A stretch of 64,000 nt of DNA, taken from assembly GCA_004022145.1 (NCBI GenBank), contig RCNU01000008.1; one strand, 5' to 3'. The notes beneath the pieces were generated by a model. It worked only from the letters and a program-made list of their open reading frames with translations, ran no database searches and was not told the DNA's origin. The stretch is from Paecilomyces variotii (lineage: Eukaryota). The position numbers and the translations under genes are program-made. Shown here piece by piece: positions 1 to 64,000 of this stretch. How positions within the stretch are numbered: position 1 is the first letter of the stretch; each line of letters begins with the position of its first letter.

Positions 1-849
1 GGTAGCGTCTACTGTCGTCCGGAATTCAGAGGAAAGGGGTACGCAAGTAGGATGATTCAGGAGTTGGGTAAGAGGCTTGAAACCTGGCAACTAGAAAACG
101 AGACCAGAAAGAAGAGCGTTTTCTCTGTCTTGTTCTCGGACATCGGCAAAAGCTTCTATGCTCAGTATGGCTGGAAGCCTTTCCAATCCTCGCATATCTC
201 TCTTGCGCCGATAACGAAGGATCAATATAACCAAGGAGTCCCAGGTACTAGCCTGCCTCCAGTCCGAGACCTCGTGTCTGAAGATATCAATCGCTGCATG
301 TGTAGCGACGAGGTCATGCGGAAGGAACGCGAGCACCTGCGCAGAGCCTCAGAAAAGTCGCCAGGCGCAAAGGTGGCAATAACCCCAGATTACGATCATC
401 TCGTCTGGCACTGGGCTCGTGAGGAGTTCTATGTGGAACAATTGTATAAGAAGGATCCACCCACAGTGAAAGGCACAGGTGTGGATGACCGAGGCGTATA
501 CTGCGCCTGGACAAGGAATTTTGGGGACACGCCTGCTGAGAATGTTCTCTACATATTGCGATGGACGTATGACGAACCAGCCACTGCAGAAGCAGAGCAG
601 GCAACCGCGGAAGCTATGGCTGCAGTTATGCGCCGGGCCCAGCTCGAAGCCAGCGAATGGAACATGGCTCGAGTGGACTTCTGGAATCCAACACCTCTGA
701 TGCAGAAAGCAGCTACTATATTGGACCCTAGTGCTGAAGTCGTGCACCGAGAGAAGAGCAGCATTGCCAGTCTGAAGTGGAACGGTGCCGAACAGGGGCT
801 GGGTGACCAGGTAGAGTGGTTTTGGAATGAGAAGTACAGCTGGTGCTAG
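1..849 (+). CDS. GNAT-family (LYC1-like lysine) acetyltransferase, 5' truncated by window edge
   Basis: Frame is open from base 1 (GSVYCRPEFRGKGYAS, GNAT acetyl-CoA motif A). It contains LFSDIGKSFY and ends W..NEKYSWC, as in fungal LYC1-like proteins. Confidence 0.8.
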   Translation, partial: GSVYCRPEFRGKGYASRMIQELGKRLETWQLENETRKKSVFSVLFSDIGKSFYAQYGWKPFQSSHISLAPITKDQYNQGVPGTSLPPVRDLVSEDINRCMCSDEVMRKEREHLRRASEKSPGAKVAITPDYDHLVWHWAREEFYVEQLYKKDPPTVKGTGVDDRGVYCAWTRNFGDTPAENVLYILRWTYDEPATAEAEQATAEAMAAVMRRAQLEASEWNMARVDFWNPTPLMQKAATILDPSAEVVHREKSSIASLKWNGAEQGLGDQVEWFWNEKYSWC

Positions 850-1023
850 AGCCCTAGATCTTTATAGAATCCCGTTAGTTCAGTCTTCTGGATTCATCTC
901 TTCAGACCGTACCCTATCAACAGGGGTCGTGGAGGTTGTTCCTACTTTACTTGATTCCATGCCAGTAACCAACAAATGCATCATTAGAAAACTCAACAAT
1001 TGAGTGTCCACATGAATTGAACA

Positions 1024-2374
1024 TCATTGCCGTCTTTGGCTTCGGAACCTTTCATGCCAGTTTCTTGAGTTTTTGGCCGTTGCAGCCCCAGCACCATTTA
1101 GTGCATTGCTCTTCATCTTTACCCGCTCAGCATAACTGACAAAGTATATCGTTGTAGGGTCAGTAGTTTTGTAAGAACCATCCTATAATATCTATTAGCA
1201 ATGTCATACGTAGCGGAAGAAGTGGAAGGAGACTTACTGTCAATGCTGACAGAGAGGCTTCGGACCTCCAAGACTCCGGTAAATGATCTTTCCAGGCATT
1301 CAAGAAGTCCGTTCGCACAGCAGCTGCACTTGCTGTTGGTGCCAACGCTTCCAGGTATGTTTCTCCCACCCACCGTGTGCAGACATCCTTGTCAAAATTT
1401 GCCCCTAGTATAGCAGAAAACACAGCATCAGCAAGCACGGCCCCTCTTAGATGTATGCGGGTAGAAAATTACTCACATTTCACTTCTGAACCGTCAGCTC
1501 CTGGCGACTCCAGCAGCCTTCTAAGAACAGCATCAAAAAGCGCACGAGGAAATGGCTCCTCATCACCCTCATCAAGGACTGCCTTCCAAAGATCCGCAGC
1601 TAGGAACTGCTTTTCCATGTCGATCCCCTGAAGCACAGAACCCTCGAGCATCCTCTTCCACACCGCCATCTTGACCCTCGCAGACGGCCGCCAGCACACG
1701 GCCTGATCATTTCCGGTATCGTCTCCATGCACGAATGCACATAACTCATCCCATCCACTTTGGCACTGAGCAGTAGAAACAGGTATATCGGCGAACAACT
1801 TCTCCTTCAACCTCCTCCTCTCTGCAGGCGTCATCTCTGTCCCGGCACTTCTCATTGAAACATCCCCATCCCAATTCAATCGATCATATAATCTCAGAGC
1901 CTTTTCTAGAAACGGTACTGCTGAAAATCCTCCTGGCGGCACGTGCAATTCCAATGTCGATCCACATTTCGCAACCGTCGTTACCGTCTCACTAAGATCC
2001 AGCTCTCCATTTTCGACACCATTATCGTTCGATTGTGTATTTCCATCTGTTGGTCTAAGGATATGTATCGAATTCGAAGACTGAACTTGTCTGATCCGGA
2101 AAGTCTGCGTGGCGCTGCAAAGGTTGACGTATTCGCGAGCACCGGGCTCTGCGGTCACTTGGGAGAGGTCGGAGGAGGGTGATTTGAGATGGAACCTGAG
2201 GGAAGGATGCATTAGCCAGAAACAGGCAGGGAAAGGAGTGTAAGGGCCAACGTACACAGGCGCATCTTCCTTTGATAGAAGCTCCAGCATCTCAGGCGGG
2301 AGCTCTAGTAATCTGAAGCCCTGCTGCGGAAAGGTATGCGTGAAGCGTATGCTTCGCGCAGCTTGTGTGGACAT
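1024..2374 (-). CDS. DCC1: Sister chromatid cohesion protein Dcc1 (Ctf18-RFC subunit), 3 introns
   Basis: FRLLELPPE...LKS...LCS.TQTF.IRQVQSSNS motifs; C-terminus FLNAWKD.LPESW...NWHERF. GT-AG introns near 2255-2198, 1477-1408 and ~1237-1183. Stop TGA at 1024-1026. Confidence 0.9.
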
Positions 2375-3332
2375 GTTTAGACAGTGTTCAAGACAATATC
2401 TGTATTTCCTCCGGATAAAGAAGTGTCGTTTAATTGGAAAAAAATGTCGAAAATGTCTTTATTGGAGGTATAGCGTCTACTTCAAGTGGAAAAGGAATTA
2501 TTGAGATCGCGTCGATGCCGCGCGCGACACCGCGACTAAGACGCAATTAGATTGCCTATTTAGATCCGCTCCGCTCCAACCGCGTGTGCGCAACGATCTC
2601 CCGCCGCTGTGACATGGTCTCTCGATTGACATTGGGAAAATAGGCGTCACGAAATTTCTTGAAGTACCATGGTTACCAATTATTGAATGATCAATGATAT
2701 AATTTGTATCGACTCAAATACTCTCTATAGTCTTAAACTAACCGATGCATTGTCTAATATAGCAGCTGTCTGGCATACTATGATTCGCAGCATAACCGAC
2801 GTTCGGATCGCAGGCGAAACATATTCCAAACGAATAGCCAATTGCTACAGAGCAAACCATTAATACGATGACAGTGTCATATTCCTGAGCATGTAAAATC
2901 AGATCTATCCGTTAAATATCACAATGCCCCAGTCATATAATCCAATGACTTGGCCAGAATGGGAAAGCTGGCCATGCATAGAAAGAAAGCCAGGTCATGG
3001 TACAACAGTGCGCCGATCAAAAGAAAAAGAACTGCTTATACAATACGAAGAAGTGAATAAGTGGGGCCTCATAACCATACAGTAAATAGGAAAGTCGTAG
3101 TTGTAATGCTGCTGGTAGATTTCAAGGAGCAGCCAGTCGAGAAAACGTCAAACTATGGCTGATGATTCCAGCACAAGGAGGGAGTTGTCTGATCTTAGTT
3201 AGCATCTAAACGATAGTGTCTATAGGAAGAGACTCCGGCTGAGAACTGGACAGGTTGAAATGCCCTAGCTAGCACAGACTTGGGGTGAAAATGAAAGAAG
3301 AATGACTTACAGAAAGGCTAAAAGGACATTTC

Positions 3333-4977
3333 TCATTGCTTTTCATCATCTGCCGGTTTCTCCTTTTCTGGCTTTTCAGCGGATCCCTCTTCAGAGCCCT
3401 TCTTTGTCTCTTCCTTTGTTGCCTGTTCTTGTTGCTCTTTCTGTGCCATTTCGTGGACCACTGCGCCATCTTTCTCCCACTCAGCGGTGGTGTCTTTGAA
3501 CAGCTCCTTGATCTTCTTTTGCCTTTCTTCCCTCTCTTTCTCCTCAGCTTCACGCGCCTTCCGCTCTTGTTCCATCTCCTCCATGTGTCGGATATCATCA
3601 ACGCTGGGCTCATACAAATGCCAGATTGTATAGTGCGGAAGGCCGACGACAGAGAATCCCATACGCTTGCACATCTGAGGCCGTGTTAGTAATTTGACAT
3701 ACACCACAAAACTGTCAGGCTGCTTACCTTCCCAAATGCCTCGGTTTCAGCATGTTTCTCAAAACTGAATGCAGGGAAGTGGGCACCAGAACGGAAGACT
3801 TTTGCCTTCGCCAAGATACTGACGCCTCCGACGCCATCAATCTCCATTTCCATATCAGGGTCACCATAAGGATCCCGAAGATATGCCAAATGCGGCCGCC
3901 ATGTTGCGTATTCCGCATATCCCTCAACAATCACCGCATCTTCATCCAACGTGTCTGCGAGTGCCAGGGCCGTCTCCGATTCCTGCCATGAATTCAAATC
4001 GTACGGTTGCTCGCCGCCCAGCCAATCTGGGAGAGGTCGCCAAACATCTGAAAAGGGCAAGGAATGGTTAGCGCAGCCGAAAAGAATGGACAATCGGGTT
4101 CACTCACTCGGCACGATGACATCTTTATTATGCCTCATCAAGTCTTCCAAAATGGTGAAGGGTGCTGTCTCGACATCTGCATCTCTCCAGTAGACCCAAC
4201 TATGAGTCGGGCGCAGCGTGGCGCTCAATAGCCAATTTCGCGCTTGAGCCATCAACTTCCTTCGGCCAGCCTGCGCAGCGAAACCATGTCTGCTCTCCAC
4301 ATCCTGGTTCACTTTCTGGCCAAAATCCTTCTCGATCACCGAGATCTCTCCGAATTGCATCTTAGGATCCGGGTCATCTTGCAGTTCCTGTAGCATCGAG
4401 GACAACAGCTCCAATGTGTTGTCCTTGGAGTCAGAAACCAAGAATGCCAGGTCAATCAAGTTGTGAGGGTATGTAAAGTTGCGCATGTGAGAGAAGAACA
4501 TCGGTAGATGGGCTGCCGCATCTCTCAGGGGAGTGCACAACAGAACGCGCTCTTCGCGCTCCCATCCCCTTGCTGTTCCCTGGACGTTGGAGAGATCATA
4601 GTATCGCACTGTCTCCAACTGAACGTCTTCCGCAGATGAGAGAAGACCAAGAGACACAGCAGGGAGAAAAGCTGCTCTCCATGACGGGAATATTAGAATC
4701 AAACAGACTAACGAAATTCCGCCAATGATGCAAAGTCGTTGAATTAGTTGTTTTCGACGTCGAAGAGCCGGCTGCGACCGAGGCTGGAATCTGCTTCTCA
4801 GAAAATATCAGGTTAGAGGCGATTTCTTCTTAACAGAGTATAATTTCTCCCTCGCGACATCTTCCTACGTCAGCGCGGGCTATCCACTCACCTATGGGGA
4901 GATATAGAAAAGGTACCGCCCTCCCCACCACGAGGATAGGCGGTATAGCCAGCTTTATAGGCGGGATGCCTGTTCAT
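3333..4977 (-). CDS. ANP1: Mannan polymerase complex subunit Anp1-like (GT62 mannosyltransferase), 3 introns
   Basis: Spliced product MNRHPAY...FSISPH|RFQPRSQPALRRR, then a TM segment, VLLCTPLRDA, WVYWRDADV, DGVGGVSILAK, KHAETEAFGK and GLPHYTIWHLYEPS. Confidence 0.9.
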
Positions 4978-5940
4978 TTCCCCAGCATCAAGAACATGTG
5001 CAGTCGAGGAATCTGTGGGAGTTGCGCAATCTCCCGTCCCCGGGCGTGGACAGTAGAGGCCACGAGCCCCCTGACAGCGCGAGGCACGCTAGGGAGGTTG
5101 CAACGCTGCGGAAGAGGCAAAGGGAGAGCGATTGGATAGAGAGTGGCCGGTCGTAATTCTGACCAAATGCTCTAGTCAAGAGACAGGGGAAAAGAAGGAA
5201 AGGAAATGATGTTAAGCTGTGGCGGAAGGTGAGGTTGTCCTCAACTGCTGCAGCTTAATCGGACATGCAAGCGGCGTCCGCATCATTGATGTTCCTCCCC
5301 GGATCCGGACTAGAATCCCGCTCGCGACAGGCCAGAACATAGCGGAGATGTTTATGGACGTTACCCATGGGGCCTGGCTGATGCTACATTTCTGCGACTT
5401 TGATCTATCATCGCCCATATCTGCAGCATGTGAGGGGTCGTGTCTCTTGACGATGGACGGGACTGTGAGAAACAGCTGAGCACTCGATATTTATTTATGT
5501 CTCTGGCACATAAAACGCCAAATTCATTTCAGCAAACGAATCAATCCCAACTGTATCAGCAATAATACCCTGTACGCTAAATTTCTTAAGCAATTAATAA
5601 CTACCATAGGCATCAAGCAGTAGGGGTGGAGTATTTGCTACATATATGTATGCTACTGTCGACATAGATCGAGAGTCCGCTATCTATAACTGTGTAAGTA
5701 ACAGGGGAAGGGATTTAGCTTACTTTACTCGGTACCTGTTTGGTTCGGTGGCCTTCGTCTATTTTTATTTTTTTAAGGTATCATAACGTTGGGCTAAATA
5801 GAAGTCATAAAGGACTTGACACAAACTGACGAGTGACCACACCGCGATTTCCTGATTTATCCACGTCCCATAGTGCTCGATTTAGCTGTATAGATTTTTC
5901 ATCTCATTCTTCCCCTTCCTGCTTGTAGAAATCCCATGCA

Positions 5941-7317
5941 TTACCGGACAGTGGCGCCCTTCAGGCTCTTCACTGTGCAGACGCCGCCAGACTTCGTAAC
6001 AAGTTTGCCAACAGTAGGCTTTCCAGCTGCTGGGCTGGGCTCGCCAGCTTGCAGTACAGGAACAGCGGTGCTGTCAAAGGCAACCTCGAGGTTGTCAGTG
6101 GTCGTGAAACCGGGCTGGAAGGTCTCCCACAGCTTCTTCTTCGGGTTCAGAACCTTCTCGGGTTCACCCTCGCTCCAGCCCTCGAAGAAGACACGCTCAC
6201 CGGCAGGGGCGTCAGCGGGCGGGTTGACCAGTTCGACGGGACCGGCGTGAGAGTCTTCGCCTTCAGCGACGCGCGGCGACGCAGCCAGGACCATCGCGCA
6301 AGACTTAATACCACGCATGGTAACGGGCTTAAGGTTGCAGACAGTGACGACCTTGCGGCCCTGCATCTCCTCGAGCGGGACAAGGCCGTTCAGACCCGAG
6401 CAGACCGTACGGACGGTCTTGCCGGTTTCTTCATCTGTTGAGGTGTTCTCGGTACCTGGGGCATCACCACAGTCAATGGTGGAGACGTAGAGAGAGTCGG
6501 CGTTGGGGTGGTTGATAGCGCGGAGAATATGACCGACACGGAGATCGATCACGGATGGGGTAGGAGCTGCAGCAGGAGCTGGTGCAGCCTTGGGCTGCTT
6601 CTCCTTCTTTTCTTTCTTCTCCTTCTTCACCTTCTTCTGGCCAAGAGCCGCCCCGCCAGCAACAGCGGCGGCCGCTCCGCCAACGGCGTCCCTAGCAGAC
6701 TCAACAGTCTCCGCGATAGTAGCCTTAGCCTTCTCAGCCAGGGTCTGGCCGACAACTAGGGGCTTTCCAGCCGCAGCCTCCTTCTCCTTCTTCTTTCGCT
6801 CCTTCTCCTCCTTCGGGTCGATGGGCTTGGGCACGAATATCACTTCGTCAGGGTTGATAGCGACCTTTTCCTCGTCCGGGATCCGCAGACCGAACAGCTC
6901 TCCGTTCTGCACGAAGTCGATGTGTCTCACGATGTGATGATATCCCTTCTCGCCAGTGCGCTCCTCGGGCGTCCACTTCTCAATGACGGGCGCAAGAAGC
7001 GCGTAGAGCGCGATATCCGCAACGGATGGCTTCGCACCCAGCAGGGTTGTCCTTGTCGAGAGATGGGTGTTCAGCTGACCCAGTGTCGTGCCGACAGCAG
7101 TTTTGTCATCTTGTGTAAGGGCAGTCTTCAGGCCTGAAATCGTATCCAGCCATTGCTTGATGTCCGCCTGTTCGGTCTCGCCGAAGGTGCTTTGCGGGAA
7201 GATCTTCGGGCTGGCGTGAAGCAGATCGGGCTCCGTGGCGTCCGGTGAGACGGCTGCGGGATAGGAGCGGTAGAGGAGAGAGAGAAGGGAGGTCTCGGGG
7301 GTGGAAGCGGCGGCCAT
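5941..7317 (-). CDS. ARC1: Aminoacyl-tRNA synthetase cofactor Arc1 (GST-like N-domain, Lys-rich linker, EMAPII/OB tRNA-binding domain)
   Basis: IDLRVGHILRAINHPNADSLYV, RTVCSGL and VCNLKPVTMRGIKSCAMVLAAS motifs. Likely main ATG at 7317; the frame stays open upstream to an ATG at 7656. Confidence 0.92.
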   Translation of the reverse strand: MAAASTPETSLLSLLYRSYPAAVSPDATEPDLLHASPKIFPQSTFGETEQADIKQWLDTISGLKTALTQDDKTAVGTTLGQLNTHLSTRTTLLGAKPSVADIALYALLAPVIEKWTPEERTGEKGYHHIVRHIDFVQNGELFGLRIPDEEKVAINPDEVIFVPKPIDPKEEKERKKKEKEAAAGKPLVVGQTLAEKAKATIAETVESARDAVGGAAAAVAGGAALGQKKVKKEKKEKKEKQPKAAPAPAAAPTPSVIDLRVGHILRAINHPNADSLYVSTIDCGDAPGTENTSTDEETGKTVRTVCSGLNGLVPLEEMQGRKVVTVCNLKPVTMRGIKSCAMVLAASPRVAEGEDSHAGPVELVNPPADAPAGERVFFEGWSEGEPEKVLNPKKKLWETFQPGFTTTDNLEVAFDSTAVPVLQAGEPSPAAGKPTVGKLVTKSGGVCTVKSLKGATVR

Positions 7318-8037
7318 CTTGGAAAAAGATAGGCGTTGGTTGAAGATCAGGGATCGAGAGATTAGCAGACGAGAAAGAGGAGGGGCAGTTGTGGCACGAG
7401 ACGCCAGTAGTGAGGTCAATGGCCTAAAGAGTGGCGGGGTATTATTATTGGCGACCCGCAGCCAGGTCGCAACGGGGACGAAGAACTTCAGGTTGGTGGC
7501 GGGAGAGACCCTCGGGGAATTGGATAAAGTACTCAATTGCGAATGTCCTCGAGAAGAAAAAGATACCAGCGCTCTGCCGTCCAGACTCAATTGCAGGATG
7601 GAGTTGACCTGGATCCGGTAACTTTTTGCTACCTTAGGGTTGCGGGCCCACCGCATGACTCAGCCTAAGCGAAGGCAAATCGCCTTGACAGTATGTATGA
7701 TATTAACTAGTTGCAAAGGCGTAGGCCTTGTTCTAGTATACAAGGTTGAGAAAAGTGGCTGATATTGCAGCTGCGTGTCTATTTCGACCATGAAGAAAAA
7801 GCGCAGTGGAGACTTTTCCTGATCTGCTGGGCTGGCCTGTTCTCAAACTATGTGACTGACTTAGAAAACAGGGGGTTAACTATGGTATCGCACGGCTCTG
7901 CCAGAATCCGCTATACAGTTATTAGCTTAATTCCTACCTTGTTACCTAAAGAGGAAAAAAAGAAGTCGAAGGCTCTTGGTATAAGGACCTGTAGTTATGA
8001 AGCAAAAAAGCATATATAGATCTAAGAACAAAAAAGC

Positions 8038-8126
8038 TAGTCGCGGCCGGGGTCGAACCGGCGACCTCGACGGTACACCATCGGTAAGATGTGAACGACG
8101 AATCATAACCACTAGACCACGCGACT
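8038..8126 (-). tRNA. tRNA-Val(CAC) with 16-nt intron
   Basis: Minus strand: acceptor AGTCGCG/CGCGACT plus discriminator A; A-box TGGTCTAGTGG; anticodon loop TT-CAC-A; intron tcttaccgatggtgta; T-arm GCCGG-TTCGACC-CCGGC; followed by a T6 Pol III terminator. Mature length 73 nt. Confidence 0.93.
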
Positions 8127-8618
8127 TAGCTTGATTGAGTTTCCCGTTAACTGCTATATCAAGACTTCGTATCGCGGTTTCATGACTGCAACATGCACAA
8201 CAACAATATTTAATACTCAATAAAGTGTCCGGGATGAGATATCTAACATCAGTTTATCATATATACAACCATCCCTCTGTTCCATACGAGTCTCCAGCGA
8301 GTGCTGTTGTGTTGTTTATGCACTACCTCTTGACTCAGAATATGGAGTGCTTGAAAGTAAAACTCGGATTATATAGTACGTGTTTATGGACCAGCCAAGA
8401 AGTTAAAAACACCCTTAAAACGTGATTGTTGGTGTGTGCCTTGTTTCTATTCGTGATATGATACTACAGCGCTTTCAGGAGGCACAAGAGAAAGGAAAAT
8501 GCGCGTCATGCTGGAGAATAAATAGATACATCAAATGCAAAATGCTGTAGGGTCAAGCTGTACGTCTACCAGATGCAAAACGTCGTACCTGAGACTTCAT
8601 GTCCTTCGCCCCTATGAT

Positions 8619-9616
8619 TTATGCTGCCGGAGTGGCGAGACCGAGGGAAGGGCCACGCATGTCAAATGCGACGAACATACTCTTGAGGAAGACGTCGCCG
8701 AAGATTTGGAGCTCACTTCCCTGGTTGGATTGGACGCCACCGTAGCAGACTGGGAAGAATGTTAGCTGCAAATTCCATATGAAGGGGTTCGAACTGAACA
8801 ACAGAATGGCCAAACATACCCTTTTCGCCGGTAGTGGTGTTGGTGCCGACCTCGGAGAAGTTGAGGACTGAAGCAGGGACAGTTGCAAGGTTGTTGTCGC
8901 CAGTGGCCACGGACAAATCAGGGAGCTCGGCATTGCATGGGAAAATGAAGCCACCGACACTTGCTGCATTGACGGCACCGGGCACTTGTTCATAGTATGC
9001 AGTAGCAGTCTCGGGGGCCACAAGCATGAGAGTCGTACCAGTGTCAGCGATCGCGATAGGTGCCGTCTTGACCTGCTGCATCGTTCCGTTGCCAACAGCA
9101 AACTGTGCAGAGTTGAATTGCCAGAACCCATTGGAGTTGTCGATGCTGATATTAGCCATCTGTCCTTGGAACAAGCTCTTGTCAATTGTTCCAAACTCAT
9201 ACTGACCCGCACCGCCAGACTTTAGCAGTGCTGTCATGACGGGCTCGTCCAAGGTGGGCGCAACATTCGCAAAGAATGTATTCTGCTGCTTGGGCTGCAC
9301 GGTGTTCAGCTTCGAGAAAGCCAAACCTACCAATCCATTGGAAAATGTATCTTCAATGAAGGAGTCGGATACGTTGGTTGGAAGCCCGATAGCCTGGTTC
9401 TGGGCAACAGCACCACCAATATCCACAGTGTCCGTTCCAACGGGACCGTTAGCAAACGACCCATCACCGTAACTGATGTCGAACTCAGAGCCTTGCAACG
9501 TCTTTGCGGTCTTTGACTTGGCTGGATCATAGACCGTGTGGCCCTGTAGGGCCTGTGCATTCAGATTTGTGTTGAATACCCACCTGAGAAGTGTTCGTCA
9601 GCATATATTCGGCTAA

Positions 9617-9653
<37 letters not shown>

Positions 9654-10051
9654 ACGACAACATACATGTCAGAGGATCCAGTGTCAAAATCCATCATCAC
9701 TGTCTGTCCGCCAATCTTGACCGGAGAAACGAATTCGGCATCATTCTGAACCGACTTAGCGCTCACTGCTCCAGTCTGCTCCGGCTCCGCGACATCAGTC
9801 TGGCCAGCGTTTTGCTTGGGCTTCCGTTCAAGAGGCTCGAAGTCTAGAACGTCAAGACCGAAGTCCGTTGGAATGATACCAAATTTTCCATAGGCTTTCT
9901 TCAGAGCCGTTGGACCATGGGGAACATAGTCTGTGCGACGTATCCGTTCGACCTTAAAGGACCTGCCTTTTCGCTGAGAGCGAGTGGGCACAGAGAGGAC
10001 ACCACTCGTCACGAGAAGAAGAACACAGATGAATGACTGTAAGAGCTGCAT
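8619..10051 (-). CDS. Secreted aspergillopepsin-like aspartic endopeptidase (family A1), 2 introns
   Basis: Signal peptide [20 protein letters not shown]; catalytic DFDTGSSD and IADTGTTL; flap ISYGDGS; C-terminal [13 protein letters not shown]. Introns ~9665-9584 and ~8819-8754. Confidence 0.93.
9619..9650. repeat. (GA)16 microsatellite in intron 1 of the aspartic protease gene
   Basis: Perfect dinucleotide run read directly from the sequence. Confidence 0.95.
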
Positions 10052-11782
10052 GTTTGACGAATGCCTCCTGAGCGACGTCACGAATAGAATAGAATAGACC
10101 TGGAAGACCACACAGAGGCCAGTAGTAAGTTCTAAAAATGACGGGGGAAAATGCCCTTTTTATTAAAAGGACCCTGGATAAAGAAAGTAAACAGGGCCGA
10201 GTCCTGACTCGACGCTGTGAAGAGAAGGTAAGGAAGAATAACAAAGGGACCTCGGGGTGTGAAGGTCTCCGGTAGATGTCAACAACCACACAAAGGAAAA
10301 GGAAAAGAACAAAACAGAGTCAAAGCAGCTCTAAAAAAGAACAATAGAAGGGGTATACATATGGACGGAGAATTATGAAATACTCCAGAGATCGAAACTC
10401 CACTTGATCCACGCTGCCATCTCCGTTCTCAGAAAGGTCAGAGATATCGCAGGGGTCCTGGTCAGGAGGGACCCCGATGGGGGATATCTACTGGAGGGTT
10501 CGTTCATTCACTCGCATCCTGACAAGTAGAGTCATGGACAGTGGACCCAGGCACCCGTCGTTCAGTCAGCAGAAAAAGCCGTTACAGGAAATCTATGGCG
10601 ATATCAAACCCCGGGCGCCTCGTCCAGGTGGAGAGGGCAAGTTCCCAGCAGGGCTATAGGTGGGTTCGCAGCATGACAGTGATGGTATCAGGCCAAGACC
10701 ATAGTAGCAGTAACCAGCGCTCCGGGCCTCTCAAAGCGAATAGCTGATGTTTCAACCAGGGGGAGGCGCTGCGTATGCTCGGCGGCGATGGCCTCCATCT
10801 GAAACGCGGAGCCGCGCACACCAAAAACGACCTCACCAATTCTCGCCTGCTAATCAACGCCGCCCGCACCTTGCGTACTGAAACCGATGGCCCAGGAGCT
10901 GTTCGCCGCGGGGTGAGGCCTGTCGAGTATGCTCATAAAGATGGCAAGGTTAAACGGCTGTCAGGTAGATTTGTCACAGAAGAGGACGGAATCATCCGAG
11001 GATCGCTAACAACGAACTGCCAAAAGGGGCAATCTGAACTTCATCCCGAGCAACTCAACTAGATAGGATCGATGTGCCCACGTACCCGTCTCATCTACGC
11101 GAATAGGTTTGACTCAAAACACGCCTTATTGTTTCTCTTGCTTCATAAGGTCCTGTGTTTCTCGATCGCTTACGAACGACTTACTCGATCCGTTTAGAGG
11201 TTCGAGGTCCTCGACCACAATGTTACCCTCTGTAACGCCCGCTTCTTCCATGACGTCCTCCGATCGCGACTAATGATATACCTAGTACACGTGCCTTACT
11301 AGTTACTATGTGGAAGACTCACCAGCTCAGGGGCTGATACATAGGTTTGAGATGATACTCAAATCTCGGTCAGAAAACTGTGTCTGAAAGATATAAAGAC
11401 ATTGGAACTGCTCACGGATACATTGGTATGAAGTATCAATGATAGTATATACGACGTAGCTTGGATCTCTGACTGGTGAATATATATAATGAGAAATGAT
11501 TGAAGTGTACGGAGTAGTCTACCGAGGGATCGTTTCGCAGTATCAGCCGGTCTGTCTCCTGTGACCTCTCGCCATCATATAGTAAGCTATCAAATATCAT
11601 CAATTTATCACCGATAAAATGCAGCACTCACAAGAAAAAAAGCGCAGGTATCCAGGACATAACGAATTGGTATCAATCAAAAAGTAGTTCTTTTCTAACG
11701 CCGCCCAGATGCAAACCGCAAAGAATAGTAACTGTAAAATGCCATGAACAGACGGAGGTGAACCATCACAAAGGCGATGACA

Positions 11783-12869
11783 TTACTCCTCCTTTTCTTC
11801 AGGGAGCACTGTATTAGGGTCCTCCCCGATCTGCTCACTCACTGATCGTACGACCTGCTTGATAGCCTTCGAAGCCGGACTGTCCGGGAAGTTATCCACA
11901 AAACTCTCGCCGTAGTCGCAAGCCATTCCTACTCTGGGGTCAAGGGGAACTGACCCCAGGAATGGGATCCCCATCTTTTTCGCAAGTCTCTTTCCACCCC
12001 CTGTCGTCTTTCGGAAAATCTGACTTTCAGTTTTACAATTGGGACAGGCGAATCCACTCATATTCTCCACGAGCCCTAGAATACGGATTCCGGCTTTGCG
12101 ACAGAAGTCGATCTCTTTTCGCACATCGAGCAGGGAGACTTCCTGGGGCGTCGTCACAACGACAGCACCATCGACGCCAGATTCTTTCAGGAGACTGTTA
12201 ACCGAAAGATGTTCATCCGATGTTCCCGGCGGAGTGTCAATGATGAGATAGTCCAGATCGCCCCATTCGACATCTTTGAGGAATTGTTTGATAAGTCCGT
12301 TCTTTTTGGGGCCCCTCCAGATGACCGCCTGATCCCGAGACGGAAGCATGAACTGAATCGACATGGCGCCAAGATTATCTGTCACCCACACAGGGCTCCA
12401 TCCTGCATTGCTAACATGAATTGTTTCCTCCTCCACACCCATCATCTTGGGTATTGACGGCCCGCAGATATCTGTATCGCAGACACAAACCGTGGACTCC
12501 GGGTTGGAGGCAAAAGCGTGAGCGAGCAGCGTAGAGAACGTCGACTTCCCCACACCTCCTTTCCCGGAAAGAACTAGGATCTTGTGTCGAATTGAAGCGA
12601 GACGGGCCGTTACGACAGGAATGTCTGGATCGGGTCCCTTTGGCGCTGAAGCACAGATCGCTTGGTTTGGACATCCGGCGCAAGCGTCGCCTTTCCCTGC
12701 TTGCTCAGACTCGGGGCCTGGGCAGTGCTCTAATCGAAAGTCAACAAAATGTGCGATGCAAACGACCATGGAGCCAATATTTACCTGGTTCTGGAGCAAC
12801 GAGGTTGGAGTCGAGCTTGGATTGTGTTGCGACATACGCCGCAGTCGGCTCCTCCAGAGATGGCGCCAT
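11783..12869 (-). CDS. NBP35: Cytosolic Fe-S cluster assembly factor Nbp35, 1 intron
   Basis: MAPSLEEP...[31 protein letters not shown]-terminal Fe-S motif; P-loop [26 protein letters not shown]. Confidence 0.96.
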
Positions 12870-14446
12870 GTCCGCAGATATTCTACTCTACTTGTGACGA
12901 CCTAACCAAGTAGACCAAGATAAATGCGCCTTAAGTTATGGAAGATGTAGAGGTCAGAATGACAGAGTAACAACGATGTACCATAAGGATCAAAACTGAA
13001 AAAGTGAGAGAGGAATCACTGATAGGCGCTGGAGCTGATTGATAATGGAAGTGGGATGACAAACCCCGGGGTGGCGACTGGCGGGGACGGTGGACTTTTC
13101 TGGCGTCAGATTAGCTACGGTACTCATTTACACAGAGTATGCTGAGGAAGCGCTCATTATTATTGGCTTTTCTACTGTAAGGGTTCTTTCTGATCAGGGC
13201 TCTTTTCTTTCTTTTCTCTATTTTTTTTCTTTGTTTACGAACAGCATAGGGTAACTGCGTATCCCAATTGCGCAATGATAAGAGAGGGATCCTTGTTGGC
13301 CGCGCTACTATTATAAACACCCACTCCATGAGTGAGAATAAAATCCCTAAAAAGCCATGTTTGCCTTTCGACTTATGAAGAAGAAGATGAAGAAGGAAAA
13401 AAAAAAAAAAACACTTGTTGTCAAGGATGCCCACGGGGAAATTCCGGGCATATATCTGCCCACAGACGAACGCCTCGAACTCGAACTCAAAACCATGTGC
13501 TGTTACCCACGAAGAGAATGGAATGAGAGTAGATAGATTAGTTACTCGAGCTGACATGAGAACTGTCGCTCTGAGATAGCTCTGAGATGGTATTACTGCC
13601 ACATCAAGGACAGAGACGAAGTGATTTCCGGGATAATCGTTGTGCTTGGAAATGCCTGGATTAGAAGTTATCCAGTAAGCGGTGGCTATACCATCTCCAC
13701 GAGGTGTCAGTTTCCAGTGTGAGGCTAGTTGCAATAATCTGATCTCATTTGCTGGTCCTTCACATATACTCTCGAGTATGTGCCGCAAGGGCCTGGACAA
13801 GCTCGTCTCAAGGCTCCAGGCAAGGATTAGAAGCGTTGATCATCCACGCTTGGCGATGAAAACAGCGTTCTCTTTTTCAAGTTTCAACACCATCCAAGAT
13901 CTGCTTCCCCGCATCTTCTCCAAGTCAGCGGCAATTCTCCGTCCCGAAAGGACACACCGTAGATTCTATGATACTCTAGAGCAGATGCAATAATGGATTC
14001 TTCCTCCAGTTAATAATTATTATTTATTAAATAATAACCCCAAATTCTAGTTACCAATCTCGCCAAGAATGCACTGTGGATTATTAACATTCTGTCCACT
14101 TCGGCCGATTTCGCTGGCGAACGAAAGGAACTCGGTCGGTCCGGACTCCACGGGGATCCGAATACGGTCTCGTCATCGGCCAGGCGGAGGCTAAACCGAC
14201 TAATAATAATAACGGATGAATATTCAACAACATCGTCACGGATAGTTGAATAATAATGGTTTTTGTTGGGCTTGGTCCTATCTAGCTTATGCCACTGCAG
14301 GGACCGTCTCACTATATCTAGCGCCCGCTCGGACACAATCACAAGCCAATTCAGAACAACCCCAACCCCGGCTGCAATAATTCCTTCCCGCATTCCATGT
14401 ACTGAGCGATTTGTTCAATCCATTGTTGGCTGAATTACAAGCCATA

Positions 14447-17400
14447 ATGGACGACAGGCACTCGACAAGCACATATCGTGCAGACGATGGTCTGCGTGAG
14501 AGAAATGTTGCCTCTCAGCAGGCTGCTCTCAACGCTGGCCGAGCAGTTCTCGCAAACATGGCCGAGGGAGAGGTAAAGGACGAAGAAGGAAAAGACAAGA
14601 AGACCTTTGGACGAACACCGGATGGAACAGGTGAGTAGCTGTCTGTTGAACTGCTTCTTGCCCATTTGGAGAGCAGTCGATGCCCTATGTCGTGCATTTG
14701 GTGTTGCGATGGCTGCCTACGGCATGTCTGCATCTGCCAGGAACTGGGCCTAGAACGAGAACGAGTGTCAAACAACCCGGGGAGATTGGTACTAACACTG
14801 TGACACCCGCTAGTCTTTACTGTCCCTCAGACGCATGACATGGTCACTCAGTTATTATCACCTTCGGAACCGAAGAACCTGTCGGATCTGGTTGTTCTTT
14901 TGATTCTCGGTCTTCATTTCGCCGGCCTCTGGCTTCTTCCGTCATCCGCCAGAGTCCCAGTATTCGCGGCCGTGTACCTTTTCTGGCGCGCCTGCTACAA
15001 TGCTGGGATCGGTTGGTTGCTTCACAATCAATCGCAGCACAAGACATTGGTCCGTTGGGCGGCGAAAACGAAGATATTCGTAAACCCGGCCACCGGGAAG
15101 AACCCACATCCAGAACTCTACAAGCTCATCAAGCGTGAATTGGAGATCAAGATCCCCAAAGATTACTCCTTCGATGACGCGCCACTGGAGTATAACACCT
15201 GGCTTGTATTTAGACGTCTCGTGGATCTGATCCTGATGTGTGACTTTGTCTCGTACTGCCTCTTCGCTTTAGCTTGCAGCGGCCGCCCTGCTAATGAGAG
15301 TCTGCTCATGGGTACTGTCCGGTGGGCCTCTGGCATCATTATCGTACTGTTCAACCTTTGGGTCAAATTGGATGCTCACCGGGTCGTCAAGGATTACGCA
15401 TGGTATTGGGGTGATTTCTTCTACCTCATCGACCAAGAACTGACATTCGACGGGGTCTTCGAAATGGCCCCCCATCCGATGTATTCCGTCGGATATGCTG
15501 GCTATTATGGTATTTCTTTGATGGCCGCGAGCTACAAAGTGCTCTTCATCTCCATTATCGCCCATGCAGCACAATTCGCCTTCCTGGTACTCGTGGAGAA
15601 CCCTCATATCGAGAAAACGTACAACCCCCCAGCTCCCCGAAAGCGAAGTACGGACCACGGAACTATTTCTACAGTATCGCACGAGTCGGCTATCCCTAAC
15701 GCGCCATCAGCCACTGCCGACCCTGCACCCATAGTACCTACTTTCACTCCTAAGCAACCCCCATTGACCCACAATCTCTTGGGCCTACGCAACCTGGACC
15801 TGTATCGGACCACGGATTCGTCCATCATCCTCATCCAACTTCTGTTGTTAACTCTGACTGCTGTGACGCCCTCAACCCCGGTTTACCAGTTCTTTTTTGT
15901 GCTTAATGCTGCCCTTTGGAGAATCTGGTACTCGGGTGGGATCGGGTATGTCCTGAACCAACAATCGAACAGTAAGGCGTGGACCCGTCACTTCGTGAAG
16001 TATGGCGAAACTCCCGAGGAAGCATGGCGCCAATGGAAAGGCACGTATCATCTGAGTATGACCATGTGCTATGCTAGCTTCATCGCTGCCTGCTGGAAGA
16101 TGTACTCTCTCCCGCCGGACTGGGGCTATGGCCTAGCGCTCTTGAAACACGTTCTCGGGGCCGGTATGATTGCTCTCCAGATTTGGACGTCAGTCAGCAT
16201 TTACGATTCACTCGGTGAATTCGGCTGGTTCTTCGGGGATTTCTTTTTCGAAGCGCCCCGAAAGCTGACTTATAGTGGCATCTACCGCTTCCTAAACAAT
16301 CCGGAGCGTGTCCTAGGCCTGGCCGGTGTCTGGGGAGCTGTGCTCATCACAGGAAGTAGAGTGATTCTTGTCCTTGCCATAATCAGCCACATTCTAAGTT
16401 TGGCCTTCATTCAGCTGGTCGAGCGTCCCCACATGCAGAAGCTATACGGGCGCAGTTTGCGACGTGATGCCGGTCTGGTCAAGAGCCTGAAGCGTAGTCT
16501 GCCCCCGTCCCTCCAGCAGTTGCATGGAAGTGTGGATAAGATCTTTGATGAATCTTTCGAAATCGTCGAAGATCTACTCGAGGCGGCTCGGCCCAAGCTA
16601 GCCGCGGGCGTTAGTACGTTTGTCAAAGATACAACCGCCCTCTTTCAGAAATACCCTGCCCGCATCACCATCTCTCGTCTCGACGCTGATCTGGCTGGCT
16701 ATGACCAGCGAGACTATACCTTGACCGTTGAAGGCACCGAAGTGTCTTCAGGAGCCGAGCATGAGCATCGCAGCGGTAGAGAGGGTGTTAACGCCCGCAT
16801 GCCTCTTGATAGACGAGGTGAACAGAAGAATCTAGTCTTCCAATACGGAGCTCCGATCAGGGTCAAGTGGACTGCCCCCTTAAACCACAGCAAGAACGAC
16901 TGGGTCGGATTGTATATGGTCACCGACAACACGTCTCGCGAAGTCACCAGAGTGTCATCTCAAGGCCGCTGGATTGCAACGAACTGGGGCACCTTTGACT
17001 CCGTCACCTGCGAAGAAGGGATCATCAGCAGCGATGTTGTGATTCCAGCATCGGAAATTCATGACGGTGAGAATCATGATCTCGCGTCTGGTGAGATGGT
17101 CTTCTCGGGCGACAAGCTCTGGTGGACACAGGGTGTTTTCGAATTCAGGTACCACCACAACGGCAAGCACAACGTTATGGCCATCTCGAGACCTTTTGAG
17201 ATCAGTATTAGTCGCTTTACCGAAGACGAAATTGAAGCAGATCAGCATGGCATGGTTCAAACAGCAGTGGAGAATGCCTTACTGCCTGTCGTCCGCAATT
17301 GTTTCGACCGCAACCCCGATATTGCGCCGGAGACTGTTGATGAGCAGTACGGTAGTCTAGTTGAGCGCGACGGCAAATATGCAAAGAGAGTGGTCTTCGC

Positions 17401-17737
17401 AGTTCGCCAGATGTAAGCAGCCCTAAGTAGTTGCCATCCAATAATGATATTAACCCAGTGACAGGTTCGGTGTCGAGTTCGCACCGGAAGTCGTCCGCGC
17501 CGATGGCAATGTCCGCAATCTAGCATGGAGGATATGCAACGCGAAGAAAGTCCTGGTACGCAAAGCCCACCCCATACACTATTTCCATAGGCCCGATCTC
17601 AGCGCTACTATGTCTCCTTTAAAACCATGACCCAGGCTAATCAAATCTATCTATACCTACAGGCTCCCTACAGCATGACGCGGTCCAACGGAACGACCAC
17701 GCCAACTGAAGAGAAAAAGGAACCCCTGCTGGAGTGA
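14447..17737 (+). CDS. CHO2: Phosphatidylethanolamine N-methyltransferase Cho2, 3 introns
   Basis: [22 protein letters not shown]; two PEMT repeats (WYWGDFF...[13 protein letters not shown] and GWFFGDFF...YRFLNNPE). Introns 14631-14813, ~17413-17464 and ~17556-17662. Stop at 17735-17737. Confidence 0.96.
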
Positions 17738-18419
17738 AATATCAGCAGACCCCCCAGAATCCGTTTACAGTAAGCATTATTTATTTCACAGATGTGAGCT
17801 AGTTCAGTAGGAACTTTCTCCGGCCCTCTCCAATAGCAAAACCGCATCAAAAAAGAAAAGAATATGCATGGGCCGGGCTCGGGCGGCAGTCTATCAATAG
17901 AGGGGTATCATTATATTTGCATACGACTGGAATTTTTTTTTAGCCCCATTCCCTAGCTTCTTGCCATGCATGAAAGAAATGAATTAAAAAAATGAAGTGG
18001 ATTGTGTCTCAGAAGAAAAAAAGTGGGATGAGTTGATGACCCGTTCTCGTTGTGTGGAGGATCGATTTTAGTTTGCTATTTTTTATTTTGTTTTAAATCT
18101 GGCCACATGTGAATACCCTATAGCCATAGTACGGATCATTATTTGTTCTGTACCTTGTACATAGCTTCCATAAGACATACATAAGGAGTATCATCATGAA
18201 AGCAATAGACTAGGGATATGCATAGAGCAGGATTTCTCATTAGATAAATTCATTTTCAATAACTATACGACTACGCACTATTCAAGTACTCGACGGTGTA
18301 TAGGTTAGATACCTACAACAAATCGACACTGTCAGCAAAAAGTCCCCCTCTTGGTTATTCCGTCAACGCTGACAGAATGGGTGAACATATTGAAAGCCGA
18401 CGCAATGAACGATATGAAG

Positions 18420-18766
18420 CATTTTTATTCAGTAAAGCCAGTTAACTCATCCCATCCCCTGCCGATTCCTCCCTTCGGACCCGGCACCCAAAACGAGCAC
18501 ACGGACCCAAAGGGAGGCAAGGGCACAAGTCAAGCATAACACTTGACACCAACAATATACACAGCGAGAGGTGACTCCAAACCAACTTCACAACCTATCA
18601 TCCTCTCCCGGGACACTCCCTCCCGAAGGAGAGAATACCCAGGAAAGTCCGGTATCAGGAAGCGGGGGCGACGTCACTGAGTACATGTATGGTGCAGCGC
18701 GTACTCGAGGGGCGGTATCTCGAAAGAGTCGTTGAATGGATTGACTGGGTGTCATCATGAAAAATG
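18420..18766 (-). ncRNA. Long (~347 nt) structured intronic box C/D RNA, target unknown
   Basis: Terminal stem CATTTTT/AAAAATG; C box ATGATGA (18758-18752); D' CTGA (18658-18655); ~20-bp C(UUCG)G hairpin; C'-like ATGATAG (18601-18595); further G-U-rich hairpins; D box CTGA (18432-18429). Lies inside intron 18818-18313. Confidence 0.75.
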
Positions 18767-18964
18767 GGGGATAATCGAGAGAACGTGTAGGCCGGCTAAC
18801 TTGATGGGGTCTCCTTACCTCTACTTGAGAACAGATTTGTGGTGCAGCCCCTTATGAGAGGTAAGAGTTTTTACAAGAAGAGTGATTCTGTTTCTCTTAA
18901 CTGATGTTAGCCATGACTGTGACACCTTGGGAGAGCAAGATAGAATCGCGTGGATAATAGTGAT

Positions 18965-19051
18965 AGTATCAGGAGATTTTTGGTAAGGTATTTTGTTATC
19001 TTCAATATGTTTGCAGAAGCAGAACTGAAAAAATGTTTCTCATCATAATGG
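18965..19051 (-). ncRNA. snR61: Box C/D snoRNA, snR61 homolog (25S Am1133 guide, yeast numbering)
   Basis: C box ATGATGA (19046-19040). Guide TTCAGTTCTGCTT before D' CTGC is complementary to 25S AAGCAGAACUG. A second element CTTACCAAAAAT is complementary to the adjacent AUUUUUGGUAAG. D box CTGA at 18972-18969. Confidence 0.88.
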
Positions 19052-19234
19052 ATGGCTCGGGAAGATAATAATTCAATAATATGTGTGTGTGTCTTACCTT
19101 GTTAGTTCAGGAAACTGAATTTTCAAACACGGAAATTTTGCCGCGAAAAGACTATTCTGCTACCTGAATGCGAGCATTAGCAAGCCTATCACCATGAAGT
19201 TGATTGGAAATGATCATAGCGAGAATAAGAATGA

Positions 19235-19319
19235 CTGTCAGATGGTAGTGCATGTTTGTTCAATGGCTCATGAAGTTGTCGCCGGAACAGAAATTTTTGG
19301 TTTGATTTCCTCATGCAAG
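19235..19319 (-). ncRNA. snR55: Box C/D snoRNA, snR55 homolog (18S Um1269 guide, yeast numbering)
   Basis: C box ATGAGGA (19314-19308) and D box CTGA (19241-19238). The preceding CATGCACTACCAT is complementary, with one G-U pair, to 18S (A)UGGUGGUGCAUG, and the D+5 rule lands on the U methylated by snR55. rRNA sequence recalled, not aligned. Confidence 0.85.
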
Positions 19320-19677
19320 TGGTGAATGATAGAGGGGATGCTGAGGACTTACATAGGGAATGTCAGTAAGCATGGATAAACCAGCTTCGAATCCCGTCAC
19401 ATTTCCAGGAGAGCGCTGGTGGTAATAATATTGGACAGCAGAGCAATATCCTCAGTGTGGGAGAAAGAAGAGAAGTTCTCGAGCGGCAGCTGGAAAAAAG
19501 GCAGCGATTCCGTTAGCTCCAAAGCAACCAAACAGTGCAAACATCCCTCCAAAATTGTAGATTTCCGTTTCTGGGACGTCCAGGTGGACGGCATTGACAG
19601 CTACGACGAAGCTTCATCTGCTGTCCGATCACTTTCTTACTACTTCAGCGCTGTGATATGATAGCAAGTCATGTGTA

Positions 19678-20735
19678 ATGACTGACAGAAGAAGGATCAA
19701 TGGGCCGCCCGGCGGCACGAGGCCGCCAGTCTTTGCGTCGCTTTTGAAGTCCGCGACAGGCGCTGCGACAGAGAGGCCGACGCGGACGAGACAGCCTACT
19801 GAACTCAGAAAGATTTGTATGATCCCTAAGTATAGGGTTTGATTTGACAACTGAGACTGACATCTCCCCTCTCGTGTGTAGTCCTAAAGACGGGCCTCAT
19901 TCCCTCTGCGACAGGCTCCGCATATCTTGAAATCCAACCTTCCAACTCCACCACCAACTCGACTTCCAAGTCTCTTGTTCCGCCCTCCTCTGCTCTCAAA
20001 CTCACATGTACTGTTCATGGACCTAAGCCTCTACCACGGTCAGCGGCTTTCTCCCCGAATCTTGTGCTTACGACGCACGTGAAATACGCACCTTTCGCTG
20101 CTCGCAGACGAAAGGGTCATATCCGCGATGCCAGCGAACGCGATCTCGGGGTGCACCTCGAAACTGCAATTCGCGGTGCGATCATAGCTGAGCGCTGGCC
20201 GAAGAGTGGGCTGGACGTTACGATCACAGTGTTGGAGGCAGAAGATGACCGATGGTGGGGCGATACTCCGGGCTCGCACGACGCCTCGTGGGGAATGATG
20301 AACGTTCTTGCTGGTTGTATCACAGCTGCCTCTGCAGCCATCGCAGATGCTAGGATCGACTGTCTAGACTTGGTTTCTGGAGGAGTCGCTGCCCTCGTTG
20401 CGGAGCCTGATGCACCGGACGCACCGAAACTACTGCTCGATACCGACCCTGCTGAGCATCAATCCATCATATCCGCTTGTGTTGTCGGCTACTTGCCCTC
20501 TCGTGATGAGATCACTGAGCTGTGGCTCAAGGGCGATACCTCTAGGATATCCTTAAGTGCTGATGACAAGCGCTCCGGACACGAGGCCTTAATTGATGGG
20601 GCCGTCGATGCGGCTCGTGCAGCCCAAACGGTTCTCGCAGAGGCTGTCAGAGAATCCGCAGAGCATTATGCTCAGATGATGGCCGGATCTACAGGAGCGA
20701 CGGGTAATAATGGAGATGTTGAAATGAAGGTGTAA
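19678..20735 (+). CDS. MTR3: Exosome RNase PH-like subunit Mtr3, 1 intron
   Basis: MTDRRRINGP...RTRQPTELRKIF|LKTGLIPSATGSAYLE; CTVHGPKP; HVKYAPFA; WPKSGLDVTITVLEAE; AAIADARIDC. Intron ~19817-19881. Confidence 0.88.
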
Positions 20736-21224
20736 AGCCATGTGTTCTCCTTCACAACCTTTCTCTAAAAGTACAAAGCTACAGGTGGATCTCTTTCATG
20801 GTTTGGCGTTATGCAGTATTAGAATAAAGATACGATTCATGTCCCCAAGAAGGAACATTTCTCTCATTGTGCCAATAATGGACTATTCGATAATGCATGT
20901 ACACATGCTCCGCTGTCCAGAAGATATCATCCGACAGAGAGCTAGGCCCGCATATAACGCTTTCCTGCAGAGAGCCCTGAAAGAGACTGCACGCTGAAAC
21001 TTATGCGGGCCTGAAACACACTCTTGCACCTATTCCTTCGGTTTAAGAGTACTTCTGCGTATCTAGCACTCTTCTGAATTGTTGTTCATGACCCTCATAC
21101 GGTTGATCTATCCTCTGACAGATACTATTTGAGACAAACACTCCGGAACTTCTCAAATCTTCTTATCCTATTCTCGCTAGCACCACAAGATCACAAGAAG
21201 CTCTGAAGGGTAGCCTTACCTGGC

Positions 21225-22634
21225 ATGCCATCCAAAATCCAGCTGGACATCAACCTCCGCTTTCTCTATCTCTGCCTACAAAACTCGGACTACAGATCCG
21301 TAAGTAACAACTTCCGCTGAGATAACAGCAGAAACACAAAGCCAAAGTACTCACTTAGCTGCTGGCATTCGCTTCTGCTAGTATATCCTACTGACGGAGG
21401 GCTTATTCTTCAGATCGACTTCCGTGCAGTCGGCGAACAGGCCGGCCTCAACGCACCAGCGGCTCGGATGCGATTTTCACGACTGAAGAAGCAGATCGAA
21501 CAAGGAAGTATGAACGAAGATTTCAAGGCTGCGTCACAGAAGAACGCTGCCTCTCGTGCGAAGAAACCCGAGGAGAAAGGAGAAGCCGACGATAACCCTA
21601 CTCTTGACAGCGGAGCAGAATTTCCGGTGACGAAAGTGAGTACGAGACCAGGAAATGACAAACTCAACTTGAAAGATTCCTTTGATTACGGGATTCCTCC
21701 TGAGGCAGATAAAGATGCCAAATACGAAAGCGATGGCAGTCTGTACGAAGCTGAATGCGCCGATATTGAGACGGATGAGGATATCCCGCTCGCTAAGAGG
21801 ACGAAGACGACACGAAAGCTTGAAAAACAGAAAATAAAGGAACGGCCCGTGACCCAACATGTGGCCCGCGATGAGGACTGTCAGGAACGTGCTCGTACAT
21901 CTCTCAACCTCAGGGGGGGCCAGGGCGGAGTGAAGATAGAACTCTTGAGTGATGATGAAGACCAAGCACCGAGGCACAAAAAGCATGCCCTGAAAACTCC
22001 TGGTACTCATTCTATCTCCGATGGCTCTATGCAGGCCATCTCGAAAGGGCAACAACATACGTCGAATGAAGGTGCGAACGGGTCGCTTGAAATCGGGCGG
22101 CGAAACGAGATGGTTAGGAGCACGTCTGCAACAATGTCAAGGACACCTTATATTACACAGGCAGGCGTACCTCACCATCGACAACACAGTGATGGATACA
22201 CTGCCCATCCTTTTTCTCGTCCGTTCCCGAGTAGTTTCCGCCTCCAGCGAACAAACAACGAACCCCGGGGCCCGGCCACCACCTATAGTTTTGGCCCAGA
22301 AGCTATTGAGAATGACCGCATCGATCCAATAATAAGACCGCCGTTTTTTAGAAGCCGCCGTGCAACGCCAGGTATCGGTCATAGAGGACAGCGTCCCATA
22401 TCACAGAGAGGCATGGCAGACCATGCAGAGACTATGCAGGAAGTTCAGGCTCAATCAGAGCCTGCGGAAATCGGTCGCGAAGAGACAACTGCAGATCAGA
22501 CTGCTGCTGGATGCAACACGTCTGAGACAGACCAATTGGCAACTAGAGCTTCTACCGAATCTCAGGAACCAAGTCAGAAAACCCGACCTCAGATGCCGCA
22601 AACCGTCATCGACCTTGAAGGTGATCTGGAGTAA
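21225..22634 (+). CDS. Hypothetical protein: short N-terminal Myb-like helical domain plus long disordered tail, 1 intron
   Basis: MPSKIQLDINLRFLYLCLQNSDYRS|IDFRAVGEQAGLNAPAARMRFSRLKKQIE resembles the fungal FL..C/IDF..V/AA.MR..RL Myb-like motif. Intron gtaagt (21300) to cag (21413). Confidence 0.7.
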
Positions 22635-23356
22635 TATCTAGCAACTTCTGGATCTGTCTATTGTGCTTACCCTGTGTCTTTCATTTCATTAATAACCGGG
22701 TGTCTGATGTGAACATCAGTATGTGTAGTAAATGATAGAGTCATAGACGATTCGAGAGTAACTCCAGTGACTCCGTTAACTCCGTTGGTTAATTGATATG
22801 ATGCCCCTCCATAGTAATGTATAGCACACGATGGAAAGGTCACCGGGTTGAACTAGCGTCAGATATACACCGGCTTCACCGATAACCTTCTGACATATAA
22901 GGCTGTGAATTAGCGATAGGCTATGACGACGTAGGACAAATTTGACAGCAGTTTAGTTTATCCTGTAAAAGAGGATAGATTATATTGTGCATCTTGTGGA
23001 ATTTGAAGACGTGCTTGAATTATAGCAGACTAATTACCGCAGGTGGACGACTGGTGAGTAGTCGGTGGTGGGATACTACAGTACCTAGTCTATCCCGGTT
23101 CCGCTTCGCATTTGTGTGTCGGAGCCGGAACCGGGATTCGTGGGAGTGGTATATAGTAACGTGTCCACGAATCCAACTCGATGATTGGAAAGACAACTTC
23201 TCACACACAGATACTGTTCTATCCTAGAAATTTCACTTAAGTAAGGCTGCTATCCCACGTTTTGCACCTCTTGACTCATTCTGCTGCGTTGCTCTGGGTT
23301 CTGACTTACTGCACAGTTCTCTCCCGTCGAACTCAAACCACCAAGCCGTAAACACA

Positions 23357-23929
23357 ATGGCATCTGCGCATAAGGGAAAGGTCTTGCTGGTGCTTGACCT
23401 CCAGCAAGGCATCATTTCCCGCTTCCCGAGTTCATCTGGATTTCTCGCCCAGACGGCAAAGACCATCGACGCAGCACGCGAAAAGTCGATTCCAGTCATC
23501 TACGTAACAGTCAATTTCCGCCCCGGCTACCCGGAGGTCTCTTCGAGCAATAAAATGTTCGCAGGAGTTCTTGCGTCTGCCGGAGATGCATTCGTGGAAG
23601 GAAAGCCTGCTGTGCAGATTCCATCTGAAATTGCGCCCACAGAGAAAGATATCCTCGTGTCAAAGCGCCGTGTTTCAGCATTCTCTGGAAGCGATCTAGA
23701 TGTCGTCCTCCGCGGTCTTGGTGCCGATACCCTTATCATTACAGGGATCGCGACCAGCGGTGCTGTTCTCTCAACTGTGAGACATGCCGCTGATCAGGAC
23801 TTCTCGATAACCGTTCTGGATGACCTATGTTTGGATGGGGATGAGGAAGTCCATCGGGTACTTGTCGAAAAGGTGTTCCCGAAACAGGGAGAGGTTATGT
23901 CTTCGGAGTCGTGGATCAAGAGTCTGTAG
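23357..23929 (+). CDS. Isochorismatase-like (cysteine hydrolase family) protein, intronless
   Basis: LLVLDLQQG; IPVIYV; SKRRVSAFSGSDLDVVLR; ITGIATSGAVLSTVRHAADQDF. Confidence 0.9.
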   Translation: MASAHKGKVLLVLDLQQGIISRFPSSSGFLAQTAKTIDAAREKSIPVIYVTVNFRPGYPEVSSSNKMFAGVLASAGDAFVEGKPAVQIPSEIAPTEKDILVSKRRVSAFSGSDLDVVLRGLGADTLIITGIATSGAVLSTVRHAADQDFSITVLDDLCLDGDEEVHRVLVEKVFPKQGEVMSSESWIKSL

Positions 23930-26538
23930 TTAGAGATCATATTTGGTCCTATATTATGATCTCTGACACGGAACTGTGATTTCGTTCGCCGCCTTGCAAA
24001 CTCTGTTGACGGTAACGAGTGGTTTTCCTTAACATCTGACATGACATGACGTCTTTCGTTAATATTCTCATTGGCAGTTGTGGATCAGATCTGGTTGCGA
24101 CTTGAATATGGCCGGTATAGGATGAAAATCAGTCCGGGGTTTCTGTTCAACGATTTCCAGTGTGAGAACTACCTAGATGCACAACCTGTCAAGTCAGCCG
24201 CCGTATTCCTTTAGCTAGCCTGGGATTCCGTACAATTATACAATGCACTATGAAATCCCCCGACATCACCGAGCTTGCTCCTGAGTTGATGTTGCGCTGC
24301 GGTGAAGATCTCCTCACTTTGATCAAGCTATATCTATAAATCAGATAGGCATCGATAGCTCCTCATCTTCGGCCCATGGGCGAAGGGGATCAGTCAGACC
24401 TGTAGATCAGGGAGAAGTGTGTGGCACTGTGGCTTGACATATTTCCTACAGAATAATAGTTTCGGTTCTAGAACCCCTGAAACATCATCTGTAGTTTCAC
24501 CGGCCTTGTTAGTTGTAGCCCAAGTCCCGACACATGGGTAATCATAGTACATATTAATTAGCTAGCGTCCACTGTGAAGGTCCCCGACAGCCACAAACGA
24601 TAAGAGTATATACTATAGCCACTGGGCGCTTCATGGCCGCTAGGATCTGATCTAGAGTCTTCAACATCGCGCTTTGACGTCTGTGAACCCCCTCGTTAGT
24701 TGCAGATACTGGTGAGATCAAGGCTGTAGTGAATTGGTTCCCATGCGAGTTAGCAGTGCTACTTGATTAAGCTGTCTGAGTTCTCGGTGTCTAGATCTAT
24801 GACACAATCACATGCGGGATGTTGGCTATCGTATTTCGTAGTCTGTCGTATATTGACAACTTAGCAGGTATTATTTTCATGCATCTCAATGGACTTGAAG
24901 TGCCTAGATTGATCGCCGATTGAAGATCAATTACGATTTCGGAGCACTAACCATAAATTAACTAGCACCATTTATCGATGAAAAACTCGTTGAACTAATA
25001 ATAATGGATGAGGATAATATATTTGGCGCGTAAAATTAGGTCTAATGGCCCGGTTTGCATGAGTCTCCATCTTCGAAGGTTTTCTCAGTCAAATCGAGGG
25101 GTACCTGCGCAGTAATCCCCGGCTTAGGGTTGGCCTTGGAGACCTGGAACTGGACCTCTGAGAAGAAATGATCGAACCTCCGAGGTCTGCGCGATGGAGA
25201 GAGGGCCAACGAGCTTCACGATGATGAAGTCGACAATCAAAGAGTATTATTTAGTTACGACTTACCTACTTACTCCGTAATCAGATCCGATGGACATGTC
25301 ACGTGATAGACCGGGCGTTAACACCTTCCATTCCAGGCCTTCATGAGATGGCCCCCAACGACTCCTCAACTTCTGAGAATAACCGAAGAACTGAACCGCG
25401 TTTTTCTAGCGCAGGACTCTTGTGCAACGTCCGTGTTGCCCGCGGCCGAGGTCCGGCAACCATCCAGGTAGTTGGCTTAGGCCCCTGAGCCCTGGCATCG
25501 ACTTGTTTCTCAAGGCTAACAGTGACTAACGCTGGCAGTGCAACCTAACGAGGCTTAGCCAGGTACAGACTCAACGCTCAGGACTCCGGGCTGAGCGCAC
25601 TAACCGTTCCTAAATTTGATCAATTTCTTGCTTGACGATCGACGCGTGGCCGAAGCCAATGATGATCCTCCGGGATGTCCTTCAGCTCACGAACCGATGC
25701 CTCGTGCGTCGGGGACCATCGTGCACCCGGCGTATCCCGTCGACTGAGTAGTAAGTATTACGGAGTAGTAGAGGCCAGACGATGTGACGACTTTCCTTAT
25801 TTGTGCTCATGGCCTTCTACTTACCCTGTATCTAGCGGAGGCACTGTCAGTTGTGGAACGTCCGAGGAATTATTATTATTGTTATTGATTATTCGAACCC
25901 AAGATGCCGACCAAAAATCGATATGAAGCTAATTGACCCAGGGAAATTATAGCTTCTACAGACGGGACAGGCCCCGCTATCAACGTCCCGGTCTCCAGAC
26001 CGTTGCTGGCAGTTGAACCGCAAGATTCGTTCATCCCGTCAAATGATCGTTCTCTATTGGCATCAGTTCCACGGGCCAGCCCCATCACACCCATAGCTTT
26101 GGGTATCGATGTGATCGGCCCCGTCTTCCCCTGGTCGAGTGCACGGGACTTGATCTGAGATGAAGACGCAGCTTTTGCTTCCTTCCGCTTGTGAAACACC
26201 ATCATTCTGCTGTATATCACTGTCACTCCTTATTCCCTTCAACGATTCCAAGCATACTATGAAGCAGAGCTCTGCTCCCTTATCTACCCTCGTCTTATTC
26301 AAGTCCATCGTTTTCTGAGTTTTGACTTAGCCACTGCTTCTCTAGCATAGACACGGTCCTTACACCACTAGAATTATTCACCACGTCATATATCCGGAAT
26401 TCACGGCCTTAACGTCCCTGTTGATTCTTTGAGGGCCCCTGGAGAAACTGACATCTTCCATGGGATATTGTTATCTGAAAAATCATTGACCGTGGAACTT
26501 TGAGTCGTTGCTATCATTGTGGGACAAGGTCTTTCAAG

Positions 26539-28752
26539 ATGGTGGGCTTAAGGAAGTTTTTCAACCCGGAAAAAGGTGTGTCTCTACGACGTCCTCGTAC
26601 GAGACACCACGAAGACTCGACAGCAGACCTGGGCCACTTGAACCGTGTCGAAAGCTATGCGCAGTCAGCTGTTCTTTCACCAATGAGTCCCGGCTTTCCT
26701 CCTGAGCTTAGATCACCTCGGTTGGACATGAGCCATCACTTTGCTGGTATTGAGAAACAGTTTGAAGAGCTGCATGAGCAATTTCAGGCGCGGCCTATGT
26801 CTGCAATCTCTCATTGTCCATCCGATACTCGCAGCGCCTTCACAGTCAGGACCACACGTCATGTCGATCTTGTAGAAGCAGTGTCCTCTCATAGTCACCA
26901 GATGAACGGCACGTCGCTGACGGATCCATACAACGAAAATGTCGCCGACCGAAACATTTTACAGCCAGGGAAAAAGAAACAGAAACGATCTCGGTATGCC
27001 CGGTTTATATCCGCTCTATACCATGAAGACGTGGCAGATCGGAACATAGCGAGCAGGGGAAGCAGTGTCTCGAACTCGGGATCGCGCAAAAGCGGCAACT
27101 CCTCGGAGACACGGCCAACAACAAGAGCAGGGTTCCTTGGCAGAGGCCGAGTCTCCCACATACCGACAGTTCTTCGAAGAGAGAATAGCAGTGTGTTGGT
27201 TACTTCTCCGCAAGTGGATCTACTGCAGAACTCTGGTTCTTTCAGTGAGAATCCCGGCAATCAGGAAAAAGGACCTATACAAACTTCTACAGAAAGTCTA
27301 CGATCACAGAAATCCGCGCCGAATCTGTTAGCAAAAGCGCAGAATTCCCCACGCAATGATGCTGGACCCGGAAAGTCAACCCTTCTGGAAGTGCCCGAAG
27401 CTTTCAAATATGGCAGGAAGATGTCGAGTGTCCCCCTCCCGGATAGTCCGACCTTACCAGATCTCTGCTGCCAAAGGCCAGCAACTTCATGCGTGTCAAT
27501 TGATCCAGTTTATTCAAACGAAAAACATAACTCAGAAAACACGGAGCGAGTCGAGGATTCTCGAGCAACATCTAAAAAGAATGTACGGGATCTTCGGATC
27601 AACACACAGTTAGCTTCAACCAGGAATCCTATGAAGATCGAACATCGGGCTATACAACCACCAACACCACACCAGGACTTGGGTGTCCCAAGTCCCAGCA
27701 TCGCGCAAATTGTGAATAGTCCGCTTCCAGCCGCCACGCCTTCGTCTATCTCGTCACCGCTGCCGTCCACGTATAATGCAGAGGAAATCATGGATATGTT
27801 CAAGCAAGCCTATGTGTCGACGCATGTCAAATCACCTGTTCCTACCTTTGAGACCCTCCAAGATGCCATCGTTCGGGAGATCAACTCGCATGAGGCTTTC
27901 CGCCGTGTGCCAGTCCCTGATATCATGGCCCCCCCGTTCACGCCACCTCTGACTGAGGATGAATTCCTCACTGATAGCGAGCTCCAAACCCCAGTGGCGT
28001 CACAGAGATACCCTCTCGAGAGGGAAAACCAGTTCACGAAGCTTATCCGTAAAACATCCCAAGGACGGAAGAGGAGAAGCAAAAGCATATCATCGCTTAT
28101 ACCATCAAAGGCATACGATAAGCTCGTTAAGCGCCCTGAAACGAGTGGCCGGGGACGGAGGCACACGTTTGCTGAGAGACCTTCCGCTGGTCTTGCTGCT
28201 ACTATGTATCCCGACCAGCACTTTCATGGGGAAGCCCAGAGAGGATCTGTCCCGTACGGAAACCTTCACCGTGGTGCGTCCGACTCGCAGGTCCCTCTGA
28301 GATCGATCCCGAAGGTGAACTTAGACTCAGAGGTTAAAAATGCCTTCCGCCCAAGTTCTTCAGCAACATCTGGCTCTCGCAACAGAGCGGACATGCTTCA
28401 ATCAAGACCATCTGCCATTCGTCGTATGTGCGCACAGGCGTCACCTCCAGAAGACGATAATGACAAAACATTTTACGTCGACGATGATCCAGACGATATC
28501 ATCGAGCTTCCGCATGTTGACGTCCGTCCCATACAGATCAAGAGCGTTGATGACAATGACGTGGCGTACTTTTTCAACGCAGTACAACCAATAGATCTTG
28601 ATGAACCGACAAGCAAACGATGTTCAACTCCTCAGAGGGCTTTTCAAAAGCAGTATATCTCTTCGGCTTTCTCTCACAGCAGGAAGCACATTCCTCTTCG
28701 GAGAAGTAGTCTGAACAACGGCAGTCCAGACTCGCAACGAGCAGTGCGGTGA
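26539..28752 (+). CDS. Hypothetical Ser/Pro/Arg-rich fungal protein (~737 aa)
   Basis: Long uninterrupted ORF from MVGLRKFF. Conserved-looking islands PYNENVADRNI, LYHEDVADRNI and FETLQDAIVREINSHEAFRRVP. No domain recognised. Confidence 0.75.
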   Translation: MVGLRKFFNPEKGVSLRRPRTRHHEDSTADLGHLNRVESYAQSAVLSPMSPGFPPELRSPRLDMSHHFAGIEKQFEELHEQFQARPMSAISHCPSDTRSAFTVRTTRHVDLVEAVSSHSHQMNGTSLTDPYNENVADRNILQPGKKKQKRSRYARFISALYHEDVADRNIASRGSSVSNSGSRKSGNSSETRPTTRAGFLGRGRVSHIPTVLRRENSSVLVTSPQVDLLQNSGSFSENPGNQEKGPIQTSTESLRSQKSAPNLLAKAQNSPRNDAGPGKSTLLEVPEAFKYGRKMSSVPLPDSPTLPDLCCQRPATSCVSIDPVYSNEKHNSENTERVEDSRATSKKNVRDLRINTQLASTRNPMKIEHRAIQPPTPHQDLGVPSPSIAQIVNSPLPAATPSSISSPLPSTYNAEEIMDMFKQAYVSTHVKSPVPTFETLQDAIVREINSHEAFRRVPVPDIMAPPFTPPLTEDEFLTDSELQTPVASQRYPLERENQFTKLIRKTSQGRKRRSKSISSLIPSKAYDKLVKRPETSGRGRRHTFAERPSAGLAATMYPDQHFHGEAQRGSVPYGNLHRGASDSQVPLRSIPKVNLDSEVKNAFRPSSSATSGSRNRADMLQSRPSAIRRMCAQASPPEDDNDKTFYVDDDPDDIIELPHVDVRPIQIKSVDDNDVAYFFNAVQPIDLDEPTSKRCSTPQRAFQKQYISSAFSHSRKHIPLRRSSLNNGSPDSQRAVR

Positions 28753-29817
28753 ACGCGCATCCGGCCAAATGAATTACATTTGTCGCTATTAAAATGTTGC
28801 ATACTCCTGAGTAGCAACAATCCTCCTTCGTTTTATTTTATTCCATTTTTCATATTTTACACTACGTACTTGGGACATGGTTTCATCTTTTTTTCAAGCC
28901 AGCTGACGGTTATATATGGCGCCATTGGTTGGTTACAGTTTCTAGATTCTTCGGGGCGCACCCATGCTGCATTTCTTTTTTTTTCTTTTGTGTTCTGCAC
29001 TTATACCACACCTTAGCCTGGTCTTTTCTTTTTGTTCGGATGGAAAATTGGGTTCTAACTTGCGCGGAGGGCCAAGTCATTGCATTGGATTACGGTTATA
29101 CGGTTTTGGTCATAGAAGGGATAAAAGGGATATTCATACTACATAGTTTCTCTTACCTCTCCCATAACACTTCCGGTATATCTACTGTTCGTTTATTATT
29201 CCGGCTCCAATGCAAACAGAATTATACACGAGGCTTAAGTTTTCGACCGTTTGTACGGGCAAAGTAAGATGTCAAGATGTTGTAAGGGATGCTTAGCTGC
29301 TCGAAAAGCGCCTCGCTAATTGAAATCATTCGAGCCACTGATATATATAACGCTTTACTGCTGATATCTTCACGCCAGGTGCCGTCCTTGATCCGATATT
29401 GCAATTCAATCATAATGAAGGCGACCGTTCATCTACACTGTCACGTGATGAACGTAATAGGAGGTCTCGCTTCACCTTCCTTGGTCCGCTTTGTCTCGGT
29501 CCGGTTACCCCAGCTTTCCTGCTGCATCTAACGAAGAGAGAAGAGTCATCTTCCTCTCTTCGAAACTAACAATGCCAGTCGGTTGAAGAGTTGTGGGACC
29601 GGAAGACTTTCCAGGATAAGGGGGTTTCTAATTTAATCAGGAATCGGAAAATGTCTCTGCATAATTCCCTGGAATATAAATGCGGGGTGTGCCCTTCGTC
29701 TCTGAGGACGCTCAATTCTACACAGATCAGCTTCCCGAAGAAGAAAAAAAGAACCTGAAGTTGAAGGTTTAAGGCTTCTGATCAAGGACCCTCTCTGTAG
29801 ATTTCTCATTCTTTATC

Positions 29818-30856
29818 ATGGCGTTTTCTCAACGGTTGTTGAACAAAGTCGCAATTGTGACGGGTGCTTCCTCCGGTCTAGGTCGAGCTATCGCACTTGC
29901 ATATGCTCACGAAGGCGCTCATTTGGTCTGCGGCGATCTCCAAGCTACCACTCGCTCGGTTATTGCAGATGAGTTGCATATAAACACTGATGAACTCATC
30001 AGACAGAACGGTGGTAAAGCAATCTTCATCCAGACGGATGTGGGCAATGCCGCGTCCGTGGAAGCTCTTGTCAAAACTGCAGTGGATGAGTATGGAAGAC
30101 TAGATGTGTAAGGACTACCTAATATCTGTTGGACGATTCACTTGGTTTTGTGTCTTTACGCGATCTTTGAAGGATCAATAAGAACTAATCAGACTATGCT
30201 CCGCAGTATCGTCAACAATGCCGGCATTTCGGTCGAAGCTCGCGATCCGCAACCAATTCATACTACGACCGAAGAGGTGTGGGATTTGACCATGCAAGTT
30301 AATGCGAAATCGGTGTTCCTTGGTTGCAAATACGCAATTTCACAGATGCTCAAACAAGATCCACATCCTTCGGGTGATAGAGGCTGGATTATCAATACGT
30401 CCTCCATCATGGGTCTTATTGCTGGCCCAAATAACCGTATGTCGACAACAAAGTCGACTTGCTGTGAGAAGATGCTAATATAAATACTTCTAGCGTCATA
30501 TTGTGCATCTAAAGGTGCTGTGAGCAGTCTTACTAGACAGGTTGCTCTTGACTATGGCAAGGATAGAATCCATTGCAATGCTATCTGTCCTGGGTGTAAG
30601 AGCTCACCTGTCACCACATTCTTGTTCAGAACCTAGAATTGTAATTGCTAACCTCATTGCAGACATACAAACTGCGATTATGGCTGAGACCACAACGAAT
30701 CTGACACCCCTTGACGATCTCAAACGAAGGCATCCATTCGGTGGACCGGGCAAGCCAGAAGACGTGGCCAAGTTTGCCGTCGTTCTCGCTAGCGATGATG
30801 CAGCATGGGTATCTGGAGCAAACATGTACATCGATGGAGCCTATACTGCTCGATGA
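29818..30856 (+). CDS. Classical short-chain dehydrogenase/reductase, 3 introns
   Basis: TGASSGLG, NNAG, YCASK catalytic motif, CNAICPG and IDGAYTAR; GT-AG introns between the blocks. Confidence 0.92.
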
Positions 30857-32071
30857 TTGAGTCATCTCAATTGTGGATATTGAATATCCACGACCGCACA
30901 TAACACTGACAGTCCATACAAGAATATAGAGACATATCTAACGAAGAATTGCCATGGCGCATTCGACGCAAAGTATCCATATAGGCTTTAGGTAGCTTCC
31001 GCAATATAAATCAGAAAGAGGGTTGGCAAAGGAACGTATTTTGCCACGCCTAGCCGCACAAGTCTAGCCACATTATGCGTATTATCAGGAACTCCATTCT
31101 CGTTGGTTGGCATTCTCAATGTGAACATTGCCCGATGTGCAGTAGTAAGTGATAGGCAGATCTGTAGGGCACCGAACAAATGGTCCTGCTAGTATGCCAT
31201 CATATATTCTTTCACTATGATTTGGACCTCCCTGGTAGGGAATAAGGGTTGAATCCGCTAGCTTCCCACATGAGCTGCAGTCGACTCAACAAGTAACGAG
31301 TTCAATTATTGACACTTTATAATGGCATATATACCAAAGAACATGTGCATTGTTAATGGAACATGTAACCCAGGATAAATATACTATTAGTATTCCGTGA
31401 AAGGATCCTGGTGACACGAGATTGTGGGATAGTACTGCTGTGATGGACCGAGCGGGAGAGTTTGCAGGCGAATATCGGAGAGATATGCGCAGGACCACTG
31501 TCCATGATAGCAGCTCGCAGGCACGGGGCCTGAATGCAAAAGATACTCCAGCTCAAGGCTTTGTTCTGTATGGGGGACCAGCTGCTATGAGGGCCTGTAG
31601 CCCGTCTGATGTAGGCTGTGAAGTGTGATTAGATGAGATGATTAGCATATCTTCTTGCTTGGGTCCATAATTGAGATATAAACCCAACAGAATTCTAGGG
31701 TATTGTGTCTTTGCTCCTTAATGTCAAATATCTATTGGAAGGTGGGGTTGTCGCATGAGACTGGAAGTGGCTGTAAAGGCGCATAGTCAACGAAACTCAA
31801 CACCTATATCCTACCACTACAAGTGCGCCATAAATAATACCCCCATTAAGATATCATAGCTGTATAGGAGCATTTTAACGTATTGATGTTTCCAGATGTG
31901 CCATCCCCTCAGTTCAAGTGGGATGTCGACCATCTGGAATGTTCACCGCCTTGGAGCGGCAGAACTTTTAGCGCGACACGCTTTCTTTGGGCCTCGAAAA
32001 GCATCGCTCGGCAGCAGGCAGTCGGAGCTTTGAAGACAGATCACAGCATCATTTCTGTCTGTTTTGCAAGC

Positions 32072-34057
32072 ATGTCTGGTATTTTTGAGCAGCCGCGAAA
32101 TGCGGGCACTCTCTGTATGGCCGCCTCTCCCTTATTCGTGTCTTGAGACCAGCACTGACAGCTCGCACAGTCTTGGGTGGGCAGAAAATCAGCGGAGCAG
32201 ATGTCCGGGATCAGAATGGTATGTCGAATCTAGTGCGGAAATTGCTTGTTCATACGTGCTGACCCATGTTTAGTTCTTGCGACGCAAGCCATCGCCAATG
32301 TCGTCAAGAGCTCCTTCGGCCCTTCCGGTCTGGATAAGATGATGGTGGATGATATCGGTGTACGAAGCATCCGTGCCCCTCACTCCTGACTTTTACACTG
32401 ACAAATCTTCAGGATGTCACGGTCACGAACGATGGAGCTACTATTCTGAGTCTTCTGGATATCGAACACCCTGCTGGAAAGATCTTGGTGGATCTGGCAC
32501 AGCAGCAGGACAAGGAGGTCTGGATCATATAATCCCTCATTATTTCGATGCAGTTCATACTGATGCTAGCTAGGTTGGAGATGGTACCACTTCTGTCGTC
32601 CTGATTGCCTCCGAGCTCCTAAAACGAGCAAACGAGCTTATGAAGAACCGTATTCATCCCACTACCATCATCACTGGTTACAGACTAGCTCTCCGAGAAG
32701 CTGTCAAGTACATGAACGAGAACATCAGCACGAAGGTCGAGAGCTTGGGCAAGGAGAGTCTTATCAGCATCGCTAAGACATCAATGTCTAGTAAGATCAT
32801 CGGCGCTGATGCAGACTTCTTCGCCAACATGGTTGTGGATGCGATGTTGCTGGTCAAGTCAACCAACCAGAAAAACGAGGTTAAGTACCCCGTGAAGGCT
32901 GTGAATCTTCTCAAGGCGCACGGAAAGAGTTCCACGGAGTCCATTCTCGTTAATGGTTATGCCTTGAACTGCACGGTCGCCTCGCAGGCTATGAAGACCC
33001 GGATAACTGATGCCAAGATCGCCTGTCTGGACATGAACCTACAGAAGGAGAGGATGAAGTTGGGCGTCCAGATCACTGTCGATGACCCTCAGCAACTCGA
33101 GAAGATCCGTGAACGAGAGTCTGGTATCGTCCTGGAGAGAGTAGAGATGATTCTCAAGTCTGGAGCGAATGTCATCCTCACCACGAAGGGTATCGACGAC
33201 ATGGTTCTGAAGCTCTTTGTTGAAAGAGGCGCGATGGCCGTACGAAGATGCAAGAAGGAGGACCTAAGACGGATAGCAAAGGCCACCGGGGCTACCCTTG
33301 TCAGCACTCTCTCAGATCTGAACGGCGATGAGAAGTTCGAGACGTCATACTTGGGACATGCGGAAGAAGTTGTCCAGGAGCGGATATCGGACGATGAGTG
33401 CATCCTTGTCAAGGGAACCAAGGTTCACACCTCTGCTTCGATCATTCTTCGAGGACCCAACGACTTCCAGCTGGACGAGATGGAGCGCTCCGTGCACGAC
33501 TCTCTCTGCGCTGTGAAGAGGACACTCGAGAGTGGTAGCATTGTCCCCGGTGGTGGTGCTGTCGAGACTGCTCTTCATGTCTACCTGGAGGAATTCGCTG
33601 TCACAGTGGTAAGTATATTCGCTTCTATCTGACTCGTCTATTGCAAACCGAACTAATACGATCCATGCAGAGCTCCCGTGAGCAACTCGCGATTGGTGAA
33701 TTCGCTCAATCTCTCCTTATCATCCCCAAGACTCTCACTGTCAACGCTGCCAAGGACTCATCCGAACTTGTCGCCCAGCTGCGTGTACGCCACGCGCTTT
33801 CCCAGAGCCTCCAGGAAGGAAATGCCAACGAGGACGAGAAGGCTATTGCTAAGAAGAAGACGTACAAGAACTACGGTCTCGACCTCGCGAAGGGCCGTGT
33901 GCACGATAGTATCAAGGCTGGTGTGCTCGAGCCTAGCATGAGCAAGATCAAGCAGCTGAAGAGTGCCGTCGAAGCCTGTATTGCTATCATGCGTATCGAT
34001 ACCATGATCAAGCTGGACCCCGAACAGCCGGCAGAGGATGATGGACATGGACACTAG
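32072..34057 (+). CDS. CCT1: T-complex protein 1 alpha subunit (chaperonin CCT), 5 introns
   Basis: [63 protein letters not shown]. Confidence 0.97.
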
Positions 34058-34595
34058 ACGAGGCATAATTCAAAACAACCCCCTGACTTCATATACTGTT
34101 CTTTAACGATACGAAGTTTTTCTTTCTTTCCTGCCCAATGGCGAAATGTCCTGGGGGAAAATAAGCAAAAGGAAAGGCGAGCTGAATAAACAAAAAGTAA
34201 TAAACAACATCTGATGACCATCTAAACCGCATCGTATTATGCTATGGAAGACTCGGATTCGATCTCTTTCGACGTAGCTAGTAGGCATTGTAGGCTTGTA
34301 TTATTGAGGTACCGCCAAAATAATTAGCACTTTCTCTAGACCAGAAAATGATCGTAAGAAATGGAAAGTCGTCTTAACGATCCAATATTGCTCGCTATGC
34401 TATGGAAGATATCGAAAAAGACGAGTAAAATGACATGTAACATTTCCCATTAGACAGGGAATTTTCTTCCAGACGCCACGCTCAATAACAGACAAATCCC
34501 GACGCCTTGCAATGCATAATTCGCCCTCAAAACATTAAAAGATGATGTGTCTAGGAAGCAGAGCGAGAATAAAGAAAAGGAACAGAGTATGAAAA

Positions 34596-36883
34596 TTATT
34601 CCTCCTCGTCGTCATACGAGTCTTTCGAGTCGGCCCATCCACAGTTCCAGCGTCTACCTTCGGTTTCGCCGCCTGTGCGGAGGTCTCTTGCATCAGGACC
34701 TTCGCGCCAGCACCTGGCGGAGTAGTCATCGCTGACTGTTATCAACTCGCCGTCGGTCGTCCAGGATACGGCGGAAACCTCCTTTTTGTGGCCTTCAATG
34801 AGGGCAGTGCCGTTCTGATAGATAGGGATGGTATCTTCTAATCTTCCAAATAGGCCAGCTCCAGAATTAGTGCGGCGCAGACCAGCACGAGCCAGACAAG
34901 AGCGTGTTGCTGGCAGAGGTATATCACTTATATCGGTAACTGGTTTCTGGGCCATCTGGTGAAAGCGCTCGTCGGTAGGAAAGAGAACAGCGCAATGGTC
35001 ACTACTGCCAACAGCGAGTAGCTCTCCCTTATCATCTGCGGCCTTGCGAATGGCCGTCTTGACATAGAAGGAAGCCACCTGAAGTCGTGGATGACGGAAT
35101 CCATACAGAGGACCAAGGCCCTCCTTGTCAGGCCCCCCGGAACGTCGAGGGCGCGTGTTGTTCAAGGCTAGTTCTGGAGCATGGCCTAGGATCAAATGTG
35201 CTGTCGAGTAAGCATACACCGTACCATCCTTGCACAATGTATACAACCTGGATCCGTCACCGCCAAATGTCATCGAAGTAAGGCCGAAGCGCCTATACTT
35301 GACATGGCTATCTGGCTCTCGGGTGGTTGACAGCGGGACAGGCCGGCCGCGACGGATATTGTAAGCCGTGCGAAGATCCCATAGTCTCACACAAGCATTG
35401 GCTTCGGACGCCGTGACAAAAAGGTTTTCCCGACCCGGGGGGAGAAAAGCAAGAGAGGTGACCGAAATGTCCTGACGACCAATTTGAGACTCTGCTCGTT
35501 CAGTTCCTGAAGGTCGAGGTGGCATCCATGCATGAGCTCCATGGATGCTATTCAGGACCTGAGGGTACTTCATTTTGGGCGATAGTGCGGCATGCGCATC
35601 TTCAATATCGGAATCAAGTGAGCACCGCGCCTGTAACGATGGTCTCTCGAAACCTTTGCACCTCAGATCCCAAATATTCACGTCACCGTCGCGACTGCAG
35701 GTTGCAATGACATTTCCGTTAGAGGCTGGCTGGAATTGAACTCGTTTAACGGAAGAAACGTGATTCGAAAGACAGTAGACGGGTTTCTGAGTTGCCATAT
35801 CAATGACGAGCGTCGTTTGATCTCCGGAGGCGGTAGCCAATAGTTTGTCATCGGCGGAAAATTCCAAATCCATTATCGCGTTTCCATGAGGACGAAATGT
35901 GAGATAGGCTTTTGAAAAGCCGGTCTTGTCATTTTTTGCGGATTCTAAGAGTCTGATACCTCCCTCCTCATCGCCGACAGCAACGAGCGTATTTGCTATT
36001 TGACGGGTCAGCGCATGACAGTATCATAACCAAACGGGGCCACTGACTATTGCAGGAAGCAATGCAAAACGGAAGGGAAAGACGATCTTCTGTATGGCTT
36101 ACGCAGGAATAGAGGTCGTCCGCCCGAGTGTAGAAATTTGAGGTCTGATCCTGCCATCCTGTTCACCGGTGGTGTTAGTTGCAACGTATGTTGGATAGAG
36201 GTTGTGGAATACCAACCTGTGCCATAAGTAGACCGAATTACGGTCCTGTTGGCTCGTGGTGTACCAATGCTGCGCATATACAATTGGCCACTGGTTTGCA
36301 ATGCAACTGAGCGGCGAATGGGCTTGGCAGGAGCCTTGATTTCTTCAAGGGCATTCGCAAGGCCATATTCCGGCTTCGACTGGGCCTCTCGATCGGGCTC
36401 CGGTATATGGATCTCGTCAACAGGCCGCTCCAGGATCACATCTTCGTGGATGCGCGGCGCAATACGGACTTTTCTCAGTGGTGATGATTGCTGTGGCGAG
36501 CCTAGGGATGAAATCGAGAACTTTCTCTTCGTGCTGGGTATGCGCGTAAGCTCAGTGGAGGCGTGGTTCGCAGGGCGATTGTCGATGCCTTTCGGGATCC
36601 TAGTAAACGCAGGACCTAGGCGGTTGACCACAGGAGAACTGAGCTCCTTCAGAGCTTGCCGGCTAGTCTTGACATTTCCTGTATTGCCCGCCGCATTGAG
36701 TAACGAACGAGGCGTAAAGAACCTCCTAAACGATCGGGGGGTGACCGGAGGAGGTCGCTTGGGCTTGCGTCGAGTACCAGCCTCCGACACTATCGAAGGT
36801 GGGGACGATGGGATTTCCTGTAAAGAAGGGACATGGACAGGATCAGACCGTGGTATCGCGGAGGGACCAGGCGTGCTGACCAT
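34596..36883 (-). CDS. CDT2: WD40 protein Cdt2/DTL (CRL4 substrate receptor), 2 introns
   Basis: N-terminal PPVTPRSFRRFFTPR; LAVGDEEG.IRLL; HGNAIMDLEFS.DD..LATASGDQT; TCSRDG; SFYVK; GHKKEV...TVSDD..ARCWR. Confidence 0.88.
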
Positions 36884-37232
36884 TGTGCTGGCAATGAACG
36901 TCAAGAGAAGGCCTGCATGAAGAGTGAATGGAGTAGAGAGAGAGTCTCAGGGCCACGAGGAAGAGAATTGGTCCATAGTGGGGATCCGGAGGGAATGTTC
37001 ACGTCGCGGAGAACGAGCGAGCGTTGGGCGTGTCGGCGTTTCTTTCGTGACGCGATTTACTGTTCTGGGAAGGCGGTGAGCATGCCGTGGCCAGCTCTGC
37101 TTTCACTCCCAAACAGGAAGGCGGTCGCCCTCCCCGCTGGCGCTTTTTTGATTTTTTCCAGCGTCGACACTTTTTTTCCCGCGATATCAAGAGCTGCGCC
37201 TGTATTGCGGTCAATTTTTTCCAGCTCTCATC

Positions 37233-40200
37233 ATGGCGCCTATCAAGCGCAAGGGCAATTCTGGCCCGGAAACGGCTGCCCGTCAGCCCCAGAAACGGGC
37301 GAGAGTTGGCGATGATGAGCAGAAGAAAGATCAAAAGAAGCAGAATGTCAAAGCTTCAGAGAAGCGGACGGAGGAACAGCCGCCCAAGCCAAAGGCTTCC
37401 GAATTGTCCATTCTGCGCGACGATGAGCCAACATTTCCCCGTGGTGGTGCCAGCGTTCTTACGCCCTTAGAACGGAAGCAGATTCAGATCCAAGCCACAA
37501 GGGATGTGCTCTTCGAGCAGAAAGGAGGCAAGCCCTCGACCTTCGATGAGGATGATGAAGATGTTGCAATGGAGGATTCTGGTGAAGCTGCAACTGCAAC
37601 CAAGAAGAAATCTCGGAAGAGCAAGACAAAAAGCAAGAAGTCGGAAACACAAACCGACGATAAGCAGGCCGTCAAGATCGAGTCACTCAGCTTCAAGGTG
37701 AGATCTGATTATCTTTCTCCAATCGTCCTTGTTTATGGACTAATTCGTCTAGCGTATTGTACCTGGATCCATGATTCTAGGTCAGGTCTCGAGCGTAAAT
37801 GCAAACGATATCGGTCTCGCTCTGCCGAACAACCTGACTGGTTATGCCCCTCTGACTGCCATTTCCCGAACGCTAGACCGAAAGATTGAGAACTTGCTCA
37901 AGGAAGATGCAAGTGAAGAGGAGGAGGAAGAAGACGATGAAGATACGGTGGACTTGAGAGCATACTTCCGTTTGGGGCAATACCTCCGGGCATATGTCAC
38001 TTCTGCTGCAAGCGGGGCTGATACTTCTACCAAGAACAAAAAGAAGATCGAGTTGTCTGTTGATCCAAGACAGGCCAATTCCGGTCTTTCAAAGTCCGAC
38101 CTGGTTGTGAATACGGTGGTCCAAGCTTCAGTCGTGAGCGTGGAAGATCATGGTCTCGTAATGGACCTGGGTATCGAGGGTGCCGACATCAAGGGTTTCA
38201 TGTCGTCCAAGGAGGTTGACCCTGAAGTCGAATACTCGAGCATCAAAGAGGGCGCTGTCTTTTTGTGCGTTGTGACAGGACACAACGCCAGTGGAAATGT
38301 TGTGAAGCTGTCTGGCAATCTTCAAACTGCAGGCTCAATAAAAAAGGCCCACTACCTGAGCTCGGCGCCCACAATAAACTCCTTCCTGCCAGGGACTGCT
38401 GCGGAGATCCTTCTTACGGATGTGTCTGAGAACGGAATGATTGGAAAGATCATGGGAGTGCTAGACGCTACAGTCGACCTGGTACATTCCGGTGCGAACT
38501 CGGGGAAGGAAGACTTGACAAAGAAATTCCACACAGGTGCCAAGATCAAGGGTCGTCTTCTCTCAACCTTCCCAGCTGCGGAGCCGTTCAAACTGGGCTT
38601 CTCCATCCTGGACCATGTCCTCAAGTTCGCTACTACGGGTCGTGGCTCCAGTCCAACGAAGGATGGGCCCGCGATCTCTGCGGTCATCCCCGAAACGAAA
38701 GTTGTCAAGGTGGAACCCGGTCTCGGAGTATACGTTGAACTTGGGTCATCCAAGAATCTTGGTTTCGTACACATCTCCAAGCTCTCAGATGGCAAGGTGG
38801 AGAGTATATCTGCCGAGCAGGGCCCTTTCAGAGTCGGTTCTACGCACGAAGCGAGAGTTGTTGGTTACAATTCATTGGATAATCTCTATCTCCTTTCTTT
38901 CGAAAGAACTGTCATCGACCAGCCGTTCCTCCGTCTTGAAGATGTGACTGTCGGTGCCGTTGTGAAGGGAAAGATCGAGAAGCTGCTTATCGGTCCCACC
39001 GGTATCGACGGCTTAATTGTGTCCCTAGCGGACGGTATCAGCGGTCTCGTACCGTCCATGCACTTTGCCGACGCACAGCTGCAGCATCCCGAAAAGAAGT
39101 TCCGAGAAGGCATGACGGTTTCCGTGAGGATTCTCTCCGTTAACCTGGAGAGACGTCAGATCAGGTTGACTCTGAAAAAGAGTCTCTTGAACAGCGAGTC
39201 AGCGATCTGGAAAGACTACGGTGATATTGTTCCAGGCGCCCAGTCTCCAGGAACCATCGTCAGTATCCAGTCCCATGGTGCCGTCGTGCAGTTCTACGGC
39301 TCCGTCCGTGGTTTCCTTCCTGTCTCGGAGATGAGCGAAGCTTATATCAAGGATCCTTCGCAACACTTCAGACAAGGCCAGGTAGTCAACGTTCACGCTC
39401 TCAGTGTGGATGCAGCTCTTGGGAAATTGGCTGTCTCTTGCAAGGACCCGACGACGTCCTCTGACAGCTACAGGAAAGCTTTTGAAGATCTCCATCCTGG
39501 GCACCTTGTAACGGGTACCGTGTTCGAAAAATCTAACGATGACATGCTTCTGAAGCTGGAGGACTCTGGTCTTATTGCCCGCTTGGAGGCACAGCATCTG
39601 GTTGACGGCTCCATCTCAAAACAGAGTTCTGCTCTTTCCAAAGTTAGGGTTGGCCAGAAACTGAACGACTTGCTTGTCTTGGATATACAGAGAGCACACC
39701 GTCTGATCAAGGTGACAAGCAAGCCTAGCCTGAAGAAAGCTCTGAAGGAGGGATCCCTACCCGGGAAATTCGAAGACATTCAAGAAGGTGCACAAGTCAC
39801 CGGTTTCGTCAGAAATATCACTCCAGATGGCGTTTTTGTCGAATTCCTCGGCGGTCTCACCGGACTCATTCCAAAACGCCTTGTGAACGATGAGCGTGTC
39901 AACACAGTGGATTTCGGAATGATCAAATCAGAGCCAATCTCTGCTACTGTTCATTCGATTGATCCTGACTTGCGGAGGTTCATATTGAGTATGAAACCTA
40001 GCGAAGCTACCCGTGCGGTTCCAAAAGAGCGGAAAGAAAAGGGACCTACTCGTTCTGAGGATGTTACAAACCCTGTTGATGGTGATATCAAGACTGTATC
40101 GGACTTCACTGATGGACGGATCACGAAGTGCAAGATCGTTTCTATCAAGGAAACACAGATCAACGTCCAACTAGCAGATAACATCCAAGGACGGATCGAT

Positions 40201-42799
40201 GTCTCTGAGGTTTTCGATAAGTGGGAGGATATCAAGGACCGTAAACGCCCTCTCCGCTTCTTCCGTGTGAAGCAAGAGTTGCCTGTAAAGGTCCTGGGCA
40301 TTCATGATGCTCGCAGTCACAAGTTCTTGCCTATCAGTCATCGTACTGGCAAGTTCCCAGTCTTTGAGCTCTCTGCGAAAGAGAGCTTCCTGAAGGCCGA
40401 AGATGCGACTCCGCTGAGCCTCGACCAGGTCAAGGTTGGGTCTTCTTGGTTGGGTTTCATCAACAATATTGTTGAAGATTGCCTCTGGGTGAATCTGTCG
40501 CCTAATGTCCGTGGCAGGCTGCGTGCCATCGATCTCACTGACGATCTGTCTCTCTTGGCCGATATTGAGAAACACTTCCCCGTTGGCTCTGCGCTGAAAG
40601 TCAACGTCACTGCCGTCGACCTTGAAAAGGGTCGCCTCGACCTTTCCGCTAAGCAGAATTCGGGTCAGCTAGACTTGGCTAAGTTGTCTGGTAACGTCCT
40701 CCCTGGACGCGTCACGAAGGTCTCTGAGAAGCAAGTCATCATGCAACTCAGTGACACTGTTGTTGGTGTCGTTTCCTTGATCGATATGGCAGACGATTAT
40801 TCCAAGGTCAACACCGCAATGTACAACAAGAACGACGTCCTTCGTGCCTATGTTATTGGAGTAGATGCCAACAAAAAGGTGGCGCTCTCCCTGCGGCCTT
40901 CGAAAGTTCTCAGCTCGTCTCTTCCTGTTCAGGATCCGGAGATAACGTCATTGAAGCAGCTCAAGTTGAATGACATTGTTCGCGGTTTCGTACGAAAAGT
41001 TGCTGACAATGGGCTGTTTGTGACTCTTGGACATGGTATCACAGCCTACGTTCGCGTATCTGACCTGTCAGATTCCTATCTCAAAGAGTGGAAGGATGAG
41101 TTCCAGACAGACCAGCTCGTAAAGGGAAGAGTCATTCTCGTGGACCCGGAAAACAACAGAGTGCATCTGAGTTTGAAGGAGTCTGTTCTTGATCCTAACT
41201 ATAAGACTCCTATCACCATCCGCGATCTGAAGCCAGGTCAGATTGTGACCGGAAAGGTGCGGAAGGTTGAAGAATTTGGTGCTTTCATCGTTGTAGACGG
41301 CTCCGCAAACGTGAGTGGTCTCTGTCACCGCAGCGAGATGGCCGATCGGAAGGTCGAGGATGCCAGAAAACTTTTCGAAGAGGGGGACGTTGTAAAAGCC
41401 AAGGTCCTCAAGGTTGATCAAAAGAAGGAAAGGATCTCGTTCGGACTGAAAGCATCTTACTTCGGAGAACAGGAGGACGATGAAGCTAGTGACGACGAAG
41501 AAGACAGTGAGGACGGCATCAGCATCGATGGCTCGGGAGGAGTAGATATCGAGATGGATGAAGACGAGAGCGACGAGGATCACGACGTCTCTATGGGTGG
41601 TATCGAGCTGGAGGACGCCAGCGAGAGTGATGAGAGTGCAGACGAACAATCACCTGCTATTGAAAAGGACGGCTCTGGACTTGGTGGTTCCGGTGGTTTG
41701 GGCGACAGTGGCTTCGATTGGAGTGGCAACCTCGATGGGGAGGATGAGAAGACAGCCCCATCAGACTCCGGCGACGACCAGGCCACGAAGAAAAAGAAGA
41801 AGAACCGTAGGCCCGAAATCCAGGTCGACCGCACCGGAGAGCTGGATGCTCGTGGCCCGCAGACTGTGGCTGACTATGAGCGTCTGTTGCTCGGAGATCC
41901 TGATTCGTCGCTGTTGTGGCTCCAATATATGGCATACCAGATCGAATTGGGCGAAGTCGAGAAGGCGCGAGAGATCGCAGAGCGTGCCCTACGATCCATC
42001 AGCATTGGCCAGGACACTGAGAAACTAAACGTCTGGGTAGCGCTGCTGAACTTGGAGAACACGTACGGCAACGATGACACTCTCGAAGAGGTCTTCAAGC
42101 GGGCGTGCCAGTACAATGACAGCCAGGATATCTACGAGCGCATGATCAGTATCTATATCCAGTCCGGAAAGAATGATGTAAGTTCACTTTGTCTTTGACA
42201 CTTTGCTCCGTCAAGCAGTAACTGACCAAATATCCACATTATAGAAAGCCGATGAACTCTTCCAGACTGCCTTCAAGAAGAAGGTCTTCCAGTCCGCTGT
42301 TAACTACCATAACTATGCCAACTTCCTCTTCGACACCATGGCTGCGCCAGAGCGTGGTCGCGCCCTGCTTCCTCGTGCCCTCCAGGCTCTTCCCTCCCAC
42401 ACTCACGTCGATATCACATCCAAGTTTGGCCAGCTCGAATTCCGCTCACCCAACGGAGACGTGGAGCGTGGTCGTACCGTGTTCGAAGGTCTCCTGTCCT
42501 CATTCCCGAAGCGTGCTGACATTTGGAACGTCCTTCTGGATTTGGAAATCAAGGCTGGCGATCAAGAGCAGGTGCGAAGATTGTTTGAACGAGTACTCGG
42601 AACACGCAGCACCAAGAAAGGAGCTGCTGCTGCTCCAGCCGAAGGAAGCAAGAAACTCAAACCCAAGCAGGCCCGGTTCTTCTTCAAGAAATGGCTCGCC
42701 TTTGAGGAGAAGCTGGCCGAGGAACGCGGCAATGAAAAGATGGTTGAGGAGGTCAAGGCCAGAGCTGCGGAGTACGTCAAGTCTCTGCAGCAGGAATAA
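37233..42799 (+). CDS. RRP5: rRNA biogenesis protein Rrp5 (multiple S1 domains plus C-terminal HAT/TPR), 2 introns
   Basis: FPRGGASVLTPLE; repeated S1 motifs; DYERLLLGDPDSSLLWLQYMA; ERGRTVFEGLL; FFFKKWL.FE. Introns ~37698-37751 and ~42178-42244. Confidence 0.97.
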
Positions 42800-43312
42800 A
42801 TCCTTGTACAGTTGTGAATTTGCCGTGTCACGGAAGATACAAAAGTTTCTGGGTCTAGATGCACATGGGTGTTGTGGAGCTGGGATTGAATATATTGTCT
42901 TTTTCATAACAGTGTTATATAGACATTTGTCTGATTTAAATGAGATACCATCCATCTACTATCTTGACAGAATTTTCTTTCACTTGTTCTTCGGTGCAAT
43001 GGCGTAGTTTCTGTACATTAGACGTATCTCTAGAAAAGGAAGTATCCCAGGGACCGAGGCGATACTTGCATTATGAGTAGTACTATTCACGCGCGACAGC
43101 TATTTTCGAAATTCCATGGTTATATGTACACCATACCGCAGATCCAGGAAATCTATAAATCAGATGGATCATAGAAGTTTCCCCTAACGCCCTTGGCCCC
43201 GTGAAATGAGAACCGTATTTCCATTATACCAGAATGCTATACGACAGAAAACAGAGAAGTTTTAGATCGCTGAAATTCGTGGAGAGAAGGGAGAACTCTT
43301 TCCCCCCTGGTA

Positions 43313-44421
43313 TCATGAGCCCTGCTGCCTCTTCTCCGCCATGAGTCTTCGGTACTCCTCCACAATACTTTTACGCTCACCGGCCAGCTCTTCTCTTCTT
43401 CGAAGACTTCCGGCCGCATTAGGCACGTTGGCGACATCGACTCGCGCACCTCCTCGCACCTTGAACACCTCTCGTGGCTTTATCAACTGCGGCGGCGCCT
43501 GTACCACCTCCAAGGGGTTGGCAGGTCTTGAGGCACGATCTCGTTCCTTCAGCTTCTCCCATGGGTCATCGTCGTCGTCATCATCAATGTCAGAGTCTAG
43601 TCCATTCTTGCCCTTCTTCTTTTTCTTGGATTTATTTCCCTTCTTCTTCGCCTTATTCTTGCCTGCCTCAGCCTCCCACTCTTTCCACAGATCCAACTGC
43701 TCCTCCATCTCTGCCTCTCGCTCCTCACGTTCTTCTTGCTCTCGTTCTCGGATCTTTGCCTCTTCCTCTCTCCATCCCTTCTGTAGTCGTCGTAGATGCT
43801 TCTCATGCTTCGTCTGCCGTGTCTCCCTCAACTTCGGCAACTCTCCAGAGGCCGGATTTCTCGATTTACTGATCCCAGACAGTGGCAGCGCCATATTAAC
43901 CCGCGCAGAGTAATCCGACAATTTCTCACCCGGCAAAATCTTCGGGATTGCAGGATTGTCTTTCGAAGACGCCGACACTTGGGCCTTTTTCGCAGCCTTC
44001 TCGTTATTATCATCGCCTGCACCATCCCGTTTGCGCTTCTTGGTTTTTGACCCATCGTCCAACCCGGATGGCATCCGGCCCGTCTTCTGTAGCTGCATTA
44101 ACCGCGCAAATGCCTTGGGTGTGTCGTCCACGAGGCCACCACCAGCTCGTGACTTTTTCTTCTTATTTGTAGCAGCCCCATTCGCGACATCGGTATTCTT
44201 CTTATCTTTGTTGTCATTCTTATTCTTATTCTTATTCTTCAGTTCCGCTTCGCGCACAGGAAGAGGCTTTGCGATCGTGGAGGGCGGGAGGTCATAGGCT
44301 CTGTCGAATTTTTTTTAAACGGTTAGAAAAAAGCCCATCCCATCCCTCATGTAAATAACATCGATAGTAAAGAAAGAACTTACGACTCATCATTCTTCCG
44401 TCTCTTATGCTTGTGAGGCAT
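43313..44421 (-). CDS. Conserved Lys-rich, probably nucleolar protein (UPF0653/CCDC137-like), 1 intron
   Basis: MPHKHKRRK...|YDLPP..IAK.LP; DDTPKAFARLM; PKILPGEKLSDYSARV; VVQAPPQL; ER..IVE.YR.LM. Confidence 0.75.
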
Positions 44422-47382
44422 TTTGGGCGAAAAAAAAAACCACCGCAAATAGTGGTTGCTGCGCTGGTGGTGGTTGGCGTTTTCAAGCGGACGGAGATTG
44501 AACTTTGCCCTTTTTTTTTTCTTTGCTTTGCTTGAAACTTCTCCGGGGCGATCTGATAAGATCCCGGGGCTTATCGGCCCCAGACAAAGAGAACAGTCAC
44601 GACTCACCGGTGCCACTGAGAAGAAGTTGAGTCTATTCGAATAGGTTCTGGGTCATTTTGCTAGGTGAATTGTCAGTTGTTTTATTTTTATTTTATTTTT
44701 TTCTAAGAGGTTCTGCCTTTCTATCGTTCATATCAATGGATAGAACCATTGCCCTTTGGATACCTAATTATATGGCCTTTACACAAGTTGAACAGTGATG
44801 AAAAGAAGCTACTTGCAAGACTGATCACCTTGAAGAAAGCTAGCGTTAGTTGAATGTTGCCGAATTTTCAAGAATGAGCCTGTGATGTGGCATGGAAGCT
44901 TGGTTCGAACTATAAGTATTCGCTAGGTATGTACTGTAACTAATCGAAAAAAAAAGAACTCATGTAACTAGTTTCACCTAATTGATCAAATATAGACTAT
45001 TAGATGCCAGAAATCATCATACATCCAGGTTAACTGGCAAACAATATAAGTAATAGTGCATAGCATTGCGAAGTTTCAAAAGACAATCTCTATATTTACG
45101 AGCCGGAAAGAAACTCCAGATTAGTATACATGTCCCGGGTCAGTTAATTACATATAACCAGACGCGCATCCCATTTCCCGACCGTTCCGCGCGGATAGAT
45201 AGATAGATAGAATCACTGATTGTCTTTGCTATCGGGCCGAAATGAACATTTTTTCTCTCTGTCTTTTGGATTCCGGTGTCCGGATATCATTCGGCTTTGG
45301 TAGTGTATGCCATGTTATTGGGGGTTGAATGTCAAAAACCCGGAGAATCCGAGTCATACGTGTATGTGGAAAAGAACTCGATAGATTAAGTAGGGAGGAG
45401 GGGGATAGTGTCCCGGAGGGGTATTCGGATAAGAAGGCATTCTCGATGCAAGATGAAAATTTAAGCTCGGGACTTGCATCCAGCATGGAGAGGTGCTCGA
45501 AAAGTGATATGACATAGAAATGGTATATTAATATTGTATAGGTACGTGGGATGAAAGACGGTCGCGTCTGTACTCTGCTCGATCTGAACCAATGAGCATG
45601 AGAGTATGCTGCGAATCTTTAATATAGGATAGATAGAAGAAATCCTGTTCGTCTTCTCAAGAAGGCATTTTAAAATTATCGCGGCCACTGCTGTAACTAT
45701 GTACTATGATCTGCGCTTGTTACCAGACCGACCCTGGTTAGTCTAGCAATTGTCTACTGGTATGTCTACGTTCTTCGACTGACGTGAGTGAAAATGCTTA
45801 CATTGCTGATCTCTCTTTTTTTACGTCAGTGCTTCGGATGTCGCAAGGTATTCCCCGCGTAGTTGAATATGGGCACGCGGGGAAGGGGATACAAGATGAA
45901 GGCTAACAGTTCATTATGGAGTTGATGGAGCGCTCATCATATCTCAAATTTGATCCGGGTATGACGCTGTGACGGCTGAGACGCAGAGTTGGCATATCCT
46001 TTCCGTGTTGAGGCCATGATGGAAGTTCTTGTCTGTCCAAAATGCCTCGTTCTAGATAGTTTCTTTTTTTAGGTTCGAGATAGTGATCAGCAGAAAACTG
46101 CGTGGACGCTGGGGTAAGGCATGGACCCAGTGAGCAGAGGATTATTATTGCTCCATGAGTCCACCGAGGGGGAGACGATCCAGACGACCTCCGATATATG
46201 GTACATGTGAGATTTGAGAAGCGACAAAGAAGGGGAAGAGTGAACGGCCCTCTTCCCTTTTAGTAACTAGATAGATGTACCCAGTTTGGGGTCCTGTCAG
46301 ACATAACGGCAACTATGACAGGGAAGAACCTTGAGCTCCAGTTCGCCATATATTATAGCCAGCTTTCGAACGAGTAAAGTATGGATTGCCGGGCTTTCTT
46401 CGGTATGAATGCCTATGTGAATCAAGAGATGGATGAATGTCACCACCGAATAAATTGCGGAAGCGGTGGCGCTCGCTAAGTACTGGGTCTGGACTCTGTG
46501 GTGAGGTTTTTGTTGGAACGCGAGCATGAGAAAGTACAGTACATAGTAGTAACTTAAATAATAATAATAATAATCATTATCGGGGTCGTAGTAGTTAGGC
46601 ATAAATTATTATTATTATTGATTATCGTACAGTAGTTAGTCGTTATGTAGGTAGATATGTATAACTATAACCGATGCCGCTTTAGTCCCCAAATTGGTGT
46701 GGTCTTGAGCTGGATCTCTGTGATAACGATAGAAATATAGAACCATGATAATAATATAGTTCCGCGTGACTGAACGAGATTCTCAACAGCCTGTATGCCT
46801 TTTCATGCTGCACTGGGGATAGCGAACTCTGGCGCGTGTGTCAAGCGTTGGCTATCTCAAGTCGTGCTGGTGGACCAATCGACCAGGACGTCGGATGCGC
46901 GTGGCTCTAGCTGGGTCCGTGGGAACTTGTAAGTTATTCTGGCTCCACGCCAGACGCCCAGCTTATTCGCTTCGAACGATTATACCCGAAGGAGGGTACA
47001 GAAGCCCGTGGGCTCCAGTAGCCACGGTCCAAGGGAAAACACGGATCGCTGGCAACAGAAGAAGAGACGAGACGAGATGGCGGAGCTGTCAAGTCAAAAG
47101 GCGCCCCTGTTCCCCTCCCTTGACTCTCTCGAGATAGCAACGGGAAATTTGACTCCGGCGGCGTTCTGTCTGGTGCTCGCCACTTTGCCCTTGAGGATCT
47201 CGACCTACCTGGCCCGATGTCGCAAGCGTGTTGGCGAGTTTAAGTATACGTGAAAAGGCGCAGAAAGACTGGCGCTGGGGAATTAAAAGATATCAGAAAG
47301 ACAGACCAGTGGAAGTACCAATACTTCCTTTTGGCCAAGCTTTTAGCTGCTCAGGAACGGGCGTCAGGGCAGCGAATCGACG

Positions 47383-48945
47383 ATGTCGTCGTCCTGCCGG
47401 AGCTTCCGCTCCCCGGCTTATCATCATCATCATCATCATCATCATCAACCTCATCAGCATTACGATGACCAGGACACTTCCCCGCTCGACTTCTCCTCCT
47501 TCAGGCCAGGTCATGAGCAGGATGAAGAGGCTGTCGAGTTGCTCAAGTCGGACTTGCGATTCACAAACGACTCCATCTCCGAAATCGACCTAGAACGAGA
47601 GCATCACTCGGGACTGCTTCGGCCTCGATGGAGCACCCTCCGCACAGCGCTGACTCGGCTGCGATCGCGCTGGCATAACTCAGCAAATACTCATCGATTC
47701 CTGTCGGCCGACGAGTCGCGTCTGGGCCGTGCGCAGAAGCGATCGGTGAGATCCAAGAAGCTGCGGTGGCTGCTATATTCCATTATTGCCTTCCTCGCCA
47801 TGCTGTAAGTACCGCGGAGGACCATGGCGGGGCTCATGGTTGCTAACTAACTACGTACTGCCAGGGGTCTCGTTCAATTCTTCGTTCTGGCCTGTGCCAT
47901 CGTCGTGTCCTTCTTCCCCGACGAGTTAGAGCAGACAATTGGTGATTGGGGTCAGCCAGGAACCCCGACAGAAGGTTGGAGTCACTGGCCGACGGATGCG
48001 ACCAGGGAGATCGTGCCAGTGGGATGCCATTCGCATAATGACTACTGGAGAAAGGTCCCTCTGTTTTCGGCACTGCAGGCAGGTTGCATAGGCGTCGAAG
48101 CAGACGTGTGGCTGGCGGGAGATGAGCTCTATGTCGGTCATACCACGTCAGCCCTGACGGCCAACCGTACATTGAAGAGTCTCTATGTCAACCCGCTCGT
48201 TGAGCTCTTGGAGAAGCAGAATCCGGTGACAAGCTTTCATCCGGCCAAGGATCAGCCTCTGAACGGTGTTTTTGACACTGATCCATCCCAGACATTGATT
48301 CTCCTGATCGATTTCAAGACCGACGGACCCGCCACATGGCCTCATGTGGTGTCGCAGTTATCGCCTCTGCGTGAGCGTGGCTATCTCACTTACTTCAACG
48401 GCACGGACGTGGTGCAAGGTCCAGTCACTGTCGTGGGAACGGGTGATACCCCATTCAACCTGCTGACGGCTAACTCCACCTACCGTGACATATTCTTCGA
48501 TGCGCCGCTGGCTAAACTCGAAGATGAAGGTCCCCCAGAGATGGATCCTGAGGGTCGTCCACTACCCAGATCACCGGGTCCCAAGCGTCTACCACACGGC
48601 TTTGGCCAGGGACATTCCGGTCTACCGAGCGACGTCAACCCGGACATTTTTGATCCCACCAACAGCTATTACGCTTCCGTTTCTTTCAAGAAGTCGATTG
48701 GGCTCCCCTGGCACTTTCACATTACACCCCGGCAGTTGGAGCGGATCAGAGCTCAGGTCCGTGGCGCCCATCGCCGCGGCTTGAAGGTACGATACTGGGG
48801 ATTGCCTAGCTGGCCCCGGAGCCTCCGAAACCATGTCTGGAGCGTCCTCATGCGAGAGGGCGTCGATATCTTGAACGTAGACGACCTAAAGAGCGCTACG
48901 AGGCGAGATTGGACTCGACGATCTTGGAGATGGTGGTTTGCTTGA
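47383..48945 (+). CDS. Aim6-like PI-PLC/GDPD-superfamily protein with N-terminal TM anchor, 1 intron
   Basis: CHSHNDYWRKVPLFSAL..GC.GVEADVW; LKSLYVNPL; LLIDFK; AHRRGLKVRYW; GVDILNVDDL. Intron ~47805-47864. Confidence 0.85.
47422..47445 (+). repeat. (CAT)8 trinucleotide repeat encoding poly-His in the Aim6-like N-terminus
   Basis: Read directly from the sequence. Confidence 0.9.
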
Positions 48946-49443
48946 TGATCTTCTATTGATGCTTATGGTTATATACCCTTTTCTGCTTCCCTTCGATTCA
49001 CCAGGACGGTTTGACCCGTATATATGCGATATGATTCACTCGATAAGCGATTTCATTATACATGCTTCTTGGGTGTGGCGTTTTATGAAAGAGAGGACTT
49101 TCCATGGATATTCGAATCTTTCTTCCTGACTTTCGATTTATCTTCCTTCGGAGGTGCTTGTGCGGTGTTACATAGACTAAGTTCTAGACTGCTATATACC
49201 ACTGCTGATTCTGCGTCGTTTGATAGCTCAGCCATTCTCGATTCATGCCCATATCATACTTACATTATCGTCCGCTAGACTGCATAGATATGACAATCGA
49301 TTATATGATTTACGTCCGTACTCAGGCTGCCTGTGGTCAATATTGCGGCATAATATAATATATATAGGGTATCTATCGATTACTGGAATCGCATCAAACA
49401 ACAGCATCCTCCTCTCAACGTCCAGATGAGTAGATCAGAAAGT

Positions 49444-50514
49444 CTACAAACAGAACAAGGCCTCTTCTCCAAACTCCCTGATGATACTGCCTTCCTCCCG
49501 AATGATACTTCCCAACCAGTCCCTGGCTGTCTCAAAATCTTTAGCTCCAAACTTCACCAGCACGAATCCAGCCCGCACCCGCGCGGCCGTCCAGGTCACG
49601 TCGTATTGCTGGACCTTCGTCTCTGGTGGACGGTCATCAGTCGCGGACGATGACCAGTTTCGACCACCGATACGAGGCTGCGACGTGAACGCCTCCATGA
49701 TAAAGGATGCGAGGTGATCAAATACAGGTCCGTAGAGAATCAACGTTCCCACAATACCATGGGGTCGAGTCCGTTCACGGATGAGGGTATTATTATTAGT
49801 CTCCTCACCCTCCTCAACATCCACACCAGGCCTCATCTCGTCATCGAGAATGACTGAATCCCGCAACAGGAGTCTCCTCTTCTCGCCATTCCCATCCACA
49901 GACCAGACCTCATTTTTCCCCTTCCAGAAATGAAAGTCCCAGTCCTCCCCCCGCGATGTCCGCCCTTGTGTCACCCAGTCCAGCACGCAGAGACTACTCC
50001 GTTCATTGCCCATTACATCCCCATCGACCGTGAACCGCTGAATCTGCTCATACCGACTATCCTTAAACGGAGCAGTGGGATCAGGCAAGTAGCAGAGAGC
50101 AGCCTGGCTTCCAATTCGAACATCCAACACCTGTCTGCTCATATCGTCCTTCTCTTTCGATCGTTGTGCCCTCCTCCCATCGTCGGACGCAGTCTTGAAT
50201 ATCTTCGTGCTACCCTGCGGTGTCGTCACGACCAGTCTCGTGCGCGGATGCAGCGTTATCGAAACATCGATCTGATCCCCTGGAAGTAAACCTCCGCCAT
50301 AAGTGAGGAGGTAGAGATGGATAGGCCTCGTGGCGGCGCATGGTGGTAATACGGAGGACTCCGGTGTGAATCCGACAGCACGAGATAGGAGCTTCAGGGG
50401 GTATTTGTACGTTAAGGTCTCGAGGGTCGGGATGGAGGGAGGAAGTAGAGATAGGACGACTTCGCCTTTGCCGGGACTGGCGACGGTTGATGCGAAGGGG
50501 GAGTTCCAGGTCAT
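49444..50514 (-). CDS. ureD: Urease accessory protein UreD, intronless
   Basis: YKYPLKLL; YLLTYGGGLLPGD; TTPQGSTKIFK; LCYLPDP.APF.DS.YEQ.Q.F; LDWVTQGR..RGE.W. Confidence 0.93.
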   Translation of the reverse strand: MTWNSPFASTVASPGKGEVVLSLLPPSIPTLETLTYKYPLKLLSRAVGFTPESSVLPPCAATRPIHLYLLTYGGGLLPGDQIDVSITLHPRTRLVVTTPQGSTKIFKTASDDGRRAQRSKEKDDMSRQVLDVRIGSQAALCYLPDPTAPFKDSRYEQIQRFTVDGDVMGNERSSLCVLDWVTQGRTSRGEDWDFHFWKGKNEVWSVDGNGEKRRLLLRDSVILDDEMRPGVDVEEGEETNNNTLIRERTRPHGIVGTLILYGPVFDHLASFIMEAFTSQPRIGGRNWSSSATDDRPPETKVQQYDVTWTAARVRAGFVLVKFGAKDFETARDWLGSIIREEGSIIREFGEEALFCL

Positions 50515-51377
50515 TCTGTTTCTGGTGTGTGTGTGTGTAGAGCTGCCCTCGTAGCTTATGGGAGGTTACTTGTGGGATTCAAGAAAGGCAGGGTGTCGAT
50601 TCAATTGAGGGTAGAATAATGCGCTTTATCATCATGTCTAGACTGGGAAATGCTTATCGCGGATGGCTCTTCTATTGCAGTTTGGTACGAAGACGCGGTC
50701 TCTGGATCAATTCGTGATCTAATTCTGTAGATGAAGTCTGGGGATCAATGCGATCGCATATACATAATGGAAGCCATCGATTTCTAGCTTGGTCTAGTGA
50801 AAGCAATAATAATAGCTAGGTAGAGAACACAGTTCCAAGCTCCAACGCGGGGAACTCCGTAAGACCCAGATAGGAGCTTGAGATAGGGCTTAGGGCTGTG
50901 CTGGTCAGATGATTTATCAATAATACATAGAATACATAAAATACACGCTAGTAAGCTTGGCGGGAAACAACAATTGCGGGCGATCTTGGGGAAAGTCGCG
51001 TACCTAACTAGTTAAGTTACTCTCGTAGCTCCTCCAGGCGTCGACAGTTCACGAGTCTCCCAAGTCGACAAGACGTCTTAACTCACCCAGTTTATGCACG
51101 GTCTCTGAGACAGGACAACGTCAGAATTACAAGTCGATCTATCTTCGATTCTGTCCCATCTTGCAAAAGTCATCCAGCGCGTCTACCTGGTAATAGACGC
51201 GACGCTCGAATTTCCCGATCCGATAAACCGAGCTCGTCGCGTAACGACCACCAGCGGCTTTTTTTTTCGTGCGCGATATATACATTGGTCGACGTGGCAT
51301 ACTTGGTGGACCATCTGTCGCGATTATATCATCGATGAGTTCGTGATCACATAGAGTGATTTGTCTGATCTGAAAGA

Positions 51378-54300
51378 ATGGAAGTCGAGTCCCCGAACGG
51401 GTTGCGCTCCTCCAGCCCGGCCTCTGAGCCGGAGCAGAACGGCGCGTCATCTCCGCCAGCAAACCGAAGGAAATCCAGTCGCGCCATTCGGAAGCCGGAG
51501 CTGTTCTCGCAAGCAAGCTACAGTACGAGCAAACGCAAGCGCGGCACACGACGCGACAGCGACGATGACAACGATGGAGACGACGGAGACGGAGAGGAGG
51601 GGGAGAACACAGAGGAGGAGGAGGAGAGCGATGAAGATGAGGATGACGATGACGATGCAGATGAGGAGGAGATAAGGGCCAGGAGAAAAGCAGCGCGCAA
51701 GGCGGCAGCGAAGAGGAAGTCGACAACAAGGGGGAAAGGGAAATCACAGACACGCGCGACGAAGAAGCCCAAGATAGCTACCAACGGTACTGGAAGACGC
51801 CTTGCCATCAGAAGTGCTACAAACGGAAAACAGGCATCACGGCCCAGCAGGCCGCTGGTGAAGCCTAATCTCAGCGGCCCCGAAGAGGGCTTATTTGGTA
51901 TGCAATGAGTTTGGCGGAACACTGGTCATTTCATCTACTGACATTTCTTTCATAGGCGAGGTCTTTGTCAAAGATCATCCGCTCGATGCAGTTGCAGCTG
52001 ACTGGCTTACTCAATGTCAGCAGGACAATGTCAGTGCGCTGCGTGACATGGTCAATTTCATTCTCAGATGCACTGGAACAGATCTCAAAGTGACCAATGC
52101 GGACATTGAAGATGTTGATAACATCCAGAGGAAAGTCGTTGACCTGGAGGAAGAATACAGGGCTCAGGACATTAGCGAATACCCGCTTATCTCGAGGGCA
52201 AAGGAATTTCGTAATTTCCGGTCAACGCTGGAAGAGTTCTCGGAGAACATTATACAGACTCTGCACCATTCATCTATCCTTTACGAGGACAAAGCGCTCA
52301 CCGATAATATCTTTACATGGGTGGGTACAATATCAGATTCAAATCTGAGGCCATACCGGCATACTGCAACCTTGGTTTCTTTGTCGATGTCCTCAGCCTT
52401 GTGTGATATCGCCCATGAAGTGACGTCCACTATAGCAACCTCTCGCAAACAATTCGAAGCCGAGAAAAGGAAAAAGACGGCCAATAAAGGTAGAATGACG
52501 GCGATTCAGCAAGCCATTCAGGAAGGCCAAGAGAAACTAGAGAAAATTGATGAACTGCTGAAAGATGCATTCACAAACGTCTACGTGAATCGATACCGGG
52601 ATGTCGAGCCGAAAATCCGTGCAGACTGCGCGCTTGCCTTGACTCGCTGGATGCGCAGCTACAGAGAGATGTTCTTTGAGGGCCAGTACCTCCGGTATCT
52701 TGGATGGACACTATCAGATACCGTGGCGCATACGAGAGCTGTGGTGGTTGCAGAAGTGCGCAAACTCTTCGCAAGCAGGGATAATATCCCAGCTCTGCGG
52801 GCATTCATAGATCGATTCCGATCCAGGTTGGTGGAAATGGCTACGCGAGATGCAGACGTCGGCATACGTGCACACACAGTTGAGGCTTTAGATCTCATCC
52901 GGGACGCCGGCTTACTTCAGCCCGACAATATCGACACTGTTGGCCGGCTTGTGTTTGACATGGAACCCAGAGTTCGGAAAGCGGCAGGCCGCTTCTTCGT
53001 CGCTAATGTCGAGGACGTCTTTGACGCAGAAACTGAAGAGGTCGCTGAAGAACTAAACGAAACATTTGCTGACGATGATAATGAGGACGATGATGACTTT
53101 GAGTCTCCTAGACGCTCGTGGATCAAGTACAGGTGCCTCGTCGATATCCTGCAGGCCTACGATGAGCAGGAAGCACAGGGCAATCCAGAGAAAGCCACTA
53201 TTCCCTCACGAGGTTTCCTGACCGGTGTTCCCACAGACTCACGATTCGTGCTTGCCACAGAAGCTATATATCCACACCTCAAGGAACTCGCACAATGGCA
53301 GTCCTTGGCCGGATATCTACTTTATGACCACTCGCAGATCGCCGATGAACCGAATGCTGATGATACGGCTGGTTCGATCAAAAAATTGTACAAACTCGAA
53401 GAAGGGCAGGAGGTGATACTGCTTGGGGTATTGGGTTGTGCAGTCAAGCTTCGAATACTGGAAATTGCCCAGGCTGAGAGCGATAGACGAGGGCGCAAGT
53501 CCAAGCTTCAGCAGGAAAAGATACCAGAAATGCAGGAAGAAATCGCACATGACTTAGCTCAGATTATCCCACGACTCCTGAACAAGTTCGGTGCCGTCCC
53601 AGAAGCTGCTTCAGCCGTCTTGCGCCTAGAACACTTGGTCGATCTGAACAAGATACAAGACTTCCAGAAAGACGCGACCGCTTATTCCTCATTGCTGAAT
53701 GATATCAATAAGCAGTTCTTGACGCATTCTGATCATGAGGTTCTCGCTGAGGCAACAGTCGCCTTTTTACACGCAAAAACATCTGATGAAATGAAAGAAA
53801 TCATGGAGAGTAAAGTTCAGGAACTGTGGGATGACATGGTCGATACGCTTGCTGCGCTGTCACGAGAGAAGGATGTTGAGAGAGGAGCTGCTCTTTCCCG
53901 CTCGACGCTCACCGGGCTCGCGAACACCGTGGCGAGGATAGCAAATCTTGCCAGTATAACTGATTGCACGAGCATTCTAGAGACTCCTCCCTCTTCGAGG
54001 TCGAAGAAGCAGAAAGGCCGCTCCGAGGCACCTTTCAATACGTTGATCCATCTCGCAAAACGAGGACTGAGCGCTTATGATGCAGATGAGGATGACGAAG
54101 ACCAAGAGGAACTAGCTAGGCTGGAGAAGGAGTTGGTTTCCGACAGCATCAGAACGCTTCTTTTCTACTTCATGTGGAAGGTACAGGGTTTGACTGCAGC
54201 TCTAAACTCGGGAAGCGCTGCCTTTGATACGGCTTTCTTTGAGGCTCTCGCTAAAAGTCGCGAGGTCTTTGTCGCAACCCTCACATCTATCATGCGGAAA

Positions 54301-55062
54301 CGGGGTGGTCTGGATGACTTGCGCTTCATGGCGACTGTAACTCTTCTCGACGTGCATATCCTCTTCGCGACCCTCCGCCGGGCAGGTAAGGGTGGTGAAG
54401 AAGCCTCGAACATCGATGAGGAGGTTATTGCACAAAAACAAAGTCTGGTCCACGAAATTGCGCCAGAAACTCAAAAACTTATATTCCGCATCCATAGTTC
54501 CGCGGAGCGCAGTTTGGCCAATTTAACGCGTCAAGCGCTTGAGCCAGCTGAGGATGATGATCCCTTGGACTCTGACGATGAAATCGATCGTCCACCGGTT
54601 GACCCAGCAGAGGAACAACAAGTTGATGATCGACTCCTTGCCAGTGTCCTTGCTGAGCAGAAACTATGCGAGCTAACAGGGAAGATTGTCCTGGCAATGG
54701 TGGGACACGTCATCGATTCGAGACAATACAAACAGAGGCTACTCAAAAATAGGACCCGTCTAGGTCATAATTATAAAGAGGTTCTTGCGTTCCTGGACGG
54801 GGGCAAGCAGGCTCGCCGAGGACTATCCACGGAGAAGGAGGCTGACACTGGAGTTAACAAGGACTCCGACAAAGTAAAGTCTACCGAAAGAGTAGCTGAG
54901 GAAGATGACGAAGAAGAGGAACCAGAAGAGGAGGTGGAAGAAGACGACGAAGGCGATCTACGGAACAGGGAACTTGTCGAAGATGAGGAACCAGAACCTG
55001 GTGAGGATGATAACGAAGAATTGAGTCCGCCGCCTGACGAGGATGATGTCATGGGCGATTAG
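51378..55062 (+). CDS. SCC3: Cohesin STAG subunit Scc3/Psc3, 1 intron
   Basis: EYPLISRAK; RPYRHTAT; YVNRYRDVEPKIR.DC; YLRYLGWTLSD; RLVEMATRDAD; acidic termini. Intron ~51898-51955. Confidence 0.94.
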
Positions 55063-56942
55063 TCTCAACTCCTTTTCTCATTTCTGTAACCTTTTTAATC
55101 TTTACTGGTCCTTCTTATGTTGATATGTGATTCCTATTTGAAACAGCGGCGGGTGAATCTTATGTATTTGCTGGATGGATGGACCGAGTTGCTACTGCCA
55201 TACTTCTAACTTTGTAATGTTCTGAACCATGAACATATTTGGACCCTCTGAATCGGTTTGGACACTCCACAGAGACTAGCTTGTAGAAAATTTATATCTA
55301 AAGTGCTGGCTATGGCTAGTATGTCTAGACAATCAAGAACATCAGACTCGCTTTTCTGTATTGAGGGCGGTACTTAAAGTCTAGAGTAAGTACGTAGTAG
55401 CCCCCCCGTAAGTAAGGTGCAGTCAGGTAGCCCTCGCAAGGTGGTGAACCGTGTCAGTCATCCATTTGGCCTGGTACTTAAATCCAAAATCTGAATTTAT
55501 CGCTAATTAGAATATCAATACTGTGCCCCCGTTCCCCCCGAGATCTAGAATTAAACAACCAACCGGCTTTTCTATTAGAAACTCATCTATATACTATCTG
55601 CTTCCTCCCATATTTCCAGAGGTTATATAGGTAGCCGGATTGGATATCGGATATCGAATTATTCTAATCCTCATAGTTTCCTCTCGGAATATACCTCATT
55701 GTAGTTAACAATCAAGATCCGCAACTCGACACTATCAAAAGTAAGTAAAATGGATGTATTTTTTGGACGTCTCACTCCGAGAGAAAATGTAGTTTCGAAA
55801 GTTGTGTGCATAAAGTTTCTTTCCTGTTTGCCATTAGTTTTCCCATTTCCGGCATAAGTAGTCTCCAGGTACGCTGTTATTGTAATCACCGCCCGATATC
55901 GTCTTCCCCATTTAGCTTGTTTCTCTCTCAGATCTCTCTATCATTCTCATTTCAAAGTCCCAGTTATGTTAGTGCTCTGTGCCTATAGTTACAGTTCAGT
56001 TATCTGGATAACAGAGAAATTACTACGTCAGGGAGAAACAAATCCAATGGTATAAATGCTATACTAGTAGACTGGGTCTTAACGATTAAGTTTCCACCAA
56101 AATGCAGTTTGACACAATCTGGAACCAAGCTTTTCTTATCGACCAAACAGAACTCCATTCTTAATCTGCAGGTCTACTGCGCCTTATAATAACACAGCAT
56201 CGGAAAGAACAACTCTTCAGAAATGATAATGCGTTGATTTAGTGCAGAGTCTCCTAAGAAGTGCGTCCTGTGCACGTGTATCCATAAGACTAGTGTATTA
56301 CAGTTTGCTTTCCAGCAATTACTATTTGAAGATAATATGCTTGTCTTCTGCAATACACCAGGCGCATCATTATAACTATAATCATTGTTAGATAATGTGT
56401 TAGATCTAGTAAAAGATGTTAGGAATGAGAGGTCCTGCGCTAATAATAAGTATCAAAGCTATCTAAAGCATACCTGGGGGCTGGGGTGCGAGGACATGTA
56501 GATCCAAAACCATTATATGTTGTTACCTGGGTCCCCTAATCATAGTCACAAACAGTGAAGAGGTTCGGAGATTACTTCATCAGACTTCCGAATCGATTCG
56601 AATACAGGTATCTCAGAGTATAAAGGCCAATCTTAATGCTTACAAAGTTCATTCAAGATCCACTGAGCACCTGCCATCTCGTGGTAAAAATAATGTGACA
56701 GAAGAGATGATGATGTGTATTTGTTTCTATCTCCAGGTCTAGGAAGATTTGCGGGGTACCAACTATAGTTACTCCAACTGTAGTCACTCCAACGGCTCGG
56801 TTCCAGGGAATGTAGTTTGGGAATAGTGCTTGCTTGGGGGGCATTACTGTCATATCTCTCATGACGGCGGTTCCATTAAGACAGGAGGAGATAAATATGA
56901 TATTATGTATAAGGAGTACAGGGCCTCCTAGTCGCCCTTGAC

Positions 56943-58301
56943 TTAGGCAAACTCACGAAGAGCCCACTTCTGCATCCATTCGCAGTTCAAAACTTCGTCC
57001 GCAGTTGGCCTCTCCTCAGGTTTAAACGCAAGCATAGCCCTTAACATGCTGAGCAAAGCAGCCTTCTCAATCTCATCCACCTCCTGCATCCTAAACTCTT
57101 GCCTTGGCAGCCGCACCGAATCATTAAATCGGCGCTCCAATGGCCGCGAATGTGCCTCGATTTTCCTTGTCCCATCCTCGTTGAACCATTTTGCACGAGC
57201 ATCCCACTTCGACCACCACGGCGCTGGTAGCTTTCCAAGGCAATCAACTTGTTCTTTTATTACCCAGTCGGCTGACGGATTGTATCCCTCGAAAAGCGGG
57301 CATTGAGCTATAATGGCCCAAATCGTGCACGCAAGTGTCCAGATATCAGCAGGAAAAGACTTTCGTTCTTCGAAGTAGACCTCTGGTGGGGTCAAAACTT
57401 CTGGTGCATTGGAGTAAGGCTGCTCTATAGCAGCTGGCATGAAAGACTCGCCAAAGTCAGTAAGGATAATTTGAGCTTCTGATAAGGTAACAAGCTCGCT
57501 TTCCTTCCCTAGCCGAATAGGCACAATAACATTTTTAGGGACCCCCTGGGGAAGTTGACACTTGTCTAGACGCGCGACCGGCTCATATTGAGGAGATCCA
57601 TACTTTTCGTAAAGCTGTTCCGGCGAGAGAGAATCCATGCTTCCAGGTAGACGAACTAAGACGTTACCATCGTGCAAGTCTGCCAGTGATCCATCATATT
57701 AGACATCCGGTACATAAAAGGAGAAGAGAGAGATCGGAACACCACGAGAGGATAACTTACCACCGTGAACAATACCCTGGGAATGCAGGAATGCCACTGC
57801 CTGGACAAGTTGGGCAGCCATACGCCTAGCTACAGGCAGCTGAAAGAGGCGAATAGAGGAGGCATCTTTAGCTTCTGCTAGACTCATCATTCCAGGTTCG
57901 GTTACATAACAATGGTGTACGCCGTTAGGCCCAGAGAGAGAAAAGACATCTAAAATTGACGGAATATATGCTGCCCCGGGATGAGCCTTCCCTTCCAATC
58001 CTGTGTTATTCAACCGGCGTAGGATATCAGTCTCTCGCGTCCCAATAGGATCATGTGCTGCGACCGGTATCTTTATAGCGACATATCTTCCGGATTTCTG
58101 GTTCCGTGCTAACCAAATCGTTGAGTACGCACCGAAACCAAGCTTATGGACGATCGAATATCTACCATCCAGCTGCTCTCCGATAGTTACCGGATGGTAT
58201 CCTCCGGGACGATACCGTTCGAGCTTCTCCACATCCTCATACGGCATGTACTCGATTTTGTGCTGAGTATCATAATTTTCCATGGCAACTTTTGATTCCA
58301 T
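56943..58301 (-). CDS. SRPK/Sky1-like Ser/Thr protein kinase (fungal expanded family), 1 intron
   Basis: Y.PGGYHPV.IG; RY.IVHKLGFGAYSTIWLA; YVAIKI; GPNGVH; HG|DLHDGNVL; DFGES; PPE; DIWTLAC. Intron ~57760-57682. An in-frame upstream ATG at 58445 is possible. Confidence 0.88.
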
Positions 58302-58619
58302 CCTGGCGGTGAAAGATGTATACGATTTCGAACCTAGTGTAGTTCGAGAGGTAGCGTGTATGGTGCAGTTAGGATAGAAGGCTAACTTTATAAGACGCGA
58401 GGAATTTGCCAAGAAGAGCCTGGGATGGTATAAGCAGAAATTCATAACGTTCCACGATTGAATGTATCCTGATTTATCCTTGAAATTCGCCGACTTCTTT
58501 AATAATGGAAAGCAGTCACGACGCGTGTTATGCTTTTCTAAGTCCTTGGCATAAGTAGCGGAGCACCTGACCATTATATTCTATAGTCGAAGCACCAGCT
58601 AACAGTACACCTGGTTCAG

Positions 58620-58897
58620 GTCCGGATCTCACAACACTGCCAGCATTAATGGTAGACACCAGGAAGATCCGGACGGTTGGCACCTGACTTTCTGTTATAA
58701 AGATTCGACGCGGCTCGCGAACGGGACCCATACCGCGTGCCACGGATATACCCCTGGAAAAAGACGTATGGGAGCTGGTGAAATCTACCCATGCCGGTGT
58801 CAAGTCAGACTCTGTTTTGAGGAGAAACGGAAAAGCTGTGTGGCCGGCAGAGAATGAATTGGAGGCTGCTCCCGAAACTGGCTATGGACATCTGTGA
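58620..58897 (+). pseudogene. Probable frameshifted remnant of a small fungal gene
   Basis: Follows a branch/acceptor (gctaac...cag). Reads SGSHNTASINGRHQEDPDGWHLTFCYK...HTACHGYTPGK; removing one A from the A5 run at 58758-58762 continues it as DVWELVKSTHAG...VWPAENELEAAPETGYGHL*. Confidence 0.4.
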
Positions 58898-60510
58898 GGA
58901 CATTTACAAGGAAATACTGAGCTATATATGAGCCATATTTGTGGATTTACAAATGATCGATGACATTCGGGATGTGATAGAGTGTGGAAAAGTCCATATA
59001 AGTTCAACTACATCGGATCAGCCTAGAGCCAAATTCCCAATAACTAGTCACGTAACAATAATGCTGAACATAGTTGGCGTCTAATACGAACTTAAGCGGG
59101 GTGTCTTTTCTCTCAGATAGCGCAACTGCTGACAACCAACTGATGTCGAGCTATGTGCGTAATAACTGACAGCAAAAAAGAAAAAAAGAAGGCACCGAGG
59201 GAGTTTCTGAACGCTGCTGCTATTCCTCTCTTCTTTGAGGTCCATCAGAGAGACATTGAGCCAAGACTATTTGACGATGGAGGTAAGGATACTACATACC
59301 TAATGTTGTGCACTGGTTAGGCGATTAATAAGTGCCCAGATATGTATGACCGACCTGCACTATCCGCCTTTCTCATAGCGTCAGATGCGTTAAGAGGATT
59401 ACGGATATTGGCGAAGATATCATAGAGTGGATTGTTCTCTTTCCCAATCCGTAGCATGCTCCTCTGTGTGGAAGGGATCGGGAGGTTTCCAACTAATGAC
59501 ATAGGGCATGTTGTTTGTCGTTGGAAGAGGTTCTAGGGGTTTATACTGTAGTCCAGACTCGGTCACAAGGATGGAAGACGAATTTTATGATCGAGTAGGG
59601 CATGTGAGGTCCTTTGAGAAGGGGGGCATTAGACTCAAGGCCACATATAAGGTGTATATGTAATAGTACGCTTTCCTATCGGATAATCAAGCGCATATTG
59701 GGAACAATCTACCACATTAAGTCCTTAGACCGCTAGAGATAAATCATACACTTCACGTCACCAGGTCTGGGGTCGAGGTCAGGGTCATCAATAGCTTATA
59801 TGTTGCTTTCAGAAAATCAAGTATACTTTTAGGGTAGTCTTCGGGATATTTAATTCAGTTGTTCTCTTACCAACGACAGGTCAGGCGAACGTTCTGAGGC
59901 ACATGGATAGAAAATAGAACCTCCGAAAACGAGAAAGAATGTTCAGCCAGGGGAGAAGCCGAGGAAAGAAGCACAACGCAGGGTACTCGTTTCCACCACA
60001 ACGGGACACAGGCCCTCCCATTACTGTCAGGGGGAAATAATTTGGGAAATAGAAAAGGGGGAAGAAAAAAAGAACCAGCTAGAAATGGAAATACGCCTGT
60101 GTATGGGGGATGCTTAGAACTGTGCTATGTGTGAGAAATCGGGATTACATGACGGTGAATCTTGTTTATCGTGAACGAAGAGCTTCGCGGCAGGGGTAAA
60201 GGGTTCGAGTGGAAGGATGAATCCGAAGCCAGAAAATACGGGCCTATGCTCAAACGCCGCAAAAGTGTATGTGGAAGAATGGCAGTGGCCGGCGGGATGA
60301 GAAAGCGTCCAGGCCTGGGAGATGAGTACAATCATCTTTTTATAAATCACCCAAGATGACAGCAACAGACGTCTAGACACCCACGTATTCGTACATCATA
60401 ACGGAGGCGTCTATTTTTGAAAGTATCTCCAGGCCAAACACGCTGGCCGGCAGTAACTGCACAGGCCCTAACTGGAAGAAATATAGGTCATTTCAGAGGG
60501 ATCCCAAGCT

Positions 60511-62444
60511 TTACATATCCATGGAATCACCGGCGTTGCCGAAGTTGAAGCCACCAGGTTGTTGCTGGTTGGTACCAAGAGCGAAACCGGTCTGAGTCTG
60601 CTGAGGAGCAAGCTCATCAATGTCACCAGCAGCCTCGTCCTCATCCGAGAAGTACTTCTCGATGATGTTGTAAGCCTTCATGTAGATCTCTTCGTTTGCG
60701 TTGTTCTGGCAATCGTGGATCTTCTCCATGCCACCAGCCTCTTCGATGAAGAGAGCATAGCGGTTCACAGCTGGCTCTCCAGGCTGAGCAGCCTCCTTAT
60801 CCATCTCTCCAACCTTGAGGATGTTCTCCAATCCATCCAAGGCAACCTGAATGATCTTGTTGTCGGGGCAAGCCAAGAGATCACACAGTGGCTTGATGCA
60901 GCCCTGAGAGACCAGATACCGGATCTGGTCGGGCTTCTGCAGACCGCCAGAGGTAGCATTCGAGATAGCCCAGCAAGCTTCCTTGCGGGTCTTGAAGTCT
61001 CCGTTGGACAGGAGGTTGATCAGAGGAGGGATGATGCCAGCGTCAATAACTGCCTGGATCTGGACGGAGTTACCAGCGGTAATGTTGGATATGGTCCAGC
61101 AAGCCTCCTTCCGGATACCGTCCTTAGTAGAGCTAAGGAGAGACAGCAGAGCGGGCAGAGCTCCGCAGTTGATAATCACTTGCGTCTGAACATCATCACC
61201 GGTCACGATGTTACCGACGGAGCGAAGGGCTGGGGTCTGGACAGAGGTAGAGGCATGCATGAGGAGTTCAACCAGACGGCGGGGAATTCCGGCTTCAATG
61301 ACGGCTTGGATCTTGTCGTTGGAGCCATCGGACAGATAGGAAATAGCCCAGCATGCATCGATGAGGACCTCATCATCAAGCATGTACACAAGCTTGGAAA
61401 GGACGGGGAGGGCAGGGGCAATCTATATCCAAGTTAGAAACGTAACCGAGTGGAGAAAAAGGATGGGTGTTATAATTACAGTATTCCAGTCAGGCTGAGG
61501 GGTCTTGCCACGGCAGAAGTTGCTGAGCGTCCAGGTAGCATTTCGCAGCATGCTAAGCTTGCGACCATCGCTGATCAAGTCCAGCAAAGGACGGAGAGCA
61601 CCAGCGCCCAGAACAAAGTCACGGCACTGGGGGCTGTCACCGGCGATGTTTCCAAGAGCCCAGACGGCCTGTTCCCGGACGTCAGGTTCCGGGCTTTTCA
61701 GCAGCTCGACAAAGATCGGAACGGCGCCAGCCTCAATGACAACTTGTGTCTGCTGCGCGGAACCGGAGGCAATGTTCGTCAAAGCCCAGGCAGCTTCGAA
61801 CTGTACCAGGGTATGAGGAGATCTGAGGAACTCTACGAAGCGGCTCACGACACCAGTCTCGATGACGCGCTCAATCGGGGGGTTGCGCTCCTTTGACAAC
61901 AGCTTCCTGAACTTTGTAGTCGCCTGGATCTGCTGCTCAATCTGATCGGAGAAAACTCCCTTAACCATCTCTGGGAGCTCGACATTAAGCTATGACACGG
62001 TCAACGTTAGCAAAGATACTCATGACATATGCGTAAGACGGTTTTTTAGCTCAACGCGGGGAAGGTGTCGTGTGCACGAAAAAGTCGATCAGATATCGAC
62101 TCCTCGCTAAAGACACATGATGGATAATCCCATGCACGACCAAGCTGCATAACAAGCATCGCATCAAGCAGGGAAAGGGAATGTTCCAAGATAGCACCGC
62201 ATACCTCGCTCTCTATGGTGCCCGCCTCATCATCGCTGTCGGTGGCGGCAACCATCCCACCTCCAACACCGATGCCTCCATCACTAGTCTGAATACCTCT
62301 CCTCTTCGCAAGGTTCTCTTCTCTCTTCTGCTTTCTGATCTCAACCTGTTGCTCCTCACGACGACGACGGAGCTCATCTGGCTTGAACTGGTTTTTAGCC
62401 TTGAACTGAGTCCGGCGATGCTCTGGGATGTAACGCTCCGCCAT
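60511..62444 (-). CDS. KAP60: Importin alpha (karyopherin alpha; KapA/Srp1), 2 introns
   Basis: IBB domain [29 protein letters not shown] repeats [29 protein letters not shown] and [13 protein letters not shown]. Confidence 0.97.
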
Positions 62445-63073
62445 GGTTGCTTGTTGCGTGCAGACGGGATAGGTTATCTGTGACTTAGTAGGAAAAGGAA
62501 GTTCCCAGGGGACGCAAGCCCAAAGATGGAGGAGAAAATCGGGGAGTGGAAGAAGCAGACAGGATCGAAGGAGGGGAAAAAGTGTTGATGCTTTTCAGGT
62601 GGGTTGGGTTCGACGGGGGGTGATTTGCTTTGGGGCTGTTTTCGGCCTGCTCGTAAGCGCCACTCTCCGCCTAAGCGACGTTAGCGCGGGTCGGCTCTAC
62701 ACGCGCGACAGCTGTGAATTCACAGATTTGCCTCGGAGATGAATCCTTTTTCGATGGCGATGAGATAAAAGCTGTCGCAAGAGCGACTCTCTTTTTGGCT
62801 CGTCTTCGCGCAGCCTCTTCCGCTCCTCGTGCTGTGCCTGGCTCGTAGTTGTGGCCTGAGCTTCTTTCTACTTTTCTCACTAGACTCTGTTCCCTTGGAT
62901 ACGGCCACTACGTTTTTTTTATTTTGATTCACTGTGCGTTGTCATTGGCTATAGACTGAGGAGCTTCTTAACGTCAGCCGTTCTTTCGTGGTGACTTAGT
63001 CGTTTTGTTCTCCCTTGATATCCGACTCCTTTCTGGGATTTCCTACGCGGATGCGCGTCGATCAGAAGCGGTC

Positions 63074-64000
63074 ATGCCATCGTCACTGCCACCAAAGTTT
63101 ATTGATGTTGATACGGCCAAAGCAACCCACGGATACATTCATGTCATTGGGGTGGTAGTCGACCTGTTGCCCAAGACGCGCTCGGGCGGCTCGTCTTTCG
63201 TGACGACCTTTACTATTAAAGACTGCGACATCGATGGCAATCCTATGTCTGGACTGAAAATCAAGTACTTCAATGATGACGAGTCTTTACTGCCTGAACT
63301 TCAACTTCACGATGTAATTCTTCTGCGGAATATACGAGTAGGTTTTCATATCTAGTCTTGGCATACTGCTGGTACTGACCATCTGCGTAGATGCGTCTTT
63401 TCAGGGGGAGCCTCCTTGGCGTAGCAGCCCAGCATGACAAGATCCCATGGACAATATTCCGTCGGAAGGTGGCAGGCCAGACAAATGCACTCGTGATTCG
63501 CGGATGTAAGGCCCCGGAACCCTCGCCTGAGGAGAAGGCATACTCTCATGCTCTTCTCAACAGCATTCCTGGGGCAGGAGCCAGTATATCGAGTGCACCA
63601 GATCAGGCATTCAACTATACCAGCACCGTTACAGTATCCGCATCCCGTAGCCAACCACCGCCATCTACACCGCGAGACAAATTCTCCTTGATAAAGGATG
63701 TCAAGGCTCATACCTTCGCTGATCTGGTTGTCGAAGTGGTTAAGACATGGCGCGAGTACGACAAGTTCATCCTCTATGTCACAGACTACACTTCACATGG
63801 AGAACTATACGACTATCCTGACCCCTCAGCCGACGATGGTGATGGAGGCGATTTCATCTCTCGTCGACAGAGAGAATGGAATGGTCCCTTTGGACAGATG
63901 ACTCTACAGGTCACACTTTGGCAACCGCACGCATCTTTCGCACAGAATAATGTTAAGGAAGGCGACATCATTTTCATGAGCAATGTCCATATTAAAAATC
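63074..64000 (+). CDS. POT1: Telomere end-binding protein Pot1 (OB folds), 3' truncated by window edge
   Basis: VIGVVVD...TFTIKD...LKIKYF...LP...DVILLRNIR. After intron 63338-63390: KFSLIKDV...DLVVEVVK...LYVTDYT...W.GPFGQMTLQVTLW.PHA (second OB fold). Confidence 0.88.

What the first reader, a model, noticed from the sequence alone, without database searches (positions are those of the whole stretch)
18420..18766. Unusually long, multi-hairpin orphan box C/D RNA in intron 3 of the snR55/snR61 host gene
Seen on the minus strand, inside a complete intron (GTAAGG at 18818, GCTGAC, TAG at 18313): a 7-bp terminal stem, perfect C and D boxes ~330 nt apart, and an internal D' CUGA. A 20-bp C(UUCG)G hairpin separates D' from a C'-like AUGAUAG. 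Other helices are GAGUAC/GUACUC, GUCAAG/CUUGAC, CCUCCCUU/AAGGGAGG and GACUC/GAGUC, and the segment after C (CCAGUCAA) pairs with the segment before D (UUAACUGG). The G-U pairs and UUCG loop work only on this strand, which argues for selection on RNA structure. Established: methylation guides are usually ~70-120 nt, while long C/D RNAs (U3, U14, snR190, snR4, snR45) act in processing, chaperoning or acetylation. Inference: the D-side guide is sequestered, and the D' upstream sequence (CGCCCCCGCUUC) has no long rRNA match that I recall. It may therefore be a non-canonical snoRNP. Short 7-8 nt complementarities to the 18S h33/h34 region (GUCAAUCC, loop UGCACCA) and to 25S AGCGGGG are too short to trust. 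It could be one of the A. fumigatus or N. crassa orphan sRNAs already catalogued.
Basis: partly seen in the sequence, partly recalled or inferred. Interest (0 to 1): 0.8.

Follow-up and report, generated by a model that had tools for sequence, protein, structure and literature searches.

The report
Long conserved fungal box C/D snoRNA

Summary
On the minus strand there is a perfect C box (18758-18752), a D box (18432-18429), a terminal stem and strand-specific structure (fold z -4.5 against -1.4). Contigs of an RNA library span 18422-18764. A variant strain shows 1 difference in these 343 nt against about 11 expected.

The RNA is not a singleton. A homolog lies 160-300 nt downstream of snR61 in 62 of 86 metagenome loci (136-487 nt long). 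A covariance model built without the window finds only this site in the 64 kb (E 2e-6).

The family alignment changes the anatomy. The conserved D' is ACGA (18732-18729), directly after an invariant guide octamer AUCCAUUC. The conserved C' is AUGAGU (18450-18445). The two boxes covary like a K-turn.

The first guide makes a 10-bp perfect duplex with a universally conserved large-subunit rRNA sequence (UGAAUGGAUU). The box-plus-5 rule then predicts a 2'-O-methyl U; this is unproven.

The RNA is absent from Rfam. It is probably the long orphan family Nc_CD_53 known from Neurospora, which I could not test. Verdict: a genuine new member of a known kind, of moderate interest.

The parts
18422..18764 (-). 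Mature RNA as covered by RNA-library contigs (about 343 nt)
   Evidence: Two overlapping contigs of run X12 span 18422-18477 and 18448-18764. The ends lie 6 nt before box C and 7 nt after box D. The covariance model hit is 18424-18762.
18760..18766 (-). 5' arm of the terminal stem (CAUUUUU)
   Evidence: Complementary to 18420-18426. Relatives have different but complementary flanks, read.
18420..18426 (-). 3' arm of the terminal stem (AAAAAUG)
18752..18758 (-). Box C, AUGAUGA
   Evidence: conserved in the family.
18733..18751 (-). First guide (ASE1), with the invariant octamer AUCCAUUC at 18741-18734
   Evidence: The octamer is exact in all 62 octamer-selected loci and in all 56 covariance-model hits. 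It always lies 1 nt from D'. It makes a 10-bp perfect duplex with LSU rRNA UGAAUGGAUU.
18729..18732 (-). Conserved box D' (ACGA)
   Evidence: Family variants are ACGA/AUGA/CCGA/ACUA/AAGA. Its position 2 covaries with position 5 of C'.
18451..18728 (-). Structured insert between D' and C' (278 nt here; the family RNAs are 136-487 nt)
   Evidence: Closed by a stem next to D' and C' in nearly all members. In the ~205-nt clade the whole consensus fold (insert helices included) has 58 pairs, 28 of them with changes on both sides, against 15.5 in shuffles.
18655..18658 (-).
   Evidence: Present. CUGAUACCGGAC is found in 5 of 41 unique members only.
18603..18647 (-). 20-bp hairpin with UUCG loop (18627-18624)
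   Evidence: A hairpin of different sequence sits at this place in relatives.
18586..18603 (-).
   Evidence: A box GAKGAY followed by GYUGUGG is found in 33 of 41 unique members by pattern; near variants occur in 3 more and a reduced form in the 5 shortest. The GYUGUGG part pairs with an upstream CCGCAC-type strand, with compensatory changes (helix 5).
18460..18525 (-). Long 3' hairpin of the insert (CCUCCCUUUGGGUCCG / CGGGUCCGAAGGGAGG)
   Evidence: compensatory changes among the window's closest relatives. The only natural variant in the RNA (18486, U to C on the RNA) turns a G.U pair into G-C.
18445..18450 (-). Conserved box C' (AUGAGU)
   Evidence: Family form is N(U/G)GA(G/A/U)U, 11-14 nt before box D. 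It covaries with D'.
18433..18444 (-). Second guide position (ASE2, UAACUGGCUUUA)
   Evidence: The core AACYGGCU is conserved, but its distance to box D varies from 1 to 5 nt. No exact rRNA complement was found for the four ASE2 core words of 8-10 nt tried.
18429..18432 (-). Box D, CUGA
18313..18818 (-). Putative third intron of the host gene (GTAAGG 18818-18813, branch GCTGAC 18336-18331, TAG 18315-18313)
   Evidence: The signals are present. A conserved branch motif follows box D in relatives. No joint was seen in the 4 runs, and contigs run through unspliced.
18966..19051 (-). snR61, in intron 2 (18896-19097)
   Evidence: Rfam RF00476, 70.6 bits. The joint 18895/19098 is seen in runs X1 and X8.
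19236..19318 (-). snR55, in intron 1 (19161-19349)
   Evidence: Rfam RF00472, 42.5 bits, below the gathering score of 50. The joint 19160/19350 is seen in run X8. Its guide pairs with 18S GUGGUGCAUG.

Best explanation
It is a genuine box C/D snoRNA of about 343 nt. It is made from the 3'-most intron-like segment of the non-coding snR55/snR61 host transcript, and it is the local member of a family that occupies the same place in many filamentous-fungus-like genomes.

Anatomy. The core is canonical: terminal stem, box C, a first guide ending 1 nt before a degenerate D' (ACGA), a degenerate C' (AUGAGU), a 12-nt second guide position, and box D. The unusual length is a lineage-variable, base-paired insert in the D'-C' connector. 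It is closed by a stem that brings D' and C' together, and it carries its own conserved GA-rich internal loop (GAUGAU box).

Inferred mechanism. The usual core proteins assemble on the C/D and C'/D' kink-turns. The invariant octamer AUCCAUUC of the first guide (AAUCCAUUCA in the window) pairs with the universally conserved large-subunit rRNA sequence UGAAUGGAUU. From memory this is helix 71, at the subunit interface. The methyltransferase would then 2'-O-methylate the U of GAAU*GG, which pairs with the fifth guide nucleotide upstream of D'. The insert would be a scaffold, perhaps for an extra protein.

Shown: the RNA, its conservation, its boxes, the covariation and the complementarity. Inferred: protein binding, methylation and its site.
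For: Reality and expression:
- Strand-specific fold, z -4.51 against -1.43.
- Contigs of the RNA library X12 span 18422-18764.
- A variant contig (X6) shows 46 listed differences over 1891 nt, but 1 in the 343-nt RNA. By hand, 10.9 are expected from the rate outside the three snoRNAs, Poisson P about 2e-4. That one change converts G.U to G-C.

Family:
- 62 of 86 snR61-bearing metagenome loci carry box C plus AUCCAUUC 160-300 nt downstream. 53 are full length, 40 of them unique.
- Model R1, built from 16 relatives, hits 56 of the 86 loci once each, and hits the window once.

Structure:
- In the 16-sequence clade, 94.5% of cells are paired against 84.8% in shuffles. 28 pairs change on both sides against 15.5 (0 of 500 shuffles reach it), and against 5-11 when partners are slid.

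C'/D' motif:
- D' position 2 against C' position 5 gives C:G 20, U:A 8, U:U 8, U:G 2, A:U 1, C:A 1 and none 1, out of 41.
- In L107 and L097 the pattern picked an overlapping upstream match. The aligned boxes make these C:G and U:U, so C is always opposite G.
- The C'-to-D spacing is 11-14 nt in 38 of 41.

Guide:
- The octamer is always 1 nt from D'.
- There is a 10-bp Watson-Crick duplex with LSU rRNA in two distant eukaryote rDNAs, ending at D'. On the same rDNAs the neighbouring bona fide guides give 11 bp (snR61) and 10 bp with G.U pairs (snR55).
- The target word occurs in the LSU of 4 of 4 rDNA contigs.
- Only 2.8% of all 8-mers, 0.42% of 9-mers and 0.08% of 10-mers occur in sequence shared by those two rDNAs.

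Intron: a branch motif lies 36-56 nt after box D in 37 of 41 members.
Against: - No methylation data exist here.
- The predicted U is not, to my recollection, a known 2'-O-methyl site in yeast or human, and no such site is in the N. crassa table passages I read.
- Family-wide, the uninterrupted duplex is only 8-10 bp. With G.U pairs allowed, other 8-bp sites exist.
- The rDNAs used are contaminant contigs of unknown eukaryotes, not the fungus itself.
- The published analysis of the probable same family found no unambiguous target, and its weak best guess lies elsewhere in 25S (PMC5824354, passages).
- The second guide has no rRNA match and a variable distance to box D.
- Splicing of the intron was not seen.
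- Members were first collected by the octamer itself, so its invariance is partly by selection. However, no model hit lacks it.
Confidence: 0.45

Rival explanations
1. The same RNA and the same snoRNP core, but it does not methylate. It would act as an assembly chaperone of the large subunit, in the way snR190, U14 or U3 act. It would hold the rRNA segment UGAAUGGAUU through the first guide, while the structured insert and its GA-rich loop recruit an extra factor.
For: The insert is large, conserved in architecture and covarying. It carries a conserved box-C-like element in at least 33 of 41 members. The guide duplex is short family-wide, 8-10 bp. The second guide position is conserved without a fixed register to box D. 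No known methylation at the predicted site (recollection; N. crassa table passages).
Against: The first guide sits at an exact, invariant distance from D', which is what a methylation guide needs. The five shortest members (136-138 nt) keep the core but little of the insert. No extra long complementarity to rRNA was found.
Confidence: 0.3
2. A guide for an RNA other than rRNA, such as an snRNA, a tRNA or an mRNA. The rRNA match of the octamer would then be fortuitous.
For: An 8-mer has a 2.8% chance of matching conserved rRNA, which is not negligible. The second guide core AACYGGCU has no rRNA complement. N. crassa box C/D RNAs with snRNA and tRNA targets are reported (PMC2780460, table passages).
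Against: In the window's subclade the match extends to 10 bp, a 0.08% class. No snRNA or tRNA sequences of a fungus were available to test.
Confidence: 0.15
3. An snR4/snR45/SNORD13-like guide for cytidine acetylation of 18S rRNA by Kre33/NAT10.
For: It is long and orphan. No snR45/SNORD13 counterpart is known in fungi other than budding yeasts (PMC9226516, passage).
Against: Those RNAs carry their first antisense element before box C (PMC5464676, passages). Here the contig starts 6 nt before box C and the upstream flanks are not conserved. The longest complementarity of five members to the h34 and h45 segments is 8-12 bp with G.U pairs, against background medians of 9-10 and maxima of 12-15. 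The matching pieces differ between clades.
Confidence: 0.04
4. Not a stable functional RNA: a structured intron or 3' segment that happens to carry C- and D-like boxes, perhaps affecting splicing of the host transcript.
For: The segment is retained in the two assembled transcripts, X1 and X8.
Against: Conservation of the boxes, guide and helices across 40 unique relatives. Strong purifying selection compared with the flanks. RNA-library contigs end near the boxes. The flanking intron sequence is not conserved.
Confidence: 0.03

Closest known systems
Nc_CD_53 (snoStrip family CD_53; N. crassa CD53, 212 nt, orphan)
   Same: It is described as the only fungal box C/D family with members 200-300 nt long, found in several Pezizomycotina, with no unambiguous target (PMC5824354, passages). 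N. crassa CD53 lies on chromosome IV, as do its snR55 (CD34) and snR61 (CD38) homologs, and is listed as 'intergenic' (PMC2780460, table passages). The commonest clade found here is 204-206 nt from box C to box D, which would give about 212 nt with short tails.
   Different: Identity could not be tested, because no CD53 sequence was available (supplements closed). The family here spans 136-487 nt. The linkage to the snR55/snR61 host gene, the D'/C' assignment and the LSU match are not mentioned in the passages I read.
Canonical 2'-O-methylation guide snoRNAs, such as the neighbours snR61 and snR55
   Same: The same host gene. The same order C-guide-D'-C'-guide-D. A guide abutting D' with a 10-bp rRNA duplex, comparable to the neighbours on the same rDNAs. 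Intronic position with a branch site about 50 nt downstream.
   Different: About four times longer, with a 278-nt structured insert between D' and C'. D' and C' are degenerate. The predicted target is not a known modified site.
S. cerevisiae snR4 / snR45 and vertebrate SNORD13 (acetylation guides)
   Same: Long, atypical box C/D RNAs with non-canonical D' regions and extra helices (PMC5464676, passages).
   Different: Their first guide precedes box C, and their bipartite guides flank a CCG in 18S. Neither feature is found here.
U3 and snR190/U14-type non-modifying box C/D RNAs
   Same: Long box C/D RNAs. U3 has a second kink-turn (B/C) that binds an extra protein (recalled). Here there is a conserved inner GA-rich loop.
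   Different: No Rfam hit to U3, U14 or snR190. It is intronic rather than independently transcribed. There are no long rRNA-complementary boxes. N. crassa already has separate U14 and snR190 homologs (PMC2780460 table).

Membership tests
Box C/D snoRNA (class) | Box C (RUGAUGA) near the 5' end and box D (CUGA) near the 3' end, joined by a terminal stem | tested here: met
   AUGAUGA 18758-18752, CUGA 18432-18429, 7-bp stem. Conserved in 40 unique relatives.
Box C/D snoRNA (class) | Internal D' and C' boxes able to form a second kink-turn-like motif | tested here: met
   ACGA (18732-18729) and AUGAGU (18450-18445). D' position 2 and C' position 5 covary in 39-40 of 41 unique members. A closing stem lies next to both boxes.
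Box C/D snoRNA (class) | Stable RNA with ends a few nucleotides outside the boxes | tested here: inconclusive
   Contigs of one RNA study (X12) span 18422-18764. Contigs cannot prove ends, and only one study shows it.
Box C/D snoRNA (class) | Binding of Snu13, Nop56, Nop58 and Nop1/fibrillarin | not testable with these tools
   Needs immunoprecipitation.
rRNA 2'-O-methylation guide | Guide of about 10 nt or more directly upstream of D or D', complementary to rRNA | tested here: met
   10-bp Watson-Crick duplex AAUCCAUUCA / UGAAUGGAUU ending at D'. Family-wide 8-10 bp.
rRNA 2'-O-methylation guide | The nucleotide paired to the fifth guide position is 2'-O-methylated | not testable with these tools
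   Needs RiboMeth-seq or primer extension.
rRNA 2'-O-methylation guide | Usual size of about 70-135 nt | tested here: not met
   About 343 nt. 90% of fungal box C/D RNAs are 80-135 nt (PMC5824354, passage).
Nc_CD_53 (snoStrip CD_53) | Sequence homology to N. crassa CD53 | not testable with these tools
Nc_CD_53 (snoStrip CD_53) | Long (200-300 nt) box C/D RNA of Pezizomycotina without an assigned target | tested here: inconclusive
   Family lengths here are 136-487 nt, with the main clade at about 204-206 nt box to box. The taxonomy of the metagenome contigs is unknown.
snR4/snR45/SNORD13 acetylation guides | Conserved antisense element 5' of box C | tested here: not met
   The contig starts 6 nt before box C. 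The 5' flanks are not conserved.
snR4/snR45/SNORD13 acetylation guides | Bipartite complementarity flanking the acetylated CCG of 18S h34 or h45 | tested here: not met
   Complementarity is at background level and not at conserved elements.
Rfam families (Afu_*, snR4, snR45, snR190, U3, U14 and others) | Covariance-model score | tested here: not met
   No family reaches its gathering score on the RNA. The only overlaps at E up to 10 are bacterial motifs at E 0.06 and 5.8.

The most novel reading that the evidence does not exclude
The family would be a specialised snoRNP of filamentous fungi with three kink-turn-type modules. The large, covarying D'-C' insert with its conserved GAUGAU loop would recruit a dedicated protein (as Rrp9 is recruited on U3). 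The particle would act on helix 71 at the subunit interface, either installing a lineage-specific 2'-O-methyl U or chaperoning domain IV folding. This would give the orphan CD_53 family its first function.
Probability: 0.2. Interest if true: 0.7.

Novelty: new member of a known kind. Interest (0 to 1): 0.42.

Why it matters
It adds a third, unrecognised member to the conserved snR55/snR61 host gene. The paper on that cluster describes only the loss of snR57 in filamentous ascomycetes (PMC3596301, passages).

It gives the long orphan family a clear anatomy: the true D'/C' pair, an invariant guide and an expandable insert. It also gives a concrete, testable target in a functionally important region of the large subunit. 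A covariance model now exists (R1) that could seed an Rfam family.

If the predicted methylation exists, it would be a lineage-specific ribosome modification in a group that includes industrial and pathogenic moulds.

Tried and rejected
- Rfam at gathering score and at E up to 10: nothing real on the RNA.
- No genome is held for the window. The earlier-findings index was empty by place and by sequence.
- The genome search with the large rRNA families gave no answer. I obtained rDNA instead from eukaryotic contaminant contigs in prokaryote assemblies. No complete fungal rDNA was obtained; L002 holds only the 18S 3' end, the ITS and the 25S 5' end.
- Run X12: the intron flanks (18284-18411, and 18796 upward) and the exons had no cover, and the contig depths were 682 and 1855, against about 175 on snR61 and 9 on the neighbouring gene. 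By the tool's own caveats, neither missing cover nor contig depth is evidence, and I did not use them.
- No contig showed the joint 18819/18312. Contigs drop rare forms, so this does not show that splicing is absent.
- Whole-RNA complementarity scans with G.U pairs allowed are dominated by noise.
- The sequence before the inner CUGA (CGCCCCCGCUUC) matches GC-rich expansion segments only, and it is not conserved in relatives.
- The second guide has no exact complement in three rDNAs for the four core words tried. The best site with G.U pairs is 8 bp, AGCUGGUU.
- A 4-bp pairing AGYY/GGCU between the two guides, and a pairing AUUCA/UGAGU, are predicted by RNAalifold but show only one-sided changes (helices 1 and 2). 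The second competes with the better-supported C'/D' covariation.
- The acetylation-guide idea was tested and rejected.
- snR57 (lost from this cluster in filamentous ascomycetes) and the U45/U55 introns (which belong to another cluster) were considered and set aside.
- A. fumigatus long RNAs Afu-309 and Afu-182 lie between other genes, and their Rfam models did not hit.
- The T. rubrum and 'atypical snoRNA motif' papers describe other RNAs.
- Supplementary tables of PMC2780460 and PMC5824354 may hold the CD53 sequence, its species list and its predicted target. They could not be read.
Full report
**1. The observation**

- box C AUGAUGA (18758-18752) and box D CUGA (18432-18429);
- a 7-bp terminal stem (18766-18760 with 18426-18420);
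- an internal CUGA (18658-18655);
- a 20-bp hairpin with a UUCG loop (18647-18603);
- AUGAUAG (18601-18595);
- the splice-like signals GTAAGG (18818), GCTGAC (18336-18331) and TAG (18315-18313).

The minus strand folds far better than shuffles (-142.1 kcal/mol, z -4.51, 0 of 100 shuffles as good). The plus strand does not (z -1.43, 8 of 100). Rfam finds snR61 at 18966-19051 (70.6 bits) and snR55 at 19236-19318 (42.5 bits, below its cut-off of 50). It finds nothing real on the candidate, even at E up to 10.

**2. Expression and selection**

No genome is held for the window. The run index listed 19 runs holding the stretch, 8 of them on record as RNA. I laid four of them.

- In the metatranscriptome X12, two overlapping contigs span 18422-18477 and 18448-18764. 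That is from 6 nt before box C to 7 nt after box D. Other contigs of the same run span snR61 (18967-19048), one of them with a run of T as a loose end.
- In X8, one contig joins 19448-19350, 19160-19098 and 18895-18269. X1 shows the joint 18895/19098.
- Introns 1 and 2, which hold snR55 and snR61, are therefore proven.
- X6 holds a 5-kb contig of a variant strain. Of the 36 substitutions and 10 indels listed over 1891 nt, one lies in the 343-nt RNA, one in snR61 and none in snR55.
- From the rate in the remaining 1379 nt (44 differences) I expect 10.9 differences in the RNA. The Poisson probability of 1 or fewer is about 2e-4 (my arithmetic).
- The single change (18486, U to C on the RNA) turns a G.U pair of the hairpin GUGCUC/GGGUGC into G-C.

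**3. Relatives**

I scanned metagenome contigs for box C plus the snR61 guide. The scan reported 98 stretches, and 86 loci were readable.

- BLAST and local alignment showed a homolog of the candidate 160-300 nt downstream of snR61 in most of them.
- 62 of 86 loci carry box C followed by the octamer AUCCAUUC. 53 are full length (40 unique) and 9 are cut or lack a recognisable box D.
- The other 24 lack it, and 3 of those have too little downstream DNA.
- Lengths from box C to box D run from 136 to 487 nt.
- A covariance model built from 16 sequences of the ~205-nt clade, without the window, hits 56 of the 86 loci once each at E up to 0.01.
- The same model hits the 64-kb window once, at 18424-18762 (-), E 2.3e-6, over the full model.
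- No model hit lacks the octamer, so its invariance is not only due to my selection.

**4. Anatomy from the family**

The alignment of the ends shows the order: box C; a semi-conserved AGYYW; the invariant AUCCAUUC; one variable nucleotide; then ACGA/AUGA/CCGA/ACUA/AAGA. That last element is a degenerate D' box at a fixed register.

Near the 3' end, N(U/G)GA(G/A/U)U lies 11-14 nt before box D in 38 of 41 unique members. Position 2 of the 5' box and position 5 of the 3' box covary:
- The tally is C:G 20, U:A 8, U:U 8, U:G 2, A:U 1, C:A 1 and none 1.
- For L107 and L097 the pattern took an overlapping upstream match. The aligned boxes visible change these two rows to C:G and U:U.
- This position is where the U.U pair of a box C/D kink-turn sits (established knowledge). 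The two elements therefore behave as a C'/D' pair.

Directly inside them, a stem of clade-specific sequence closes the intervening domain in nearly all members. In the window, D' is 18732-18729, C' is 18450-18445, and the domain between them is 278 nt.

**5. The insert**

For the 16-sequence clade, RNAalifold predicts 58 pairs. On that structure:
- 94.5% of cells pair, against 84.8% in shuffles;
- 28 pairs change on both sides, against 15.5 in shuffles (0 of 500 shuffles reach this) and 5-11 when partners are slid.

The compensatory changes lie in the five helices of the insert. The two helices that would pair the guides (AGYY/GGCU and AUUCA/UGAGU) show only one-sided changes.

The window's closest relatives (L089, L065, L091) keep the 3' hairpin with compensatory changes. 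They also keep a hairpin of different sequence at the place of the UUCG hairpin.

The sequence upstream of it differs between them, so it is not a guide. The inner GAUGAU-type box followed by GYUGUGG is broader: 33 of 41 by pattern, near variants in 3 more, and a reduced form in the 5 shortest members. Its GYUGUGG part pairs with an upstream strand (helix 5). It may form a further GA-type internal loop, but I could not show that.

**6. Intron or not**

A branch-site motif (NCTRAY) lies 36-56 nt after box D in 37 of 41 unique members. It lies at 65 nt in one and at 88 nt in the window. Two members have none, one of them with only 19 nt of downstream DNA. By chance, about 8% would have the motif in such a 21-nt span (my arithmetic). 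A YAG follows 11-31 nt later, and a GT(A/G)(A/C)G word lies 31-62 nt upstream in most of the 21 members (of 41) that have one within 110 nt.

Splicing in this organism remains unobserved.

**7. Target**

I took rDNA from eukaryotic contaminant contigs in prokaryote assemblies.

- The complement of the octamer, GAAUGGAU, occurs once in the large-subunit rRNA of 4 of 4 such contigs, inside the conserved stretch ...GCAUGAAUGGAUUAACGAG... (one contig has CACGAAUGG).
- The window's guide AAUCCAUUCA makes a 10-bp Watson-Crick duplex with it, ending at D'.
- On the same rDNAs, the snR61 guide gives 11 bp and the snR55 guide gives 10 bp with G.U pairs.
- Only 2.8% of 8-mers, 0.42% of 9-mers and 0.08% of 10-mers occur in sequence shared by the two complete rDNAs.
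- The box-plus-5 rule (established; also stated in PMC5464676) places the methyl group on the U of GAAU*GG.
- From memory, this is helix 71 near the subunit interface, about yeast 25S U2238. That is two nucleotides from the human site G3723, which is guided by SNORD87. The SNORD87-G3723 link and its interface location are in PMC10911272 (passages). The alignment of numbering is my recollection.
- No such site appears in the N. crassa table passages I read.

The second guide core AACYGGCU has no exact rRNA complement, and its distance to box D varies. Its role is therefore open. With G.U pairs allowed, many 8-bp matches exist, so the assignment stays a prediction.

**8. Comparison with what is known**

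- The paper on this cluster reports snR57-snR55-snR61 in fungi, with snR57 lost in filamentous ascomycetes. The passages read mention no third member (PMC3596301).
- N. crassa has a 212-nt orphan box C/D RNA, CD53, listed as intergenic on chromosome IV, the chromosome of its snR55 and snR61 homologs (PMC2780460, table passages).
- The fungal snoRNAome paper calls Nc_CD_53 the only box C/D family of 200-300 nt, present in several Pezizomycotina, with no unambiguous target (PMC5824354, passages).
- The snR4/snR45/SNORD13 architecture (guide before box C, bipartite pairing around CCG) is not met.
- The A. fumigatus catalogue lists no RNA at this place.
- The neighbouring genes carry a phospholipid methyltransferase domain (14840-17416, +) and an RNase PH domain (20064-20735, +).

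**9. Verdict**

The RNA is real, conserved and under selection. Its core is canonical, and its length comes from an expandable structured insert.

The best-supported function is guidance of a 2'-O-methylation in large-subunit helix 71 (about 0.4-0.45). A non-modifying chaperone role is the main rival.

It is a new member of a known kind, and probably of an already named orphan family. Its value lies in the clarified anatomy and a testable target.

Noticed in passing
window 19236-19318 (-): snR55 scores 42.5 bits, below Rfam's gathering score of 50. It is nevertheless real: it lies in a spliced intron (joint 19160/19350) and its guide pairs with 18S GUGGUGCAUG. The Rfam model seems too narrow for this fungus.
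   Followed up: partly
window 18896-18903 (-): Intron 2 is spliced at the distal AG (exon 3 starts at 18895) in runs X1 and X8, not at the CAG five bases upstream that directly follows the GCTAAC branch site.
   Followed up: no
window 18967 (-), run X12: A contig ending at the 3' end of snR61 carries a loose run of 23 T (A on the RNA strand). This is either oligoadenylation of the snoRNA or a tailing step of the library.
   Followed up: no
window 18190-18198 (-): A second perfect AUGAUGA lies about 90 nt past the transcript ends seen in X1/X8. No CUGA partner follows it and it is not covered by the contigs. It is probably chance.
   Followed up: no
L066, L094, L098 (about 230-260 nt downstream of snR61): In loci that lack the family, a different box-C-led element follows snR61, sharing GACAAC..GACGGGCGGAC. 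It may be another snoRNA occupying the same slot in another lineage.
   Followed up: no
L132, 139 nt downstream of snR61: A second snR61-like copy (box C plus a near-identical guide) follows the first, a tandem duplication.
   Followed up: no
One small 'Saccharibacteria' bin holds LSU fragments on about 28 contigs, which is contamination worth flagging. L002, in a Streptomyces assembly, looks like a Eurotiales-type ITS.
   Followed up: partly
window 14840-17416 (+) and 20064-20735 (+): The host gene is flanked by an open reading frame with two phospholipid methyltransferase (PEMT) domains, convergent with it, and by an RNase PH domain frame (exosome Mtr3-like), divergent from its start.
   Followed up: partly
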